Assembly: GCA_010093605.1 (NCBI GenBank)
Contig: MU004186.1
Span: forward strand, 1,964,616-2,028,615
Direction of reading: 5' to 3'
DNA length: 64,000 nucleotides
Source of the DNA: Lophium mytilinum
Taxonomy: Eukaryota
Shown: piece by piece, positions 1-64,000 of the stretch
Layout: every line of letters starts with the position of its first letter
Numbering within the stretch: position 1 is the first letter of the stretch
The notes under the pieces: model-generated
Seen by the model: only the letters and a program-made list of their open reading frames with translations
Told to the model about the DNA's origin: nothing
Database searches by the model: none
Translations under genes and position numbers: made by a program

Positions 1-718
1 CACAAAGCCCCGCTGATTGCCATTCTGTACTATGTGAAAAGTGCGCGTTTGTCTGAAAGGAGCGAAGTGGCCGCCGCGATAGGACACGCCGTTGGAGCTT
101 GCAATCTGCGAGTGGTAGTGCGACGCGATGGGCAAGGTACAACCAGGCAGACAGACGCTGTCAAGTTAATAGTCAACAGTCGTACTAACCCCTATTCTAG
201 TTTGACACAAAGCTTAAATCAGATGTCTGAACTGATTAGGCTGCCAGTAGTGTCTACGCACTTGCGCGTCTAGAGCGCCTGCATACTGACAGTTTGTAGG
301 CGCCGCACATAGACATTAAGACCGTAAAGTCGTTGTACGCTCGCTTAGCTCATCCACGAGACGTTACTCTCTTTCCACGCAAGTACAGGCACACAGACAG
401 GTACAAGTACAATACACAGGTCTCGCATGACTCTACTCGTCAACAAACCTCATTAAACGCAAGAATGGAGATCATCCCGCTCGCGGATTGTCCCGACAGG
501 GCTCTTCTCGGGCCCACTTACCACTCCGCGGGATCTCTAACCGACGTGGAGCCCAGCCCAGCCCAATCGCTCTCCATCCTCCCGTCGATGGAGAGACAGC
601 TAGATCGCTGGAAGCGCCGGAACAGTGCCGGCATAAGGCATGGTGAGTCGCGTCCCTGCGTCTTCTCGCACGAAGGATTCACGTGTTGGACGTGCTCCGT
701 TGCACGGCGCGCTCTGCC

Positions 719-2065
719 TTACCACCCCACGGAGGAAAGGGCTCTCTTGAAATCGCTCGCTGTAGAAATGTCAGATGATGTTTGTGACCCTCTGCAGTCG
801 ACATCAGGAGTAGCACAAACCGTAGCTAGAGGTTGCGTGGCAGTCTGACAGGTCCTGTTTCTCACGCGCCTGTGGGAGCCTGGATGGAGTTAGTTGCGGA
901 AATAGAGGATGATGCCAATAGACGCGGGGGCGCGACGTACCACTCTTGAATCTTCTCCTGGCGATTGTGGTTTGAAGGGTGAGTAGAGAGGAATTGGGGG
1001 GGTTCGCCCTTTTGGGCTTGGGCCATGCGTTGCCAGAGGCGTACGGCGGCTTCGGGGTTGTAGCAGCTTTGTGCCATCATTAGGAGGCCGATGTAGTCGG
1101 CTTCTGCCTGTTGTGGCTTTAGTATCAATCACGAGCGTTACTGTTGACGATGGGAGATTGATATACCTCTTGCTTCCTGCCTCCAGGGCGAGCGACCACG
1201 AGGTCTGTAACAAGCCTACTGATACCTTCTGGTACCCCGATCGAGTAGCTTAGTATGATGTTTATCAAAAACAGCGGGAGTGCTTGGCTCATCCGCTCCG
1301 CTGTATGATGCGCAACATTATGCGCAATCTCGTGACCCAGCACCGCCGCAACTCCATCATCATCACCGCATATAGGAAGAATACCAGAAAAGACAAATAC
1401 CTTGCCGCTAAACCCTAATCATTAGCACAAGTCCAACCTCACTCGGCCAAAGCATACTGCTTACCCAGGAATAACAAAAGCATTCACCTCATCACTCTGT
1501 ATAACATGCACCTCCCACTCCTCCCCCTCCAGCCCCGACTGCGGAATCAGCCGCTCCAACACCCGCCTCACTTGTTGCGTCGCCGGATGCCACTCGGGTA
1601 GTATCCGCCCGCTGTATTCCTGCAAGATCTGCTGGTAGCCGGCTTCGCCTTGGGATTTCTCCCACTCGGAGCTTATGCAGTTGAAGCGGCGGCGGCCGGA
1701 TACCTGGACCAGACACCCCCATATCAGAAACAGGCAAATAAGACTTCAGAAATGGAAGAGGCGAGGCGTACCGGTACTGTTTCTAGGTTGAAGACGTAGA
1801 ATCCACCAGCTACAGTCGTCAACCCGCCCACCTCGCGGTAGAAGGTTGGGCGGGCGGCCCAGCGCTGCCATATGTTGCCTGAGCCGCCTTGGAAGCGCTG
1901 GTATTGTGGTCGGGCGGGCCTTTGCTGGCGGTAGAAGCGGTAGCCGGGGTTTTGGGGTTTGGGTTGTAGGAAGGTCTGGCGAGCGAGGGTTGATCGGTAT
2001 AGTGGGATGGTTGGAGGGGTGCGGATGGAGGACCAGAGGCCGCGGGAGAAGGAGGGTCGGAACAT
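719..2065 (-). CDS. OMA1: Mitochondrial metalloendopeptidase, peptidase M48 family (OMA1-like), multi-exon
   Basis: HEIAH zinc motif (LGHEIAHNVAHHTAE), EADYIGLLMMAQSCYNP and FLSTHPS motifs; NAFVIPGGKVFVFSG across an intron; Arg/Ser-rich N-terminus resembling a mitochondrial presequence. The last short exon ends SDFKRALSSVGW* at 719. Confidence 0.85.
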
Positions 2066-2570
2066 GGTGAAGAGTATGGCGGAAGACAGCTCCGGGATGT
2101 GATATAGGGGCCCAACGGGCTCAGTGCTGACCGGGCGATGGGTGAGGTTGAGTTCTTGGAAGAAGTTTTACCCCAGGTGGTGGAGGTTGGGGTTGAAGTA
2201 AAGCCACACTTTGTGGCACATAGCTTGAGCCACAGGTTCTTCCATCTCTGCGGAGTGCATTGCCGACAGCTCATCCGGATCCGGGAGACTCGGGCGATCT
2301 GCAACTTTATCACTCCTCTTTTTAATATCCACTCTACCTAGGTAACTCGCTATCCGGTTTGACTGCCGTTCTCGTAGCTTGAGGAATGTAGGCTTCCAAG
2401 ATGAGCCAAAACAATCGTTCCGTTCATAAGTCGCGAGTGTTGGCCTAAACTATTCAATTCCTTCCTTTGTTGTATTACTTCCCCGCACTTTTATCTTGTC
2501 TTCGACTCTTTCAACGTCTCATTTCGATCTCAGAACTAGCTTAGTGTCGCGAGAAAGATAGACCACTAAC

Positions 2571-4007
2571 ATGGATCTCCACATTGCAATCATTGGCGCA
2601 GGTAACTATGCTACCTGTCTACTGTCAACTTCTCAATTCGTTATTCACACTCGACAGGTATGGGTGGACTGGCCTGTGCCTTAGCATTATCGAAACGAGG
2701 CTTCAAGAACATCGACGTCTATGAATCTGCTTCGAATCTGGGCTTCGTTGGAGCAGGAATTCAACTAGCTCCCAATATGGCTCGAATCTTAGACCGCCTG
2801 GGGGTGTGGAAGGACATTGAAAAGGAAGCGGTTGATCTCAAGGAGACCAGTATACGACGTGAGAGCCCGTCCACTCTACAGGTTAGCACAAAAACGTTGA
2901 CGCTTGAAAGAGGGCGACACGGACAACGAACTCGGCCATGTAGACCTCCGCTATATCCGTTCGACCTATGGCTACCCACACATGGTTGGTCACCGTGCTT
3001 CCCTCGCCGGTGCTCTCTTCGCTGGCTGTCAACGGGAACCTAGTATCACTTTCCACTTCTCCGCCACCGTCGAATCTGTTCAAAGCTTCTCCCCGAAACC
3101 AACCTTCACAGTCAAACCACGTAATGGCGATCTCTACCAAGTAACGTGTGATGTCCTCCTCGCCGCCGACGGGGTCAAGTCCCTCACCCGCTCCAAGCTC
3201 CTAGCAGACCTCAACATTCACGCCGAGATCCAAGACACTAACCAAGCCGCCTACCGCATCATGCTCACCCGCGCGCAAGTCTCGCACGACCCGGAGCTCC
3301 TCGCGCTCATCAACGGCGACAACGTGACCCGCTGGATCGGCGAGAAGCGCCACATCATCGCCTACCCGGTCTCCAGCAAGGAGATCTACAACATCAGCAC
3401 TGTGCAGCCGGACACGAACTTCGCCGCCGCGCCCTCGGCGACGTATACGACCAAAGGCTCCAAGGACAGCATGCTGAAGATCTTTGCCGACTTTTGCCCG
3501 AAGATCCAGCGCATGCTGGCGCTGGTGCCGGATGGCGAGGTGTGTGAGTGGAAGTTGAGAGTGCATAGTCCGTTGCCGACGTGGGTGCATGGGTGCGTGG
3601 CGCTGGTTGGGGATGCGTGTCATCCTACCCTCCCACATCTAGCACAAGGCGCGGCTCAAGCTATCGAGGATGCGGCTGTCCTGGCTGTGGTGCTCGCGAA
3701 GTGTCCAGATTCGTCGCCGGCGTCGCTGAATAAAGCGTTGAGAGTGTACGAGGCAGTGAGAAAGGAGCGGGCTGAGACCCTTGTCGAACTCGCGGCGCAG
3801 TCCGGTCGAGCGCTACATCTAGGTGATGGTGCCGCGAAAGCGGAGAGGGATAGGGCGTTTGCTGCGTTGAAGGAAAAGAAAGGAGGGGGTGTGCCTGATA
3901 AATGGGCTGATGCGGAGGTTCAGAAGAAGATATATGGATTCGATTGCATGAATGTTGCAGAGGAGGAGTTTGAGAAGCTGTTTCAGGGCCTCAAAGCTCA
4001 TGTATAG
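2571..4007 (+). CDS. FAD-dependent monooxygenase (salicylate hydroxylase-like)
   Basis: MDLHIAIIGAG-MGGL Rossmann motif joined across intron 2602-2657; second intron 2859-2910; ADGVKS and LVGDACHPTLPHLAQGAAQAIEDA motifs. Confidence 0.9.
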
Positions 4008-5051
4008 GTAGGCTTATGACACTATTAAAGATCTTAAGAAAGTCGACGAGGCACTTGTTCATGTTTCTTTCGAGGTTCTGTCCCACGTGACTAGCAGAGG
4101 TTGTAAAAAATCTTGGAACCTTGGAACCATCTCAACTTACTTCTATGGTCGTCTAACGGAAGATCTTGTGGATCTACGTGTTCCCAAGAGTCGCTCTATG
4201 GGAGGGCCCACCTCTACTGCGTCGGTCGTTTTCGTACTTATTATTCCTATGAATCGCAACGATTCCTGCCATACATCAAGCCTCACAAGATCATTTTCAG
4301 AACTAGAATATACTCCCTCTAGTTCACTAGGTCATGAATATGCTAGGTAAGGTAAGTGCCGAGCTTTCTTTGTTCTAGATAAAACTATAGGCTTCTGATA
4401 TCACCTGACGTCACGTGCCCTCTATCTCATTCTTTTCCTCCACTTCCCTGACTTTGTAGGAAATCTACCCTGTGTAATCCCTAAAGGTAGTCTCTTGAAA
4501 CTGTTGTTCAGATTATTTTACTTACACTCCTTATTTCTCTACCACAGTTCATACAGAATCAAAGTCTCCACAATGTCGGAATCTTTCTCTTTGTCACTTC
4601 CTTCATACTTCACGGTCGGTACTGCCAATTTCTTCTCTTCGATATAGATAAGTCGCCCTGCGTGACTTGTAGTTGACCACAGAGAGGCATCGTCGCTTTC
4701 TCCATCCTCTCGAATTGATAATCACATGATCCCCCTTTTTATAAGAAATTCGAGCAGCTTGCCCCCGTTTCGGTGCAGCAGTTGCCTCTACTACGCTCTC
4801 CAACTAGCCTTGAGAGGTTTCCTATCCTTCTTTCTACAGTCATAAACACCCAAGTCTCTGTGTTGGATGCTCTTCAATATTCACGTTATCAGTTCGGTTT
4901 AATCTAGGTAAATCTAAACGGCATGTGTTGGTCATCTATGAATAAGCGCGACAGCGACTTCTTTCGCACCTCTGCTATCAAGTGGAGTGCTAATTTTATG
5001 ATTTTTTCTACTGCTAAAGTGATATCTAATTCATTTGAAATGAGTTTACGG

Positions 5052-5375
5052 CGTAAAGAAACCCCCCTCTTTCTTGAAATACTTCTCTCGCACCTCTGCT
5101 TTTAAGCGGAGTGCTGATATTATGAATTAATGTGAACATGAATAAAACTCGTAATGAAACCCCCCTCTTTCTTGAACTACCTCTCTCGCACCTCTGCTTT
5201 CAAGCGGAGTGCTGATATTATGAGTTAATGTGAACATGAATAAAACTCGTAAAGAAACCCCCCCCTTTTCTTGAACTACCTCTCTCGCACCTCTGCTTTC
5301 AAGCGGAGTGCTGATATTATGAGTTAATGTGAACATGAATTAAACTCGTAAAGAAACCCCCCTCTTTCTTGAACT
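5052..5375. repeat. 98-99 bp tandem repeat (about 3.3 units, plus a degenerate partial copy at about 4963-5001)
   Basis: Units start at 5052, 5150, 5248 and 5347 (CGTAAAGAAACCCCCCTCTTTCTTGAA...). Each full unit has a GCACCTCTGCTT-NN-AAGCGGAGTGC hairpin. Confidence 0.95.
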
Positions 5376-5392
5376 CGACCAGCGCAGCCAAC

Positions 5393-7312
5393 TCACGGCC
5401 AGCCATTCATGTCGGTATCTTCCAGGTATATCCCTTCACCTTTGGGAGTCTCCGGACTCAGCGAGTCCTCCCTTAGGGCGCGCGAAGGCCACTGGTCGAG
5501 CTTCTTCCATCGAGCCCAACGCAGTGGTGGAGGGGCTAGCGGTCCCAATGGCAAGTACGGAGAATAGACGGCATCGCCCTGCAGGTCCGGGTTGATGTAG
5601 CCGTGCGGCGCTAATCTCTTTTGGAATGAATCCCACAGCTCTACTTTGATGCCATCAAAAGCGCACCGCTTGGCGAATGCGGCCAGGCGAGTGTTCATCT
5701 TGATATCCTTGATGAGGTTGTTCCTGTCCGCTTCGTTTTTGAAGGGATGTGATGAGATGGTAGGGAGGGCAAAGAGATAGACGCATAACCCTACGATTGA
5801 CAGATTTGGTAGGTCATTGCAAAGTGACTTTGCGACCCTTACAAGTGTGGACTTGTAGTCGGCATCCCGGTGGTGTAACCAGGAAGAGGATATGTATAAG
5901 GTCTGGAGGCTCGATGGTAGAAGGTCTTTCAATGGATGAGGGGTCCCATCTGGCCAGAGCAGTGCTTCCATCGGTATTATAAGAGACGTCAGGCTGGTCA
6001 TGGAGCCGAGTGAGTCACTAGAATAGAGGTCCGGAAGCAGCCAGCTATCATAATCTTCGATTTTGGGATGAGCTCCACCCTTGCAGTTCAGATGCAGCAT
6101 CTCGAGAGAGGATGTATGCCCAGCAAGAGTAAAGGATGGAACTCCAAACCAAGATGTTCGTGAAACACAGGGATTGATGACACGTCCAATGTCGAGGCGA
6201 AGAGATGTTAACGCCTTGCATGATCTGATAGTAGAAGATAGAGTGAATTGGCCGATGGAGTTTCCAGTGATGGTAAGGTATTTGATCGGAGAGGTTCCAT
6301 ATGTGCATTCCCAGAGTGCGCTTTCGAGCCAGACTTTTGGAAGTTGGTACTGATACTGGGTCCCACTGATTTCGAGGGTACGTAAGGTTGGTAGACAAAA
6401 TATTGAAGACAACTTGTGTATGCCGATCCCGTTGACGTTGACTGAGAGGTGATGGAGGAAGGAGAAATGATGAGCTTTCCCACATAAAGTCCCTTGAGCG
6501 ACCCCTCTTAGTAGAGGTAACCACCTATGCGTAGTATCAGGATAGGTCTGTACCCCATGGCAGGGCATAGTGGATCGAATATCGAGGTGGCGAAGGTTCA
6601 GTGTCCGGGAGATCAACAGTGCTAGCTCAACGCCGTTATCGCATTCTTGGTCGTAGCAGCCCTCATCTTCAGCAAGCCTTTCTTCATAAGTCCTTAGGAT
6701 TTCTATATCCAGTTCCTCCCAGTGTTTACGAATCTCTTGCTGTTCTTGTGGGGTGAACTTGACGGGGTTTTTCCTTGAGGTTGAAGGTGGGTGTTGCACA
6801 ACGACCTTGCGCACGTAATGGGCTAGTCCCGAGTCTTGAAGTATCGTGCGGCGGAAGGGCCCAGATGAATGACTATAGTAGTGATCAATTTGCTGATATA
6901 GGACGGGTAGCGCCAAGCGCGACAGTTGACGAGTTGCTGACAGCAGTCCCCATCCTGCGAAGGGCAAAGCGCTGCCTGATTTTTCGACTGTGTGGGTTAC
7001 TATCAAGTCCAGGAGCTCTTCTGGAAGGTCAGTGAGTACAGTCTTAGACAAAGTGTGCGTAGCCGCCGAATCGTCGTCCGAGTCATCCTTTGACAGTCGA
7101 GGGCTTTTACTTGGATCCCGTGCCGTTTCAGAATCCAAACTTCCCACTTCAGGTTCTGTCGATCTCGGTCGCTTTTTGTGCAGCCTCTGAGTTTCCGTCT
7201 GACGTTTCCGTTTGAGGAGTGACTTGTGAGTTGAGATAGCCTCAGGTTTGTGGTTGAGCGCTCGAGGTGAAAGTCTCGAGCGGAGATTGTAACGTCTGGT
7301 TTGTGGGGACAT
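5393..7312 (-). CDS. Hypothetical F-box-like protein with degenerate LRR region, 639 aa, intronless
   Basis: Long ORF with a basic low-complexity N-terminus, an LTDLPEELLDLIV F-box-like motif and later LxxLxL segments (NLRHLDI, TLRTLEI, SLQTLYI). Confidence 0.7.
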   Translation of the reverse strand: MSPQTRRYNLRSRLSPRALNHKPEAISTHKSLLKRKRQTETQRLHKKRPRSTEPEVGSLDSETARDPSKSPRLSKDDSDDDSAATHTLSKTVLTDLPEELLDLIVTHTVEKSGSALPFAGWGLLSATRQLSRLALPVLYQQIDHYYSHSSGPFRRTILQDSGLAHYVRKVVVQHPPSTSRKNPVKFTPQEQQEIRKHWEELDIEILRTYEERLAEDEGCYDQECDNGVELALLISRTLNLRHLDIRSTMPCHGVQTYPDTTHRWLPLLRGVAQGTLCGKAHHFSFLHHLSVNVNGIGIHKLSSIFCLPTLRTLEISGTQYQYQLPKVWLESALWECTYGTSPIKYLTITGNSIGQFTLSSTIRSCKALTSLRLDIGRVINPCVSRTSWFGVPSFTLAGHTSSLEMLHLNCKGGAHPKIEDYDSWLLPDLYSSDSLGSMTSLTSLIIPMEALLWPDGTPHPLKDLLPSSLQTLYISSSWLHHRDADYKSTLVRVAKSLCNDLPNLSIVGLCVYLFALPTISSHPFKNEADRNNLIKDIKMNTRLAAFAKRCAFDGIKVELWDSFQKRLAPHGYINPDLQGDAVYSPYLPLGPLAPPPLRWARWKKLDQWPSRALREDSLSPETPKGEGIYLEDTDMNGWP

Positions 7313-7904
7313 TGACTAGGCATGTGGCTTGAGTGGTTATTTCTGAAGAGCTAGGAAGTGTAAGATAATAAGTGTAGAGGTCGGACTGTTGAGGTATTTT
7401 GGTATACATAATTCATACGCGAGAGTGCGTATATAATAGTTACTAAGTTTGGAACCATGGTACTACCGAATCCACTTTTCACGATTCGCCACCACAGGAA
7501 AACAACCAATCCATCAAATGATTTCCATTCCGTCCGTTTCCACCTCATTCGAAACTCACGATTTGACAACTTGCATATAGTGAGTTGGAAGAGTCCGTGG
7601 CGGCTAATGCCGAAATGGCTGGACGATGCTGAAGATAATTGCAGATAATGAAAAGAACACCATGAGAGCACTGAACATGGAGGAATGACAACAGAACAAG
7701 TGCAGTGACTAGGATAAAGTCATGAAGCAACGCGATTCTCTTTCTACTTCGGTCTGAAAGAGACTGTATAGAACCTGGTCTTCATATTCGGACTCAGGCA
7801 TGACGTTCAAGGTCTTTGAAGTATGGTCTAGCTTCATGTTGCGCTTGCACTGCCACGTGCGGTGATGATCAAGATTCACACAGTTTATCCGCTTTTTCAC
7901 GCTG

Positions 7905-8840
7905 TCAAAAACCGTGCGTCTTCAATTCCGTCTCGGTCCAGTCCCACAGTGAGTCTACCATTTCCGGATCATTCATCAACGGTCTTCCTTCATGCTCCTT
8001 AGCGACAGGGTAGTACAAGGCGCCGTTCTGGACATCTGCGCTCGTTGCTGTGCTTGCCCAAAGTTGGCCATGCGCTCCTACAGAAACGTCGGCAAAGGCG
8101 AGTCTCATGAGCAGAAGGATCGGTTTAAAGCGCGGGTAGGTGGCATACAATCTAGCCGAAAGGCCTGTTTGAACGCCGCCAGGATGGACGGCGACGCTTT
8201 TGATCTGCGGATAGTGCTTCGCCAGTCCTTTCGTGAAGTACACATTGGCGAGCTTGGAGTGTCCATAGCATGTCAGTGGGCCGGTCGACTCCATGTCTGT
8301 CTTGACCTTGTCGAGTAGCAAACCGGCCTTAGGGGCGAAAAGCTCTTGAGAGTTGGAAGTCAAATTGATAATTCGGACATCGCTGTCTTGCTCCGCAGCT
8401 GTCTTTTCGAGAACAGGCATTAACAGCCTCGTCAAGAGGGCGTGGCCGACGTGATTCGTGCCGAATTGCATTTCATAGCCTTCTTTTGTGACGCCACGGG
8501 GTCCTGCCATGATTCCACCGTTGTTCATCAGGATGTCAAGTCGATCATTCTCAGCTAGGAAATTCTGGCTTGCGCTCTTTAAGGAGTCAAATGATGTAAG
8601 GTCGAACTCTAGGAAGGCGATGTTGGCATTGGGCAATGACTGCTTGATCTCTGCAATGGCATCGGTTGCCTTCTTCTCGCTGCGAGCTCCCATGTAAACT
8701 TTCGCACCATGTTTGGCAAATTGTCGTACAGATTCTTTTCCGAGTCCATTGTTGCCGCCAGTCACAAGGATGACCTTGCTCGATAGGTCCGGGATATCTG
8801 TGTCGGGTTTGAAGGTAATTCCGCCACCAAAACCGAACAT
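7905..8840 (-). CDS. Short-chain dehydrogenase/reductase (retinol dehydrogenase-like)
   Basis: TGGNNGLG, NNGGIM, QFGTNHVGH, YGHSK catalytic YxxxK and VHPGGV motifs. Confidence 0.92.
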   Translation of the reverse strand: MFGFGGGITFKPDTDIPDLSSKVILVTGGNNGLGKESVRQFAKHGAKVYMGARSEKKATDAIAEIKQSLPNANIAFLEFDLTSFDSLKSASQNFLAENDRLDILMNNGGIMAGPRGVTKEGYEMQFGTNHVGHALLTRLLMPVLEKTAAEQDSDVRIINLTSNSQELFAPKAGLLLDKVKTDMESTGPLTCYGHSKLANVYFTKGLAKHYPQIKSVAVHPGGVQTGLSARLYATYPRFKPILLLMRLAFADVSVGAHGQLWASTATSADVQNGALYYPVAKEHEGRPLMNDPEMVDSLWDWTETELKTHGF

Positions 8841-9728
8841 ATTGAAGTGCTTTTCAAGTTTAAATTTCTTGACAACAAGTTGATCGTATCTTTAAGTGAT
8901 CGCCGATGAGCGGTAGCTGAGTGTTTAATCTAGAAATGCATAAAGGCCTGCAAACATATAAGTATGATCTAGGCGGACCAAATACTATCCGTCTCGAGCT
9001 ATCGCGCTGCAGTCTCGCAAGAGAAGGCCCGTTAGCGAGACAGCGAGAGCCCGAGTGGTCATCGGATTTAACTCTGGTATTCATCCGTACTTGCCTGTGA
9101 AGAAGAAGAAAGGATTGATAGGATCGGAAATGCGCCAATTGGGTTCAACAAGTCGGTACAATTGATGCACCGTCTCCTTTCCCAATCAAGTTCACGCCTC
9201 TCGAGTTGGCACAGCCTGGGTGGATTTGGAGATTATAGAGCATCTTAGCGAAGGCTTCAATAAAAACGAGTTACAGACGCCTAGCCAGCCTGGCACACCA
9301 GAAAACCGAGCCGCGATGACACCTGGAGGAGTCTGCTGAGTAAAGCGATCAGGAATACGGCTCAAGAGCTATGAAGTCGAAGGGTGGTAGCCCGAGAGAC
9401 ATCGTCTTGCGTCGGTCATTTGCTGAGCAAAACCTGATGGAAAGCTTATCGCTGTATACATGGCGCGGTGTTGTTACGAAGGAGACAATGTCGACGGCTT
9501 GAATATATTTGGAAGTGCGTGGCTGGTATGTTGTTTCCGTGCCTAGGTGTGGTTTTCAGGTTGAGGGGGGCCCTGGGGGCGAGGGACCGAAGCAAGTAAG
9601 AGTGAGCTTGGACCACGTACCTATACATTACTTCACTTGGCAAAGTCATTTGAAGGCAGCGAGTATTCACGACAGCGCCGATGAACCCGCCGCATACAAG
9701 TACATATCCAGGATGATGGACAGCAACT

Positions 9729-10818
9729 ATGTCGTCCCAATTCCTCCCCCGAGTCGTCTTCCCGACGCTGGACTCGCTGCCGCGATCCTACTTCCTCGGC
9801 CATCACAAAGCGGGTCTTACGAAGATGAAGACAATGCTTAATACTATAGACCTGATAATCGAATGTCGCGACTACCGAGTACCTCTCACGTCAAGGAATC
9901 CGCTTTTCGAAGCTAGCTTAGCTGGTAGACAGCGCCTCATAGTTTACACGAAGAAAGACTTGGGAAGCCACCACAAGACGGCAGACTTAAAGGTACCTTT
10001 CTAATACTTTTTGGCTCGAGTAATTGGACGATTGCTAACAACTCTGATAGCGTGAGCAGATTATAACGCAATGGCATGCGCCTTCACCCGTCCTATTCTC
10101 CGACCACAAAGACCGCCGCGACGTCCGCCGCGTCCTCGAATTCGCCCGCGAGTTCGCCGACCGCACAATGTCTCTCACCGGCCTACGATTGATGGTTGTT
10201 GGGATGCCCAACGTTGGAAAGTCTTCCCTTTTGAATGCGCTGCGTATGCAGGGCGTTGGGAAGGGCAAAGCGGCTTTCACAGGAGCCCAGCCAGGAGTAA
10301 CAAGGAAGATAACTACGGGGGTCCGAATTATTGAAAGCTCTGAGCAATCAGAGGGGGTTTTCCTGGTCGACACGCCTGGTGTCTTTATACCGTATGTTCC
10401 GGACGCCGAGGCGATGCTCAAGCTTGCCTTGTGTGGTAATATCAAGGACAACATTATCTCTCCGACGACTCAAGCCGACTACCTGCTATACCACATGAAC
10501 GTCCAATCTCCCGACCTTTACGCCGAATACCACCCACCCACAAATGAGGTTATGGATCTGCTGAGCGCGGTCGCGGTGAAGACGGGAAGGCTGCAAAAAG
10601 GTGGTACTCCCGATGCCGAGTCGTCTGCTTTGTGGCTGATTCAACGGTGGCGGACTGGCAATTTTGGACGGTTCTTGCTTGATAAGGTCACGGAAGATGC
10701 ACTCGAGATGGCTAAGTTGGAGGAGACCAATCAAGTCCCGAGCTTCCACCAGGCAAAGAAAGCAGATAAGGAACTCAGAAGGGCCAGGTCGAGGAGTCGC
10801 AATATGGATGTAAGCTGA
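9729..10818 (+). CDS. MTG1: Mitochondrial ribosome-associated GTPase (RbgA/YlqF family)
   Basis: YFLGHH, IIECRDYRVPLTSRNP, TKKD, GMPNVGKSS, PGVT and DTPG circularly permuted GTPase motifs; intron 9993-10050. Confidence 0.92.
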
Positions 10819-11484
10819 AGCTAGGAGGGACGGCTTTCAACTTTCATTTTGCCAAAGTTCTCCCTCCGCCATTCACGCTAGATTGGGGGTCACTGCTTCA
10901 GAGAAATCTCAGTGGCGCGGTGAGGGGCACAGGTCATGCAATGAAACCTGGCCTACTGAGGCGAGAGGTAATGCTGAATATAGCATTCACATTCATCGCC
11001 TATGTTACGCCTAAAGCGACAAGCACCGGCACCAAGAAGTATACAAGTTTTCAGATGCATGTTTTAAGGAGAGGACCACAGCGCTGTTGCAGCTGTTGGT
11101 TGGAATGTTGAAACCTCAAACAGTATTGGATGACACAAGCTGTTAGGACAACGAGATATAGCCCGTCTGTAGCCTATACCAGATGAATCAACCCCCTCCT
11201 GAGAGAGGCTATGGGTTTCTGTATTTCAACACCCTTCGCGCCATCCAACAAATAGAAAGAACTGTTCAGAACGAATCTTAGAATTTAAATTTTCGAGGAT
11301 GTAAAACTGTAATACAGGAACGTGATTTTGCTGTAAACACGCCTTTTGAAGATATCATGCCTGATTGTCCATAGACTAAAGCGGCAACTGTCACCGCCTT
11401 TCCACTCTCAAGTCATGCTTCATTCCGCGTGATCCCAATAGCGCCCCCTCAGCCTGGCAATTCAAATAACTCCGAGCGCAATGC

Positions 11485-12301
11485 TCAAGCCCGTAGCCTC
11501 AAAATTTGGCACCACATCCTCACTTCCGCCTCAGCTGCGTGCTCCTCACCCAGCCCTTCATACTGACCCAAAGCCATTTTCACTCCCTCTTTCCGCCCTA
11601 CAGGCACCTCTAGATCATTCCACAGCCCTCTGATCATCTCATGCACGGCCATCACTCCCTCCGACACATCTGCTTTGGAGGGCACAGCCGGCGCGTAATC
11701 GTCGTCCGAAGTATTGGCGTCGCCAACACGGCTCTCGATGCAAACCACCACGCCGTGCAACGCGGGTGGATTGCCTCCCACGCCTTTCGCAGCCCTCACC
11801 TCCCCCACCCGAATCACCATCTCGCCAATCCTGTATGCATGGCCGTCGCGGATATTGAGCGAGTGTTTCGGCGTCCAGAGCGCAGACAGCTTGGTGGCCA
11901 GCAGATTGTTGAAGGACTCGGCCTGGGTGGCTGGGATGGCCACGACCACGTTGTCAGGACCGGGCTTCGTAGGGACGCCGGGCACAGGTTGAGGGTGGAT
12001 GTGTAGGAAGGTCTTTCCGGGGTGGTATGTGAGACTAAGGGCGTGGTGGTAGGCTGGGGGGTTGGTGTCGCCGGAGGTGGCTGGAGTGGAGAGTGAGAGG
12101 TGGTGGGCCAGGTGCCAGTTGGGGAGGGGTGTTGCTATGAAGTTCAATTGGATGGCGGAGACTATGTTTTGGAAGGCCGAGGAGCCTGAGGCCGAGCTTG
12201 AGGAGGGCTGTTCGGCCACAAAGTAGAGTCTGGGAGGCTGGTTAAAACGGGTGCATATAGTGGGTTAAGGGGAAGTCAATGGTGTACCCGGAGACGTTCA
12301 T
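11485..12301 (-). CDS. MED20: Mediator subunit Med20 (Srb2)-like protein
   Basis: A 14-nt first exon plus intron 12230-12287 gives MNVSGLYFV. The KLSALWTPKHSLNIRDGHAYRIGEMVIRVGEVR segment and MWCQILRLR end are typical of fungal Med20. Confidence 0.75.
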
Positions 12302-12982
12302 GTTAAATTTTAAATATTAGTGTAGTAGAAATCTAGGGCGAGATTCCATGAGGATAAACATAGATGTTCGTGGTGATGGGTTACGTCCTCGAGGAGGGGT
12401 TCAATAGGTACAATAGATAGAAAAAATGAGGGGTCCTCGAACGTTTCAAGTATACCTAGGTAAGGCAGCGATTGCGCTGTTCACATGAATGAAGCAACAA
12501 ACCAACTGAACCTCTGGATCGCTCGCGCCCTGCTCCATCTCACCGTGATGCACCCTGGTCGAGGTATTTGGGAAGCTGAGGATGGGAGTGGTGGTGTGTT
12601 GGCGATCGCAGATGATCAACACCAAGGTTGTTCCTAGCGCATCCCTGTGCTATCGATTGTGCAGCCGCACGGGATAGCTGTGGCACTGTCCTTCCATCCT
12701 TCCTTTTCCACTGCTTGCTTCACCCTCTCTTTCCTCGTAGACCGTCCTTGTGATTTAGTTTTTTGCTGTCTTTACTGGCGAATTCAGTCTGCGAATCTTT
12801 CTCCCTTGTTCATTACTTCTGCCCGTCACGCTGTTGTGCTGCTCTGTACTTTGGACCCCAATTCTCTCTCCTTTTCGAGGGATGACGACGTCAGCTTCCT
12901 CTCACCCACTGTAGCGTTCTGTTTCCCGTTTCACGTTCAGTATTAATGCACATTCGCTGGTAATTCACTCATTATCACCAAC

Positions 12983-14932
12983 ATGCAACCACTCTTTCGC
13001 CGATTCGTACTGCTTTGTGCCATCGCCGCTCTAGGACTCCTCAGTCTTTACCACATTGCCGGATGGGATTCGAAATTACGACCGCCTAGGCCATCCTCAT
13101 TGCTGCGAGGACGTATCAAGCACTCCGTAAAATGGAAAGACGTGCCTGTACGGTATCCTGTGACCTCAACGATCGCACTCCCTTCCGGAACTCCTTCCGC
13201 TATCCCTAGAATACAACACGAATTTGGCATCGAGACCGAGGGGAATAAACAAGAGAGACTGAAGAGATTAGGGGCTGTAAAGCAAGTGTTCCTGCGGTCT
13301 TGGATGGCCTACAGGGAGCATGCGTGGCTCCAGGATGAGATCTCGCCGGTTTCTGGAGGGTTCAACAACCAATTCGGAGGACGAGCTGCTACATTGGTAG
13401 ATGCTCTGGATACGATGGCAATAATGGGCTTGAATAAGGAATTTGACCAGGCCTTAGCTGCGTTGAAACAGATCGATTTCACCACTACGGAAACATCTAC
13501 CATGAACGTCTTTGAGACAACTATACGATATCTTGGAGGCTTGCTGAGCACATATGATCTAACAGGAGGGCAACATTCCATTCTTCTCAAAAAAGCTACG
13601 GAGCTGGGCGACATGCTATATGTAGCATTCGATACTCCCCATCGGCTGCCTATCACTCGGTGGGATTGGGAAAAGTATGCTCATGTCCCTTCATCTTGTC
13701 TGTTTTGGCTAACGTCGACACAGTGGAGCTTTGAGTGGATCTCAGGAAGCGCCTGTTTCGGTTTTGAGTGCCGAACTAGGCTCTCTGAGCCTAGAATTCA
13801 CCCGCCTGTCGCAGATTACTGGAGATGATAAATACTATGATGCTGTAGCACGAGTCTCCAACCAGTTCGAAAAGCATCAGAACTCGACAAGTATCCCTGG
13901 TCTTTGGCCAGTTCGCATCAACCTCCTCGCCGAATCGTTCACCGTGGACCGCACTTTCACTTTTGGCGGAATGTCCGACTCTCTTTACGAATACTTCCCC
14001 AAACAGCACATGCTCCTCGGTGGGCTTGTCCCGCAATATCGCAAATTGTATGTTGGCGCAATAGAGGCTGCTAAGAGGGTCTTGTTCTTCCGCCCTTTGA
14101 CCCCCGACAACAGGGATATTCTCGTGTCGGGTACCGTCAGGAAGAACGCCGCGGACCATTTCAAGCTTCAACCGGAGGCACAGCATTTAGCCTGTTTTGC
14201 TGGCGGCATGGTAGGCATTGGTGCTAAGATCTTCGATCGCCCTGAAGACCTTGATGTTGCGCGCAGGCTTGTGGATGGTTGCATCTGGGCGTATGAGTCC
14301 ATGCCTTCTGGAATCATGCCAGAAAGCTCCAGCGTCATCCCTTGCCATGATCCTAAAGATTGTGAGTGGAGCCGACAAAAATGGTACGATGGGGTTATGG
14401 ATCAGCGCCCTCTGCATTCGTACAGAGATGATGTGGAGAAGATTGTGGAAGAAAACAACCTCGCCCCAGGCTTCACAGACATCACTGATAGGAGATTCCT
14501 ACTCCGGTAAGTCCCAAATCGCTAAAAAGGCACAGTTCACGACGCAGGGAATAGCCACGCTAATGATTTATAGTCCCGAAGCCATAGAGTCCGTGTTCAT
14601 CATGTATCGCATCACCGGTAACACGACGTTACTGGACAATGCCTGGGACATGTTCGAGGCCATCATTGCCAGCACCAGCACGGATATTTCGAACAGCGCA
14701 ATTGCCGACGTGACCGACCTCGAGCCAGAGCTCATTGACGAATGTGAGAGTTTCTGGATGGCCGAGACGCTGAAGTACTTCTATCTGATCTTTTCCGAGC
14801 CGGATGTCGTCAGTCTGGACGAATGGGTTTTGTAAGTGCTGCCGTTCCCCGGGGATGTCTGATGCTTTTGGACTCCTGCTGACTATGAATCAAAGTAATA
14901 CGGAAGCCCACCCTCTGCGCAGGCCGCAGTGA
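12983..14932 (+). CDS. Glycoside hydrolase family 47 alpha-1,2-mannosidase
   Basis: ATLVDALDT, NVFETTIRYLGGLLS, AELGSLSLEFTRLSQ, DSLYEY, HLACFAGG, LR-PEAIES, ESFWMAETLKY and NTEAHP motifs; N-terminal membrane anchor; 3 introns. Confidence 0.93.
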
Positions 14933-15525
14933 TTTTAGACTTGATTTTTCCGGAGTTTGGTGGAATGGGATGAGATTAGACTATGTATAAAATGGTGGAA
15001 AAGGCGCTCTGGGTATCTCAAATAGACGGGACTCTGGTTGCACATTAGGATAATAATTCAGAAATATTTTCTTTCGTTGAGACAGTGCATGTTGATGTAT
15101 ATGTCTGATAGACTTGAATGTACGATAATGAAGGTGAAAGGCTTCTATTACACCACATTACAGAGCAAGCATTATATTGTGGTAATAGCATATATGTTTT
15201 ATTACGACTATACCCCGTCTGTGCTGTCTCACTAGCTTTGTCACCGCGTAACGTCGGCGCTTCGCTGGCGCGAGACGGCTACCTCACAGGCATCAAAGAC
15301 ATCCAAGTCATGCGCATCATCTCCTCTCTCCTCAGACTTGAGCTATGAGTAACCTGACCTCAAAGGTCTCCACCGCTCCTCCGACTACTTAATGTGTTTC
15401 TGCTCCTTGGCCGCACCCAGCACCAACCATCTCCTTGAGAACAGGTGAAATCGTGTCTTAAGTCTCGCTCTTCCCGCCCACCTTACTCAAGCCGAATCTC
15501 TCCGCGCTTGACATAGACATACACC

Positions 15526-16916
15526 ATGGATCGAATCAAGGCTCTGGTGAGAAGACGGTCTTCTTACGAGCCGCTGGAAGGTGGTTCTGAAGGCTCCGAT
15601 GGCGAGCGGATCGAACACCCGAAGTCCCAGGCTTTCTCTTGGATTGACTACTCGGTCTTCTTCTTGCTTGGTATTGCGATGCTATGGGCTTGGTAGGTCT
15701 ACTCCGATCCTGGCTGATCAGTCTAGTATGTGCTAACAAGCATAGGAATATGTTCCTTGCCGCCGCTCCCTACTTTCAACGACGATTCCAATCGGACGAC
15801 CGAATCCTACGCAACTTCCAGTCTGCTGAACTGTCCGTCTCAACCGTAGGGAGCTTGGGATCCACCATTCTCCTCACCAAGCTCCAGGCCCATGCATCAT
15901 ACCCGAAGCGTATAATGGCAGCGCTAGTCATAAATATAGTAGTATTCATGTTCCTCGCCATGTCGACCAAGCTGTTTCTCGGAGTTTCCGCGGGCGTATA
16001 CTTTGGCTTCATGATAGTCATGGTATTCTGTACGAGTCTTGCGACCGCTTTGTGTCAGAACGGCATATTTGCGTACGTGTCCGGCTTTGGACGGGAGGAA
16101 TACACCCAGGGCATCATGGTGGGACAAGGTGTTGCTGGAGTACTTCCATGCATAGCACAAATCGTCTCTGTGCTGTCAGTGCCCAAGAAGACGACGAGTG
16201 CCGATACACCGCAAGAGTCGTCGACATCCGCGTTTGCTTACTTCCTGACGGCAACAATCATCTCTACCATCTCGTTTCTCGCTTTCACTCTACTATTGTC
16301 ACGCCATGGTCATGGGTACCGCCACAGGCCGCTCATGGACTCTATGGATGGCGAGGATGATATCGAAGTGGTCGAGCGGGCCTCCATTCCGCTCATGACG
16401 CTATTCAAGAAGCTGAAATGGCTTGCAGGAGCCGTATTCCTTACCTACAGCATCACCATGTTCTTTCCCGTCTTTACTCAGGAGATCGAGAGCGTCCGGC
16501 CCGTGGCAAGTTCCCCTCGTCTCTTCCAACCATCGTCTTTCATCCCACTCGCATTTCTCTTCTGGAATATCGGCGATCTTGTCGGGAGACTAGCCCCAGC
16601 AATTCCAGCGCTTTGCTTGACATCACGACCACGACTTCTATTCATTTTCTCAGCTTGTCGCATCGTTTTCATCCCTATGTATCTGCTTTGTAACATCCGA
16701 GGGCGGGGCGCTACGATCGCCAGCGACACGTTCTATCTGTTAGTAGTTCAGGTGCTTTTTGGGTTCACTAATGGGCTTCTTGGGAGTAACTGCATGATGG
16801 GCTTTGTTGAGTGGGTCGATGTGGACGAGAGAGAAGCAGCAGGAGGCTTTATGTCGCTCTTCTTGGTAGCCGGTCTATCGACGGGGAGTTTGTTGAGTTT
16901 CTTCGCTGCTGCATGA
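15526..16916 (+). CDS. Equilibrative nucleoside transporter (FUN26-like)
   Basis: FLLGIAMLWAWNMFLAAAPYF across intron 15693-15745; GQGVAG, FLFWNIGDLVGR and FGFTNG motifs; many hydrophobic helices. Confidence 0.92.
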
Positions 16917-17317
16917 AGTAGAGAGATATAATTACAGATAGAATATCCAAACATATCCAAATATTATATGGGAGTGACAACTTGGCGCTCGTCTTGAAGT
17001 CTCCCGGCTGCTGCTCTGGGGTCGCAATGCAGAGTAGAGCTGCAGACCATGATATCTACGATCCGTGTAAGGGATCCAAACACTTCTCAGATTCTATCCG
17101 CAATAATGACACACGTCGTACAAAGACGCCAAGATGTACCACGCTTGACGACGTTGCGAAGGTGAAGTGAATTGGTGGGGCTCTGTCATTGGTGGGGCCG
17201 CACGCACCCCGGTCTCAGAATGTTTGCTCACGACCTCGGACTACCAACCTTCTATCCCCTCCACCTCACTCCCTCACACACTGAACAACCTTCCGCAAGA
17301 GGTTCGAGGACACGGAA

Positions 17318-18613
17318 ATGTCGGAGCCTTCAGTAAACACTCTGAGAATCAAGCGGAAGAGAGACGAACAAGGCCCACATGCCCTCGGTAAGTTGTCCGC
17401 CTCGAAGCTCTACTCGTACTAATGTCCTGCAGTTGTTGACCAGCCTGGCTCCAAAAAGCACCAGACATACCATGGTGCTATCTTCCGACGTATAGACCCC
17501 AACGATGCCTCTTTTGGTCGAGCCCAGGCACCTCAACGCGCGGCGAGTGCTCGAGTCCTCCCAACTATCCCAGTCGTACGAACCACCCAGCCTGGAGAAG
17601 AGAACCGGCCTGCTCGGGCACGCTTGGACTCTGCAAGACCTACCCAACCTTCCCAGGGAACTATCGCACAACCGCTCTCTCCGAGTCACTCGTCGGTGCT
17701 ACACCAACTACGCGCAGATCCGTCGACGTTCAGGCGATTCCATCTCTCTCGGCGGTCTCTTCCTACCTGTCATGCATCACCTAGTGGTCTAGAGAAGAAG
17801 AGGAAACGCGAGAATGCAGTCCCTGTGTTCATGGAGCGAAAGAAGAAAGCCCAGACAAGCACACAAGATCAAGAGGGAAGTGTTGGATCCCAGCAAGAGC
17901 TTGACATTATGCAGGAGTCGGAGTCGAAGTCGAAAGAACAGGCCTCGGCCACACGCAAGCGCCCTGGTGCCGGTGCCAAAGAATTGCAATGGAGGGCCAA
18001 GAATTGGTCAACCCTAGAGAGCAAGAAGTCCCTCGACACTCTGGGAGAACCCCCGCAAGATGTCGTGAAAGACTTGGAGAAGTTTGCGGAGGAAATTGAC
18101 CATCAAGAATCCAAGACTGTCTTGAGCCCTCCAACGACTACTCCAAAGAAGCGCGGTCCAAAAGCACCAGCCCTTAGATACAAGGATAGGTATCCCGAGG
18201 AGCAAAAAGCCCAAGACCACAATGCTATGGATGTCGACATGGAAGACGACGGTGACTATGTATATGACACATATGTCCGAGACGTCGACATGACCAAGCC
18301 TCTAGATGAGAACGGCATTCTCGGTCTACTTGTGATATCAGACGAGGATCAAGAGCTTTGGGACACCTTTGCTGACAACGAGGAAAGCGATGAATTTGAT
18401 ACTGACGACGAAGATGAAAATGCGGAAGATTACTATGGTGCAGATTACCCGGAAGATGAGGTCGACAGCGATGACGAGATGGGCCTAGATCCTTACAAAT
18501 ACCGGCAAGGCGCCTCAGACGACGAAGAATATGACGCCGAGGACGCAGCGTGGAGCGATGACGAGGGAGCGGACCCTGAGAAGCCTTGGACGAACAAGCT
18601 CCAACTGAAGTAA
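17318..18613 (+). CDS. IWR1: RNA polymerase II nuclear-import factor Iwr1
   Basis: N-terminal LRIKRKR (exon 1, intron 17388-17432), then the DYVYDTY and DEDENAEDYYGADYPEDE Iwr1 signatures. Confidence 0.85.
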
Positions 18614-18881
18614 GATATCGAGCAGACCAACGTCCTACGCACCAACTGCAAGCTTGTAATTCACAACAATCATAACGTCAAATGACTGGATAAAGCAAAT
18701 TCGTGGTGAGACTACCTAATGCTCTTGTGACTGAGAGGAGTTCTTTCTTTACAGTAACTCCACGCGTACAGCAAATCGATTGAGAAACGTTGTCGATGAA
18801 ACAAGTGCGTCGCAGAAATAGTACTCTGAAAACTAACCGCAGACCCCAACAGTAGGAGAACAAGTCGAAGAGAAGACCACC

Positions 18882-19538
18882 CTATCTTCTATAGCCGTAT
18901 CTATCAATAGCGACGTCCTTTGGTGGACCGAAGATCATCTCCAATGAATCATACAGATCCTGCCGATGCATGTCCCGGACTTTGCTCATGAAAATCGAAC
19001 GGTTTCCTCGGTTTCTCCTTCCAGCGTCTCGATCTTCTCGTGTCTTTGTCATGCCCCAAGATTTTTCCAGCCTGTAGGCCTCGCTTTGGAGACCTCCCTC
19101 GGTCCTTAGGCATATCTTTGCTGTTGAGCCACGACTCTGGACTCTTTTCCAACGATTGTAAAGCTGTACAGCTTCCTTCCATGGCCTCTCCTGCATGATG
19201 TACAGGTACATCACGACGAGCTTCTCGTCCGGACTGTACGCCTGTTTCGGCGCCGCGTAGACAACTACTTGATTGCCGCCGTTGGTGTCGCAATCGTCGT
19301 GCTCTTCGGGGGAGCCTCGATGGCTATCGACTCGACCTGGACCGCTGTTGTAGTCCATTCTGATCGACAAGCTCGACACATTGACCGAACTCCACGATGG
19401 GGGCTGAGCGTTTGCCGTCGCAGGGTTTGCAAACGATTGCGTCGTCGGGGCTCCAGGGGCAATGAAGTCCAGACTCATTCTGTCCACGGACGAACTTGAT
19501 GGAGAGGGGTAATATCGGTGGGTGGACATGGCAGTCAT
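18882..19538 (-). CDS. Hypothetical protein with a possible Myb-like helix-turn-helix region
   Basis: 218-aa ORF; YSPDEKLVVMYLY...WKEAVQLYN...RTEGGLQSEAYRL resembles divergent fungal Myb-like domains. Confidence 0.55.
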   Translation of the reverse strand: MTAMSTHRYYPSPSSSSVDRMSLDFIAPGAPTTQSFANPATANAQPPSWSSVNVSSLSIRMDYNSGPGRVDSHRGSPEEHDDCDTNGGNQVVVYAAPKQAYSPDEKLVVMYLYIMQERPWKEAVQLYNRWKRVQSRGSTAKICLRTEGGLQSEAYRLEKSWGMTKTREDRDAGRRNRGNRSIFMSKVRDMHRQDLYDSLEMIFGPPKDVAIDRYGYRR

Positions 19539-22500
19539 GCCGTGGATGATGCTGAAGCAAAGTTGTGTTGAGATCGTGTGTTCTGGAAAGGATACTGGGA
19601 GACTCGAATCGCTTGCTTATAAGACCGTCTCAGGAGGGCCTTTATACTGACGAGAAGGCCAGTCGGCATCGCACTCCCAGGCATGATAAGGCCATAGAGT
19701 GGGCCGACCCACACACGTGCATGCCATCCTTTGAAGATTCTTGAGAAGATGGATGCACTGTTTCTGTAAGATGACCTCTCAGATTTCAACCCGACTCACC
19801 TTCTTCATGACGAATATTAGAACTGCGCATATGTGGGTCAAACCAGACTAACCTTGCAGCTCAGGTTACTTCCTTTATTCCCCGAGTTGCCACAGTCTGC
19901 CACGATCTACCATTGTTGGCGAATACCAAAATAGCGGTCTGCAACGCCGACTCTTGGGGGCTGTCTTCGCATCGCAACCACAACTAGGTGTTTCAGGAGC
20001 TTTCTCCGGTCTTTTTTACGTCTAACCCTTACCAGACGTTCGTCCGGCGATCACAAAATTTGATGACGATGTGTAGGTTGCGGACTGCCTCTACTCAAAC
20101 CGTCTTTAAGGACCCTCGAGGCTCATCGGAAAAGAACCCGCGTTTCTTCAGCTTCAACCCCGGCCTCGAGTCGCTCTCCATTCTGTTGAGAATCTTCTCC
20201 ATCGATACATTACGCAGTCTTTCAGTCAGCCACATACCAGGATAAAGCCTGTTGAACGGGATTTTCCCTTAGGCGCTTCTAGCGAGTTATGTAGACGTCG
20301 AGGCGCAGCATGGCGCAAGCTCCGTTACTCGCTGTCAACCGCTCTAGCCCCACCTGGACCCTGCAGCAACGGCTCTTCACCTTTGTTTGTCGGTGGCTGC
20401 ACTTTTATTTGGCCAGTCTGGCAAGGGACAGAGGTGTGGTCAACATAACGTCCGAACATTGGAAGGTACCAAACGCCATTGTCGCCTTCAAGCTATCGCG
20501 CAAGCGATCACCTTCACCCAGCGAAGTCAACTAGAGTCTTTCTCAGCTTTGAATCCTCCTAGGCTGCTCTTTTGGAGTATCACCAGATTGACTAATCAAT
20601 CAATAGACATTGCGTCTGAATGTCGCCCATTCAGCACGGTTGTGCTGGACGTGACGCAGTCCGGAAATAGAGGTACGTACTCGGGAGTAACACTGCAACG
20701 CCACTTCGGAACTCTGCACACTTCTCATCACCTATGCGGCTCGTAACAGGCGGGTAACAAATAAGACATTCACTCAGCGCGTCCATACGAGCTAGATGAG
20801 GATCTTCCACACTTGTGGACTGTCATGGGTTGACAGCCTTTCGGGTCCCGTTAATTTCGCAATGTCTGTAGTGCGGGCTGCGGTATTTCAGTCTATGGAA
20901 TAGCTCGAAACACTCCTCCCATTTGTAGATGTTATTCTTAGCGTGTTGTGAGGCCCCCTCATTCCTCCGCGTCTGTACGACATGTCATATCTCATTGGAA
21001 AGGCTTCGCGAGAAAAACAAATCAACACCTAAGGATCTAGAGCTAGGCGGGCAAAAGTATCGACAGCTGTCATGCACACGTCAAAACTAACGTTTAGCTG
21101 CAGGTCATGGTCAGCGGCATGGGTGTGATACTCGAATTGCAGATACTGCCAATTTACCCTTACCATGGCGCCCCTGACCTTTTACCAGCGCGAATTTCAG
21201 ATTAGTTGCAGATGGGGACGCGGGAGAGGAGCCGCCCGGCGCTCATCTGATCAAGTCTGCATTGACAATGCAACAATTCCGCGTTGTACTGCAAAAAGCG
21301 GAAAAGCTAGACCGATCTTGCGCTCAACATCGTCGCCAGGAAGACTCGTCCTGCATGAAGCGCAACGATAGTCCCAGATACCGCTCCGCCATTACCCAGC
21401 CAGACACTCTGCATAGAAATTCACAAGATGGCAATCGCGGCAATGAGAAAACCGCTTTCAGAAAAGGCGGTAGCGGATTGCAGCTGTACGACAGACCAAA
21501 CGCAGCACCGAAGGCCTCACGAACCTTGTCTAAGAGCCCCATTCCTGCCGCAGTCTACGCATCGACTGGGACTTCGGACAATTAGCGCATCGGAAAACAA
21601 CGTGCACACTAGTAATGGGACGACTTCCATACCATACCATCTCTGACGGAGAATCGACCTCGTCGATGTACCTCGATGCGCAAATGAGAAGGCTGCCCGT
21701 ACCGCACACCAACTCCAGCGATGGGGTCAGAAGACATATGTCGCACGAAGGTCGCCCATGGTCTTCCATACAGACATGACACCGGGTGAGTGCATCTTCA
21801 GTAAGCTTCCCCAGCAAGCCATGAGGACTTAGACCCACCCACACACCAACGTGCTAGAGATCAAAGCCAGATTTCAGCAGCCAATCCTTCACCTGCGATC
21901 CCTATGCCCAATGTCTCACTCTCTCGAAACAACGAGGTAGACTACGAAAAATCCCTGTCCCGCGTATACATATGTATGCACCATGAAGCAGACTCCGAGC
22001 GGTCGGCATGCCTGAGGAAAGTTCCGAATTCATGGCCGCGCTCTGCGTTGGCGCGATCAGCCCAAGGGGAGCTCACCGGGCGCGGGACTGGGACCCGCAA
22101 CCGGGTCTCTCCATGATGTTCCACGTTATCGAGGAGCATTGATTGGGATTCTCGAAGGGGTATGGCTGCTTCTTGGACGCAAGCGGGGGCGGGTGGGTGC
22201 GGGGAGCTGGGAAGCTTCCCAGCTCTCCGAATTCGCCCCAGGAGGGGGCAGATTCCGGTCTCGGATCTGGTCAATGCTTTTGCAGACGTCAGGTGTATTG
22301 GCTTTGTTAGCTGCTGCTTTCTGTACCACCTAAGCCAATCACGTGTCCAAAGGCTCCAGGGCTTTCATTGACTAGATCTGAGGCTCAAGAATGACCCCCT
22401 GTAAGTCGGAGACGTGTACTACCACACCTCGAGTAATCGATCATGATACTTACTACGACGACCTCGAAGACAGACGGTTACGCAGAACCGTTTCTCTGGT

Positions 22501-23628
22501 TTTCGTGGCCCATAGTGCTCCCTCTAGACTCTCCTTCACCGAAAAACGGCTGTCTCCTGCCACACTGGCGCCAGCAGCGCCAATGTCTCTCCTACAGGCC
22601 TCGAGGTCACCTTCTAGACTCTAGAGAGGTTAGCAGCCGCGTGTTTGACTTAAAGAAACGTCTCACATGAACTGTAGCATGCCTACCTTTTGCAACCACC
22701 TTCATCAAACAGGTCGATATCAGAGCGCCCAATGACGTCGAGGCCGCAACTCGCAGCCTCTGCACGCAACTACGCCACTATGACTATCAATAACACAGTC
22801 GTTTTCAAGGACTGGAAGCTGACATAGACGGCACCCCTCCCCGACTACAGTACATATGCGGACCCCTACCGGCAGGGGCGGCTGCTCGCAAAGAACCCCA
22901 AACCGTCCACACAGGGACGGAGCAGGACTCACTTGATCTACCGAGCCCACGCACGGTTCTACGTCAACTATCTCCTGAGTTCAGGGTTTTACTGAAACCC
23001 ATCTTCGATACTCATACTTCGCGAGAGAAGGCCAGAGGTTCTCCGCTATGTAGCATCTTGGAGCATGTGGCATTTTCGAGAGGGTTTCGGGAGAGAGATG
23101 TGGTAGGTGCCTAAATAAAAAAAAAGCAGTGTGGGCTTAAACTTGGGTGTTTTTGCAGCTTGAGAATAGGTTTGAGTAGAAGCCTCAGCTCAGTATTGAT
23201 ATGCTGTAGGCGGGGACACTTTGAGGGCTCGTCGAAAGAGAGAGAAGGCATTGTGGCTAGTGTGCTACCGTTACTTGGTGCAGGTTGAAGAATCTGGACA
23301 ATACGTACGTACTATACAAGGAGTGCCTTGCTCGTGTCCTCAATTTGCCAGGCTACTACAAACGCCTTCGTGTCTAGAGCTGAGATGATTTCATGTAGAC
23401 TAGAGCCTGACAGCATACGAGCCCCAACTCATTGACAATTGCTTCACATTGAGAGGCTAATGATCAGTCATGCTGTGAACGAGAAGTGGAGCAGCGGAAA
23501 ACAGTATCACATAAAAAGAGAGTCGCATTGCATTCCTAACGAAGGAAGGGGTATCTCTAAGCCTACACCACACACAAAAAGAAGTAACACCACAACGCCT
23601 ATCGCACCCAACATGAACACCACAGCTC

Positions 23629-25381
23629 TCAAGCTCCGCTGGCTACACTCGCAATGCTAGCCTTCCTCTGTGCGCCCGGCGGCGGTAGCTGTCCGGGCAT
23701 AATCTGCCGAGGGCCTTGCCCGTTAGCCATGACGCTCTGCCGCCTGCTTCCCGGCTGCTGGCCGCCTGGGCCATCGAGCCCCGCGCTCAGGGGAGGTGCG
23801 AATTGCCCGCCTCCACCGCTGTTTCCGCTGAAGTCTCCACCGCCGCCCATACCTAGCCCGCTGAGCATTGCCCTACTAGGAGGCATATTGTTCGGGTCGG
23901 AAGGTTGTCCGGTTGAGAAGAGGCTCGCACCGCGAGTCCCGCTTAGAGCGGCATGTAGCATGTCCTTCATCCGGATGTACTGGTACTTTGATTTGGTTGG
24001 GATGAAAGTGCGCGTGGCGAGGGGCCGCGCTCGAGCGCGAGCAACTGCGGCCATGACGGCTTCTTTCTCTTCGTCTGAGTCGACGGCACCTTGCGGTTCA
24101 AGATCTTCTGCGAGAGGGGCATTGGCATCGATGGCGGCTCCTGCATATGAGGTTAGCTGGCTGCTGGTTGCAGGATTACAATCAAGAAAGTAAGACGCAT
24201 GCCAAGCTAGATACTATGAGGAGTCTGTCTGCCCCAAGTCTGAGAAGTCTATCTCGCTCAAGTCCGCGGAGTCTATGTCGCTCAATTCCGAGGAGTCTGT
24301 CTCGCTCGATTCCGAAGATGTTGCCTCACTCGGATTTTTCTCCTCATTTTTTAATGCGACAGACACATGCTCCCTTGAAATTTTAAGAATAAATGTTTGC
24401 TTACTTTGTTGTTTTGCCTGGTTCTTCTTCTGGTACTGTGCTAAAAGCATGTCATAAGGCAAACTTCGCCCCGGCACCGCACGCTTCAATCCCATCGAGT
24501 GGCTCTTGCAAGTCAAGCTCCTAGCACAGAACCCTCCATTCGTAAGAGGAACACCACACTGCTTCTCCACGTCGACGGGACCCTTTGGCTTGGCAGCCTT
24601 GGCCTTAGGCTCATCCTTCTTCTTTTTCTTCGCGTTGGGCGCCTTGTCGGCATCCCCATCCAGCTTGCGCTTCTTTCCTTTCTTCGCCGCGTCACCGTCG
24701 GCAGCTGCGCCTTTGACGGCACTCTTCCGCGCATTGTTCTTGCCCCCTTCTCCCTCGTCATCCTTCTCGCCCTTCTCCTTGCGCAAGGCGGCATCCTTGG
24801 CCTCCTTGGCTTCCTTCTTCTTCTTGAGCTTCTCTTGTTTCTTATTCAGACAATCCTTGATGTGGGCTGCGGAAACGACGCGGAGGACCGGGCGTTTGCA
24901 ATGACGGCACTGGACTGTGTCGACTTTGTCTTCAAGAGGGCGGCCAGTCGGAAAGGCGGCGAGTGTTTTCTCATCCTGGGGATTTACGAGGGGAGACGAA
25001 GGGGTGGTGGACGCGGCGTCGGACTTTTTGGTAGTCTCGACATCTAGTTCTGAGATTAGCCTGATGATCCCAGGAAGTAACGTAGCGCAAGAACTTGACA
25101 TGTGCCTAATCGGAGCTTGTATATATATAGAGGGAGCACATACTGATAACCTCGCTTTCCTTCCAGTTCCCGGGAATGGTCTGCTTCAGAGGGGGCTTCT
25201 TGAGTTTGAGTGTCAAAGTCTTCCCCTTGGGGTGCTCGGGGAAGATGTTCTTGTAGATGTCTGGATCGACGATGCCTGCTTTCGAGGCCGAAGACGCTGG
25301 TACTAGAATAAGCATTAGTAGCGTGCCTTAGAGCTAGGGCATCATATCAGGCCTACTTTTGCGGGCGCCGTTTGTGGACAT
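23629..25381 (-). CDS. SGF73: SAGA deubiquitination-module subunit Sgf73 (ataxin-7 homolog)
   Basis: CRHCKRP...HIKDC zinc finger and SCA7 domain (PVDVEKQCGV...CARSLTCKSHSMGLKRAVPGRS); several introns, including a 264-nt intron at 24141-24404. Confidence 0.93.
24221..24316. repeat. 24-bp tandem repeat x4 inside an SGF73 intron
   Basis: GAGTCTGTCTGCCCCAAGTCTGAG / AAGTCTATCTCGCTCAAGTCCGCG / GAGTCTATGTCGCTCAATTCCGAG / GAGTCTGTCTCGCTCGATTCCGAA. Confidence 0.85.
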
Positions 25382-26047
25382 GCTGGAGTGGGTGAGGCGG
25401 GTGAGGTGCGTAAGATGTGGCGGGTGACAGGCACGGTCAAGTGTAAGTGAGGGACGTGTATACTCTGTAAATTTTAAAGATAGCTGTTTGAGAGAAAGTA
25501 GAGGGTCGGGGCGGGGTGTGGGGGTGTTGTATGCGATGAGGCGCTGCCTTCACTCTCCGATGCCGCGGAATCCGCTAAGCCGCATTAGCAGACCACGTGA
25601 CTGACTCAGTACATCATTACATCTTTACACATGCGTCAAGTGCTACCTCCGAGATGAGCATACTGTCACGATGATGAGGGCTCCAGAGAGTTGATATAAT
25701 TACAATTACCAGCCTAGGAACGCAGGTACGCACGCGAGTTAGCAGTCTATCAATGGCGTCAACGGATACTAGATGTCTCGACTATGCATCTGCGTCACAG
25801 CTCATAGACTTGATTTTACGAAGTAGTTTCCGAGAATGCCGTCATCCAATCAGGCCAATATATACAATGCCCCTGGAAGTGTCTATGTACAAGTTTTGAT
25901 AAACCTCCTGATTCACACGCATCTATTCCGGCCTCCTGCATCTTCATTGCGAAGTACCTTCCTTCCCTCAAAGGCTCTCTGGTCATCTAAGCGTGGTTAG
26001 CAAACAGTCTGTGGATGACTGAGTTAAAATCTCCTTACAAGTAGTGC

Positions 26048-26560
26048 TTAGTTACTGTTTGTAGCTGTAACGCCTGAGATGGTGCAAGTGAACTTCTGGA
26101 CACCATTGTAACTACCCAGCGCATCTCCACAAACGTAATCATCCGCATCGGCAGGTACGAGGCAACTGCCGACGATACCCCCGTCGACGCCGTCCAGGCT
26201 TGTGACTTGTACGTCAAACAGTCCGTCTCCGGCCGAGTTCGGGTACAGCGTGATATGCCCATACGCTGCGCTGGTGACTGTTTCATCTTTTCCGTCGTAG
26301 ATTTCTAGTCGTTTGTACGTGCCATCCTCGTTCGTGTCGGCGGCATATTGCCCCTTGCTAGCATCGTTGTTGCCTTGCTGAGCAATTGCGACGTAGTTCT
26401 TGACATCGTCGCAGTCAGGAGGGCCATTGAACAAGTAGAGGTCTCCGAGAGATGGAATGCTGGGCTCAACGTAGGTAGCTGATTGACCAACATAGATGAG
26501 GAAGTCGGCACTGGCGGAGGCGGCGAGGCAGAGAGCTATGGCAGTGATAGAGGCCTTCAT
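26048..26560 (-). CDS. Small secreted Cys-containing protein (170 aa)
   Basis: The internal ATG at 26560 gives MKASITAIALCLAASASA, a signal-peptide-like start. The mature part has 4 Cys and is intronless; a TATAAA-like element lies upstream at about 26727-26732. Confidence 0.8.
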   Translation of the reverse strand: MKASITAIALCLAASASADFLIYVGQSATYVEPSIPSLGDLYLFNGPPDCDDVKNYVAIAQQGNNDASKGQYAADTNEDGTYKRLEIYDGKDETVTSAAYGHITLYPNSAGDGLFDVQVTSLDGVDGGIVGSCLVPADADDYVCGDALGSYNGVQKFTCTISGVTATNSN

Positions 26561-28876
26561 ATTGGTGGTGGTAGATGGTCTAGTTTGGAGAGATCTTCGA
26601 AAGAGATAGTGTGAAGAGTGAGAGGTTTGGGGGTTGTGTTGATTGGTCGAAAGTGTTGGACTGGCTGTATGAAGCTGGATGATGAGAGGACTGATACTGG
26701 CAAGAGATGTAGAATGTTCATACTCCTTTATACTTTCATCTGAGGTCCTTTCGCGCCGGATCCTCCATCGGCCTTCGGATATACCCAGTTGGCAGACATT
26801 TGGTTGATCTGCTGGTTTTGTTGGAGCTTTTCCCACATGTAGTAGGAGCCAAGATGGACCTTAGACACTATCGCAATGGTAGCATCTCAAGTAGACGCAC
26901 TTACCGTAGTGCTTGCACAAAGGATTCATACTCATCTCTATGGCGTCACAGTTCGATTGAAGGCTGAAGATCATCAGAACTAACAAGGTACTTCCGCTCC
27001 TTTCACTCTATACAATGGATAGTGTGCCGCGTAGGAGCTGTTAGGTAATGGTGGTGATGGAACGGCGCGTTCTTCGTAGATAGATGAAGCAGGCAGTTGT
27101 ACGGACGAGCCGCATGCTCTTGGCCATCGTCATGCATACTTTCAAAGGTGTATGGTGTGACTTGAAAAATGTAGCTTACCCACGACTAAGGATTATCAAC
27201 CCTGGAAAAGGCGTGTTTGGCTTGCTGCCAAGTACGCTTCCAATACTCGGACTCTCGTGACATCTATCGCCACCAACATTCGGTTTCAAGCTAAGGATAG
27301 AGATCTGCCGGGGCCTGCCGTAGGGCTATAAGATCTACCTATCCCACAGATCCTTCGCGCCTGGGGTTGAGGAATAAGAACCCACAGTTAAATCTCTTTA
27401 AACTAGTGCCTACCCGCTAGCTTGTTTGCCAAGTGTCAGCGGTTTCAACAACTAGCTAGTATGCGGCTGAGCGGCGTTGCTATAAGGCAGCTCCAGTACG
27501 TGCCTAGAAGCATGGGGCCAGAGAGTCGAGATCGGACTCTTGGCTAGAATTTGACGGCAGCGGACTTAATCTAGAGTGAAAACAGATTTTCAAAGATGTG
27601 TGTAGAAAACAGAGATGGCTAACAAGAACACGAGACAGCCTGTAAGCAGCTGTTCGAAAGCCAACACTAATCTCCTACTGCCATTTTGTACGGAGTAGCT
27701 ACGTAGAGCTTCCTCGCCTCCGCGTAGAATGCGCAGGCTGTCGTGTTTCCCTCGTACGTAACTAGCTTGGTCGTACCTTTCTTTTTATCATCCTAGTCCC
27801 TTGAAGCATCTGCTTGGTGTACCTGAATTGATTGTTGGCTCGCTTGCAGTTGCTGCGATTGCACTGGGCAGGTCTCTTGGCCGCCTCATCTCTATGCAGA
27901 TCCTTCCGGGGTGTTGGCGCGTGATGATGTGCTAGGAATAGATATTCGCCGAGAGCGACGATCGCGAACTAGAGTAGAAGTGGCCAAGTCGATACTACCC
28001 TCTTTCACTCGAGCGCTGTCACACTGTGGTAGGTGAAGCCCGACTTAACCGCAGCGTTGAACCAGACTCCTGGGAGCCGTTGAACACGGACTAGGGATGG
28101 TAGTCCAGAAGTATATACAAGTTGAACTGAACTCTTTTTCTTTCCAGCTCAAGGACGACAATGAGACGTGGTATGATGCTTGCCCAACAGCGCGAAAATC
28201 TTTGAGGCGGACGCCGATATGATGCAGTATTCATTGTAGCTCAAAGCGCAAAGAAGTGCGTTAGAGGAATCTAAATGTTAGGCCTAGTCTTCTCGTTTCT
28301 AACGATCCAGCAACTTCTTTTGATAAATTCCGATATTCGCGGAGTGGCCAGAGACAAGCCTTTGAGAAGGCGAAGGACGGAAATATTGTGACGGCCACGT
28401 GACTATCATGTGACTGATCCATGATATGTGAAGGCTAAAAGTCATGGAGGTTGCTCTCTTCTTTCTATGTAAAGAAGATTGAAGTGTTCACTGCCTCCAG
28501 CTCTCTTCGGGTATATGACCGCTGTCACTTGCGAATTGGCCGATCTGACGCCCTTTTAGACCACCTACAAGAGCTTTTGGCCCACGGTGATGAGTCAATA
28601 GGACTTTCCGCCCATTTTCCGTACTTGAGAGGACTTGGATCCCTTTATAGACGTATGAGTGGTGCTCCGGTACCCTCTCCATGAAGCTGCGAGCCTGTCG
28701 ACATCGCATGGCTGGTATGACAACCGCGTTCTCGTACCGGTGACTCACATTTGAGGCCGGAAGTACTTAAGTTTAGCATAACTTTCTTAAAAGATATTCA
28801 TCTTGACGGTCTTGCACACCTTTTTTGCGATACTGACACCTTTTTTACCCGTATAGATAGCTTCCAGCTTATCACA

Positions 28877-29605
28877 ATGGCCGAGCAAATTGCGTCATCG
28901 CCGGATCTTAAACCTGAATACGAGCCTCCTGCGGACCTCAAATCCCGCTTGAAAGCCTCATACGATGCTATCGCCCCGACGTACAACGAATGGACGATCC
29001 CGCACTCGGCCACGCGACTCCACTACCTAGACAAGCTGCTCAGCCGCCTGCCCACCTCAACGTCAACCCCCGTCTCTGTGCTTGAGCTCGGTTGTGGCTA
29101 TGGCGTTCCCGTCACCCAGAAGCTGCTCTCCTACCCCAACTTCACCGTCACTGCCAACGACATCTCCAGCGTCCAGATCGAGCTCGCCCGCGCCAGCCTA
29201 TTGCCCGACCCGTCAGGCCCGGCCCACGGCCGCCTTAAGCTGCTGGAGTGCGACATGCTCGCCCTCAACTTCGAGCCGGGGACCTTGGACGCCGTCGTCG
29301 GCATGTACTCGATCATCCACCTCCCGCGCGCCGAGCAAGTCGAGATGCTGCGGAAGATCGTGACATGGCTGAAGCCAGGCGGGTGGTTGTTCGCGAACTT
29401 CGGGGCGGAAGAATTCGCGGGGGCGGAGAACCAGAATTGGTTGAAGGAAGAAAAGGGGTGGATGTTTTGGAGTGGCTGGGGGAGCGAAGGGACGGTGGAG
29501 AAGGTGAAGGAAGCAGGACTGGAGGTGGTAGTGCAAGAGACGCAGCAAGACGTGGTTGATGGGAAGGTGTTCTTGTGGATTCTAGCGAGGAAAAGCGATT
29601 CGTGA
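28877..29605 (+). CDS. Class I SAM-dependent methyltransferase
   Basis: VLELGCGYG motif I, NDISSVQ, DAVVGMYSIIHLP and WLKPGGW motifs. Confidence 0.92.
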   Translation: MAEQIASSPDLKPEYEPPADLKSRLKASYDAIAPTYNEWTIPHSATRLHYLDKLLSRLPTSTSTPVSVLELGCGYGVPVTQKLLSYPNFTVTANDISSVQIELARASLLPDPSGPAHGRLKLLECDMLALNFEPGTLDAVVGMYSIIHLPRAEQVEMLRKIVTWLKPGGWLFANFGAEEFAGAENQNWLKEEKGWMFWSGWGSEGTVEKVKEAGLEVVVQETQQDVVDGKVFLWILARKSDS

Positions 29606-30529
29606 AAGCGTGAAGGTGACGATGAACGGTGACGAACAGGGATTAGTCTTGAAATAGGAGAGTAGTTTTCGGATATCTAGTTCGATTATGCACTCTGTGT
29701 CTGACGTCGTAGACGATAAACCTGAGCTGCACTTGTACAGCCCCTTTGGGCATCCTGTGGTAGGTGTATCTCGTAGGCACTACGTAACAAAGGCTTCTAT
29801 GCCCAACGGAATCTCTCTCACCATCTTCCAGTGCCTTGATTTACCCTTGTCGCTGCCTGCACTCTAACCACAAGATGCGCGGAGGGCTGTACATGTACCT
29901 AGAATATCACGTATTCGCGTAGCCTGAGTCACATAGAATGGATAGTCGGCACAGCTGACTTTGGGCACTACCGTGCTACGGCCGAACGTGATGAGGCTTG
30001 AATACCTTTATCGTCGCAAGAGTGGCGCTGCGGTGCACTCTCCGTGGAAATGCGAGAGTGTTGATGCAGGATTCGGTGAGAGATTGCCCGGGAACAAAGG
30101 GCGCGGAGTACAGTGCTAGGCCGAATGTAGTGAGGACATCGTGGCTAGCCTCTCGCGGCTAGACGATGGTGCTTACGGCATCTCGTCCGTTTCTCCAACC
30201 CCCAGCTTCGTCGGACAAGCGCTCCAACCAAAGGCGCGAACGCGTATGCATTCGTTCCTCTGAAGCATCGAACGCCCATCCGCACTGCCACTGCGTATCT
30301 CCCACCAAGTCAAGACCGCTGCGTAGCTTCTTCAGTCAGCCTTACCTTAGCAGCCTGAGACGTCACACTGCTGAAGTCGCTTGGAGTGTGCGTATGTTGA
30401 TCTATCTGTTACTCTTGAAATAGATTTCGCAGTGATAGCCCCATCGTACATAACTAATCGGAGCCGGCCTTACCACCAGCAATTCAGACCCTGAGCCAAG
30501 ACATCCTGCAGCACGAATACTCCACCTAA

Positions 30530-32226
30530 ATGGGCTACTTCGGACTTCCAAGCAAAGCTTGTTCGCCGTGCAGAGGCAGGAGAATCAAAGTAAGTGACGT
30601 GATCCCGACCTCCAGCCAGCCTCAGGCCACCCATTCCAAATGCTGTAAGTGAAACCCGGGAGACCGTCTCTAACGAGTGAACAGTGCGATCTGTCTACTC
30701 CTGCGTGTAGCCAGTGCGTGAGAAGCCACCGAACGTGCTTTGGCTACCGCAATCCGGTAGATTTGCTTTTTCACGATCAGAGCGAAGATGTGGCTTGCAA
30801 AGCCCAGCGGCCGAAGCGGGCATCTCAACGGCGGAAGGCTGCTGAATCCACCATCATTGTTCCAAAATGCTCTAGTCCTACCCTGCCTTCACCGGTGTTC
30901 TTCCCAATATCCGCAGAGACTCAAGCTTCGTGCTTCTTCTTCAGCAACTATCCGTCCAAGTCTTCGAAAACGTATAAGACCATGTATGAATATATACCTG
31001 CACTCTACTGCACAGAATCGTCCGATAGCCCGCTAGTATGCATCGTCACGGCCCTCGGCCTGGCCGGTCTGTCCTATCATACCGACACGTCCGGTCTGGG
31101 GACGGCGGCTACTGCATGGTATGATCGAGCGTTGCGTAAGACCAATTATAACCTACGCCACGGGGAGCTAGCCAAGTTGGATCGGACACTACTCGTCGTA
31201 TTGCTGCTGGGTCTATATGAAGTATGTACCACCCGACCTCCACCGCAATGCTAGAGGCTCATTATCTATTAGACCAACACATGCCGTACACCCAGCTATC
31301 AGTCAATAGAATCAGCGCTCACACATGTCAAAGGCGCAACAGCGTTACTCGACCTGCGGGGCGACAAGCAGCTTGAGACTGATTTTGGTCGTGCCTTGTT
31401 CACCCAGGCACGTACGCAGATCATAACTGGATGCTATCAAACCAAAACACCGGTTCCAGATATAGTCGTTCGATTGTCACTGTCTTCAAGATGCCACTAC
31501 GACAGGATCATCGATCCCATGGGAGATATCATCTTATCCATTTCCAGCTTCTGCAACACGAAGGCTGAAATACCATTCCATCCTCCACTATATCAATCCG
31601 AAAGTGTAACAAGAGACACCATTGCTCGTTACGCCGCAATCACGAAATCGTTTGAGCACTGGGACCAAACTCTTGCTGATGGATTCCTTCCAACAATCGT
31701 GCCCGTACCGAACGCGACTCCCGACGTACTCTCCGACCACTACCACGTGTACTCGGATATATGGATTGCGGGTTTTGTGAATAACTACCGCGCCAATAGC
31801 ATACTCGTCCACGAAGCGCTAGTCAGCCAGCTATGCTTCCTACAATCCCATCACGCCCACGACGTGAACGAGATTCTGGAACTTGAGGATCAAATCGTGC
31901 GTTCTCGCAGCATTATCCTATCTGAGATTGAGGCTGTCTGTGCCAGCGTCCCCGGCCTCCTTCAGACCAAGTCTGCTGCAGCTGGCGTCGGCCTGCTTTG
32001 GATCCTGTATCTATCCGCTCAAGTGGCACCAGCCATAGTTCCGGTACCGGAGAAGACACGCCGCTGGATCATCGGGCGCCTGGAGAAGATCGGGGCTGAA
32101 ATGGGTGTACGGCAGGCGTCTACTTTGGCGGCGCTTCTACGCGAAGAGCTGCACATATGGAGTGTACTAAAAGTAGATCAAGCATCTATTGGGTGGACAG
32201 AGGAAAGTATGGTGACCTGTGTCTGA
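30530..32226 (+). CDS. Zn(II)2Cys6 transcription factor
   Basis: CSPCRGRRIK-CDLSTPACSQCVRSHRTC joined across intron 30590-30684; second intron 31222-31272; LLGLYE...HVKGA fungal TF middle region. Confidence 0.9.
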
Positions 32227-33068
32227 GGACTTGGGTGTACGAATCATGAAACAACTCGTTGCCGGCAACGGAATACCTTATCTTATTCTATAGTTGAGCA
32301 CTCATGTCCCTGAAACTTGCTATCATCGGAATGGATACCAATACAGTTCACGGACTTGGGGCAACAAATATAAGCTGTAATATTCCACTTCTTCTTTTTG
32401 CCGTGTGCCAGATGTCGCCCCCTTGGATGACGAGTCTTTAACGTGTTCAATTCTAATAATAAGGTAAAGTGAACAGCTTGTCTGAAGGCTAGGCTGACAA
32501 GTCAAGATACTCGGGAACGGGGAAGAAAAAAAGAGAAAAGAAAGAAGAAAGAGGGGGCCGAGGGGATAGATCCAGCTTATAAGCAAAGACATCTCGCATC
32601 CTTGCCCTCCATCTCCGACTCTTCCGGACCCTCCGTTTCCCAACTTTTCTGGGCCCTCCCCATACATATCAGCATTCTCGCTTTCAAGTCTAGCGTCTAT
32701 ATGCAAGGCAATTGGATCCGATGTCATCTCTCGTGGCGTGTGCCCAAATGACTATACTTTAAAGACATTTAATTCAACTCAATCCAGGTCCGCAACACTG
32801 TTGCATCTTTCATAGCCCCAACACCGCAATGTAATATTACAAACATGAAGTTTTCCCAACAAAAGATCCAACACCGGGGCTCCAATCCGCACATCTCCAT
32901 TCACAATTGCGTAGAGCCGTTCAACTTCTCTAGAATGTGCAGATACTCAAAGTGTATTGCGGGCTAACCTTAGATTGGCCATCCAAGCAATTCTTCTCCA
33001 TAAATCAAAAACGCCGGCCATGCATCGCATTTTCTCGCTCTGTACAAACTCTAGCAACAAAACCTCTT

Positions 33069-33687
33069 TCACTGTCTCCCGCCGTTACCTCCATTCGAGC
33101 CTCCGCCTTGGCTCTTTTCCACAATCGCCTGTCGAATGCCGGCTATAATGCCGAACCCCCGGCCTCCACCATTGCCGTTCCTTCGGTCCTGTCTTCGCTG
33201 GCGGAACTGCAAATCCAGTCAGTTTTGTTCATCTGCAGGATGCTCATGAAGCACTTACATTCAGTAAACGGGGGCGGCCTTGATCATTGTTGTTGTAGTC
33301 GTTATTGGAGTACCCTTGGTTGTTGGAGTAGCCCTGGTTGTTCGAGTATCCGTTATTCCGGTTTCCGCCTTGGGAGTCCCGGTCTTGCCGTCGGTCTTGC
33401 TGCCGGTCTTGTTGCGCATAGTTGTTCGAGTTGTTGTTGTTGTTGTTGTAATAGCCGTCTGACTCCCCTTGCCTGTCCCTGTCCTGTCGCGAATAGTCGT
33501 TGTTGTTGTTGTTTGAGTAGCCGTTTGAGTAGCCATTTCTCGAGTAGCCGTTGTTGGTCGTCACAACTTCGAGTCCGCCTCTTTGAAAGTCTCGGTCCTG
33601 CTGCGCATAATCGTTTTTGTCTGAGTACTCGCTGGTTGCTGAATATCTATCGTTGTTGGCATAGCCGTTGTTGTTTCGGTCCGACAT
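33069..33687 (-). CDS. Small N/Q/Y/D/R/G-rich low-complexity protein
   Basis: ORF starting MSDRNNNGY (an upstream ATG at 33729 is possible). Intron 33207-33258 (GTAAGT...CTGAC...CAG) leads to a final exon FRQRRQDRRNGNGGGRGFGIIAGIRQAIVEKSQ...RQ*. Confidence 0.7.
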
Positions 33688-34854
33688 GTTGAGTAGATGG
33701 TCCGTGAGTAAGTTTATAATGGTGGACATGGATGGCTGATAGTATGGTGCAGGGGGGGTAGATATTAAGTTGGTTGGATTGAAGTAAATTTAAATCGGCA
33801 GACCAACAATCCTTATATACTCCATGCCGTCATGAATGCTGATTCCGCTATTCTCGCGGTGCCCGAACGTCTTCCGCTCTCGAAGGTACACAGCCCAGTT
33901 GGTGATGTTCTCGATGAGGTTTCCATCGCGAACACGCTGATTGGCCTGCACCATTTTTCAGTGGATCGTAAGAACTGGCCAATCGTGATATACGCAGAAA
34001 GCGGCCTAGCGCCATCTATTCGTATTCACCGCCACAAAGCCAAGCTTTCTCCAAGAATGCTTGGGATGCTTCGCCCCGGTGACCCTGAAGATCAGGGAGG
34101 CATGAATGCACCATCCCGGACGTATGGGAGCTCTGCATCCGCTGACTCACTGTCCGTTGATTGAGATGCGGGGGATGATCCCTATTGTGTGGCTTCTGGC
34201 TACTCTGCATCCAGAAAGTAATAGAGAGCGTCTGAAGCATCCTCGCGTGCCACGCATCCTCAACCACCTCTTTGCGAGCTGGGTCGAATGGAGCTAGCTG
34301 CCACTGCACGCCTTGCGGCAATACCCATCGCACAGGTAAATTGTACCCCACCGCAAGCTCTTCAGCCCTATTCCCGGCGAGTGACTAACCAGCAGTCACC
34401 AGCAATTCGGTTAATGCAGCCCTGTCAGCGCCCTAAACGCAACGAGACCCGCATCTCTGTTACCTCAGCAGCCACCGACCAGCATCTAATAGGCAAATCT
34501 CGCAGAGGGGTGCCGTGCGATGCGAAAGCCTGCTGCTCAAGTCGTGGTAACCATGGTACGGCCGTTAACGAGGCGTTCTCGGAATAGCCGTGTGGTGGTT
34601 TCAGCGATCGTCATTGCGGCACTGCAGCTCTCTGCATCCCCAAATAGGAAACCAGCTCGCTAGCGTGCTCCATCAGCCTCATGAACTTTTCTGTACACTG
34701 AGTATATAGCAGCCCTAGAGTCGCTCAATATGACCTCCATCTCAATCCACTCTCATCCTTCAAGCTCAACAGTCAATTCACTGCCTCTCTCACCTCCAAC
34801 CTCATCTCTACTACCTGCATCTCTCATAGCCGATCTCCACACCAAACCGCTACC

Positions 34855-35829
34855 ATGGGCTTCGACAAGCAAGGCGCTGTTTCGGTCTTCGAACTGGTGA
34901 TCTACTTCCCCGCCATAGTCGTCGCAGCTATTGTCTGCAGCCGTCACGGCTTCGGTCGCAGCTCCGGCTGGATCTACACCCTCATCCTCTGCCTTGTCCG
35001 CATCATTGGCGCATGCTGCCAGCTCGCGACATACTCGAACAAGACCAGCACCGGCCTCATTGAGACCGTGGTCATCCTAGACTCCGTGGGGATGTCCCCG
35101 CTACTCCTCGCGACGCTCGGACTCCTTTCCCGATGGTGAGTTCAACCTTCTCCACACTTCATATCTAGTTACAGTTCTAACATCCCACCCAGCGCCGACA
35201 CCATCAACTCCGCCAAAGGCGCCACCTTCAGCGCCATCCACTTCCGCCTACTGCAGCTCCTCATCAGCATCGGCCTGATCCTCTGCATCGTCGGCGGCAC
35301 CTCCAGCACCTCCTCAAACGGCACCTACACCGTGCAAAGCGAGACCAAAATCGGCGAGATCCTCTACGTCGTCGCCCTCGCCGCCCTGTACATCGTCGCC
35401 TTCATCACCAAGAGCAAGATGCACAATGCGCCCACCTCCGACAACCGCCTTGCCTGGGCCGTCATCATCGCCCTGCCCCTCATCACCGTGCGCCTGCTCT
35501 ACTCCCTCATCTCGGTGTTCGCCCACGACAAGCACTTCAGCCTGCTCACCGGCTCCGTCATCATCCACGTCTTCATGGCTATCCTCGAGGAAATGGTCGT
35601 CGTGGTTATTTACCTTGCTTTCGGCTGGGCGACGCCAGTGCTTGCGGCTGAGGCTAGAGGTCCCATTGCCAATAGGCCGTGGAAGGGTAACCTTTCCCCG
35701 GCTGGCCAGGCGCAGCATGGGAACGGTAATGGACGCGGACGGAGACAGGGCCCTATCCATCAGTTGGTGGGCGCCGGCATTGCGGCTGCTCAATCGAGGA
35801 GCCAGCCGAGACAGCAGCAGGGTGTGTAG
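34855..35829 (+). CDS. Conserved fungal multi-pass membrane protein (DUF7702-like)
   Basis: CSRHGFGRSSGWIY, GMSPLLLATLGLLSR and ALPLITVRLLYS segments; about 7 hydrophobic helices; intron 35136-35192. Confidence 0.8.
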
Positions 35830-36213
35830 ACACCCGATCGTAAGCGTTTAGGGTTCATGGTTTTGACTTTTTAGCAGAAAATGAGGCGTTCATTAGACAG
35901 TGAGGGGCGTGGAAAACGGGCAGGCTGCATCTGGGGAGTCAACGTTGTGATTTGGTCGTTCAGATTCGGAGTTCGCTCGTTTTACCATCGATTTCAGCGG
36001 CATTGGTTTAGTGGTATTAGCTGGTTAGCTTGTGTGTATAGACGGTCCTAGGAATGATAATGCAGATTATCTGTGTTCGTTATCGATATTGGCTTTGCAG
36101 TAAGATCTCAAGATGTACCTGACAGCAACCATGGGTGCGACCTTTCAACCCTCCGCGAACCTTTCTCTGGCTCAATTTGTCTCCTTCATTATGTCCATAT
36201 CGTAGCCTTCCTT

Positions 36214-37375
36214 TCACCGCATTCCCATTTCGGCGAGACTCCTCCCGTCAATCTCGCTCGGGATGTGCTGCGCCATGGTAAACTCCCTTTGCTGCTCATA
36301 CGGCTTCGGACGGCGCCTTCTCGTATGCACCAGATACCAGAGCGCAGCACACGCAATCACGAACGCAGCCGCACCAAGGACCGGACCAGCAATCCAGGCT
36401 TGATTAGTCTTGCTTGCTGCTGGCGACGGGGAAGGAGAGGGTGTCGGGGTGGTGGAAGCTAAGAAAGGTGTTAGCACCGTAGGAGAGTGAGTTTATGAAG
36501 TAATATGTGAGGCATACCTTCGCTTGTAGATATAGCACTCGTGGTGGACGATGGCTCGGACACAGTAGAAGAGAAGCTTGAAGATGTCCCCGGTGTTTCG
36601 CGGAATATTGTCAGTGCGGAGTAGCCCTCTGCGCAGAAGTAGTTGTAGTAGGCCGTCCCGGCTGCTGGCGCGGTCTCATAGATTGTTTGCTGTACGCAAT
36701 CCGAGCTGTGTAGTTATCATTAGCGACTGTGATGGCGATTCAAGAGAGGCTGAAGTCATTTCTTGGAGCCTGGCCCCGTGTACATGGATGCAGAGGAGAA
36801 GGAGGGAGGTACTAACCACATGAGAGTGTTTCCGCTGATCGAAAATGCTGATATCGGGGTCTGGAGACAGGTCACAAGCATCGGTAGGCCGATGCTGCTC
36901 GATTGGACACATCCTGCAAAGGCGTCGGAGGTGGAAAACACTTCGTCGGTCTGGCAGGTCAAAGCTTGCCCTAGATTTCGCGTTAGTCTACCAATCTGTA
37001 CGCATCCTTTTACTACTGCTTCGAGCCTTTCGTGTTCGAGGGCATATAAGTCTAGTTATAAGATCGACCGGCCTAGTTTCTCAACAGTCGAGGCTATGCG
37101 TATCTGGCCAACTAGGTAGGCTACGCTAGAAAGCGAGCGCCAGTAATTGACCTGCGGAACGTTGCGTCGGTTGGCCGATGAGAACCAGATCAAGAAGCCT
37201 TGTGTAATCCTGGTGCTGGCCTTGGTATACACTTACAGCTGCTGGTATCGCTAAAAACACTATTGTAATAACCAAGAAGAGGACCATCCAGGCCCGATTG
37301 TCTCCTAAGAAGCTCTGGAGCTGGCCGAGGAGCCGGCGTGATAACTGAGCGTAAGAGCGTAGTCGCAGTAGACAT
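36214..37375 (-). CDS. Single-pass membrane protein with Cys-containing ectodomain and Ser/Thr stalk (4 exons)
   Basis: Spliced reading MSTATT...ELLRRQ...LLGYY / WQALTCQTDEVF... / SDCVQQTIYE...YFCAEG / ...AWIAGPVLGAAAFVIACAALWYLVHTRRRR; all three introns are GT-AG with CTAAY branch points. Confidence 0.7.
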
Positions 37376-38398
37376 GTTCTCGTCACCAATACGAGATAGA
37401 TGATGCAAGTACTCGATGTATTAGACGAACTGAAAAGTATAACAAACGAGTGAACCTAGAGGTGTATGTTGAAGCAAGAAATCAGAAGAAGAGGACATGG
37501 CACTGGAGGCTGTGTCGAACAATCCCATCTGCCATCGAAATAGTTCGTAGCATCGCGCCAGGGCGTAAGGCTGTACGCTCAGCCGTTGTCGATCTTCAAC
37601 TAGCCTCACCTATCAATGTGTTAAAAAGACGCCACGTTCGGTTCGAGCTGCCCATTGCTCCAGAATCACTGGTGTATCTGCAAGCGGAAGTCCTGTCAAA
37701 GCCTCTCCTAAGAGCAGAAGGCTCTGTGCCGTGTGAAGTTTTCAGCAATAAAGGCTGAGTATGCATGAGCGAATGTGAAGACGACAACGAATATGCACCT
37801 TGACCTATTTGTAGGTGCGGCCGCACAGCCTCGTCGGTATTGAGTAACTGCAGACGGCCCGACCACGAGAACGAAGCCTGGGATCATTATAATGACGACT
37901 GAGGCTTAAAGGATTTCCTTCTCCGAGGTGTTCGGGGCTACGAGTGACCTAAGGTAGTCAAGTTTTACAATCGCGACCTAGATGGTGAGTGAATTTAGCT
38001 TGAGGTGATTAAAGCTCAAAAGGTGAATTCAGACACCGCTCTCTAAGAATAAGCTGCCCCTTTCCTGAAGTACAAACCCGAGAGCGTTTACCCTCCACAT
38101 GAAACATGGCGACGCTGGATGCGGACGCGAGTAGAGGTCCCAGGGGCAGCAGTGGCTTGCCTAGACTATTGGTGGCACAGCCATGGATTGAGATCGGGCA
38201 TACTATCGTCGTTAAATGAGTCCATTTGAATAGGTATGCGATTTGCCGACCATAGAAAGTCGTGATGCTCGTTAAACAGACGCCCAGAACAGCCGAATCA
38301 AGTGAAGCGCCCAGCTTTTCTCTATACCGTGAATGAAGATGGACTCCTGAACACCTAGCAGCCTCCTGATGGTTATATTAACCTCTTGCAGACATAAC

Positions 38399-40010
38399 CT
38401 ATGAATCTTGCATCTCTTGCTGTCCTTTCGTGCCCTCAATCTTCCCTGGCTCCTCGAACACAGCAGCCATTGCATCTTCGATTATCTTCATACCCTCCTC
38501 AATCTCAGCCTCAGAGATTACTAGCGGCGGCACGAAACGAAGCGTGTTTGTGCCACAAGTGATGACTAGTAATCCGCGCTCCCTAGCAGCCGTTACGACT
38601 GGTGTTGGGTCTTGGGTGAGCTGGAGGCCAAGGATGAGGCCCTTGCCTCTGACTTCAGTGATGATGCTCGGGAATCGTTTCTGAAGCGCCTTGAAGTGTT
38701 TGCGAAAGATCTGCTCTTTCTCCAATACTCCTTTCTGCAATTCTGGGTCTGAGAGTCTCGAGAGGATGTAGTGTGCGACTCGCGACCCGAGCGGGTTTCC
38801 ACCAAAAGTCGTTCCGTGATCACCTGTAACGATCTTAGTAGCCACAGCTTCATTGACGATAGTCGCGCCAATTGGGAAGCCGTTTCCGAGAGCTTTAGCA
38901 GTGGTAAGTATGTCCGGGTGGGCTTCCGCTGGCAGGGAGCCATGAGCCCATAACAATCCAGTACGGGAGAGACCGCATTGGATCTCGTCATAGATCAGAA
39001 CCGCGCCGACTTCGTCACATCGCTTCCTCAACGCGGTGAGGAATTCTGTTGTAGCTACGTTCACACCCCCCTCGCCCTGAATGGGCTCGATAATAACACC
39101 GCATGTTCTATCTGTGACAAGGTTGTTGATACCATCGATATCGTTGTATGTGCCGTATTTGAATCCTGGAACCATTGGCGCGAACGGCTTCTGATACTTT
39201 GGGTTCGGCGTCGCAGAGAGCGAGCCCATAGTGCGACCGTGGAAGGAGTTGTGGAAGGAGACCAGCTCGTACTTCTCGCCCGAAGGCTCCACAACCTTGC
39301 CGACCTTCCGCGCGAACTTGATAGCAGCCTCATTGGCTTCGGAACCTGAGTTGCAGATAAAAGCTTTGGAGGCAGTATGCATCGCGCCTGATTCGACAGT
39401 CTTCTCGACAAGGGATTTGGAGAGGGTGCCCGTCCATGGGTTATGGTAGAGGTTTGAGGTGTGAATGAGGGTTTGGGCCTTGACATCACAACTTCGTCAG
39501 CTTTTCGCCCTGTATCAGATAGTACAATTCTGGGGGAAAGATACCTGCTGCCCCAAGAGCTTTGCCATCTCTGGATCGCAATGGCCCAACGCATTCACGG
39601 CAATGCCGGCTGTGAAGTCTAGGTATTTCCTGTTCTCCACATCCCATAGATAGCATCCCTCTCCCTTCTCAAACATAGGCGGTGGGCGGACATAAGTTGG
39701 GACCATGAAAGGTAGCTGGTCATTCACTAGGCGGGCTGTTTGCGATGACTCGGCGGGGTCCGAGTTTGGCAGCGAGGCTTCTTTCTGCAGATACATCGTC
39801 AATACGTTGTTCTAGCTGGCAGGATGAAGCTGCTGAGGCAAAGTAAGGGGAACCGACTGCAATTGAGTCCTTCAATCCCCTAGGAAGGTTCGACTGCGCG
39901 ACCGCTGCTGATGCTGATGACGCATAACGGCTTGAGATAGGACAAACGACTGCAGCACGGGGTGTCGTCAATGCGACGCACAGCCGACGAGAAGAGACCC
40001 GAAACGCCAT
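38399..40010 (-). CDS. ARG8: Acetylornithine aminotransferase, mitochondrial
   Basis: YLDFTAGIAVNALGH, NSGSEANEAAIKFARK, FHGRTMG, EPIQGEGG, DEIQCGLSRTG, AKALGNG and HGTTFGGNPL motifs; presequence-like N-terminus; 2 introns. Confidence 0.95.
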
Positions 40011-40753
40011 TTCGAAAACAATTAGGAGACCCAGAGGCGGGAAATGGAGGGTTATGTAGCAGACTAGGGCTTGGTGGTGGGAAACTGGTCGGTTGCGTGA
40101 CTGGAAAAATACAGGGCTTTTCTTATCGATAACAGAGTGCAGCATGAATGAAAGCCGAGCTTCGGAGGAGAGACTTTCTCTCCTCCAAGCAACTCATCCA
40201 TCATGTAAACAAGCTACTAGCATACGCCAGATTTGCATTAACGAGCATTCATATCAGGATTATCACTAGGATTAATAGGAGATGCCTGTGATTGCGCGCT
40301 CAGCTTTGTAAAGTGGCCGTCGTTAGCATTTATTGCACAAGTCTTGGCAACCCAGCTCTCTCAGACTGGCCGGCCCTTCTCATTCGCTTCACTGTGTTGT
40401 GAACTTCTTTGTCGTACCCTGCCTGGTACACGCGCTCTTCAGCGTGCCTCTCGGATGTCCATGAAGCGTACATCTCCTGTTTCCTGCTTACTCCGATTCG
40501 CGGCGAGCCGAGCAGTCTCGGGGTCGAGTGCGATGGATTCGGACTTCACAAGCGTTATGGACTGACGAAGCGGGGATCGGTGGTTCGTGCCCGCATACGC
40601 TGGTCTGTCCGACCGAGGATAGAGCTTGACGAAGAAATTCTTCGCCTCCTCCGCCGCTGGGGTGTACAGCCTTAGCCAGCTCATCGTTCGCTGCTCACTG
40701 ATAACGACAAGAATCTTTGTTTCGTTAACCTCGTCCTTGGATCCGGCGCCCCA

Positions 40754-41149
40754 GCACGCGGGGCATGTAAAAGGTGGCACTCTATTTTCGCTTTTGTGCA
40801 CCTATCTGCCACTGCTTTGATGTATTCTTTAAAACAAAAATCTCTTAGCTTTAGGCTATGTAGAAACTTGTTAAGGCACTCCAAGTAGTAGTAGACTGGA
40901 GCACCTACTATACCTACTAGATAGAACAGCTTTACAAGAGCATAGTAGATAAGTGGCAGTAGATACTGGCTATCTGTAAATATATAAAGTATACCTAATA
41001 CTTCTATACCTCTTTAGCACCGTTAGAGGTCCTCTAGTATACTATTACCACTTATAAAATACTAGCTTTGGCAAGCCTAATAGCTCCCCAGGCCACCTCA
41101 GACGGTGTTGAATAGCTTCAGCGTGCTACTTTTTTCCTGCCTAGCGTGC
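40754..41149 (-). mobile_element. MITE-like element, family B, copy 1 (TpA-rich, RIP-like)
   Basis: Imperfect TIRs of about 30 bp (CACGCGGGGCATGTAAAAGGTGGCACTCTA ... CAGCGTGCTACTTTTTTCCTGCCTAGCGTG). Its reverse complement aligns along its length with 54772-55134. Confidence 0.75.
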
Positions 41150-42253
41150 CCAAATCGCCCTCACGGTTGCCCAAACGTGTTTTCGTGGGCGCTTGTCGTC
41201 GGTCAAGAGGCGAGAATGCTTAGATGTGTCACATTCACTGCTAATTATTGGCTCTGGGCCCTTGGAGTTCCCACCGCTATAGGGACAGTAACTTACAGCC
41301 TTTGCCGAAAGAATGTACATAAGCAGGCTTTTACACCGATCAAATCGGCTTAAACAAAGTTGGAAAAGTGTGTTGAGGCCGGTCAGACAGCGGCGGAACA
41401 GAACCGCTCTGCTAAGCCAGCCAACCAACTCGGCCATCTGACCATTTGGTGCTTGTTGATGGAGACTGGACGAAACATAGTCTACTAAATCAAATATTTG
41501 AAAATCCTGGAAGGCACCATCGCAAGTGCATATCTATGTGACTGCTTACTTGGCCTCAAGATGACTTCAAAGACTTGTGCATATTGATTTGTACTACCGC
41601 TGTCTGAGGTGGCCCAGCAAGTTTAAAGACTGTTCAAACCGATGGGCTCGTACCTGATTTGGGGGTTTGAAAAGGTGTTGAAGCACCACTGACAGCGGCA
41701 AGCGAGGGGATAGGCTGAGGGTGCAGACTTGGATTGCTGCAGAGTTCACGAAAATACACAATGCATGATTCAACGCCTTCGGCGTTGAATCCTACAGAGT
41801 TGTACTTAATCATGAATATGCTCGACTCAAGAAGAGGCTGTTGGGCGGGCTGAGGAGGGCCTTTTCTCAGCGACCGTTCCTTGCACTGAATTGTTACCTG
41901 CGTAATTAATGCCCTACTCGAAAACGAGACAGCTCATACGAAGAAGAATTGACGTTATTACTTGCAGTAAATTTTCGTGCGTGAGAAGTTGGTGATGAAA
42001 GAAAATATCGATCACTGACTCTGATTCGCTACAAACCCAACGCCCCTGGACCACCCCCACCCACCATCCTGACGCCCCACACCCTTTTAGTTGCTAGTAG
42101 ATTTGATTGGCCTTTTCTACAGTCCGTGCCGTGCCTTGTGTTCCGCGGAAAAACTCTTTCCCCGCCCCACAACTTGATTTCGCTCGCCCACGCCATTTGT
42201 AAGCCTACATATAATGAAAATTTTCATCCAGTCTCCATCAACAAGCACCAAAT

Positions 42254-42405
42254 GGTCAGATGGCCGAGTTGGTTATGGCGCCAGGCAAGTTACTTGTTCA
42301 CATAAGTACTTACGTTCAGTTACTAACTGAGTTTCCAGGTTAAGGTTACCTTAACATTACATCCTGGTCACGTAAGTGGCGTGGGTTCGAGTCCCACTCT
42401 GATCA
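42254..42405 (+). tRNA. tRNA-Leu(AAG) with a canonical 16-nt intron (42346-42361) and an additional 54-nt spliceosomal-like insertion (42285-42338)
   Basis: Acceptor stem GGTCAGA/TCTGATC plus discriminator A; A box TGGCCGAGTTGG; anticodon stem CCAG^G/CCTGG with loop TT-AAG-G...T; long variable arm CAC-GTAA-GTG; T arm GTGGG-TTCGAGT-CCCAC. Confidence 0.9.
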
Positions 42406-42414
42406 AGAGCTTCA

Positions 42415-42431
42415 TTTTTTGCCCTTTTTTG
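42415..42431 (+). terminator. RNA polymerase III terminator (oligo-T) of the tRNA gene
   Basis: TTTTTT-GCCC-TTTTTTT starting 10 nt after the discriminator base. Confidence 0.8.
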
Positions 42432-42773
42432 ATCCTCGATCATGTATTGGGTGTGTAGGGAGTGGTTGGTAGAATGTTGATGAGGTGTTGTGGCGGGTGA
42501 TGCAGCGGGAAAGGATACAGTGCATCGTAAAGAAGCTACAAACGAGTTTGGCATGCGCGGAATCGTTTCTTTTTATTCATTATACGTAGGAATGTCACGT
42601 TGAAATGTTATCTAGCATTCAAATCATTAAATTCGTCTAAGGATTTCGATGCGTTCCCATCATTGCCGCAGTGAGCCTACCCACTTCTCAGCCTCCAAAT
42701 TACAGCGTATCTCCAACAGTGTATGCTCGCACTACTCTAAAGGACCTGTATTCACCCTCTCAAGCCCTCGCAC

Positions 42774-45200
42774 CTACGTCTTCAACACGTCCGCCGCCAC
42801 CAATATCGCCTTGGCAGTCTTCCCAACCCACTTCTGCGCCAACTCTAAATCCCCCGCCTCCACCGCCTCTGTAACCGCCGGAAATGTAACAGGCGCGTAT
42901 CCTGTGTCAATACCAGGCGCAAAGATCAAATGCTGGTAAAACTCCCTCTCCGGCAAGCCACCTTGGCTCACAAACCCCCTACTGAAATCCTTCGCCTTAG
43001 TATTCGTGACCTTGATCAGATCCGAGTCGCTTGAAGAGACAGCGAAAGCACGGAGTTCTTCGAATTGGGACGAGTAGTTCTTGAACGTCGCGATGGCGTC
43101 GCTGAGCTCGGACAGGTTTACTGTGCTGTTCGCTTCCGCGACGGTCTCTTTCAAGTCTGAGAAATACTCTTCTAGCGCTGGCGTGTAGTCTGCCGGAGTT
43201 AAGGGCAGGACGTCGTCGTTGACGAGGTGGTAAAGTAGCAGAGCTAGAAACTGGCCGATCGACCTGTGAGTTACGAAACCAGGGTCACCCAGGGTACTCA
43301 TCCAGTGGTAGGAATCGAAGTTCGAGTGGTAGTGCCAGATGGGATCCTCTGGGCCACCATTTGCACCAAAGTCAATCGCGCTGATACCTTTGTGGAGGAA
43401 GGTAGCAAAGTCACTGCCGCTGCCTAGGACGCCGAACTCGCCGTCCAGGAAATCGTACCAGACGTCGTAAAAGGTGCGATTTGTTACCCCTTTGACTGGG
43501 TAGATGATCTTCTTCATGATAGTTGTGGCAATGGCGTGGAGGTCGGGGGTAGCGTCTATATATGGGTACGGGCCTGAGGTAGCGATGTCGACGTTGATGT
43601 TCGTGACGGCAGCTTCGGTGAGCCAGGGGACGTACTCTTCCACCCATTCTGTGCTTCCGACTGTGCCGTACTCTTCGCCGTCCCAGCTTGCGAGAATGAT
43701 GGTGCGAGCAGGCTTCCAGCCGGTTGCTAGCAGTTTACCGAAAGCTTTAGATAGCTCGATGATGACGGCTGATCCAGAGTTGGGGTCACCTGTGTCACAT
43801 TAGTCCTTATCTTTCCTTATTGATGCACATTGACCTACCAGCGCCGCCAACAATCCAAGCATCACGGTGGTTCCCCACGATGACAACTTCATCTTCGTTC
43901 GTGCCATTGATAATTCCAATAGCGTTCCAGATGTAAGTGTATTTTTCTTCCATCTCGTTCTCTAAGAAAAGAGTAGTGCCAGGAGCAGGTCCTGTGCTGT
44001 ACGTAACATTACCAATGCCTCCGAGCCAACCGGTACGATTCACCTCCTCGCCCGTAAATCCATGTCCATCTAAGGCTTGGAGCAGGGGCTGCGCATCGAG
44101 CCAAGAAATTGGAATTGATGGAATGCGAGGCGTTACCACGAATCTATCAGATCGAGGAGAACCGAACTTAGACGGATACCCGGGGGTCGTAGGGTCACCA
44201 GCATAGGTACTTAGAAACTCGACGGTACCTCGCTGTACACTCGTAGGATTTCTGGCAGGGCCATCTGGATACGCCTTGTATCCGTTTGCTTCGGTGATAT
44301 TGCCGTCGCTGCCGGGGTCGGTGAAGATGATAGCCCCAATCATGCCATGGTTTTGGGCGTTTTTGACCTTTAGTCCACGGAAGGGCCCTCCGTATTTTGT
44401 GAGTGCTATTTTGCCTTCCAGCTCAACGCCTAGCTCCTTTAGGCGAACAAAGTCGACTTCTTGTCCTCTCCCTTCGTAATGGTCAAAAGACTATACTATA
44501 CAAGGCAAATTGTAACGTTAACATACCGACGTAGACATATTCTGCGGTCGCGTTCCCTGAAAATGAGTACCCATTGAACACGGGAATGCGGTTGGGATAG
44601 CTGCGCCGAATGAGTTAGCGCTTTCTTCCGACGGGCTGGATATTGACTTGCTTCGCAATGTCCGACGAATATGCCATTTTAGTCTTTCATCGACTGATTT
44701 CAGATTTGAACATGGAAATATGCTATGACTCACCTCGTTGTGTCATCTACAGCAAGGACTTCCTCTTCTAGGGAGGCATCGTGTGAAGTGCCATTACTAT
44801 AGTCAAGCCGCAGGGATTGTGCAATCGGGTAGTCAAGGAAGACAACTTAAGCAATCAGCCATTCATATTTTCATAATTGATTAACGTAGTCATACTTACA
44901 GTATTCAGCTAGGCTAGAGGTAAATCCGAACTCGGCCCACCGGTCAGCCGTCCATTGAGCCTGAGTCTTATTGGTTCCAGCAAGATGCGCCCCGTGAGAG
45001 TAGTAGTATTCCCATGTTGCAATTGTCGCGTTGTCAAAGGAATCGACGAGCAATTTCTCGTTGGCGTCAAGCACTGGAGGGAAGGGAACTACATCTTGAC
45101 GTTTGACGAGTTTCTTATGATTGTGAGCCTTCCCGAAATCACGCTCTCGTAGACAAGCTTGCACACCAATTGCGCTAACGAGAATCAAGGGGAGCTTCAT
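42774..45200 (-). CDS. Glutamate carboxypeptidase II-like M28 peptidase with PA and TfR-dimerisation domains
   Basis: Signal peptide MKLPLILVSAIGVQA; HLAGT, GDPTTPGYPS, GNHRDAW, DPNSGS, SWDGEEYGTVGSTEWVE, GSGSDF and YHSNFDS motifs; multiple introns. Confidence 0.92.
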
Positions 45201-46172
45201 GATGTTTTCACGAAGAGAAGAGCAATGAGTGGAGGGACGAACTGAAGTGAGATGAGGGGTACCTAAGTACAAGCAAGTACAACATTGAAGGATTGCATCA
45301 TGCGGTCTAATAGCTCAGTATGGGCATTGCAGTTCGGAAGAGCTACCGCTCGTATCCTTCGGCTCACCGTAAAGCCCATGGCATCGTGAATGGCCAAGCA
45401 GGTATGACGAAAGCAGGCTCTAATATGGCTCAGAAGATCCTCTTACGCCCAGACTTGAAGCTTCCTTGCCAACGTGGGATCACTCTATTTAGGGCAGGTG
45501 GATGTGTATCCAGCTGCGGGGATTGGGGATAGTCAGACTTGGCAATGCTGAATCCTGGGGCAGGTTGCGGGATGAACATGCGTGACCTAAGAGGAGCTCC
45601 GGAACATGGCGGGATTGGTGGTGTTACTCGTCCACCGCCTCTGGCACGGCATAGATGATGTGATAAGATACAGCGATTGTGCTTCCTCGGGTCTGCCTAG
45701 ATATTTGTAACATACATTGGGGTGGTATGGGATCCTGCGGGGCGAAGAAGTAACCCCTGGCTGGAATCTTCTATTCAATGCCGGACCCATGGTTCTACGG
45801 TGGGCGTCGGGCTTACGGTTTTCCGCCAAAGTTGATAGTATAGATATTACAGGACGGTCTCGGTCATAATGGTATTCTGAGGATATTCACTGTACACATC
45901 TATGTATCCCGTATATGACGACTGGTGTTGTAATACGGCATGCCAGCCTACGCTAAAAGCAGAAAGGGCCGTTTCCGTTCTTCCTGCGGTGCCCTGTTCC
46001 TCCGCAACCTACCCCGGCCTGCAACACGTCAACGAGCGCGAGGGGAGCTTCACCATCGTACATACTAACACTCTACAGCTATTGCAGGTATCGTAGTCTC
46101 CCAGGTCCCCTTTGTTCTTTACTTTCTTCATGTCCATATTGTCCCTCAACATAATCACCCCAACTGCCCGTC

Positions 46173-49100
46173 ATGGCGGAGCTATCAAGCGCGACGCGGT
46201 TCGCGCCTCCAATCTTCCAGCCACGCAGCAATTCGCCCCAACCATCTCCTCGGCGCTATGGACGGTCGAACCTGGGTTCTGAGGATGGGCACTTTCGAGA
46301 TGTCTCCCCTTCGACGACCTTGCGCGCCTTCTCCGATGCTCCGATAGCGTACAATAGTCCGGAAGAGCACAAGATCTTCGATTGCGTAAAGACCGCAACC
46401 CCCGCGGAGAAGGACCTGGGATTCAGGGTCGCCAAAGCTGCCGAGAGACTGAAGTCGTGGTGTCAGGAAATCGAGCAATGGGGATGGTCCGGCACGTTCG
46501 AAGTGCCTAGCGAAGAGCGCCGCGAAAAGAGGCGGAAGAGCGTGCAGGGACATATCAACGAACATACAAAGGGCGTAGATGGCTCAGAGGACATTGGTCC
46601 GTTAATATACTGGGGTTCTCTGCTGTCCGCGGAGGTCAAGGCCTACGAAGCGCGCATCGAGGACATCGAGGCTGAGCGGGAGACTTTGGATATCGAAGAG
46701 CTCAAAGGCCACATCTTGGATATTCATGGTCCTAATAGGTCCAGGCCATCGTCTAGTTATGATACAAAACGACCACAATTCCTTCCATTGGATGACTTCT
46801 CTATCTTGGTAACGCAAACCTTACTCCAGGCACTACCGTATCTCTCGCAGCTCAAACTGAGCATCGATACTTGGTCTACACGACTGACCATCCTTTGCAG
46901 CACGCCAAGATTCTTGAAGGATCTCAGCACTACTAGAACGGCTTTAGATCTGGCTTGGAGAGCTCTTGAACCCCCCCGGGATGTTGACATGTCGGATACC
47001 TCGTTTAGCGATTGGAAGGACACTTTGTACACGATACTGGAAGAGCTGAAAGTCATCGTTTCTGACCTGGGTCAACGACTGGACCGAATGCTGGACATTC
47101 TTGAAGGCCGCGAAGACGCCCTACCGGATGTATGGATTGACGATTTTGAGGAGCTGGAGTCAGATTACAGTCGCTGGACTGTTGAATCACGGAATCGTAT
47201 CCTCGATGTGGAGATGCGACGAATAAAAGCCAAGCAAAATGCTGCTAAACCTATCACCGCTCAGGGAATTGGACTAGATGCACGACGAACTCCAACCACT
47301 CAAATTGAAGACATAGCACCCCAGAAGTCCGAGGCAGTCCATCATCGAGCCTCGACTGACGAATCAACCGTGGACATCAATACAACACCTGACAATGAAT
47401 TGAACGGAGCCGGGTTGGCTGCTCAGTACGAGCCATTTTCCGATCTCATATTGGCTAAGAACACTACTCCAGCATCACCTCAATCGTCCACTGCATTGCG
47501 ACTGAGCATTCCTGACTTTTCTACTCCGCAATCGAAGGCAAAAGAATTCGATCACAGTCCCGGTAACCGACCAGGAGAGCAGGACGATACTCTCGAAGGC
47601 CAAACCGAAGACGTGGTAGTTGTACAAGGACACAGCAGTGACGACGAGAAATCCGAGTCCGTGGTACGCAAGCGCCCGGACTTAACGATATTGAAACGTG
47701 CTTCCGTGACCTCCATCGAGAGTTTCTCCAGAAACCAGGTACGAACCTTACATCAGATCCCTGGCCACATTTTTAACAACACACAGGTCAAGAGCATCAC
47801 TTTGCGAAGAAATAGCAGCGCATCTTCCATCTCGTCGTCACTGCTTGACCGCTCAAACGGCATTCGAGATAACCACAGCACGCCCGTATCACCAGTTACC
47901 ACCGATCGTGTCGAGACTTTGTTACATAGCAAGCTCTCCAGTCCGCTCGCTGCAGCGGCAGTACAGCGCACCCTATCCCCTGATTTGACTCACTCTCCGC
48001 ATTCACGACCACAAACTCCTCAATTACAGTCCGGGCTTCGTCGAGACAGCGTTGGATCTGCTTCTTCGAGTATATCATTACAGTCAAGCCCGGCGAGCGC
48101 CATGGATGATTCGCCATCAGTTCGAAATGCCTACAGCCGCAACGCAAAGGTTCCAAAGCCACCGCTCAACTCTGCAATGGCTAAGCGGCGGCCTCTCAAA
48201 ACCCTCGACGGTGCCTCAGATCAGATGCAACCTTGGCCGCCTACTAAATTCGCCAATACTCTCTCGCCAAAGAAGGACAATAGTACCGAAGATCTAGAGC
48301 GCAAGATCAGCGATATTCTCACCACGATCCCAACGCACATACGCCTCACATCCGGTCCAGAAGTTGATGCACCCGAGGTCAAGCCCACTCGAGTCGTCTC
48401 AACCGGTGGCCGCTACGCCTCAAACGCATCTCTTCGGGTTCCTCGTGGTGTGAAATCTCCCGAACCAACTCTCACACTCTCCCCTGTCAAAAACGACTCC
48501 GACAAGTCTAGTAACGCGGCTAACTCACGCCGCACCCCTGCATCGGGTGACTCGGATATCAAGCTCTATCACCTCACCCAAAATGGCATCGATAAACCGC
48601 CCATAAAACTCTTCGTACGTCGCGTTGGGGAGAATGGCGAGCGCGTCATGGTACGCGTCGGCGGCGGCTGGGCTGATCTCGGTGAGTACCTGCGTCAATA
48701 CGCAGAGCACCATGGACGGCGCACCGTCAGTGAGGGCAAATTCGAAGTCCTTGGCCTCGAAGATTTGACATCGAGCCCTGCAGGGATCAGGCCAGATAGT
48801 CGACATGGCGCAGGGACACCACAGCCACACTCTACTACATCTCCAGCTCGCGGCACTCCTGCTGCCAAGGCTGCTGCTCTTGCTGCTGCGGATTCCGCTT
48901 TCAACACCCCTGCTTCTGCTGCCTCTATAGGTACGCCCGCAAATGCCAACGGTGACGTCTCCAGTGCCTCGACGGGATCGAGCCGGCTTTCATGGGGCGG
49001 TAACGAGGTTGGCTTGGCGGGGCCAAAGTCGAAGAAATTGGACTTGAGCGGGGAGAAGCTTGAGTGGATTGAGGGTATGATGACGCAGGCGAGGAAGGTC

Positions 49101-49388
49101 TCGAACCAGGTCGTTGGTGGTAGTGGAGGAGGCGGAAAAGGCGAGGTCGCGAGTGGAAGGGACAGTAAAGCGGCGAATGGAAGAGAGAGCAGGGCGGCCA
49201 ACGGACGAGAGAGTAGAGCCGCAAATGGGAGAGAAAGTCGCGCTGCAAATGGCCGAGAGGGCAAAGTAGAGAAGGAGAGGGAGAGGCGGGAAAGTAAAGG
49301 TGAAACCGACAAAGGTTTCGGAGATCTGGGAAAGGTTGGTGGAACCAAGAGAGTCTTTTTGAGAGGCGGGAAGCCGGTGGTTGAGTAG
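46173..49388 (+). CDS. GAS2/GAR-domain cytoskeletal protein
   Basis: 1071-aa ORF with the C-terminal IKLFVRRVGENGERVMVRVGGGWADLGEYLRQY GAR signature; probable in-frame 48-nt intron at 47739-47786. Confidence 0.85.
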   Translation: MAELSSATRFAPPIFQPRSNSPQPSPRRYGRSNLGSEDGHFRDVSPSTTLRAFSDAPIAYNSPEEHKIFDCVKTATPAEKDLGFRVAKAAERLKSWCQEIEQWGWSGTFEVPSEERREKRRKSVQGHINEHTKGVDGSEDIGPLIYWGSLLSAEVKAYEARIEDIEAERETLDIEELKGHILDIHGPNRSRPSSSYDTKRPQFLPLDDFSILVTQTLLQALPYLSQLKLSIDTWSTRLTILCSTPRFLKDLSTTRTALDLAWRALEPPRDVDMSDTSFSDWKDTLYTILEELKVIVSDLGQRLDRMLDILEGREDALPDVWIDDFEELESDYSRWTVESRNRILDVEMRRIKAKQNAAKPITAQGIGLDARRTPTTQIEDIAPQKSEAVHHRASTDESTVDINTTPDNELNGAGLAAQYEPFSDLILAKNTTPASPQSSTALRLSIPDFSTPQSKAKEFDHSPGNRPGEQDDTLEGQTEDVVVVQGHSSDDEKSESVVRKRPDLTILKRASVTSIESFSRNQVRTLHQIPGHIFNNTQVKSITLRRNSSASSISSSLLDRSNGIRDNHSTPVSPVTTDRVETLLHSKLSSPLAAAAVQRTLSPDLTHSPHSRPQTPQLQSGLRRDSVGSASSSISLQSSPASAMDDSPSVRNAYSRNAKVPKPPLNSAMAKRRPLKTLDGASDQMQPWPPTKFANTLSPKKDNSTEDLERKISDILTTIPTHIRLTSGPEVDAPEVKPTRVVSTGGRYASNASLRVPRGVKSPEPTLTLSPVKNDSDKSSNAANSRRTPASGDSDIKLYHLTQNGIDKPPIKLFVRRVGENGERVMVRVGGGWADLGEYLRQYAEHHGRRTVSEGKFEVLGLEDLTSSPAGIRPDSRHGAGTPQPHSTTSPARGTPAAKAAALAAADSAFNTPASAASIGTPANANGDVSSASTGSSRLSWGGNEVGLAGPKSKKLDLSGEKLEWIEGMMTQARKVSNQVVGGSGGGGKGEVASGRDSKAANGRESRAANGRESRAANGRESRAANGREGKVEKERERRESKGETDKGFGDLGKVGGTKRVFLRGGKPVVE

Positions 49389-50989
49389 GGCAAGGTTGCA
49401 TATTGGGATCCTACTAATTCTTGGGTCAACTCTCAAAAAGGGTCTGGCATCTGCGGCGGCATTAGCACACAGCCTTGTTTGGATCGGAGCGGGTTTTTGG
49501 ATAAGTGTGCGTGGCGGCAGGACTGTCGACGCACTTTCACAATGCGTCCCCTTTTCATTTGTCATTAGCAAGATTTCTTATACCCGTAGAGTTCACGTAT
49601 ACTTGTAATAGTGGCGAAAGGCCTGATACTCTATTAAATACGAGTCAGATATTGACATGAGACTTCCCGAAATTAATCGTAGGGACAGCGTCTGCTGGAG
49701 GTAGCCGTAGAGCGAACGTAATCTGGAAGACATGTGGCTGTGCGGTTTCTCTGGACATGACCAAAATAGAAACGATGCTAGGCACGGCATAGAATCGATA
49801 TATTCTAGCAGTTACCAAGCTTAATTCAATGCACATAAGTGGCGAGGGATGCATACTATAGGTGCCGCAAAGCTGTGCTAGATGGTCAACGGTGCCTCGG
49901 ATTTCTCGGAGTCAAATTTAGAAAAGGTCTATCAGCTTATGAAGCCGATCTTCTTATTCCGCAATTAGAGATATAAAAGTGCGAAGTGATACCTTTGTAT
50001 TTGCCCATGCAAGGGTGCCGTTCCGCATAATAAGTAAGACCGGCGTAAAATCATGCCTGATGGCATATCCTCCGCCTATTACGTTAACGCGGATTGGCAG
50101 GAAGACAAGTAGGTGCTAATCCCACGAGCTGACTTTACGGTTTGCGTGAACACAGGGCCCGAAAGCTGATCATGCTGTTTCGTAACAACGCACAAAGCGT
50201 GGCTCGTCACAAGGCCGACTTCTCCTCCCCCTGCCCCTCAAAATGGTTACGCCGCACGACGTATTTTACGTCCATCTCTATTCTGCTGTCACAGGTGCAA
50301 CCGACGGCGAGAGCTCCTTGGAGGTGGGCTAGATGCCAGGATGCACACCCGCTGCGGCAGCTTGGCAGCGGCTAGGTGTTTTCAGCCCCCAACTATCGAG
50401 GGTTCTAGCTGTGCCCCAGGACGCCGCCCGGGCTGGCTTTCACTAGATGCCGTGTGGAGTCGCATAGGGATCACTAGGTATTAGTCTGAGCGGCTGGCGT
50501 TCAGCTATGCGACTTTTCTTCTATCCTATCCACCTTCGCACCTTCCCTCTGCAAGCCATGTAGCATACTGCGTACATATTGAAACTCTCTATCTTGCTTT
50601 GACGATTCGACACTACTATCCTAGCTCTCCTTTCCGCTTTTCTTGCCTGCTACAACCCTGTTCAGCTCCCAGGATTCCGTGATTCGGCTCGCTGCACCAA
50701 CCTCGTTTTCAGCCTCACGACTCAAGGCTCGAGGAACGAAGGTTGTGGCTTCGCTCTGAAACGCTCTTCAGCAAATCGCATTCTCTGTTGGGCTTTTACT
50801 ATTGGTGAGTCCATCAAGCTTCCACTCAAGCTTCGCACACCATGATTGAGCATCAGGGTCTCCCAGCTAACTTCCCGCAGACAAGGCCTCAGGCAACGAA
50901 ATCATCCCCACCAAACCTCACCTGCAATTGGCTGTGGAGCTTTTGGAAAACGCCCCGTTGAAGGCGAATCTCAGGACAGCAGGCAGTAG

Positions 50990-53900
50990 ATGTCTGATTC
51001 GGATCCTCGCCGCCCTTTCTTCACCACCGACGCCTCTGACCTCTCCGATCTCTCCCACGCCATCAACCTTGTCGGCGATTCCTCACCTGTCTCCCCCATC
51101 GCAAACCCCAGACAGCGCCCCGGTTACACGCGCCTGCGAAGCAGCACTGGTGGCTTCGATGGTAGCCCTATCCTCCACGAAGAGGATGAGGACGAGGATA
51201 GCGGAAGGGAGCGTGGAGGCGCAGGGCTGGGAATAGAAACTCCGTTGTCGTCGTCGGCATCGAACACGGGAGTGCGCTCTCCAGCCTTGTCTGCGCGCCG
51301 GGTCTCCATCCAGGCCATACCGCGCGTGCCCGTTGGCAGTATAAGAAGGCCTAGCGTTGGCAACTCTGGCACAAAGAGTCCCGAGTTCCTCTCTCCGAAC
51401 CTTACCTCTCCGCCCATGAGCAGCGATCCCCTCACCGGTGGCTTTCCGAGATATGAGAGTGCGGGTAGTACACCGGACCTGCGGCGGGAGCGCGAAAGCC
51501 CTCAGGATGATAGTGGAGACTACCAGGAATACCGTCGGAGCGCAATGAGAGGAGGTAGAAAGAGCGAGGCTACTGTAAGATCAGAGTATGATGGTGCACC
51601 GTATGTGCATAACCATGATACGGAGAGGTTGAGGAGGAGTATTGCGCCGTCGATACGGTCCGCTTACGAAAGTAAGCACCTTATTCCTATATTTCCTTAG
51701 CTCGATTTGGGGCTCGTGAGATGGGGTCCTTCGAGACCCATGTCGAATGCCCTGAGACATTGGGGAATGGGAGCAAAATGAAATGTATAAGCGAGTGTAT
51801 AGACACATACTGACTATATCATAGACAACGACTTTCACCCGCAAGACAGCTGCCCTACGACCCGAGACTTCTACACGTCTCGCTTTACTTGGCTCTCTAT
51901 CACCATTCTCATCCTCTGTCTCTTTTCTACCGTCTGGTCAGGTGTCTTTCTAGGTATTGCTCTACGAGGTCCCCGTTACGGTCGCACTATCACCACTCAC
52001 AGCAAGCTGAATCCATACAATGCCATTGTATTGACTGCTATCATGGCTAAGCTTATCGAGCTAAGCTTCGTAACGTCCTTCGTCGCATTCCTTGGTCAAG
52101 TTCTAAGTCGACGAGCGTTCATGAAAGAGCAGGGCCGGGGTATTACGCTGGCGGAGATGAGCATGTGGCGGTGGGTTGTCCAACCGGGCACACTCATTAC
52201 CCATTGGCATGGTGTAAGATACGCCGGCTTGTCGTTCCTAGGACTTCTCAGCTTGTTGGCGGCGGTTTTAGCGACGCTTTATACGCCTGCAGCCAGTGCG
52301 CTTGGTACGCTTTCCTTCTCTTCAATTGATACTGAGTACTGATGTGTCGACAGTTCAGCCACAGCTGCACTTTGGCGACTGGCACAAGACTGTTCTCGCA
52401 GGTCAGGTCAAAGCTTCGTTTGGGAATCCCACATACGTGGCATCGATATGCGACACTCCGATATCACAGGGCATGGACCCCTTGTATGCTGGTTCGACAT
52501 GTTTGCAAATAGAGCACGCCAGTCAAGGATATCATAATTATCAACGCTACATGTCTTACTGGACAGCGATATCGAAAGCGGGTAATGGCTCAAGTGACCT
52601 CGGGCAGAGGCCTAATGGATTTGGCTTGTTGTTTGACAATACTTCGATTACGGCCTCGTGGGTCGAAAAAATAGCCGTGGAAGACGCATCAAATAAATTC
52701 GGGGGTCGCATCGTCAACAATGTTTCCCTTGCCATGCCGCACGCTGGAATATTCCAAGCCGCTAGGGACGAAAGGAATGGCATCATCCAGCCAGATGAGT
52801 TAGATGGACAAGGGATATACTCCATCCGCGCATCAATACCCAGCCCGGTCCTCAACGTTCTATGTGTGAACATGAACCAAACCGACCTGGAACCGATCGT
52901 GTACGAGGCATGGCCAAATGCTATACTGCCAGTCAATGGCTCCTGGGCCGCTATCGTCAATGATACTGACAAAGAAACGAAGAATTATACTGCCGTCGAT
53001 GAAATATTCGGGTGGAACTCTTCCGCGGTGAACGGCCAGCCGCCTGTCTTCGCAAAGTATCCCCGAGAGTACAACACTATTATGAATCATACGTCCTACC
53101 CATATGGTCGAGATACTGTATACTTACTAGGGGGTGGTGTTGGCGGAGATTATGTTCTTTGCCAGATGAAAGCCAGCATGACTCCTAGCTGCTCAACCCG
53201 GTATAATGCCACTGGGAGTGGAGGGACTATGGAAGCGCTTTGCGAAGAGAAGGACGATAAACTTGCCTACATTCGCAGCCTCCCAAATGCTACTTACGGC
53301 GATAAGCAGACCGATTGGGTAAATATTGCCGGAGAATGGGCAAACAGTGTTTCACTGAATGCGGGCATATCGGACGGCAACGCTAGCAACGCGCGGCTGC
53401 TAACACAGCTCATCCTAGCAGAGCCGGTACTGAACAAAGCGCTTCCGAGTCCGGCAGAGGCACTGGCTGTCATGGGGGGGTGTACGCTGTTAATGAGCTC
53501 GCAGGATACGCCGTTTGTGGAGTATTGGGTATGAGCCTCTTTCCCTTACCTCCTCCATCTCTCCCATATTGTAAGATCTTGCAATCCATACTAATCCCCA
53601 CTCGCAGAACTATAGCAGTCCCGGCAACATCCTCGGCACCCCCCAAACCCAATACTTCAACGCCTCCATCCGCGCGCAAGAATACGCATCCGGTCCCAAC
53701 TCCTCCGGCTCTCGTGGCTTCATCGTCATCCTCATCGCCGTCTTCCTCATCAACGTCTTCGTCCTCTTCTACTTCCTTTTCCACAAGGGTCTGGTAACCG
53801 ACTTCTCTGAACCGCCCAATCTCTTCGCACTCGCCGTCAATTCCCCGCCTAGTAAGGATCTCGCGGGTTCCTGTGGCGGTGGGCCAGAGGGAAAACAGTA

Positions 53901-54189
53901 CCAAGTCAATTGGTTCGTGAATACCGAGGGCGATCATCTCTACATGGAGCCAGGCGAGAAACCGATAGATCCGCAGGAAATGAGGAGAGGGGCTAGAAGC
54001 ACGGGGTTCAGTTTTGGGCTTGGGAAGAAGTTCGGGGACGGGACGAGTCCGTTGCTGGGCGGGTTTATGAAGAGGAAGAAGGTGGGAATGAGGCCGGCGA
54101 GTGCGATGGGGCCGGAGGTTGAATTGGAGCCAGCGAGTCCAGCGGCGGCGATGTATGCGAAGTTAGCGAAGCGGAGGAGTATGCTGTAA
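50990..54189 (+). CDS. Conserved fungal membrane protein of unknown function
   Basis: Disordered N-terminus, TM segments (AKLIELSFVTSFVAFLGQVLSRRA) and a large NxS/T-rich luminal region, then a C-terminal TM and DFSEPPNLFALAVNSPPS. Introns lie at about 51672-51823, 52306-52353 and 53530-53607, with a likely 5'UTR intron at 50804-50880. Confidence 0.8.
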
Positions 54190-54488
54190 TGAGGATGAGG
54201 ATGAGGATGAGGATGGGAAGGGAGATGGGGTCACGATGAGGTTTTGTACGATTTCTAGGCATAGCAATGGGGGAATATGCGGTAATGTTTTATGATATGA
54301 GGAACGAATCCCCTTGTCGATACTGATCTGTCTTGCTGGCGTCAGCATCTTAAAGTCGTGAATGACTCGTGATTTATAAGGTTGCTAATGATGATTTTAA
54401 TATACAGCTCTGGAGACAGAATCAAGCAAGTGAAAAGGCTTTGTAGCATGAAGTGATAGCTATGTCAGAATTCTCAACATTGTACTGC

Positions 54489-54704
54489 CAGTGACAGGCC
54501 ACAAGTCTAGGCACACTAGTATGCCACTGCTTGGGGTACCCCATAGGATTTTAAATACTTAAGGGCGATGTTAAACTTTAAGCAGTGCAGATTAGGCTAC
54601 CTCTTAACTACTTGCCTGCTTAGCAGTCAGGCTACCCCCAACAGTGGTGTTGAGTGGGCAAATTGGAGCCGAGTCCGTGTGCCTAGACTTGTGGCCTAGG
54701 ACTG
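54489..54704 (+). mobile_element. MITE family A, copy 1 (Tc1/mariner-like CAGT...ACTG ends)
   Basis: TIR CAGTGACAGGCCACAAGTCTAGGCAC ... GTGCCTAGACTTGTGGCCTAGGACTG; aligns full length with the reverse complement of 57487-57712. Confidence 0.85.
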
Positions 54705-54771
54705 GATTTGAAGCTGGTTGTGATCCAGTCTGTATGTTTGATAAATGTTGGTTCGCCATGGGATGGTGCAC

Positions 54772-55134
54772 CACGCTCGGCATGAAAAAAGTGGCACACT
54801 ACAGCAGTTCAACACTGTCTGAGGTGGCACAAAGAGCTATTAGACTTGCTAGAGCTGTTATTTTATGATTAGCAATAGCATACTAGAGGGCCTCAAGCAG
54901 TGCTAAACAAGCGTATATAGAAAATGGAGAGAGAGCGTATATACCTTATAGATTTATACCGCTGCCTTTTTAGATGCACCTGTTTACCACTGTTTGAAAT
55001 GCCTCAATAAGTTTCCACAGACCCTAAAAGGAAGATTTTTTATCCCGTTTGAACTTCCGAAAATACGTTGAAGAACTCCAAGCAGTGACACATACCTGTA
55101 GAATAGAGTGCCACCTTTTTCATGCCCCGCATGC
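54772..55134 (+). mobile_element. MITE-like element, family B, copy 2
   Basis: TIR CACGCTCGGCATGAAAAAAGTGGCACACTA ... TAGAGTGCCACCTTTTTCATGCCCCGCATG; homologous to 40754-41149. Confidence 0.75.
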
Positions 55135-55418
55135 CATGTGACCGCGCACGACCGCGTATCACGCGAATCCCTGTCACCTGCCCCACTTGCTTCCTCTGGT
55201 CACCTTGCTTCAACGTCAACCATCAAACCATCTCTTCTTCCATCTCGCACACGCAATTTCATCGACCGGTACTCCAAGCTTCTGGTGTCTTTAAAGGATA
55301 CCTCATCTGCGTCGCTGGCAGTAAGAAACCCTCTCTCCCGTCGCTTTGGCCTTACTGATCGATCTGCTTGTCCAGCGAACAGGTGGTTTTGATTTCAACT
55401 CGAGCTGCTGGAGCCATC

Positions 55419-56751
55419 ATGTGTCATAACTGTAACCTACCCAATCCAAAGGCCCAGGTCATCAGTGGTGTATCGTGGGCAGTCCCAGTGGATATTGTGC
55501 GACTCGCTCCCCACCTTGAAGCCTACGAGGAAGCAAAGCCCGCTATCACCGCTCTTCGTCTGTGCCACCGCTTTGGCGCCGGTCCGGATGCTCATATCAC
55601 TAAGCTCCCATTGGAGTTGATCGAAATCATCGCGGAGTTAATGCAGCAGGAATCACGCCTATGGAAGTACCTGGAGTGGAAAGAGGACTATGACTGCTTT
55701 CAAGAATCTTGCGAGTTGGAAGACCATTTCGACGAGGAAGATACCGCTGAGTTTTATCGACTGGCCAGGGAGCAGATGGGAATTCACCCGAAGGACTGTT
55801 CAGAACCAGGTTGTGAGGCTTGCATCGAGAGACTGATTTGGCAAGAAGAACGACGGGGTCATCATGCCAAGTATTGTGAGATGGAGGATTGTGACGACTG
55901 TCTTGATGGCAACGAGTACTCAGATGCCGGTTCTGATGAGTCCGACGATGGTGATGAAAACCTCGTGGATCTGGTCGTGGAGCTGATGTCGGAAGGCGGA
56001 GCGAAGTATGATATTCATAGCCAGAGAGGGATGAACTGGGAGGAACGCGTTTTTCAGTTCAAGTGTTGCAAGGATAAGAGGACTCCCAAGATCGACAAGC
56101 TCCTGAAGGTCAGCCTTTTGGGAATCTTTTTCCGCGCTACTGCTGCCGATTGCTAATATCTTATTAGATCCTAGAGTTGGACTTCGGACTATCAGCCGTG
56201 ATCTCTCACCAGCGGATCAAACTCAAAGACGCCAAGTTTGTACCGTATGATTATTCACTTGCTTCCTATGACGAAGCTGCGAAAACTACCCTATGCTACC
56301 TCACTCTTCCACATAAAGTTCGCACAGACTTCGTTGGAAATGAGGATCTTTGGTCTTGTGAAGGCGAAGTCCTTGAAGGATATAACTTCATGAGCACCAT
56401 CATCGATCGCTCCACCCTCGATATCACCGAGAAACAACGTCTACGATTCGGTCGAACCATGAAAAGACTTGGCCTCAAGCCGTATTTTCATTTCAGCCAA
56501 GTTGGCGACAACCTCCCGACCAGTTTGTCGACCGATGACCAGAAAACGGTTCTTCCCGCGAACACCACCGACGTTGACCGCCTCCAAGTCCATAAACGCA
56601 CAATAGATGACATGAACGAACGCGTCAAGAGTAATCTGCCCCCGTTTCCCGTTTCCACAATCACCAGCTTATATTTCATGTAGGACTCGAACGGTCTGAA
56701 TGGCCGAAACTCATGTCGCTCGTTGCGTCTTCTATGTTCATGTGTAAGTGA
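55419..56751 (+). CDS. Hypothetical protein with an F-box-like motif and a Cys/acidic region (3 exons)
   Basis: MCHNCNLP...HITKLPLELIEIIAE; introns at about 56109-56167 and 56631-56683; ends RLERSEWPKLMSLVASSMFMCK*. Confidence 0.7.
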
Positions 56752-57486
56752 CGTCTCCATTGCGTCAGCTATAAGACTCTCACTTTTGCCTTCAGCTCTA
56801 CGATTTTGGCACTAGTGCCCCTATTCGCTTAGCTGACAGTCACAAGCCCTCTAGCAGTCAGTAACTGGTACACGATATCCACGGTATCACGTTTCTCCCA
56901 GTAAGCGTTTGTTTTCTCATCTCCTTGGAGGCACGTCCGGTGGCCTTTACTGGGGAAATTGGTAGTAGCCGCCGTACCCAAACACCAATAGATTCACGGT
57001 CTTTCATCATGGACGGCAATCTTTACGGGGCAGCTTCACCACTTGCAGGTTTATTTCGGAGTTCAATACCTAGTGACGAGCAGATTTCTCTTTTTTAGCA
57101 GAGAAACATGTTTTATGATCGATGTCATTTCCTTTTTCATTACCAAAAGTGTAGGCGCGGGAGTCTTGAAGGGCGGTGGGCAACCCTGGTATACCCCTTG
57201 CTGGTTTTCTCCCTTCTTTTCTGTTTCATATATACCGGACCTTATGTTTCTCCTTTTCATTCGAGAGGGTGTTATGGTACAAACCTATGGCGTTGTGGAC
57301 TTGCCTATATGATTCGATCCGCGGCGGCGGATGCTGGTAGGCAGCGCTATGATAGGGGAATCGGGCTCATGAATGTATGAAGTAGGCAACAACTATTATC
57401 GGGTATGATAATCAAATATATCTTTCGGATGCTCTCACTTCCACTTCCTTACCATACAGCTGGTTTTCACATATTCGACATGTCTA

Positions 57487-57712
57487 CAGTACTAGGCCAT
57501 AAGTCTGGGCATACGGACTGACTCCCGTTCATCTCCAATTTGTTCACTCGACACCACTGTTAGGGGTAGCCTGACTGTTTAGCAGGCAATTAGTCAAGAG
57601 GCAGTCTAATCTGCACTGTTTGAAGCTTGACATCGCCCTTAAGTCTTTGAAACCATGCGGGGGACCCCAAGCAGTGGCGTACCAGAGTGCCCAGACTTGT
57701 GGCTTGTTACTG
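57487..57712 (-). mobile_element. MITE family A, copy 2, flanked by a TA target-site duplication
   Basis: TA-CAGTACTAGGCCATAAGTCTGGGCAT ... GTGCCCAGACTTGTGGCTTGTTACTG-TA. Confidence 0.88.
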
Positions 57713-57927
57713 TATGGGCAACATACCAGGCACAGCTATGCCATAGGATAGGAAGAAGGGCTGGCAATTTTTCTTTTCTCCTTCAACATAAATCTGATAT
57801 CGTCATATCTCAAGTCATCATCGACGCCCCTTCCGGGCCATCGCCAAAAATCTCACTCAACTCCATGCAACTCCATGCCTCCCGCCAAGACCTGATCATC
57901 TCCTACCAGCCCAGCACTCCTTCCGCC

Positions 57928-59605
57928 CTACGCCTTCAACTCCATCGTTTCCTTCTTTTCATACTCCTTCACGCTCAACGGGCCCCGCTTCACCATCAGC
58001 GTCATGACCTCGTAAAGCACATCCGCAGCCGCCATGGTAGTCAGCTCGGCGTTAGTATCATACGCCGGCGCCACCTCGACAATATCAGCCGCAATGAGGT
58101 TCACGCCCTCGAGTCCGCGAACGATAGTGCGGAGTTCGCGCGTCGACCAGCCACCGGTCTCGGGGGTACCTGTTGCGGGTGCGACTGTACACTCCCATTA
58201 GCTCCGTTTCTCCAAATAACATCCGGGATATGCAAACTATAACTTACACGCCGGATCCAACGTATCAATATCGATGCTCAGATACACGGGCTTCGTAGTG
58301 CCCACGCGCTCGCGGATCTTCTTGATGATGCCCTCGGTGCCGATGGTGTCGATCTCGCGCGCCTCGACGATCTCGAAGCCGCAGTAGCCGTCGTTCTCGT
58401 AGTCGGAGGGCCCGGAGAGGGTCGTACGGATGCCGGCGTGGATGTTGGAGTCGTTGGCGAGCAGCCCTTCTTGCGAGGCGTGGAAGAAGTAGGTGCCGTG
58501 GTTGATGGAGGCTTGGTGGGAGGGCGCGCCACCGAAAACTTTGGGTTTCCAGGTGTCGCTGGTGGGGGTGTTAGGGTTTTGCTTACTGGTTGGAAGGAAA
58601 AGGGCGGAGAAAGGACGGGGAAATGGGGGAATGGGGTTAGGCGTACAGATGGCTGTCGAAGTGGATCACGCTCACGGGACCGTATTCACGGTTGATACTC
58701 CGCAGCAGGGGCAGCGTGATGGTGTGGTCGCCGCCGAGAGTGATGACACGGGGAAGGGTTTTGCCTTTCTTTGAGGGGCCGGGGGCTGCGGCGTTGGTGA
58801 AGGGAGCTCGGGAGAGGATGGCGTTGTGGCCTTCTTCGATTTGTTGGAGGGCGAAGGCGTTGTCGTAGCTAAGGATTATCAGTTTTCAGTTGGATATGAC
58901 GATGGATCTTTGGGTGTCGGTAATGGAAGCATGAGTGTTCCAGCCTGCAAGCTCCGGGAGCGGATTTCAGGAAGAAGAAGGATATGATTCAAGGAGACCA
59001 AGAGAAGTACTCACGATGTCACTGGAATATCACCGCAATCGATGACCTTTGCCCAGCTATTGAACGGGTTTGCGTCCAGGGGGACATTGTACCCACCACT
59101 GAAGCCAAGTTTGCGTGAGCCTTCCGCCACCCATGAGAGGTTAGTTTGCGGAAAGGAAAACATACTACAGATTTAGACGGCGAGAACCTTGTCTGATGCC
59201 ACTGGGGCCAAAGCGAGCGCCCGGGCGGTAGGAGGTGCCTGTATCGAAGGGCGCGCCTGTGGTACGGTCAGATTGAAGCTTGCAAATCGAGGATGTCTCG
59301 GAGTGTGGATCATACCGATGAAAGCAATGTCGTATTGATACTTGTCGCTGGCGAGGCAGGGGTGGTATTGAAGACGGCCAAAGGTTGAGATGCCGGAGAA
59401 GACAGAGTCGGCCTGGCTGAGTGTCAATTGAGGTGCTATCGGGAGTTTTTCTGTATCATGAAGCACACACCTGGGTTCCACCATCTCCAGGAAGACTGTT
59501 GTACCACAGGCCGTTGAGAGGACCTTCAATTGGCGTCTGGTCATGCTCGTGGTCGCCGTGAGCAGCTACGACGGCCGCGAATGCGGTGAGGGCTAGGAGC
59601 TTCAT
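57928..59605 (-). CDS. Agmatinase (ureohydrolase family), multi-exon
   Basis: Signal-like [81 protein letters not shown] and [10 protein letters not shown] motifs. Confidence 0.92.
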
Positions 59606-60596
59606 TTCTGCAGTATAGGATCGGGTTTCGAGTCAATGTAATGGAGAGAAGGAAAGAGAAGTGAGAAGAAGAAGAAAAGCTCAAGAGACGGGTGATAGAG
59701 ACACAGAGGCATGTTTAATACAAACGTAAGAGAGATTCTCGAGGGTGACCGGTTGCTGTTAGGTAAACTGCAGCAGAGCTACCCCGGCTCGAGCTCCCAG
59801 ATGCACGATGACACTCGCCACTACCATTGGTGGCATGTCCCTCGGTATGGTGGCACCATTCTACTGGAGCATGTGGGTTGTAAATGGTGCATGCGGAGTG
59901 AGGTGGGCTCTCCCGCCGACGGACTCTGTCAACGGGGCCTGGGGCATCCCCTTTAGCGACATCACCCAATTGCAGCCCTGTCTGGCCTTACGCAACGACG
60001 TTGCTCACCACCAGAACGCCAACTCTTATCACGGTATCGCCATCAGCAAGCCTGCTATGCCGCTGTTACCACAGCAAGAACTGTTCTAAGCCAGTGCCGA
60101 GGGATTTACCGACGAACGAGCTTCATTACAGCTCTTACGTTTCACTGCTGTTCATACTGTTGCTGATACACTCGTCTTAGTGCATCAGTTCATGAATCAA
60201 GACGGCACCGTGCAGCTCCGAAGTGACGCAGCTGATGAGAAAGAAGCAGGGAGAGCGAGGTCTGCCATCGACAGGGCTTTCACGATCGAGTCCGTCACTG
60301 TTCCTATCCCCCACCTATCTGGGCACGGTGATAAGACGGCTCCGAGGCTGCACCTGGATACAAGCATTAGGATCGTGCTGTCATTAAATGCTCGTTTGGT
60401 GCGGAGGTGCAGATCCAGGGTCTGGACGTGCCGCGCGGGTCAGGCTTCTTAGCAGATCGGTGAGAATCAGGGCGTGAGTCTCATGTTGATATATTTTATG
60501 AGCAAATCCAAGTCACATTTCTGTGTAACTAAGACACAATGCATAGAATGTCAAGCCGCTTTTATAGCTCTATATCGTGAATCATGCACTAAGAGT

Positions 60597-62214
60597 TCAA
60601 TGCACGCCGTTCCCCTCTACGGGCTCCGCTGCTCCAATCTCAGCCCGCTCATCGCTGTCCATCCTGTCAAAGGCCTTTTTCACTTGATACTCCCAGTTGC
60701 TCCAGGCTACGATTGCCCATTCCATGAATCCCACGATGTACAGCGCGATGCACTGCCCGACCCATAAACCGGCCAATCCCCAACCGTGGAACGCGAGATA
60801 GATACCTAGAGGCAGTGCGCCGCAGTAGTAGCTGACGATGTTGACAGCGGCGCCAATATGCTGTCTGCCCATACCTCGTAATGCTCCACCACAGCTTCCA
60901 TTCAGGCCGTCTGCAATCTGGAACAGAGCCACGTACGGCATAACCTCAGCCGTGAGACGAATGACACGAACGTCATCGTTGAAGATCCTGGCATAAAAGT
61001 CCTTCACGCCCATCAAAACGGCCAACACAACCGCACCAAGGATCATGCTGAGCCACGCGGCGGTGTTTGCTGACCGGGCCGCCCCCTTCGCGTTGCGAGC
61101 TCCGAGCAGATTCCCCACGCGAGCACTGGTTGCAACACCAACGCCGAACGGAATTGTGTTCATCACTTGGTCGGTCGTCATAATGACACTCTGAGCGGCC
61201 AGAGGGATGGTCCCAAGTTTGCCGGCGGCCAGGGCGACGATCTCAAATGCCCACCACTCAGTGCCGACGTGAATTACGCCCAGGATGGCCAGACGGGAAA
61301 ACGTCCCCATGTTCTGGACGCACTTGCGGCTCCAGCCACCCCAGCATTTCCAGCCGTCGACGAAGCGTGCGTAGGCGAGGAGCAGGAGGAAAGACACCCA
61401 GTAAGAAATGCCAGTCGCAAGAGGGGCGCCGAGGAGGCCCATCTTGAAGGTGTAAACAAAGAGATAGTTGAGGCCAGCACTTAGAGGCGATGTTATGAGT
61501 AGCACATATGTTCCTGGCCTCATGATTTCTGCACATCTCTGTTAGCCTAGTGAGAAGGTTGAGATCTTCCTACATACCTTGAGCTTGAAGGTACTTCTTT
61601 GTAGCTTCAAAGTAAATGTACCCAATACCACCCGGCACAAGAACACTCAAAAACTTTGCAGAATCTCGGGCTATGTAGTCCTCCTGGCCAAGCGCTTTGA
61701 ACACTGGCTCTGAGCATATCCAAAGAATGGCAATTGGCACATAAAAGAGTGTTAGAATGATGAAGGATCGTTGCAGAATGATGCCCAGATCATGGGGGTT
61801 TTTGCTCCCGGTGAAGCTTGCGGAAGCTAATGTATCTATCGCAGTTGTTCCGCCGAGAGCGATCAACCACGCGGTCGCCATCGCGAACATGTAAGAGAAT
61901 GCTGCTGTCGCCAATGCCTCTGGAGACAATCGTCCGACTATCAACACTGAGATGGTTTGGAGCGAATTTTGAAGAGTGTAGGCTAAGATCACAGGGACTG
62001 ATCCCTTTAGGAGTATCCAAAACTCGGCCAAGATCAATTGAGCTTTGGTCTTGTCTTCGTCCTCCAGCTCATACGTCTCGCCATCCTCAGCTTCATCGTC
62101 GGGCTTGGGTAGCAAAGCTGAGTGCTCGTCCGGCTCATCCGAGGATTTGTTAGATTTCCTGAGGAAATTGGGTAGCCATGATTTGGCGCTCGATAAATTA
62201 TCTTGACTGTCCAT
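60597..62214 (-). CDS. MATE family efflux transporter
   Basis: AIDTLASASFTGSK, KKYLQAQ, EWWAFEI, RVGNLLGA and GALRGMGRQ motifs; one intron at about 61530-61577. Confidence 0.93.
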
Positions 62215-63520
62215 CTTGGATCGGGTTGAAGGTGCTGTGAGTATTCAAGAAGGGCATGCAGAGACTAGGAGCTTATGGAAGAATGTTTGGCTGAGGAGAA
62301 ACTGATGAGGTGATGAGACAACGAGGAAAAAGTGAAGGAACACAGAGGGTCGAACAAGGCATCTACGCCTGTATCACCCAGGCATCTATGTATAATCGAT
62401 GGACAAATGAAGAGAATAGATAAAGAATCAAGGGACGCCGGGGAACACCACATACCAGCCACTCGGAAGCGCACCATGCTCCCATCGGTGACACAGTGGG
62501 GATGAGTTGATGGCGTTATGAGATATGCAGGGCGCTCCGATTCAACTGACAACTCACGATCCAGAGAGGTCACTGAGTGGTTAATTGCACGTCGATGTCT
62601 TATCTGCGTGCATTCTGGCTGCGTTCTGACGACGTGACTAAAGAGCTGAGCTAACTCTTACGTTTCTAGGCAGCTCTGTTCGAGGCCTCAGCAAACGCAA
62701 GCTTGACGTGACGAGGCCGACTTCACAGCGTGCTGATTGGAGGCGCATGGCCTTGCGATAGATGAGAAGTCTACGAGCCAGCAATAGCCGGGGCGCGACG
62801 CGAGAAGAGGAAGCTCGCGAGACGATACGGGGTGACAGTTGGCCCACGGTTGATGGCGTAGGACGCAGGACAGCTGGGGCACCCAATTCACAGAAATTTG
62901 CCGAACCTTGGCAGCTCCCTGTAAGACTTCACGACCCCAGATGATAACCGCAGCTTGACACTTTGCTTTTGTCACCACCTGCCAAGATACAAGGCGCAAG
63001 GCGTCGCAGTCCGGCCTCCAACCGTAAGGCATACACCAGTTTGGGCACGCCGTCTGTTTTCATTTCGTCTCAATCTATGACGAGGTGCTGAAGCACCACA
63101 AAAGCAGCAAGTACGCTGACTATCAGCTTGGGATGTTTCTCTCATTCAAGCTCTCATAAAACTATATATCTTGCCAAAGCTATCAAGAATATGCCGAGGC
63201 ACCCTCAACGATGATGAGCACATGTGCCCAGACTTTAGACAATGCACTATACAGCTTTGACTGCATAGTGGTCCAGCCGCAGTGCCAGCATCTCGGCTCG
63301 GCTCATCGACGGGGGTAACGTTCCCTGCACGCAAATCTTCGATTAATGTTGCTGTCACAAATCAAGTCCCTATCGCAGCCTTGCTTTTCGCCTGCTATCA
63401 GCAAGCTGGTGTATCTCACTGCGATCTGTGTAGGCAGTCGACAAGGGGTGCTAGGCGTAATTGGAGTGGCGTCTCAGTCACAGCCCTTTAGACTTATACT
63501 CCTGTTTCCCCTTCGTTGCG

Positions 63521-64000
63521 ATGCAGGAGCAGACAATGGACGACCTGACTAATCACGAGAAACCCGATATGGACGAAAAACATGGAGTAGAGGAAGGAGG
63601 TTTAGAGCAAGGCGCCGCCACTGGAACCAATGACTTGCCCATGGTCATGAGAGATGGCATCAAGCTTCACCCACAGCCAACCAGCGATCCTCTCGACCCT
63701 CTGAACTGGGCCCGATGGCGCAAGAATTGCATCCTCGCTATTGTGATGGCACTGTATGTTACCTAATAGCCGCTTCGTATTGTGCACAGTTGACAGGGGC
63801 TAGGTACTTCATGTTTACGTACATCACAACCACAACTGTACCCTCGTTTCCGCAAATCCAGGAACAGTATGGCATCGACCTCGGCCAGGTCAATTGGACC
63901 GTTGCGATACCCGCTTTGGGACTTTCCGTGGGGCCTCTGTTCTGGTCCTCTCTCGCCGACATTTACGGACGCCGTATAATATTTATTATTGGCACAGTCA
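63521..64000 (+). CDS. MFS transporter, 5' part (runs off the window)
   Basis: LHPQPTSDPLDPLNWARWRK motif followed by TM segments (YFMFTYITTTTVP, GPLFWSSLADIYGRR); intron at about 63754-63802. Confidence 0.85.

Follow-up and report, generated by a model that had tools for sequence, protein, structure and literature searches.

A tRNA-Leu(AAG) gene with a spliceosomal-type GC-AG intron in addition to its canonical tRNA intron, and second inserts of similar architecture in other fungal tRNA-Leu(AAG) genes

In Schizosaccharomyces pombe and Rhodotorula, the genes for U6 snRNA contain introns of the mRNA type (Tani & Ohshima 1989, 1991; cited in PMC5855946), and, going by the reference list of the same paper, other fungal snRNA genes do so as well. 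The locus described here is a tRNA-Leu(AAG) gene within a stretch of 64,000 nucleotides, the whole of which is referred to as the window. It resembles the U6 genes in that a short spliceosomal-type intron is found in a small, highly structured non-coding Pol III gene of a fungus, with promoter elements inside the gene. It differs from them in that the host is a tRNA and not a component of the spliceosome, and in that the gene has a second intron of the TSEN type, so that one and the same RNA would be processed by two different machineries. The introns of U6 are usually explained by reverse splicing into the RNA at the catalytic centre of the spliceosome, an explanation that does not carry over directly because a tRNA is no spliceosome component.

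Ascomycetes, above all those that form lichens, further have ectopic spliceosomal introns in their nuclear rDNA (Bhattacharya et al. 2000, via PMC8527467), and yeast is described there as removing spliceosomal introns from Pol I transcripts (PMC8527467). Like the insert studied here, these introns have the size of mRNA introns, reside in genes not transcribed by Pol II, are scattered over different positions across lineages and are removed from the mature RNA, as the present insert would be; unlike it, they sit in a Pol I rRNA host, and the lineage of the window is a non-lichenised Dothideomycete relative. From the Dothideomycetes themselves, introner-like elements have been reported (van der Burgt et al. 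2012; Collemare et al. 2015; cited in PMC11146597). These are recently gained short spliceosomal introns of the same fungal class that bring their own splice signals, but they are characterized by many near-identical copies. In the window, to which this comparison applies, blastn found no second copy of the insert within the 64 kb, and no similarity was found among the five inserts treated below, nor between the four of them that come from metagenomes and their own genes.

Non-canonical tRNA introns have been described in archaea, Cyanidioschyzon merolae and nucleomorphs (PMC4090602). They share with the inserts reported here positions such as 30/31, 53/54 and 59/60 and the presence of several introns in one tRNA gene, but they depend on a bulge-helix-bulge fold and cutting by an endonuclease and have neither GT-AG ends nor a branch point, whereas the inserts of the window and of the loci discussed below carry spliceosomal signals and have the size of local mRNA introns. 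In the available text of that review, non-canonical eukaryotic tRNA introns are treated as rare and endonuclease-dependent, and the word stem 'spliceosom' does not occur in it. In textbook accounts, and within the accessible parts of recent reviews, spliceosomal introns are assigned to Pol II transcripts and tRNA introns to TSEN (PMC12530127, PMC10275265, PMC4090602), and the two are presented as separate types (PMC10275265, PMC12530127). A full-text literature search, outside of which most subscription journals lie, retrieved no description of spliceosomal introns in tRNA genes. Set beside these systems, the present case is best placed with the ectopic spliceosomal introns, its host being a tRNA gene that has a TSEN intron as well.

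To define the gene, the window was compared with Rfam. The tRNA family RF00005 matched exactly 42254-42405 on the plus strand with 41.3 bits (gathering score 29), the alignment spanned model positions 1-71 of 71, and no other Rfam family was found in the 64 kb. This stretch has the four arms of the cloverleaf (acceptor, D, anticodon and T) together with a long variable arm and discriminator A73, which are the features of a class II tRNA-Leu (Table 1). With default settings, ARAGORN reported 0 tRNA genes in the 64-kb window; after deletion of the 54-nt and the 16-nt insert in silico it returned an 82-nt tRNA-Leu(aag), and this call appeared only when both were deleted. When introns were allowed, the program proposed a 'tRNA-Val(tac)' with a single 70-nt intron, which was rejected since the body is of the class II Leu type and since 54 and not 70 nt are missing from the sequencing run described below. 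The mature sequence of the window gene is 1 nt apart from those of two fungal loci without an extra insert (L015 and L054). Position 37/38 and pairing between intron and anticodon, which mark a TSEN-type intron, were found for the 16-nt intron, in which CCTTAAC (42349-42355) is complementary to GTTAAGG (42339-42345), and not for the 54-nt insert at 30/31.

Table 1. Features of the tRNA-Leu(AAG) locus in the window, and second inserts in tRNA-Leu(AAG) genes of other fungi. For the latter, the position is that within the tRNA in our own Sprinzl numbering.
Feature	Position	Strand	Basis or signals
Inverted partial copy of the tRNA 5' flank and tRNA nt 1-21, 52/53 nt alike	41423..41475	-	blastn, sequence comparison
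TATAAT, resembling a TATA element, 39-44 nt before the first tRNA position	42210..42215	+	sequence; putative function
Exon 1, tRNA nt 1-30 (acceptor 5' strand, D arm, first 4 nt of anticodon stem)	42254..42284	+	Rfam alignment, ARAGORN
A box, TGGCCGAGTTGG	42261-42272	+	sequence
CCAGG, 5-nt direct repeat flanking the insert, first copy (second copy 42335-42339)	42281..42285	+	
GC-AG intron of spliceosomal type, 54 nt, at tRNA 30/31	42285..42338	+	signals; skipped in X1 contig
TACTAAC, branch-point consensus, presumed branch A 42326	42321..42327	+	sequence, distance to 3' end
Exon 2, tRNA nt 31-37 (last anticodon-stem base and loop TTAAGG, anticodon AAG)	42339..42345	+	Rfam, ARAGORN
Canonical 16-nt tRNA intron at 37/38, pairs with anticodon loop	42346..42361	+	sequence, ARAGORN; retained in X1 contig
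Exon 3, tRNA nt 38-73 (anticodon stem 3' strand, variable arm, T arm, acceptor 3' strand, discriminator A)	42362..42405	+	Rfam alignment, ARAGORN, mature-sequence comparison
B box, GGTTCGAGTCC	42384-42394	+	sequence
Two T6 runs, Pol III terminator-like	42415-42420, 42425-42430	+	sequence
Second insert of L011 and L113	59/60, T loop		5' GTACGG; branch CTCTAAC; 3' ACAG
Second insert of L070 and L102	52/53, T stem		5' GTACGT; branch GGCTAAT; 3' TTAG
Second insert of L100	58/59, T loop		5' GTGAGT; branch ATCTAAC; 3' AAAG
Second insert of L104	end of variable arm		5' GTGCGT; branch AGCTTAC; 3' TTAG

The 54-nt insert and its borders read CAG/GCAAGT...TACTAAC...TTTCCAG/G. About 1% of fungal introns are of the GC-AG kind, which has a strong donor consensus, and CAG/GCAAGU corresponds to the U1/U6 consensus except at +2, as is typical of this class. 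The 5' splice site (42282-42290) fits the U2-type pattern G[TC]RAGT preceded by AG, UACUAAC is a perfect partner of U2, and the branch A lies 12 nt from the 3' end of the insert, which closes with a CAG 3' splice site (TTTCCAG, 42332-42338). Due to the CCAGG direct repeat at its ends, a deletion of 54 nt has six equivalent registers at the DNA level, only one of which is GC..AG. For comparison, 15 likely mRNA introns of the window, unannotated and chosen by a reading-frame heuristic, were collected: they are 49-79 nt long and start with GTRNGN, and most have a distance of 9-14 nt between the branch A and the end. Both in length and in branch distance, the insert falls within these ranges. An example of a GC-AG intron in an mRNA was not identified within the 64-kb window; a candidate at 44601-44651 on the minus strand, in a neighbouring gene, does not pass the reading-frame test, and the intron at this place probably begins with a GT that lies further upstream.

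To estimate how often such signals arise by chance, segments of 49-56 nt were screened for three features: G[TC]RNG[TG] at the start, AG at the end, and a CTNAY whose branch A is 8-16 nt away from that end. All three were present in 18 of the 1,023,160 segments of the window (about 1.8e-5 per segment) and, when six registers were allowed, in 17 of 200,000 random segments. The splice signals of the 54-nt insert are thus far beyond chance.

Most of what an earlier note had read from the sequence of this locus is borne out by these data. Its coordinates for the gene, the insert, the branch point and the canonical intron all agree with the sequence, as do the splice signals it named (GCAAGT at the start, TACTAAC, TTTCCAG at the end); Rfam and ARAGORN recover the class II tRNA-Leu body with a canonical intron at 37/38 that it had recognized; the A box, B box and oligo-T of which it spoke were located (42261-42272, 42384-42394 and 42415-42430); and its statement that the insert matches the mRNA introns of the window in size and architecture holds against the 15 likely introns. 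Two points need to be qualified. The insert has indeed no run of four or more T, but this is uninformative since only 1 of the 15 likely mRNA introns contains such a run. That the cloverleaf is complete only after removal of the 54 nt is correct for the 7-nt anticodon loop and not for the stems: these can form before splicing because the upstream CCAGG can pair with CCTGG, by which Rfam obtains a full cloverleaf around a 76-nt 'loop'.

Subsequently, removal of the insert was followed in a public sequencing run (X1), which is represented by assembled contigs, is guessed to be an RNA library and is the sole run covering the tRNA locus. X1 contains 70% of the sampled words from 41700-43300. Its record 2 (262 nt, depth 116.5) joins 42245-42280 to 42335-42560 and thereby skips 54 nt; five letters at the joint fit either side, the record is otherwise identical to the window, and its register is compatible with GC..AG. 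The canonical 16-nt intron is still present in this record, and the 54-nt insert is absent from all four X1 contigs of this region. The half-spliced product predicted in the earlier note, in which ...GGCGCCAG is joined to GTTAAGG... and the 16-nt intron is kept, is thus present as a contig, and the order proposed with it, spliceosome before TSEN, fits an intermediate from which the 54 nt are gone and the 16 nt are not. The same intermediate fits the situation in yeast, where TSEN acts after nuclear export.

Whether the joint was formed in RNA depends on the nature of X1. Removal is precise at the insert boundaries, since exactly 54 nt are skipped, and the RNA nature of the run is deduced from contig depth, which was 5.1 and 9.84 for two contigs on 40970-41979, 116.5 at the tRNA locus and 138.3 for a 6.6-kb contig starting at 42638, the high values occurring within 1 kb of the low ones. 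Differences of more than 10-fold between adjacent single-copy stretches are unlike isolate DNA and like expression levels, which is why X1 is taken to behave as RNA. Apart from the 54-nt skip, the X1 contigs equal the window over about 1,200 bases, including 155 nt of 3' flank. No assembler that works with 31-mers would jump over 54 nt on account of a 5-nt repeat; therefore, molecules with the joint were sequenced. Altogether, the 54-nt joint is very probably an RNA-level event in the same strain. Two further contigs that at first appeared chimera-like (records 1 and 3) proved to follow the genome without a break where the inverted partial copy lies (one from 41979 to 41423, the other from 41452 downwards), as seen from the loose end of record 3 and from the sequence comparison. 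The gaps in X1 cover, 41980-42221 and 42561-42637, correspond to intergenic DNA; such gaps alone prove nothing, and neither they nor the sequence upstream of the shared 48 nt served to place transcript ends. An ORF at 41985-42305 was rejected as an mRNA, as X1 cover is absent at 41980-42221. A second run of guessed kind (X2) matched only 42944-43154 of the neighbouring peptidase gene, with 90-95% likeness.

The 3' end of record 2 deserves attention. The A box, the B box and the T6 runs expected of a Pol III gene are present, and the sole RNA-like contig passes both T6 runs and ends at 42560, 155 nt beyond the tRNA. As the depth is given as one mean per contig, the part beyond the T6 runs may be thin. 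The locus-specific base 42226 and everything upstream of it are found in no X1 contig, but a contig does not mark the start of a transcript. Past the T6 runs, the RNA could represent thin read-through from an abundant pre-tRNA; alternatively, it could be the work of Pol II, with a start behind the TATAAT element. A Pol III transcript with proper termination would not be expected to pass these runs, and the spliced RNA in X1 may thus be of another kind.

Taken together, we consider it likely, though well short of certain, that the locus is an expressed and otherwise intact Dothideomycete tRNA-Leu(AAG) gene with a 16-nt TSEN-type intron at 37/38 and a 54-nt U2-type GC-AG spliceosomal intron at 30/31. 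In the proposed pathway the primary transcript would be bound by U1/U6 at CAG/GCAAGU and by U2 at UACUAAC, the 54 nt would leave as a lariat in the nucleus, and the joining of G30 to G31 would yield an ordinary intron-containing pre-tRNA. TSEN and tRNA ligase would then remove the 16-nt intron, followed by end processing and editing of A34 to I34. Action of the spliceosome first and of TSEN second is the most likely order. We infer the spliceosome as the cutter of the 54 nt, a working tRNA as the product of this locus and likewise the polymerase that makes the spliced precursor.

To find other tRNA genes split by splice-like inserts, as had been proposed from the window sequence, fungal metagenome contigs were scanned with a 20-nt stretch of the 5' half of the tRNA, which reaches from the D loop to nt 31, and at least 118 loci were obtained. 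Among the matches listed, 110 of 118 continue with an AAG anticodon loop, and all 110 carry the canonical intron at 37/38; 104 are complete tRNA-Leu(AAG) genes, representing 93 unique loci. The scan required the stretch from the D loop to nt 31 to be unbroken, so that inserts inside it could not appear, and with this query none of the 118 matches listed has the 30/31 insert of the window. Six of the 104 complete genes among the matches listed have a second insert of 49-56 nt, which amounts to four further events at other tRNA positions and in other fungi (Table 1). The branch motif is CTNAY, and in all six genes the branch A lies 10-12 nt from the AG end. Once the second insert was deleted, all six genes were recognized by ARAGORN as tRNA-Leu(aag) containing a canonical intron. 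The insert splits the B box in L011/L113 and in L100.

With both inserts deleted, L070, L102, L100 and L104 have the commonest mature sequence of the set, which is common to 22 loci among the matches listed, 18 of them without a second insert. L070 and L102 have unrelated flanks and share the tRNA unit and a trailer of about 35 nt up to the T run; in an alignment read by eye, about 10 differences fall into the introns and the trailer and 0 into the exons or the splice signals. L011 and L113 represent one locus in two close genomes. Their second inserts differ by a few substitutions and a 2-nt indel, which leave splice signals and exons untouched.

The four further insertion events, in which this architecture recurs elsewhere within tRNA-Leu(AAG) genes, give independent weight to the interpretation of the window insert and support, on sequence grounds, that the phenomenon is recurrent in fungal tRNA-Leu(AAG) genes beyond the window locus. 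Because there are five independent gains of the same architecture and the exons look selected, the comparison argues that the five insert types would be removed and that their host tRNA genes would work. We lean slightly towards the wider view that spliceosomal introns may form a recurrent and so far unrecognised class of tRNA introns in filamentous ascomycetes, perhaps also in other eukaryotes, gained repeatedly (30/31, variable arm, 52/53, 58/59, 59/60) and even inside the B box. This class would join the tRNA introns of group I, of group II and of the endonuclease-spliced type. The genes would be functional, with the spliceosome acting before TSEN, and tRNA finders would miss them or call them pseudogenes.

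Other explanations were weighed against the same data. The spliceosome might remove the 54 nt only from Pol II or read-through transcripts that chance to cross the gene, while the Pol III product stays unspliced and useless; the gene would then be dead as a source of tRNA and the intron a tolerated passenger. This is unlikely. In its favour are record 2, which crosses both T6 runs and continues for 155 nt after the tRNA, the TATAAT 39-44 nt upstream of the tRNA and the depth of the tRNA contig, which at 116.5 resembles the 138.3 of the neighbouring mRNA, as if this RNA had been captured along with mRNAs. The depth is, however, a contig mean, and the stretch past the T runs may be thin. Moreover, the exons of insert-bearing genes equal the commonest mature sequence while introns and trailer diverge, which argues for selection on them as tRNA genes, and Pol III transcripts of U6 are spliced in fission yeast (cited in PMC5855946).

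It is more improbable still that no splicing takes place, the joined form stemming from DNA, or from another strain or a further copy of the gene, in which a recent 54-bp insertion is missing, and the window copy being a disrupted pseudogene with an intron-like insert. The library kind of X1 is only guessed, the insert is found in no X1 contig, CCAGG stands as a direct repeat at both ends in the manner typical of insertions and deletions, and the region is partly duplicated, as seen in the inverted copy at 41423-41475. Against this, depths of 5-10 next to 116-138 on adjacent single-copy stretches do not look like isolate DNA, and X1 equals the window at every other compared base including the 155 nt of 3' flank. 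An insertion at random would carry the full signals in about 2 of 100,000 cases, yet five independent inserts have them, and the exons are intact.

The insert could also be a non-canonical tRNA intron cut by the tRNA splicing endonuclease or another endonuclease via a bulge-helix-bulge-like fold, in which case the splice-like motifs would be incidental. Archaea have such introns at 30/31, 53/54 and 59/60, some algae at a variety of positions (PMC4090602), and the insert is predicted to fold into two hairpins. The predicted minimum-energy fold, however, places the insert boundaries in a multiloop, and GT/GC-AG ends with a branch motif at 10-12 nt are found in 5 of 5 inserts although endonuclease introns need neither. 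A strict bulge-helix-bulge, with the splice sites in two 3-nt bulges and a 4-bp helix between these, was seen in 0 of 19 insert/register cases. The scan is weak, however: among 109 canonical introns it rated only 1 as strict and 52 as relaxed, and it is therefore not discriminating. The fungal TSEN measures from the mature domain of the tRNA, and the T-arm inserts disrupt this domain, on which the eukaryotic enzyme relies; cutting by an endonuclease is very unlikely. Least credible is a library artefact in which reverse transcriptase switched templates between the CCAGG repeats: a 5-nt direct repeat around a hairpin-forming insert is the classic setting for such events, but they normally remain a small minority, whereas here the joined form is the only one assembled (depth 116.5; contigs keep the major variant), and the splice signals and the four other events would be left unexplained.

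If the gene is indeed spliced by both machineries, a single tRNA gene would need the two of them, which would couple tRNA supply to the spliceosome, and the locus would offer a natural substrate for studying spliceosome recruitment to an RNA that is short, tightly folded and probably made by Pol III. Five independent gains in an RNA of 82 nt would favour reverse splicing into abundant RNAs or insertion at the DNA level. Annotation would be affected as well, since such genes are missed (0 with ARAGORN defaults) or given a wrong anticodon ('Val(tac)'). Introns that split the B box would call the binding needs of TFIIIC into question, and in L011/L113 and L100 the split B box questions transcription by Pol III.

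With respect to the origin of the window insert, a weak collinear alignment with the end of the canonical intron and the 3' exon was obtained. Its score was reached in 75 of 2000 shuffles, which is not strong enough to propose that the insert arose by internal duplication.

On the minus strand, a convergent gene encodes an M28/transferrin-receptor-like peptidase; the tRNA gene is located about 370 nt past its stop codon. Elsewhere in the window, an exon at 38399-39496 resembling an acetylornithine aminotransferase is 94% identical to a protein of Mytilinidion resinicola, and its next matches are from other Dothideomycetes and from lichen fungi.

Among the metagenome tRNA-Leu(AAG) genes in the matches listed, about 42 of 99 carry a 3' trailer of 33-47 nt ahead of the T run; in most of the others this distance is 3-14 nt. 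The long-trailer loci (L001, L003, L012, L017, L018, L027, L036, L047, L063, L070, L102, L106 and others, with at least 31 unique trailers) have a common layout, in which the start NCATTCGT is followed by a hairpin and then by CCAGG or CGGGA. Pairing within the hairpin is kept across loci, though the stem sequence varies. Judged by its sequence, the long trailer is a conserved, structured and presumably co-transcribed element. It is absent from the tRNA-Leu(AAG) gene of the window.

Two of these loci, L070 and L102, each contain a second, spliceosomal-type insert and were aligned with each other. Their likeness runs from approximately 2 nt upstream of tRNA position 1 to the T run, with unrelated sequence on either side. 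What the two loci share thus matches the extent of the presumed Pol III transcript and includes both introns; this would fit either concerted evolution or dispersal via an RNA copy made from the precursor before splicing. In other insert-bearing loci the B box itself is interrupted by the spliceosomal-type insert, which lies at 59/60 in L011/L113 and at 58/59 in L100 and displaces the conserved C61 by approximately 50 nt. TFIIIC would have to bind such a split box, or these genes may rely on another promoter.

Within the window's gene, most of the 54-nt insert can be aligned in collinear order, if gaps are allowed, with a stretch that covers the end of the canonical intron and the 3' exon (see table). 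As the alignment score was reached in 75 of 2000 shuffles, this comparison gives a weak hint that the insert arose as an internal partial duplication. A similar own-gene alignment was sought for the four metagenome inserts among the matches listed and was found for none.

Coordinates of features in and around the tRNA-Leu(AAG) gene of the window
Feature	Position	Strand	Remark
Inverted partial tRNA copy	41423-41475	minus	52/53 nt identical to tRNA 5' flank and 5' part
Aligned part of 54-nt insert	42289-42330	plus	
Canonical-intron end and 3' exon aligned to it	42357-42402	plus	
Extension of spliced-tRNA X1 contig past the gene	42406-42560		155 nt
Start of contig of convergent peptidase gene	42638		

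In X1, a public sequencing run, the contig that contains the spliced tRNA continues past the gene across two T6 runs; a gap of 77 nt separates its end from the contig of the convergent peptidase gene. On the other side of the tRNA, the inverted copy spans 32 nt of upstream sequence and tRNA nt 1-21, beyond which the two loci are unrelated in sequence. X1 depth over this copy is low (5-10). The copy may have been left by a local rearrangement, or by a second tRNA gene that stood head-to-head with this one.

Two metagenome loci look like degenerate tRNA-Leu copies: in L033 an intact 5' half is followed by unrelated sequence, and in L041 both the anticodon arm and the T arm are affected by a set of several substitutions. 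These fungi therefore do contain decayed tRNA-Leu copies, which differ in appearance from the insert-bearing genes.
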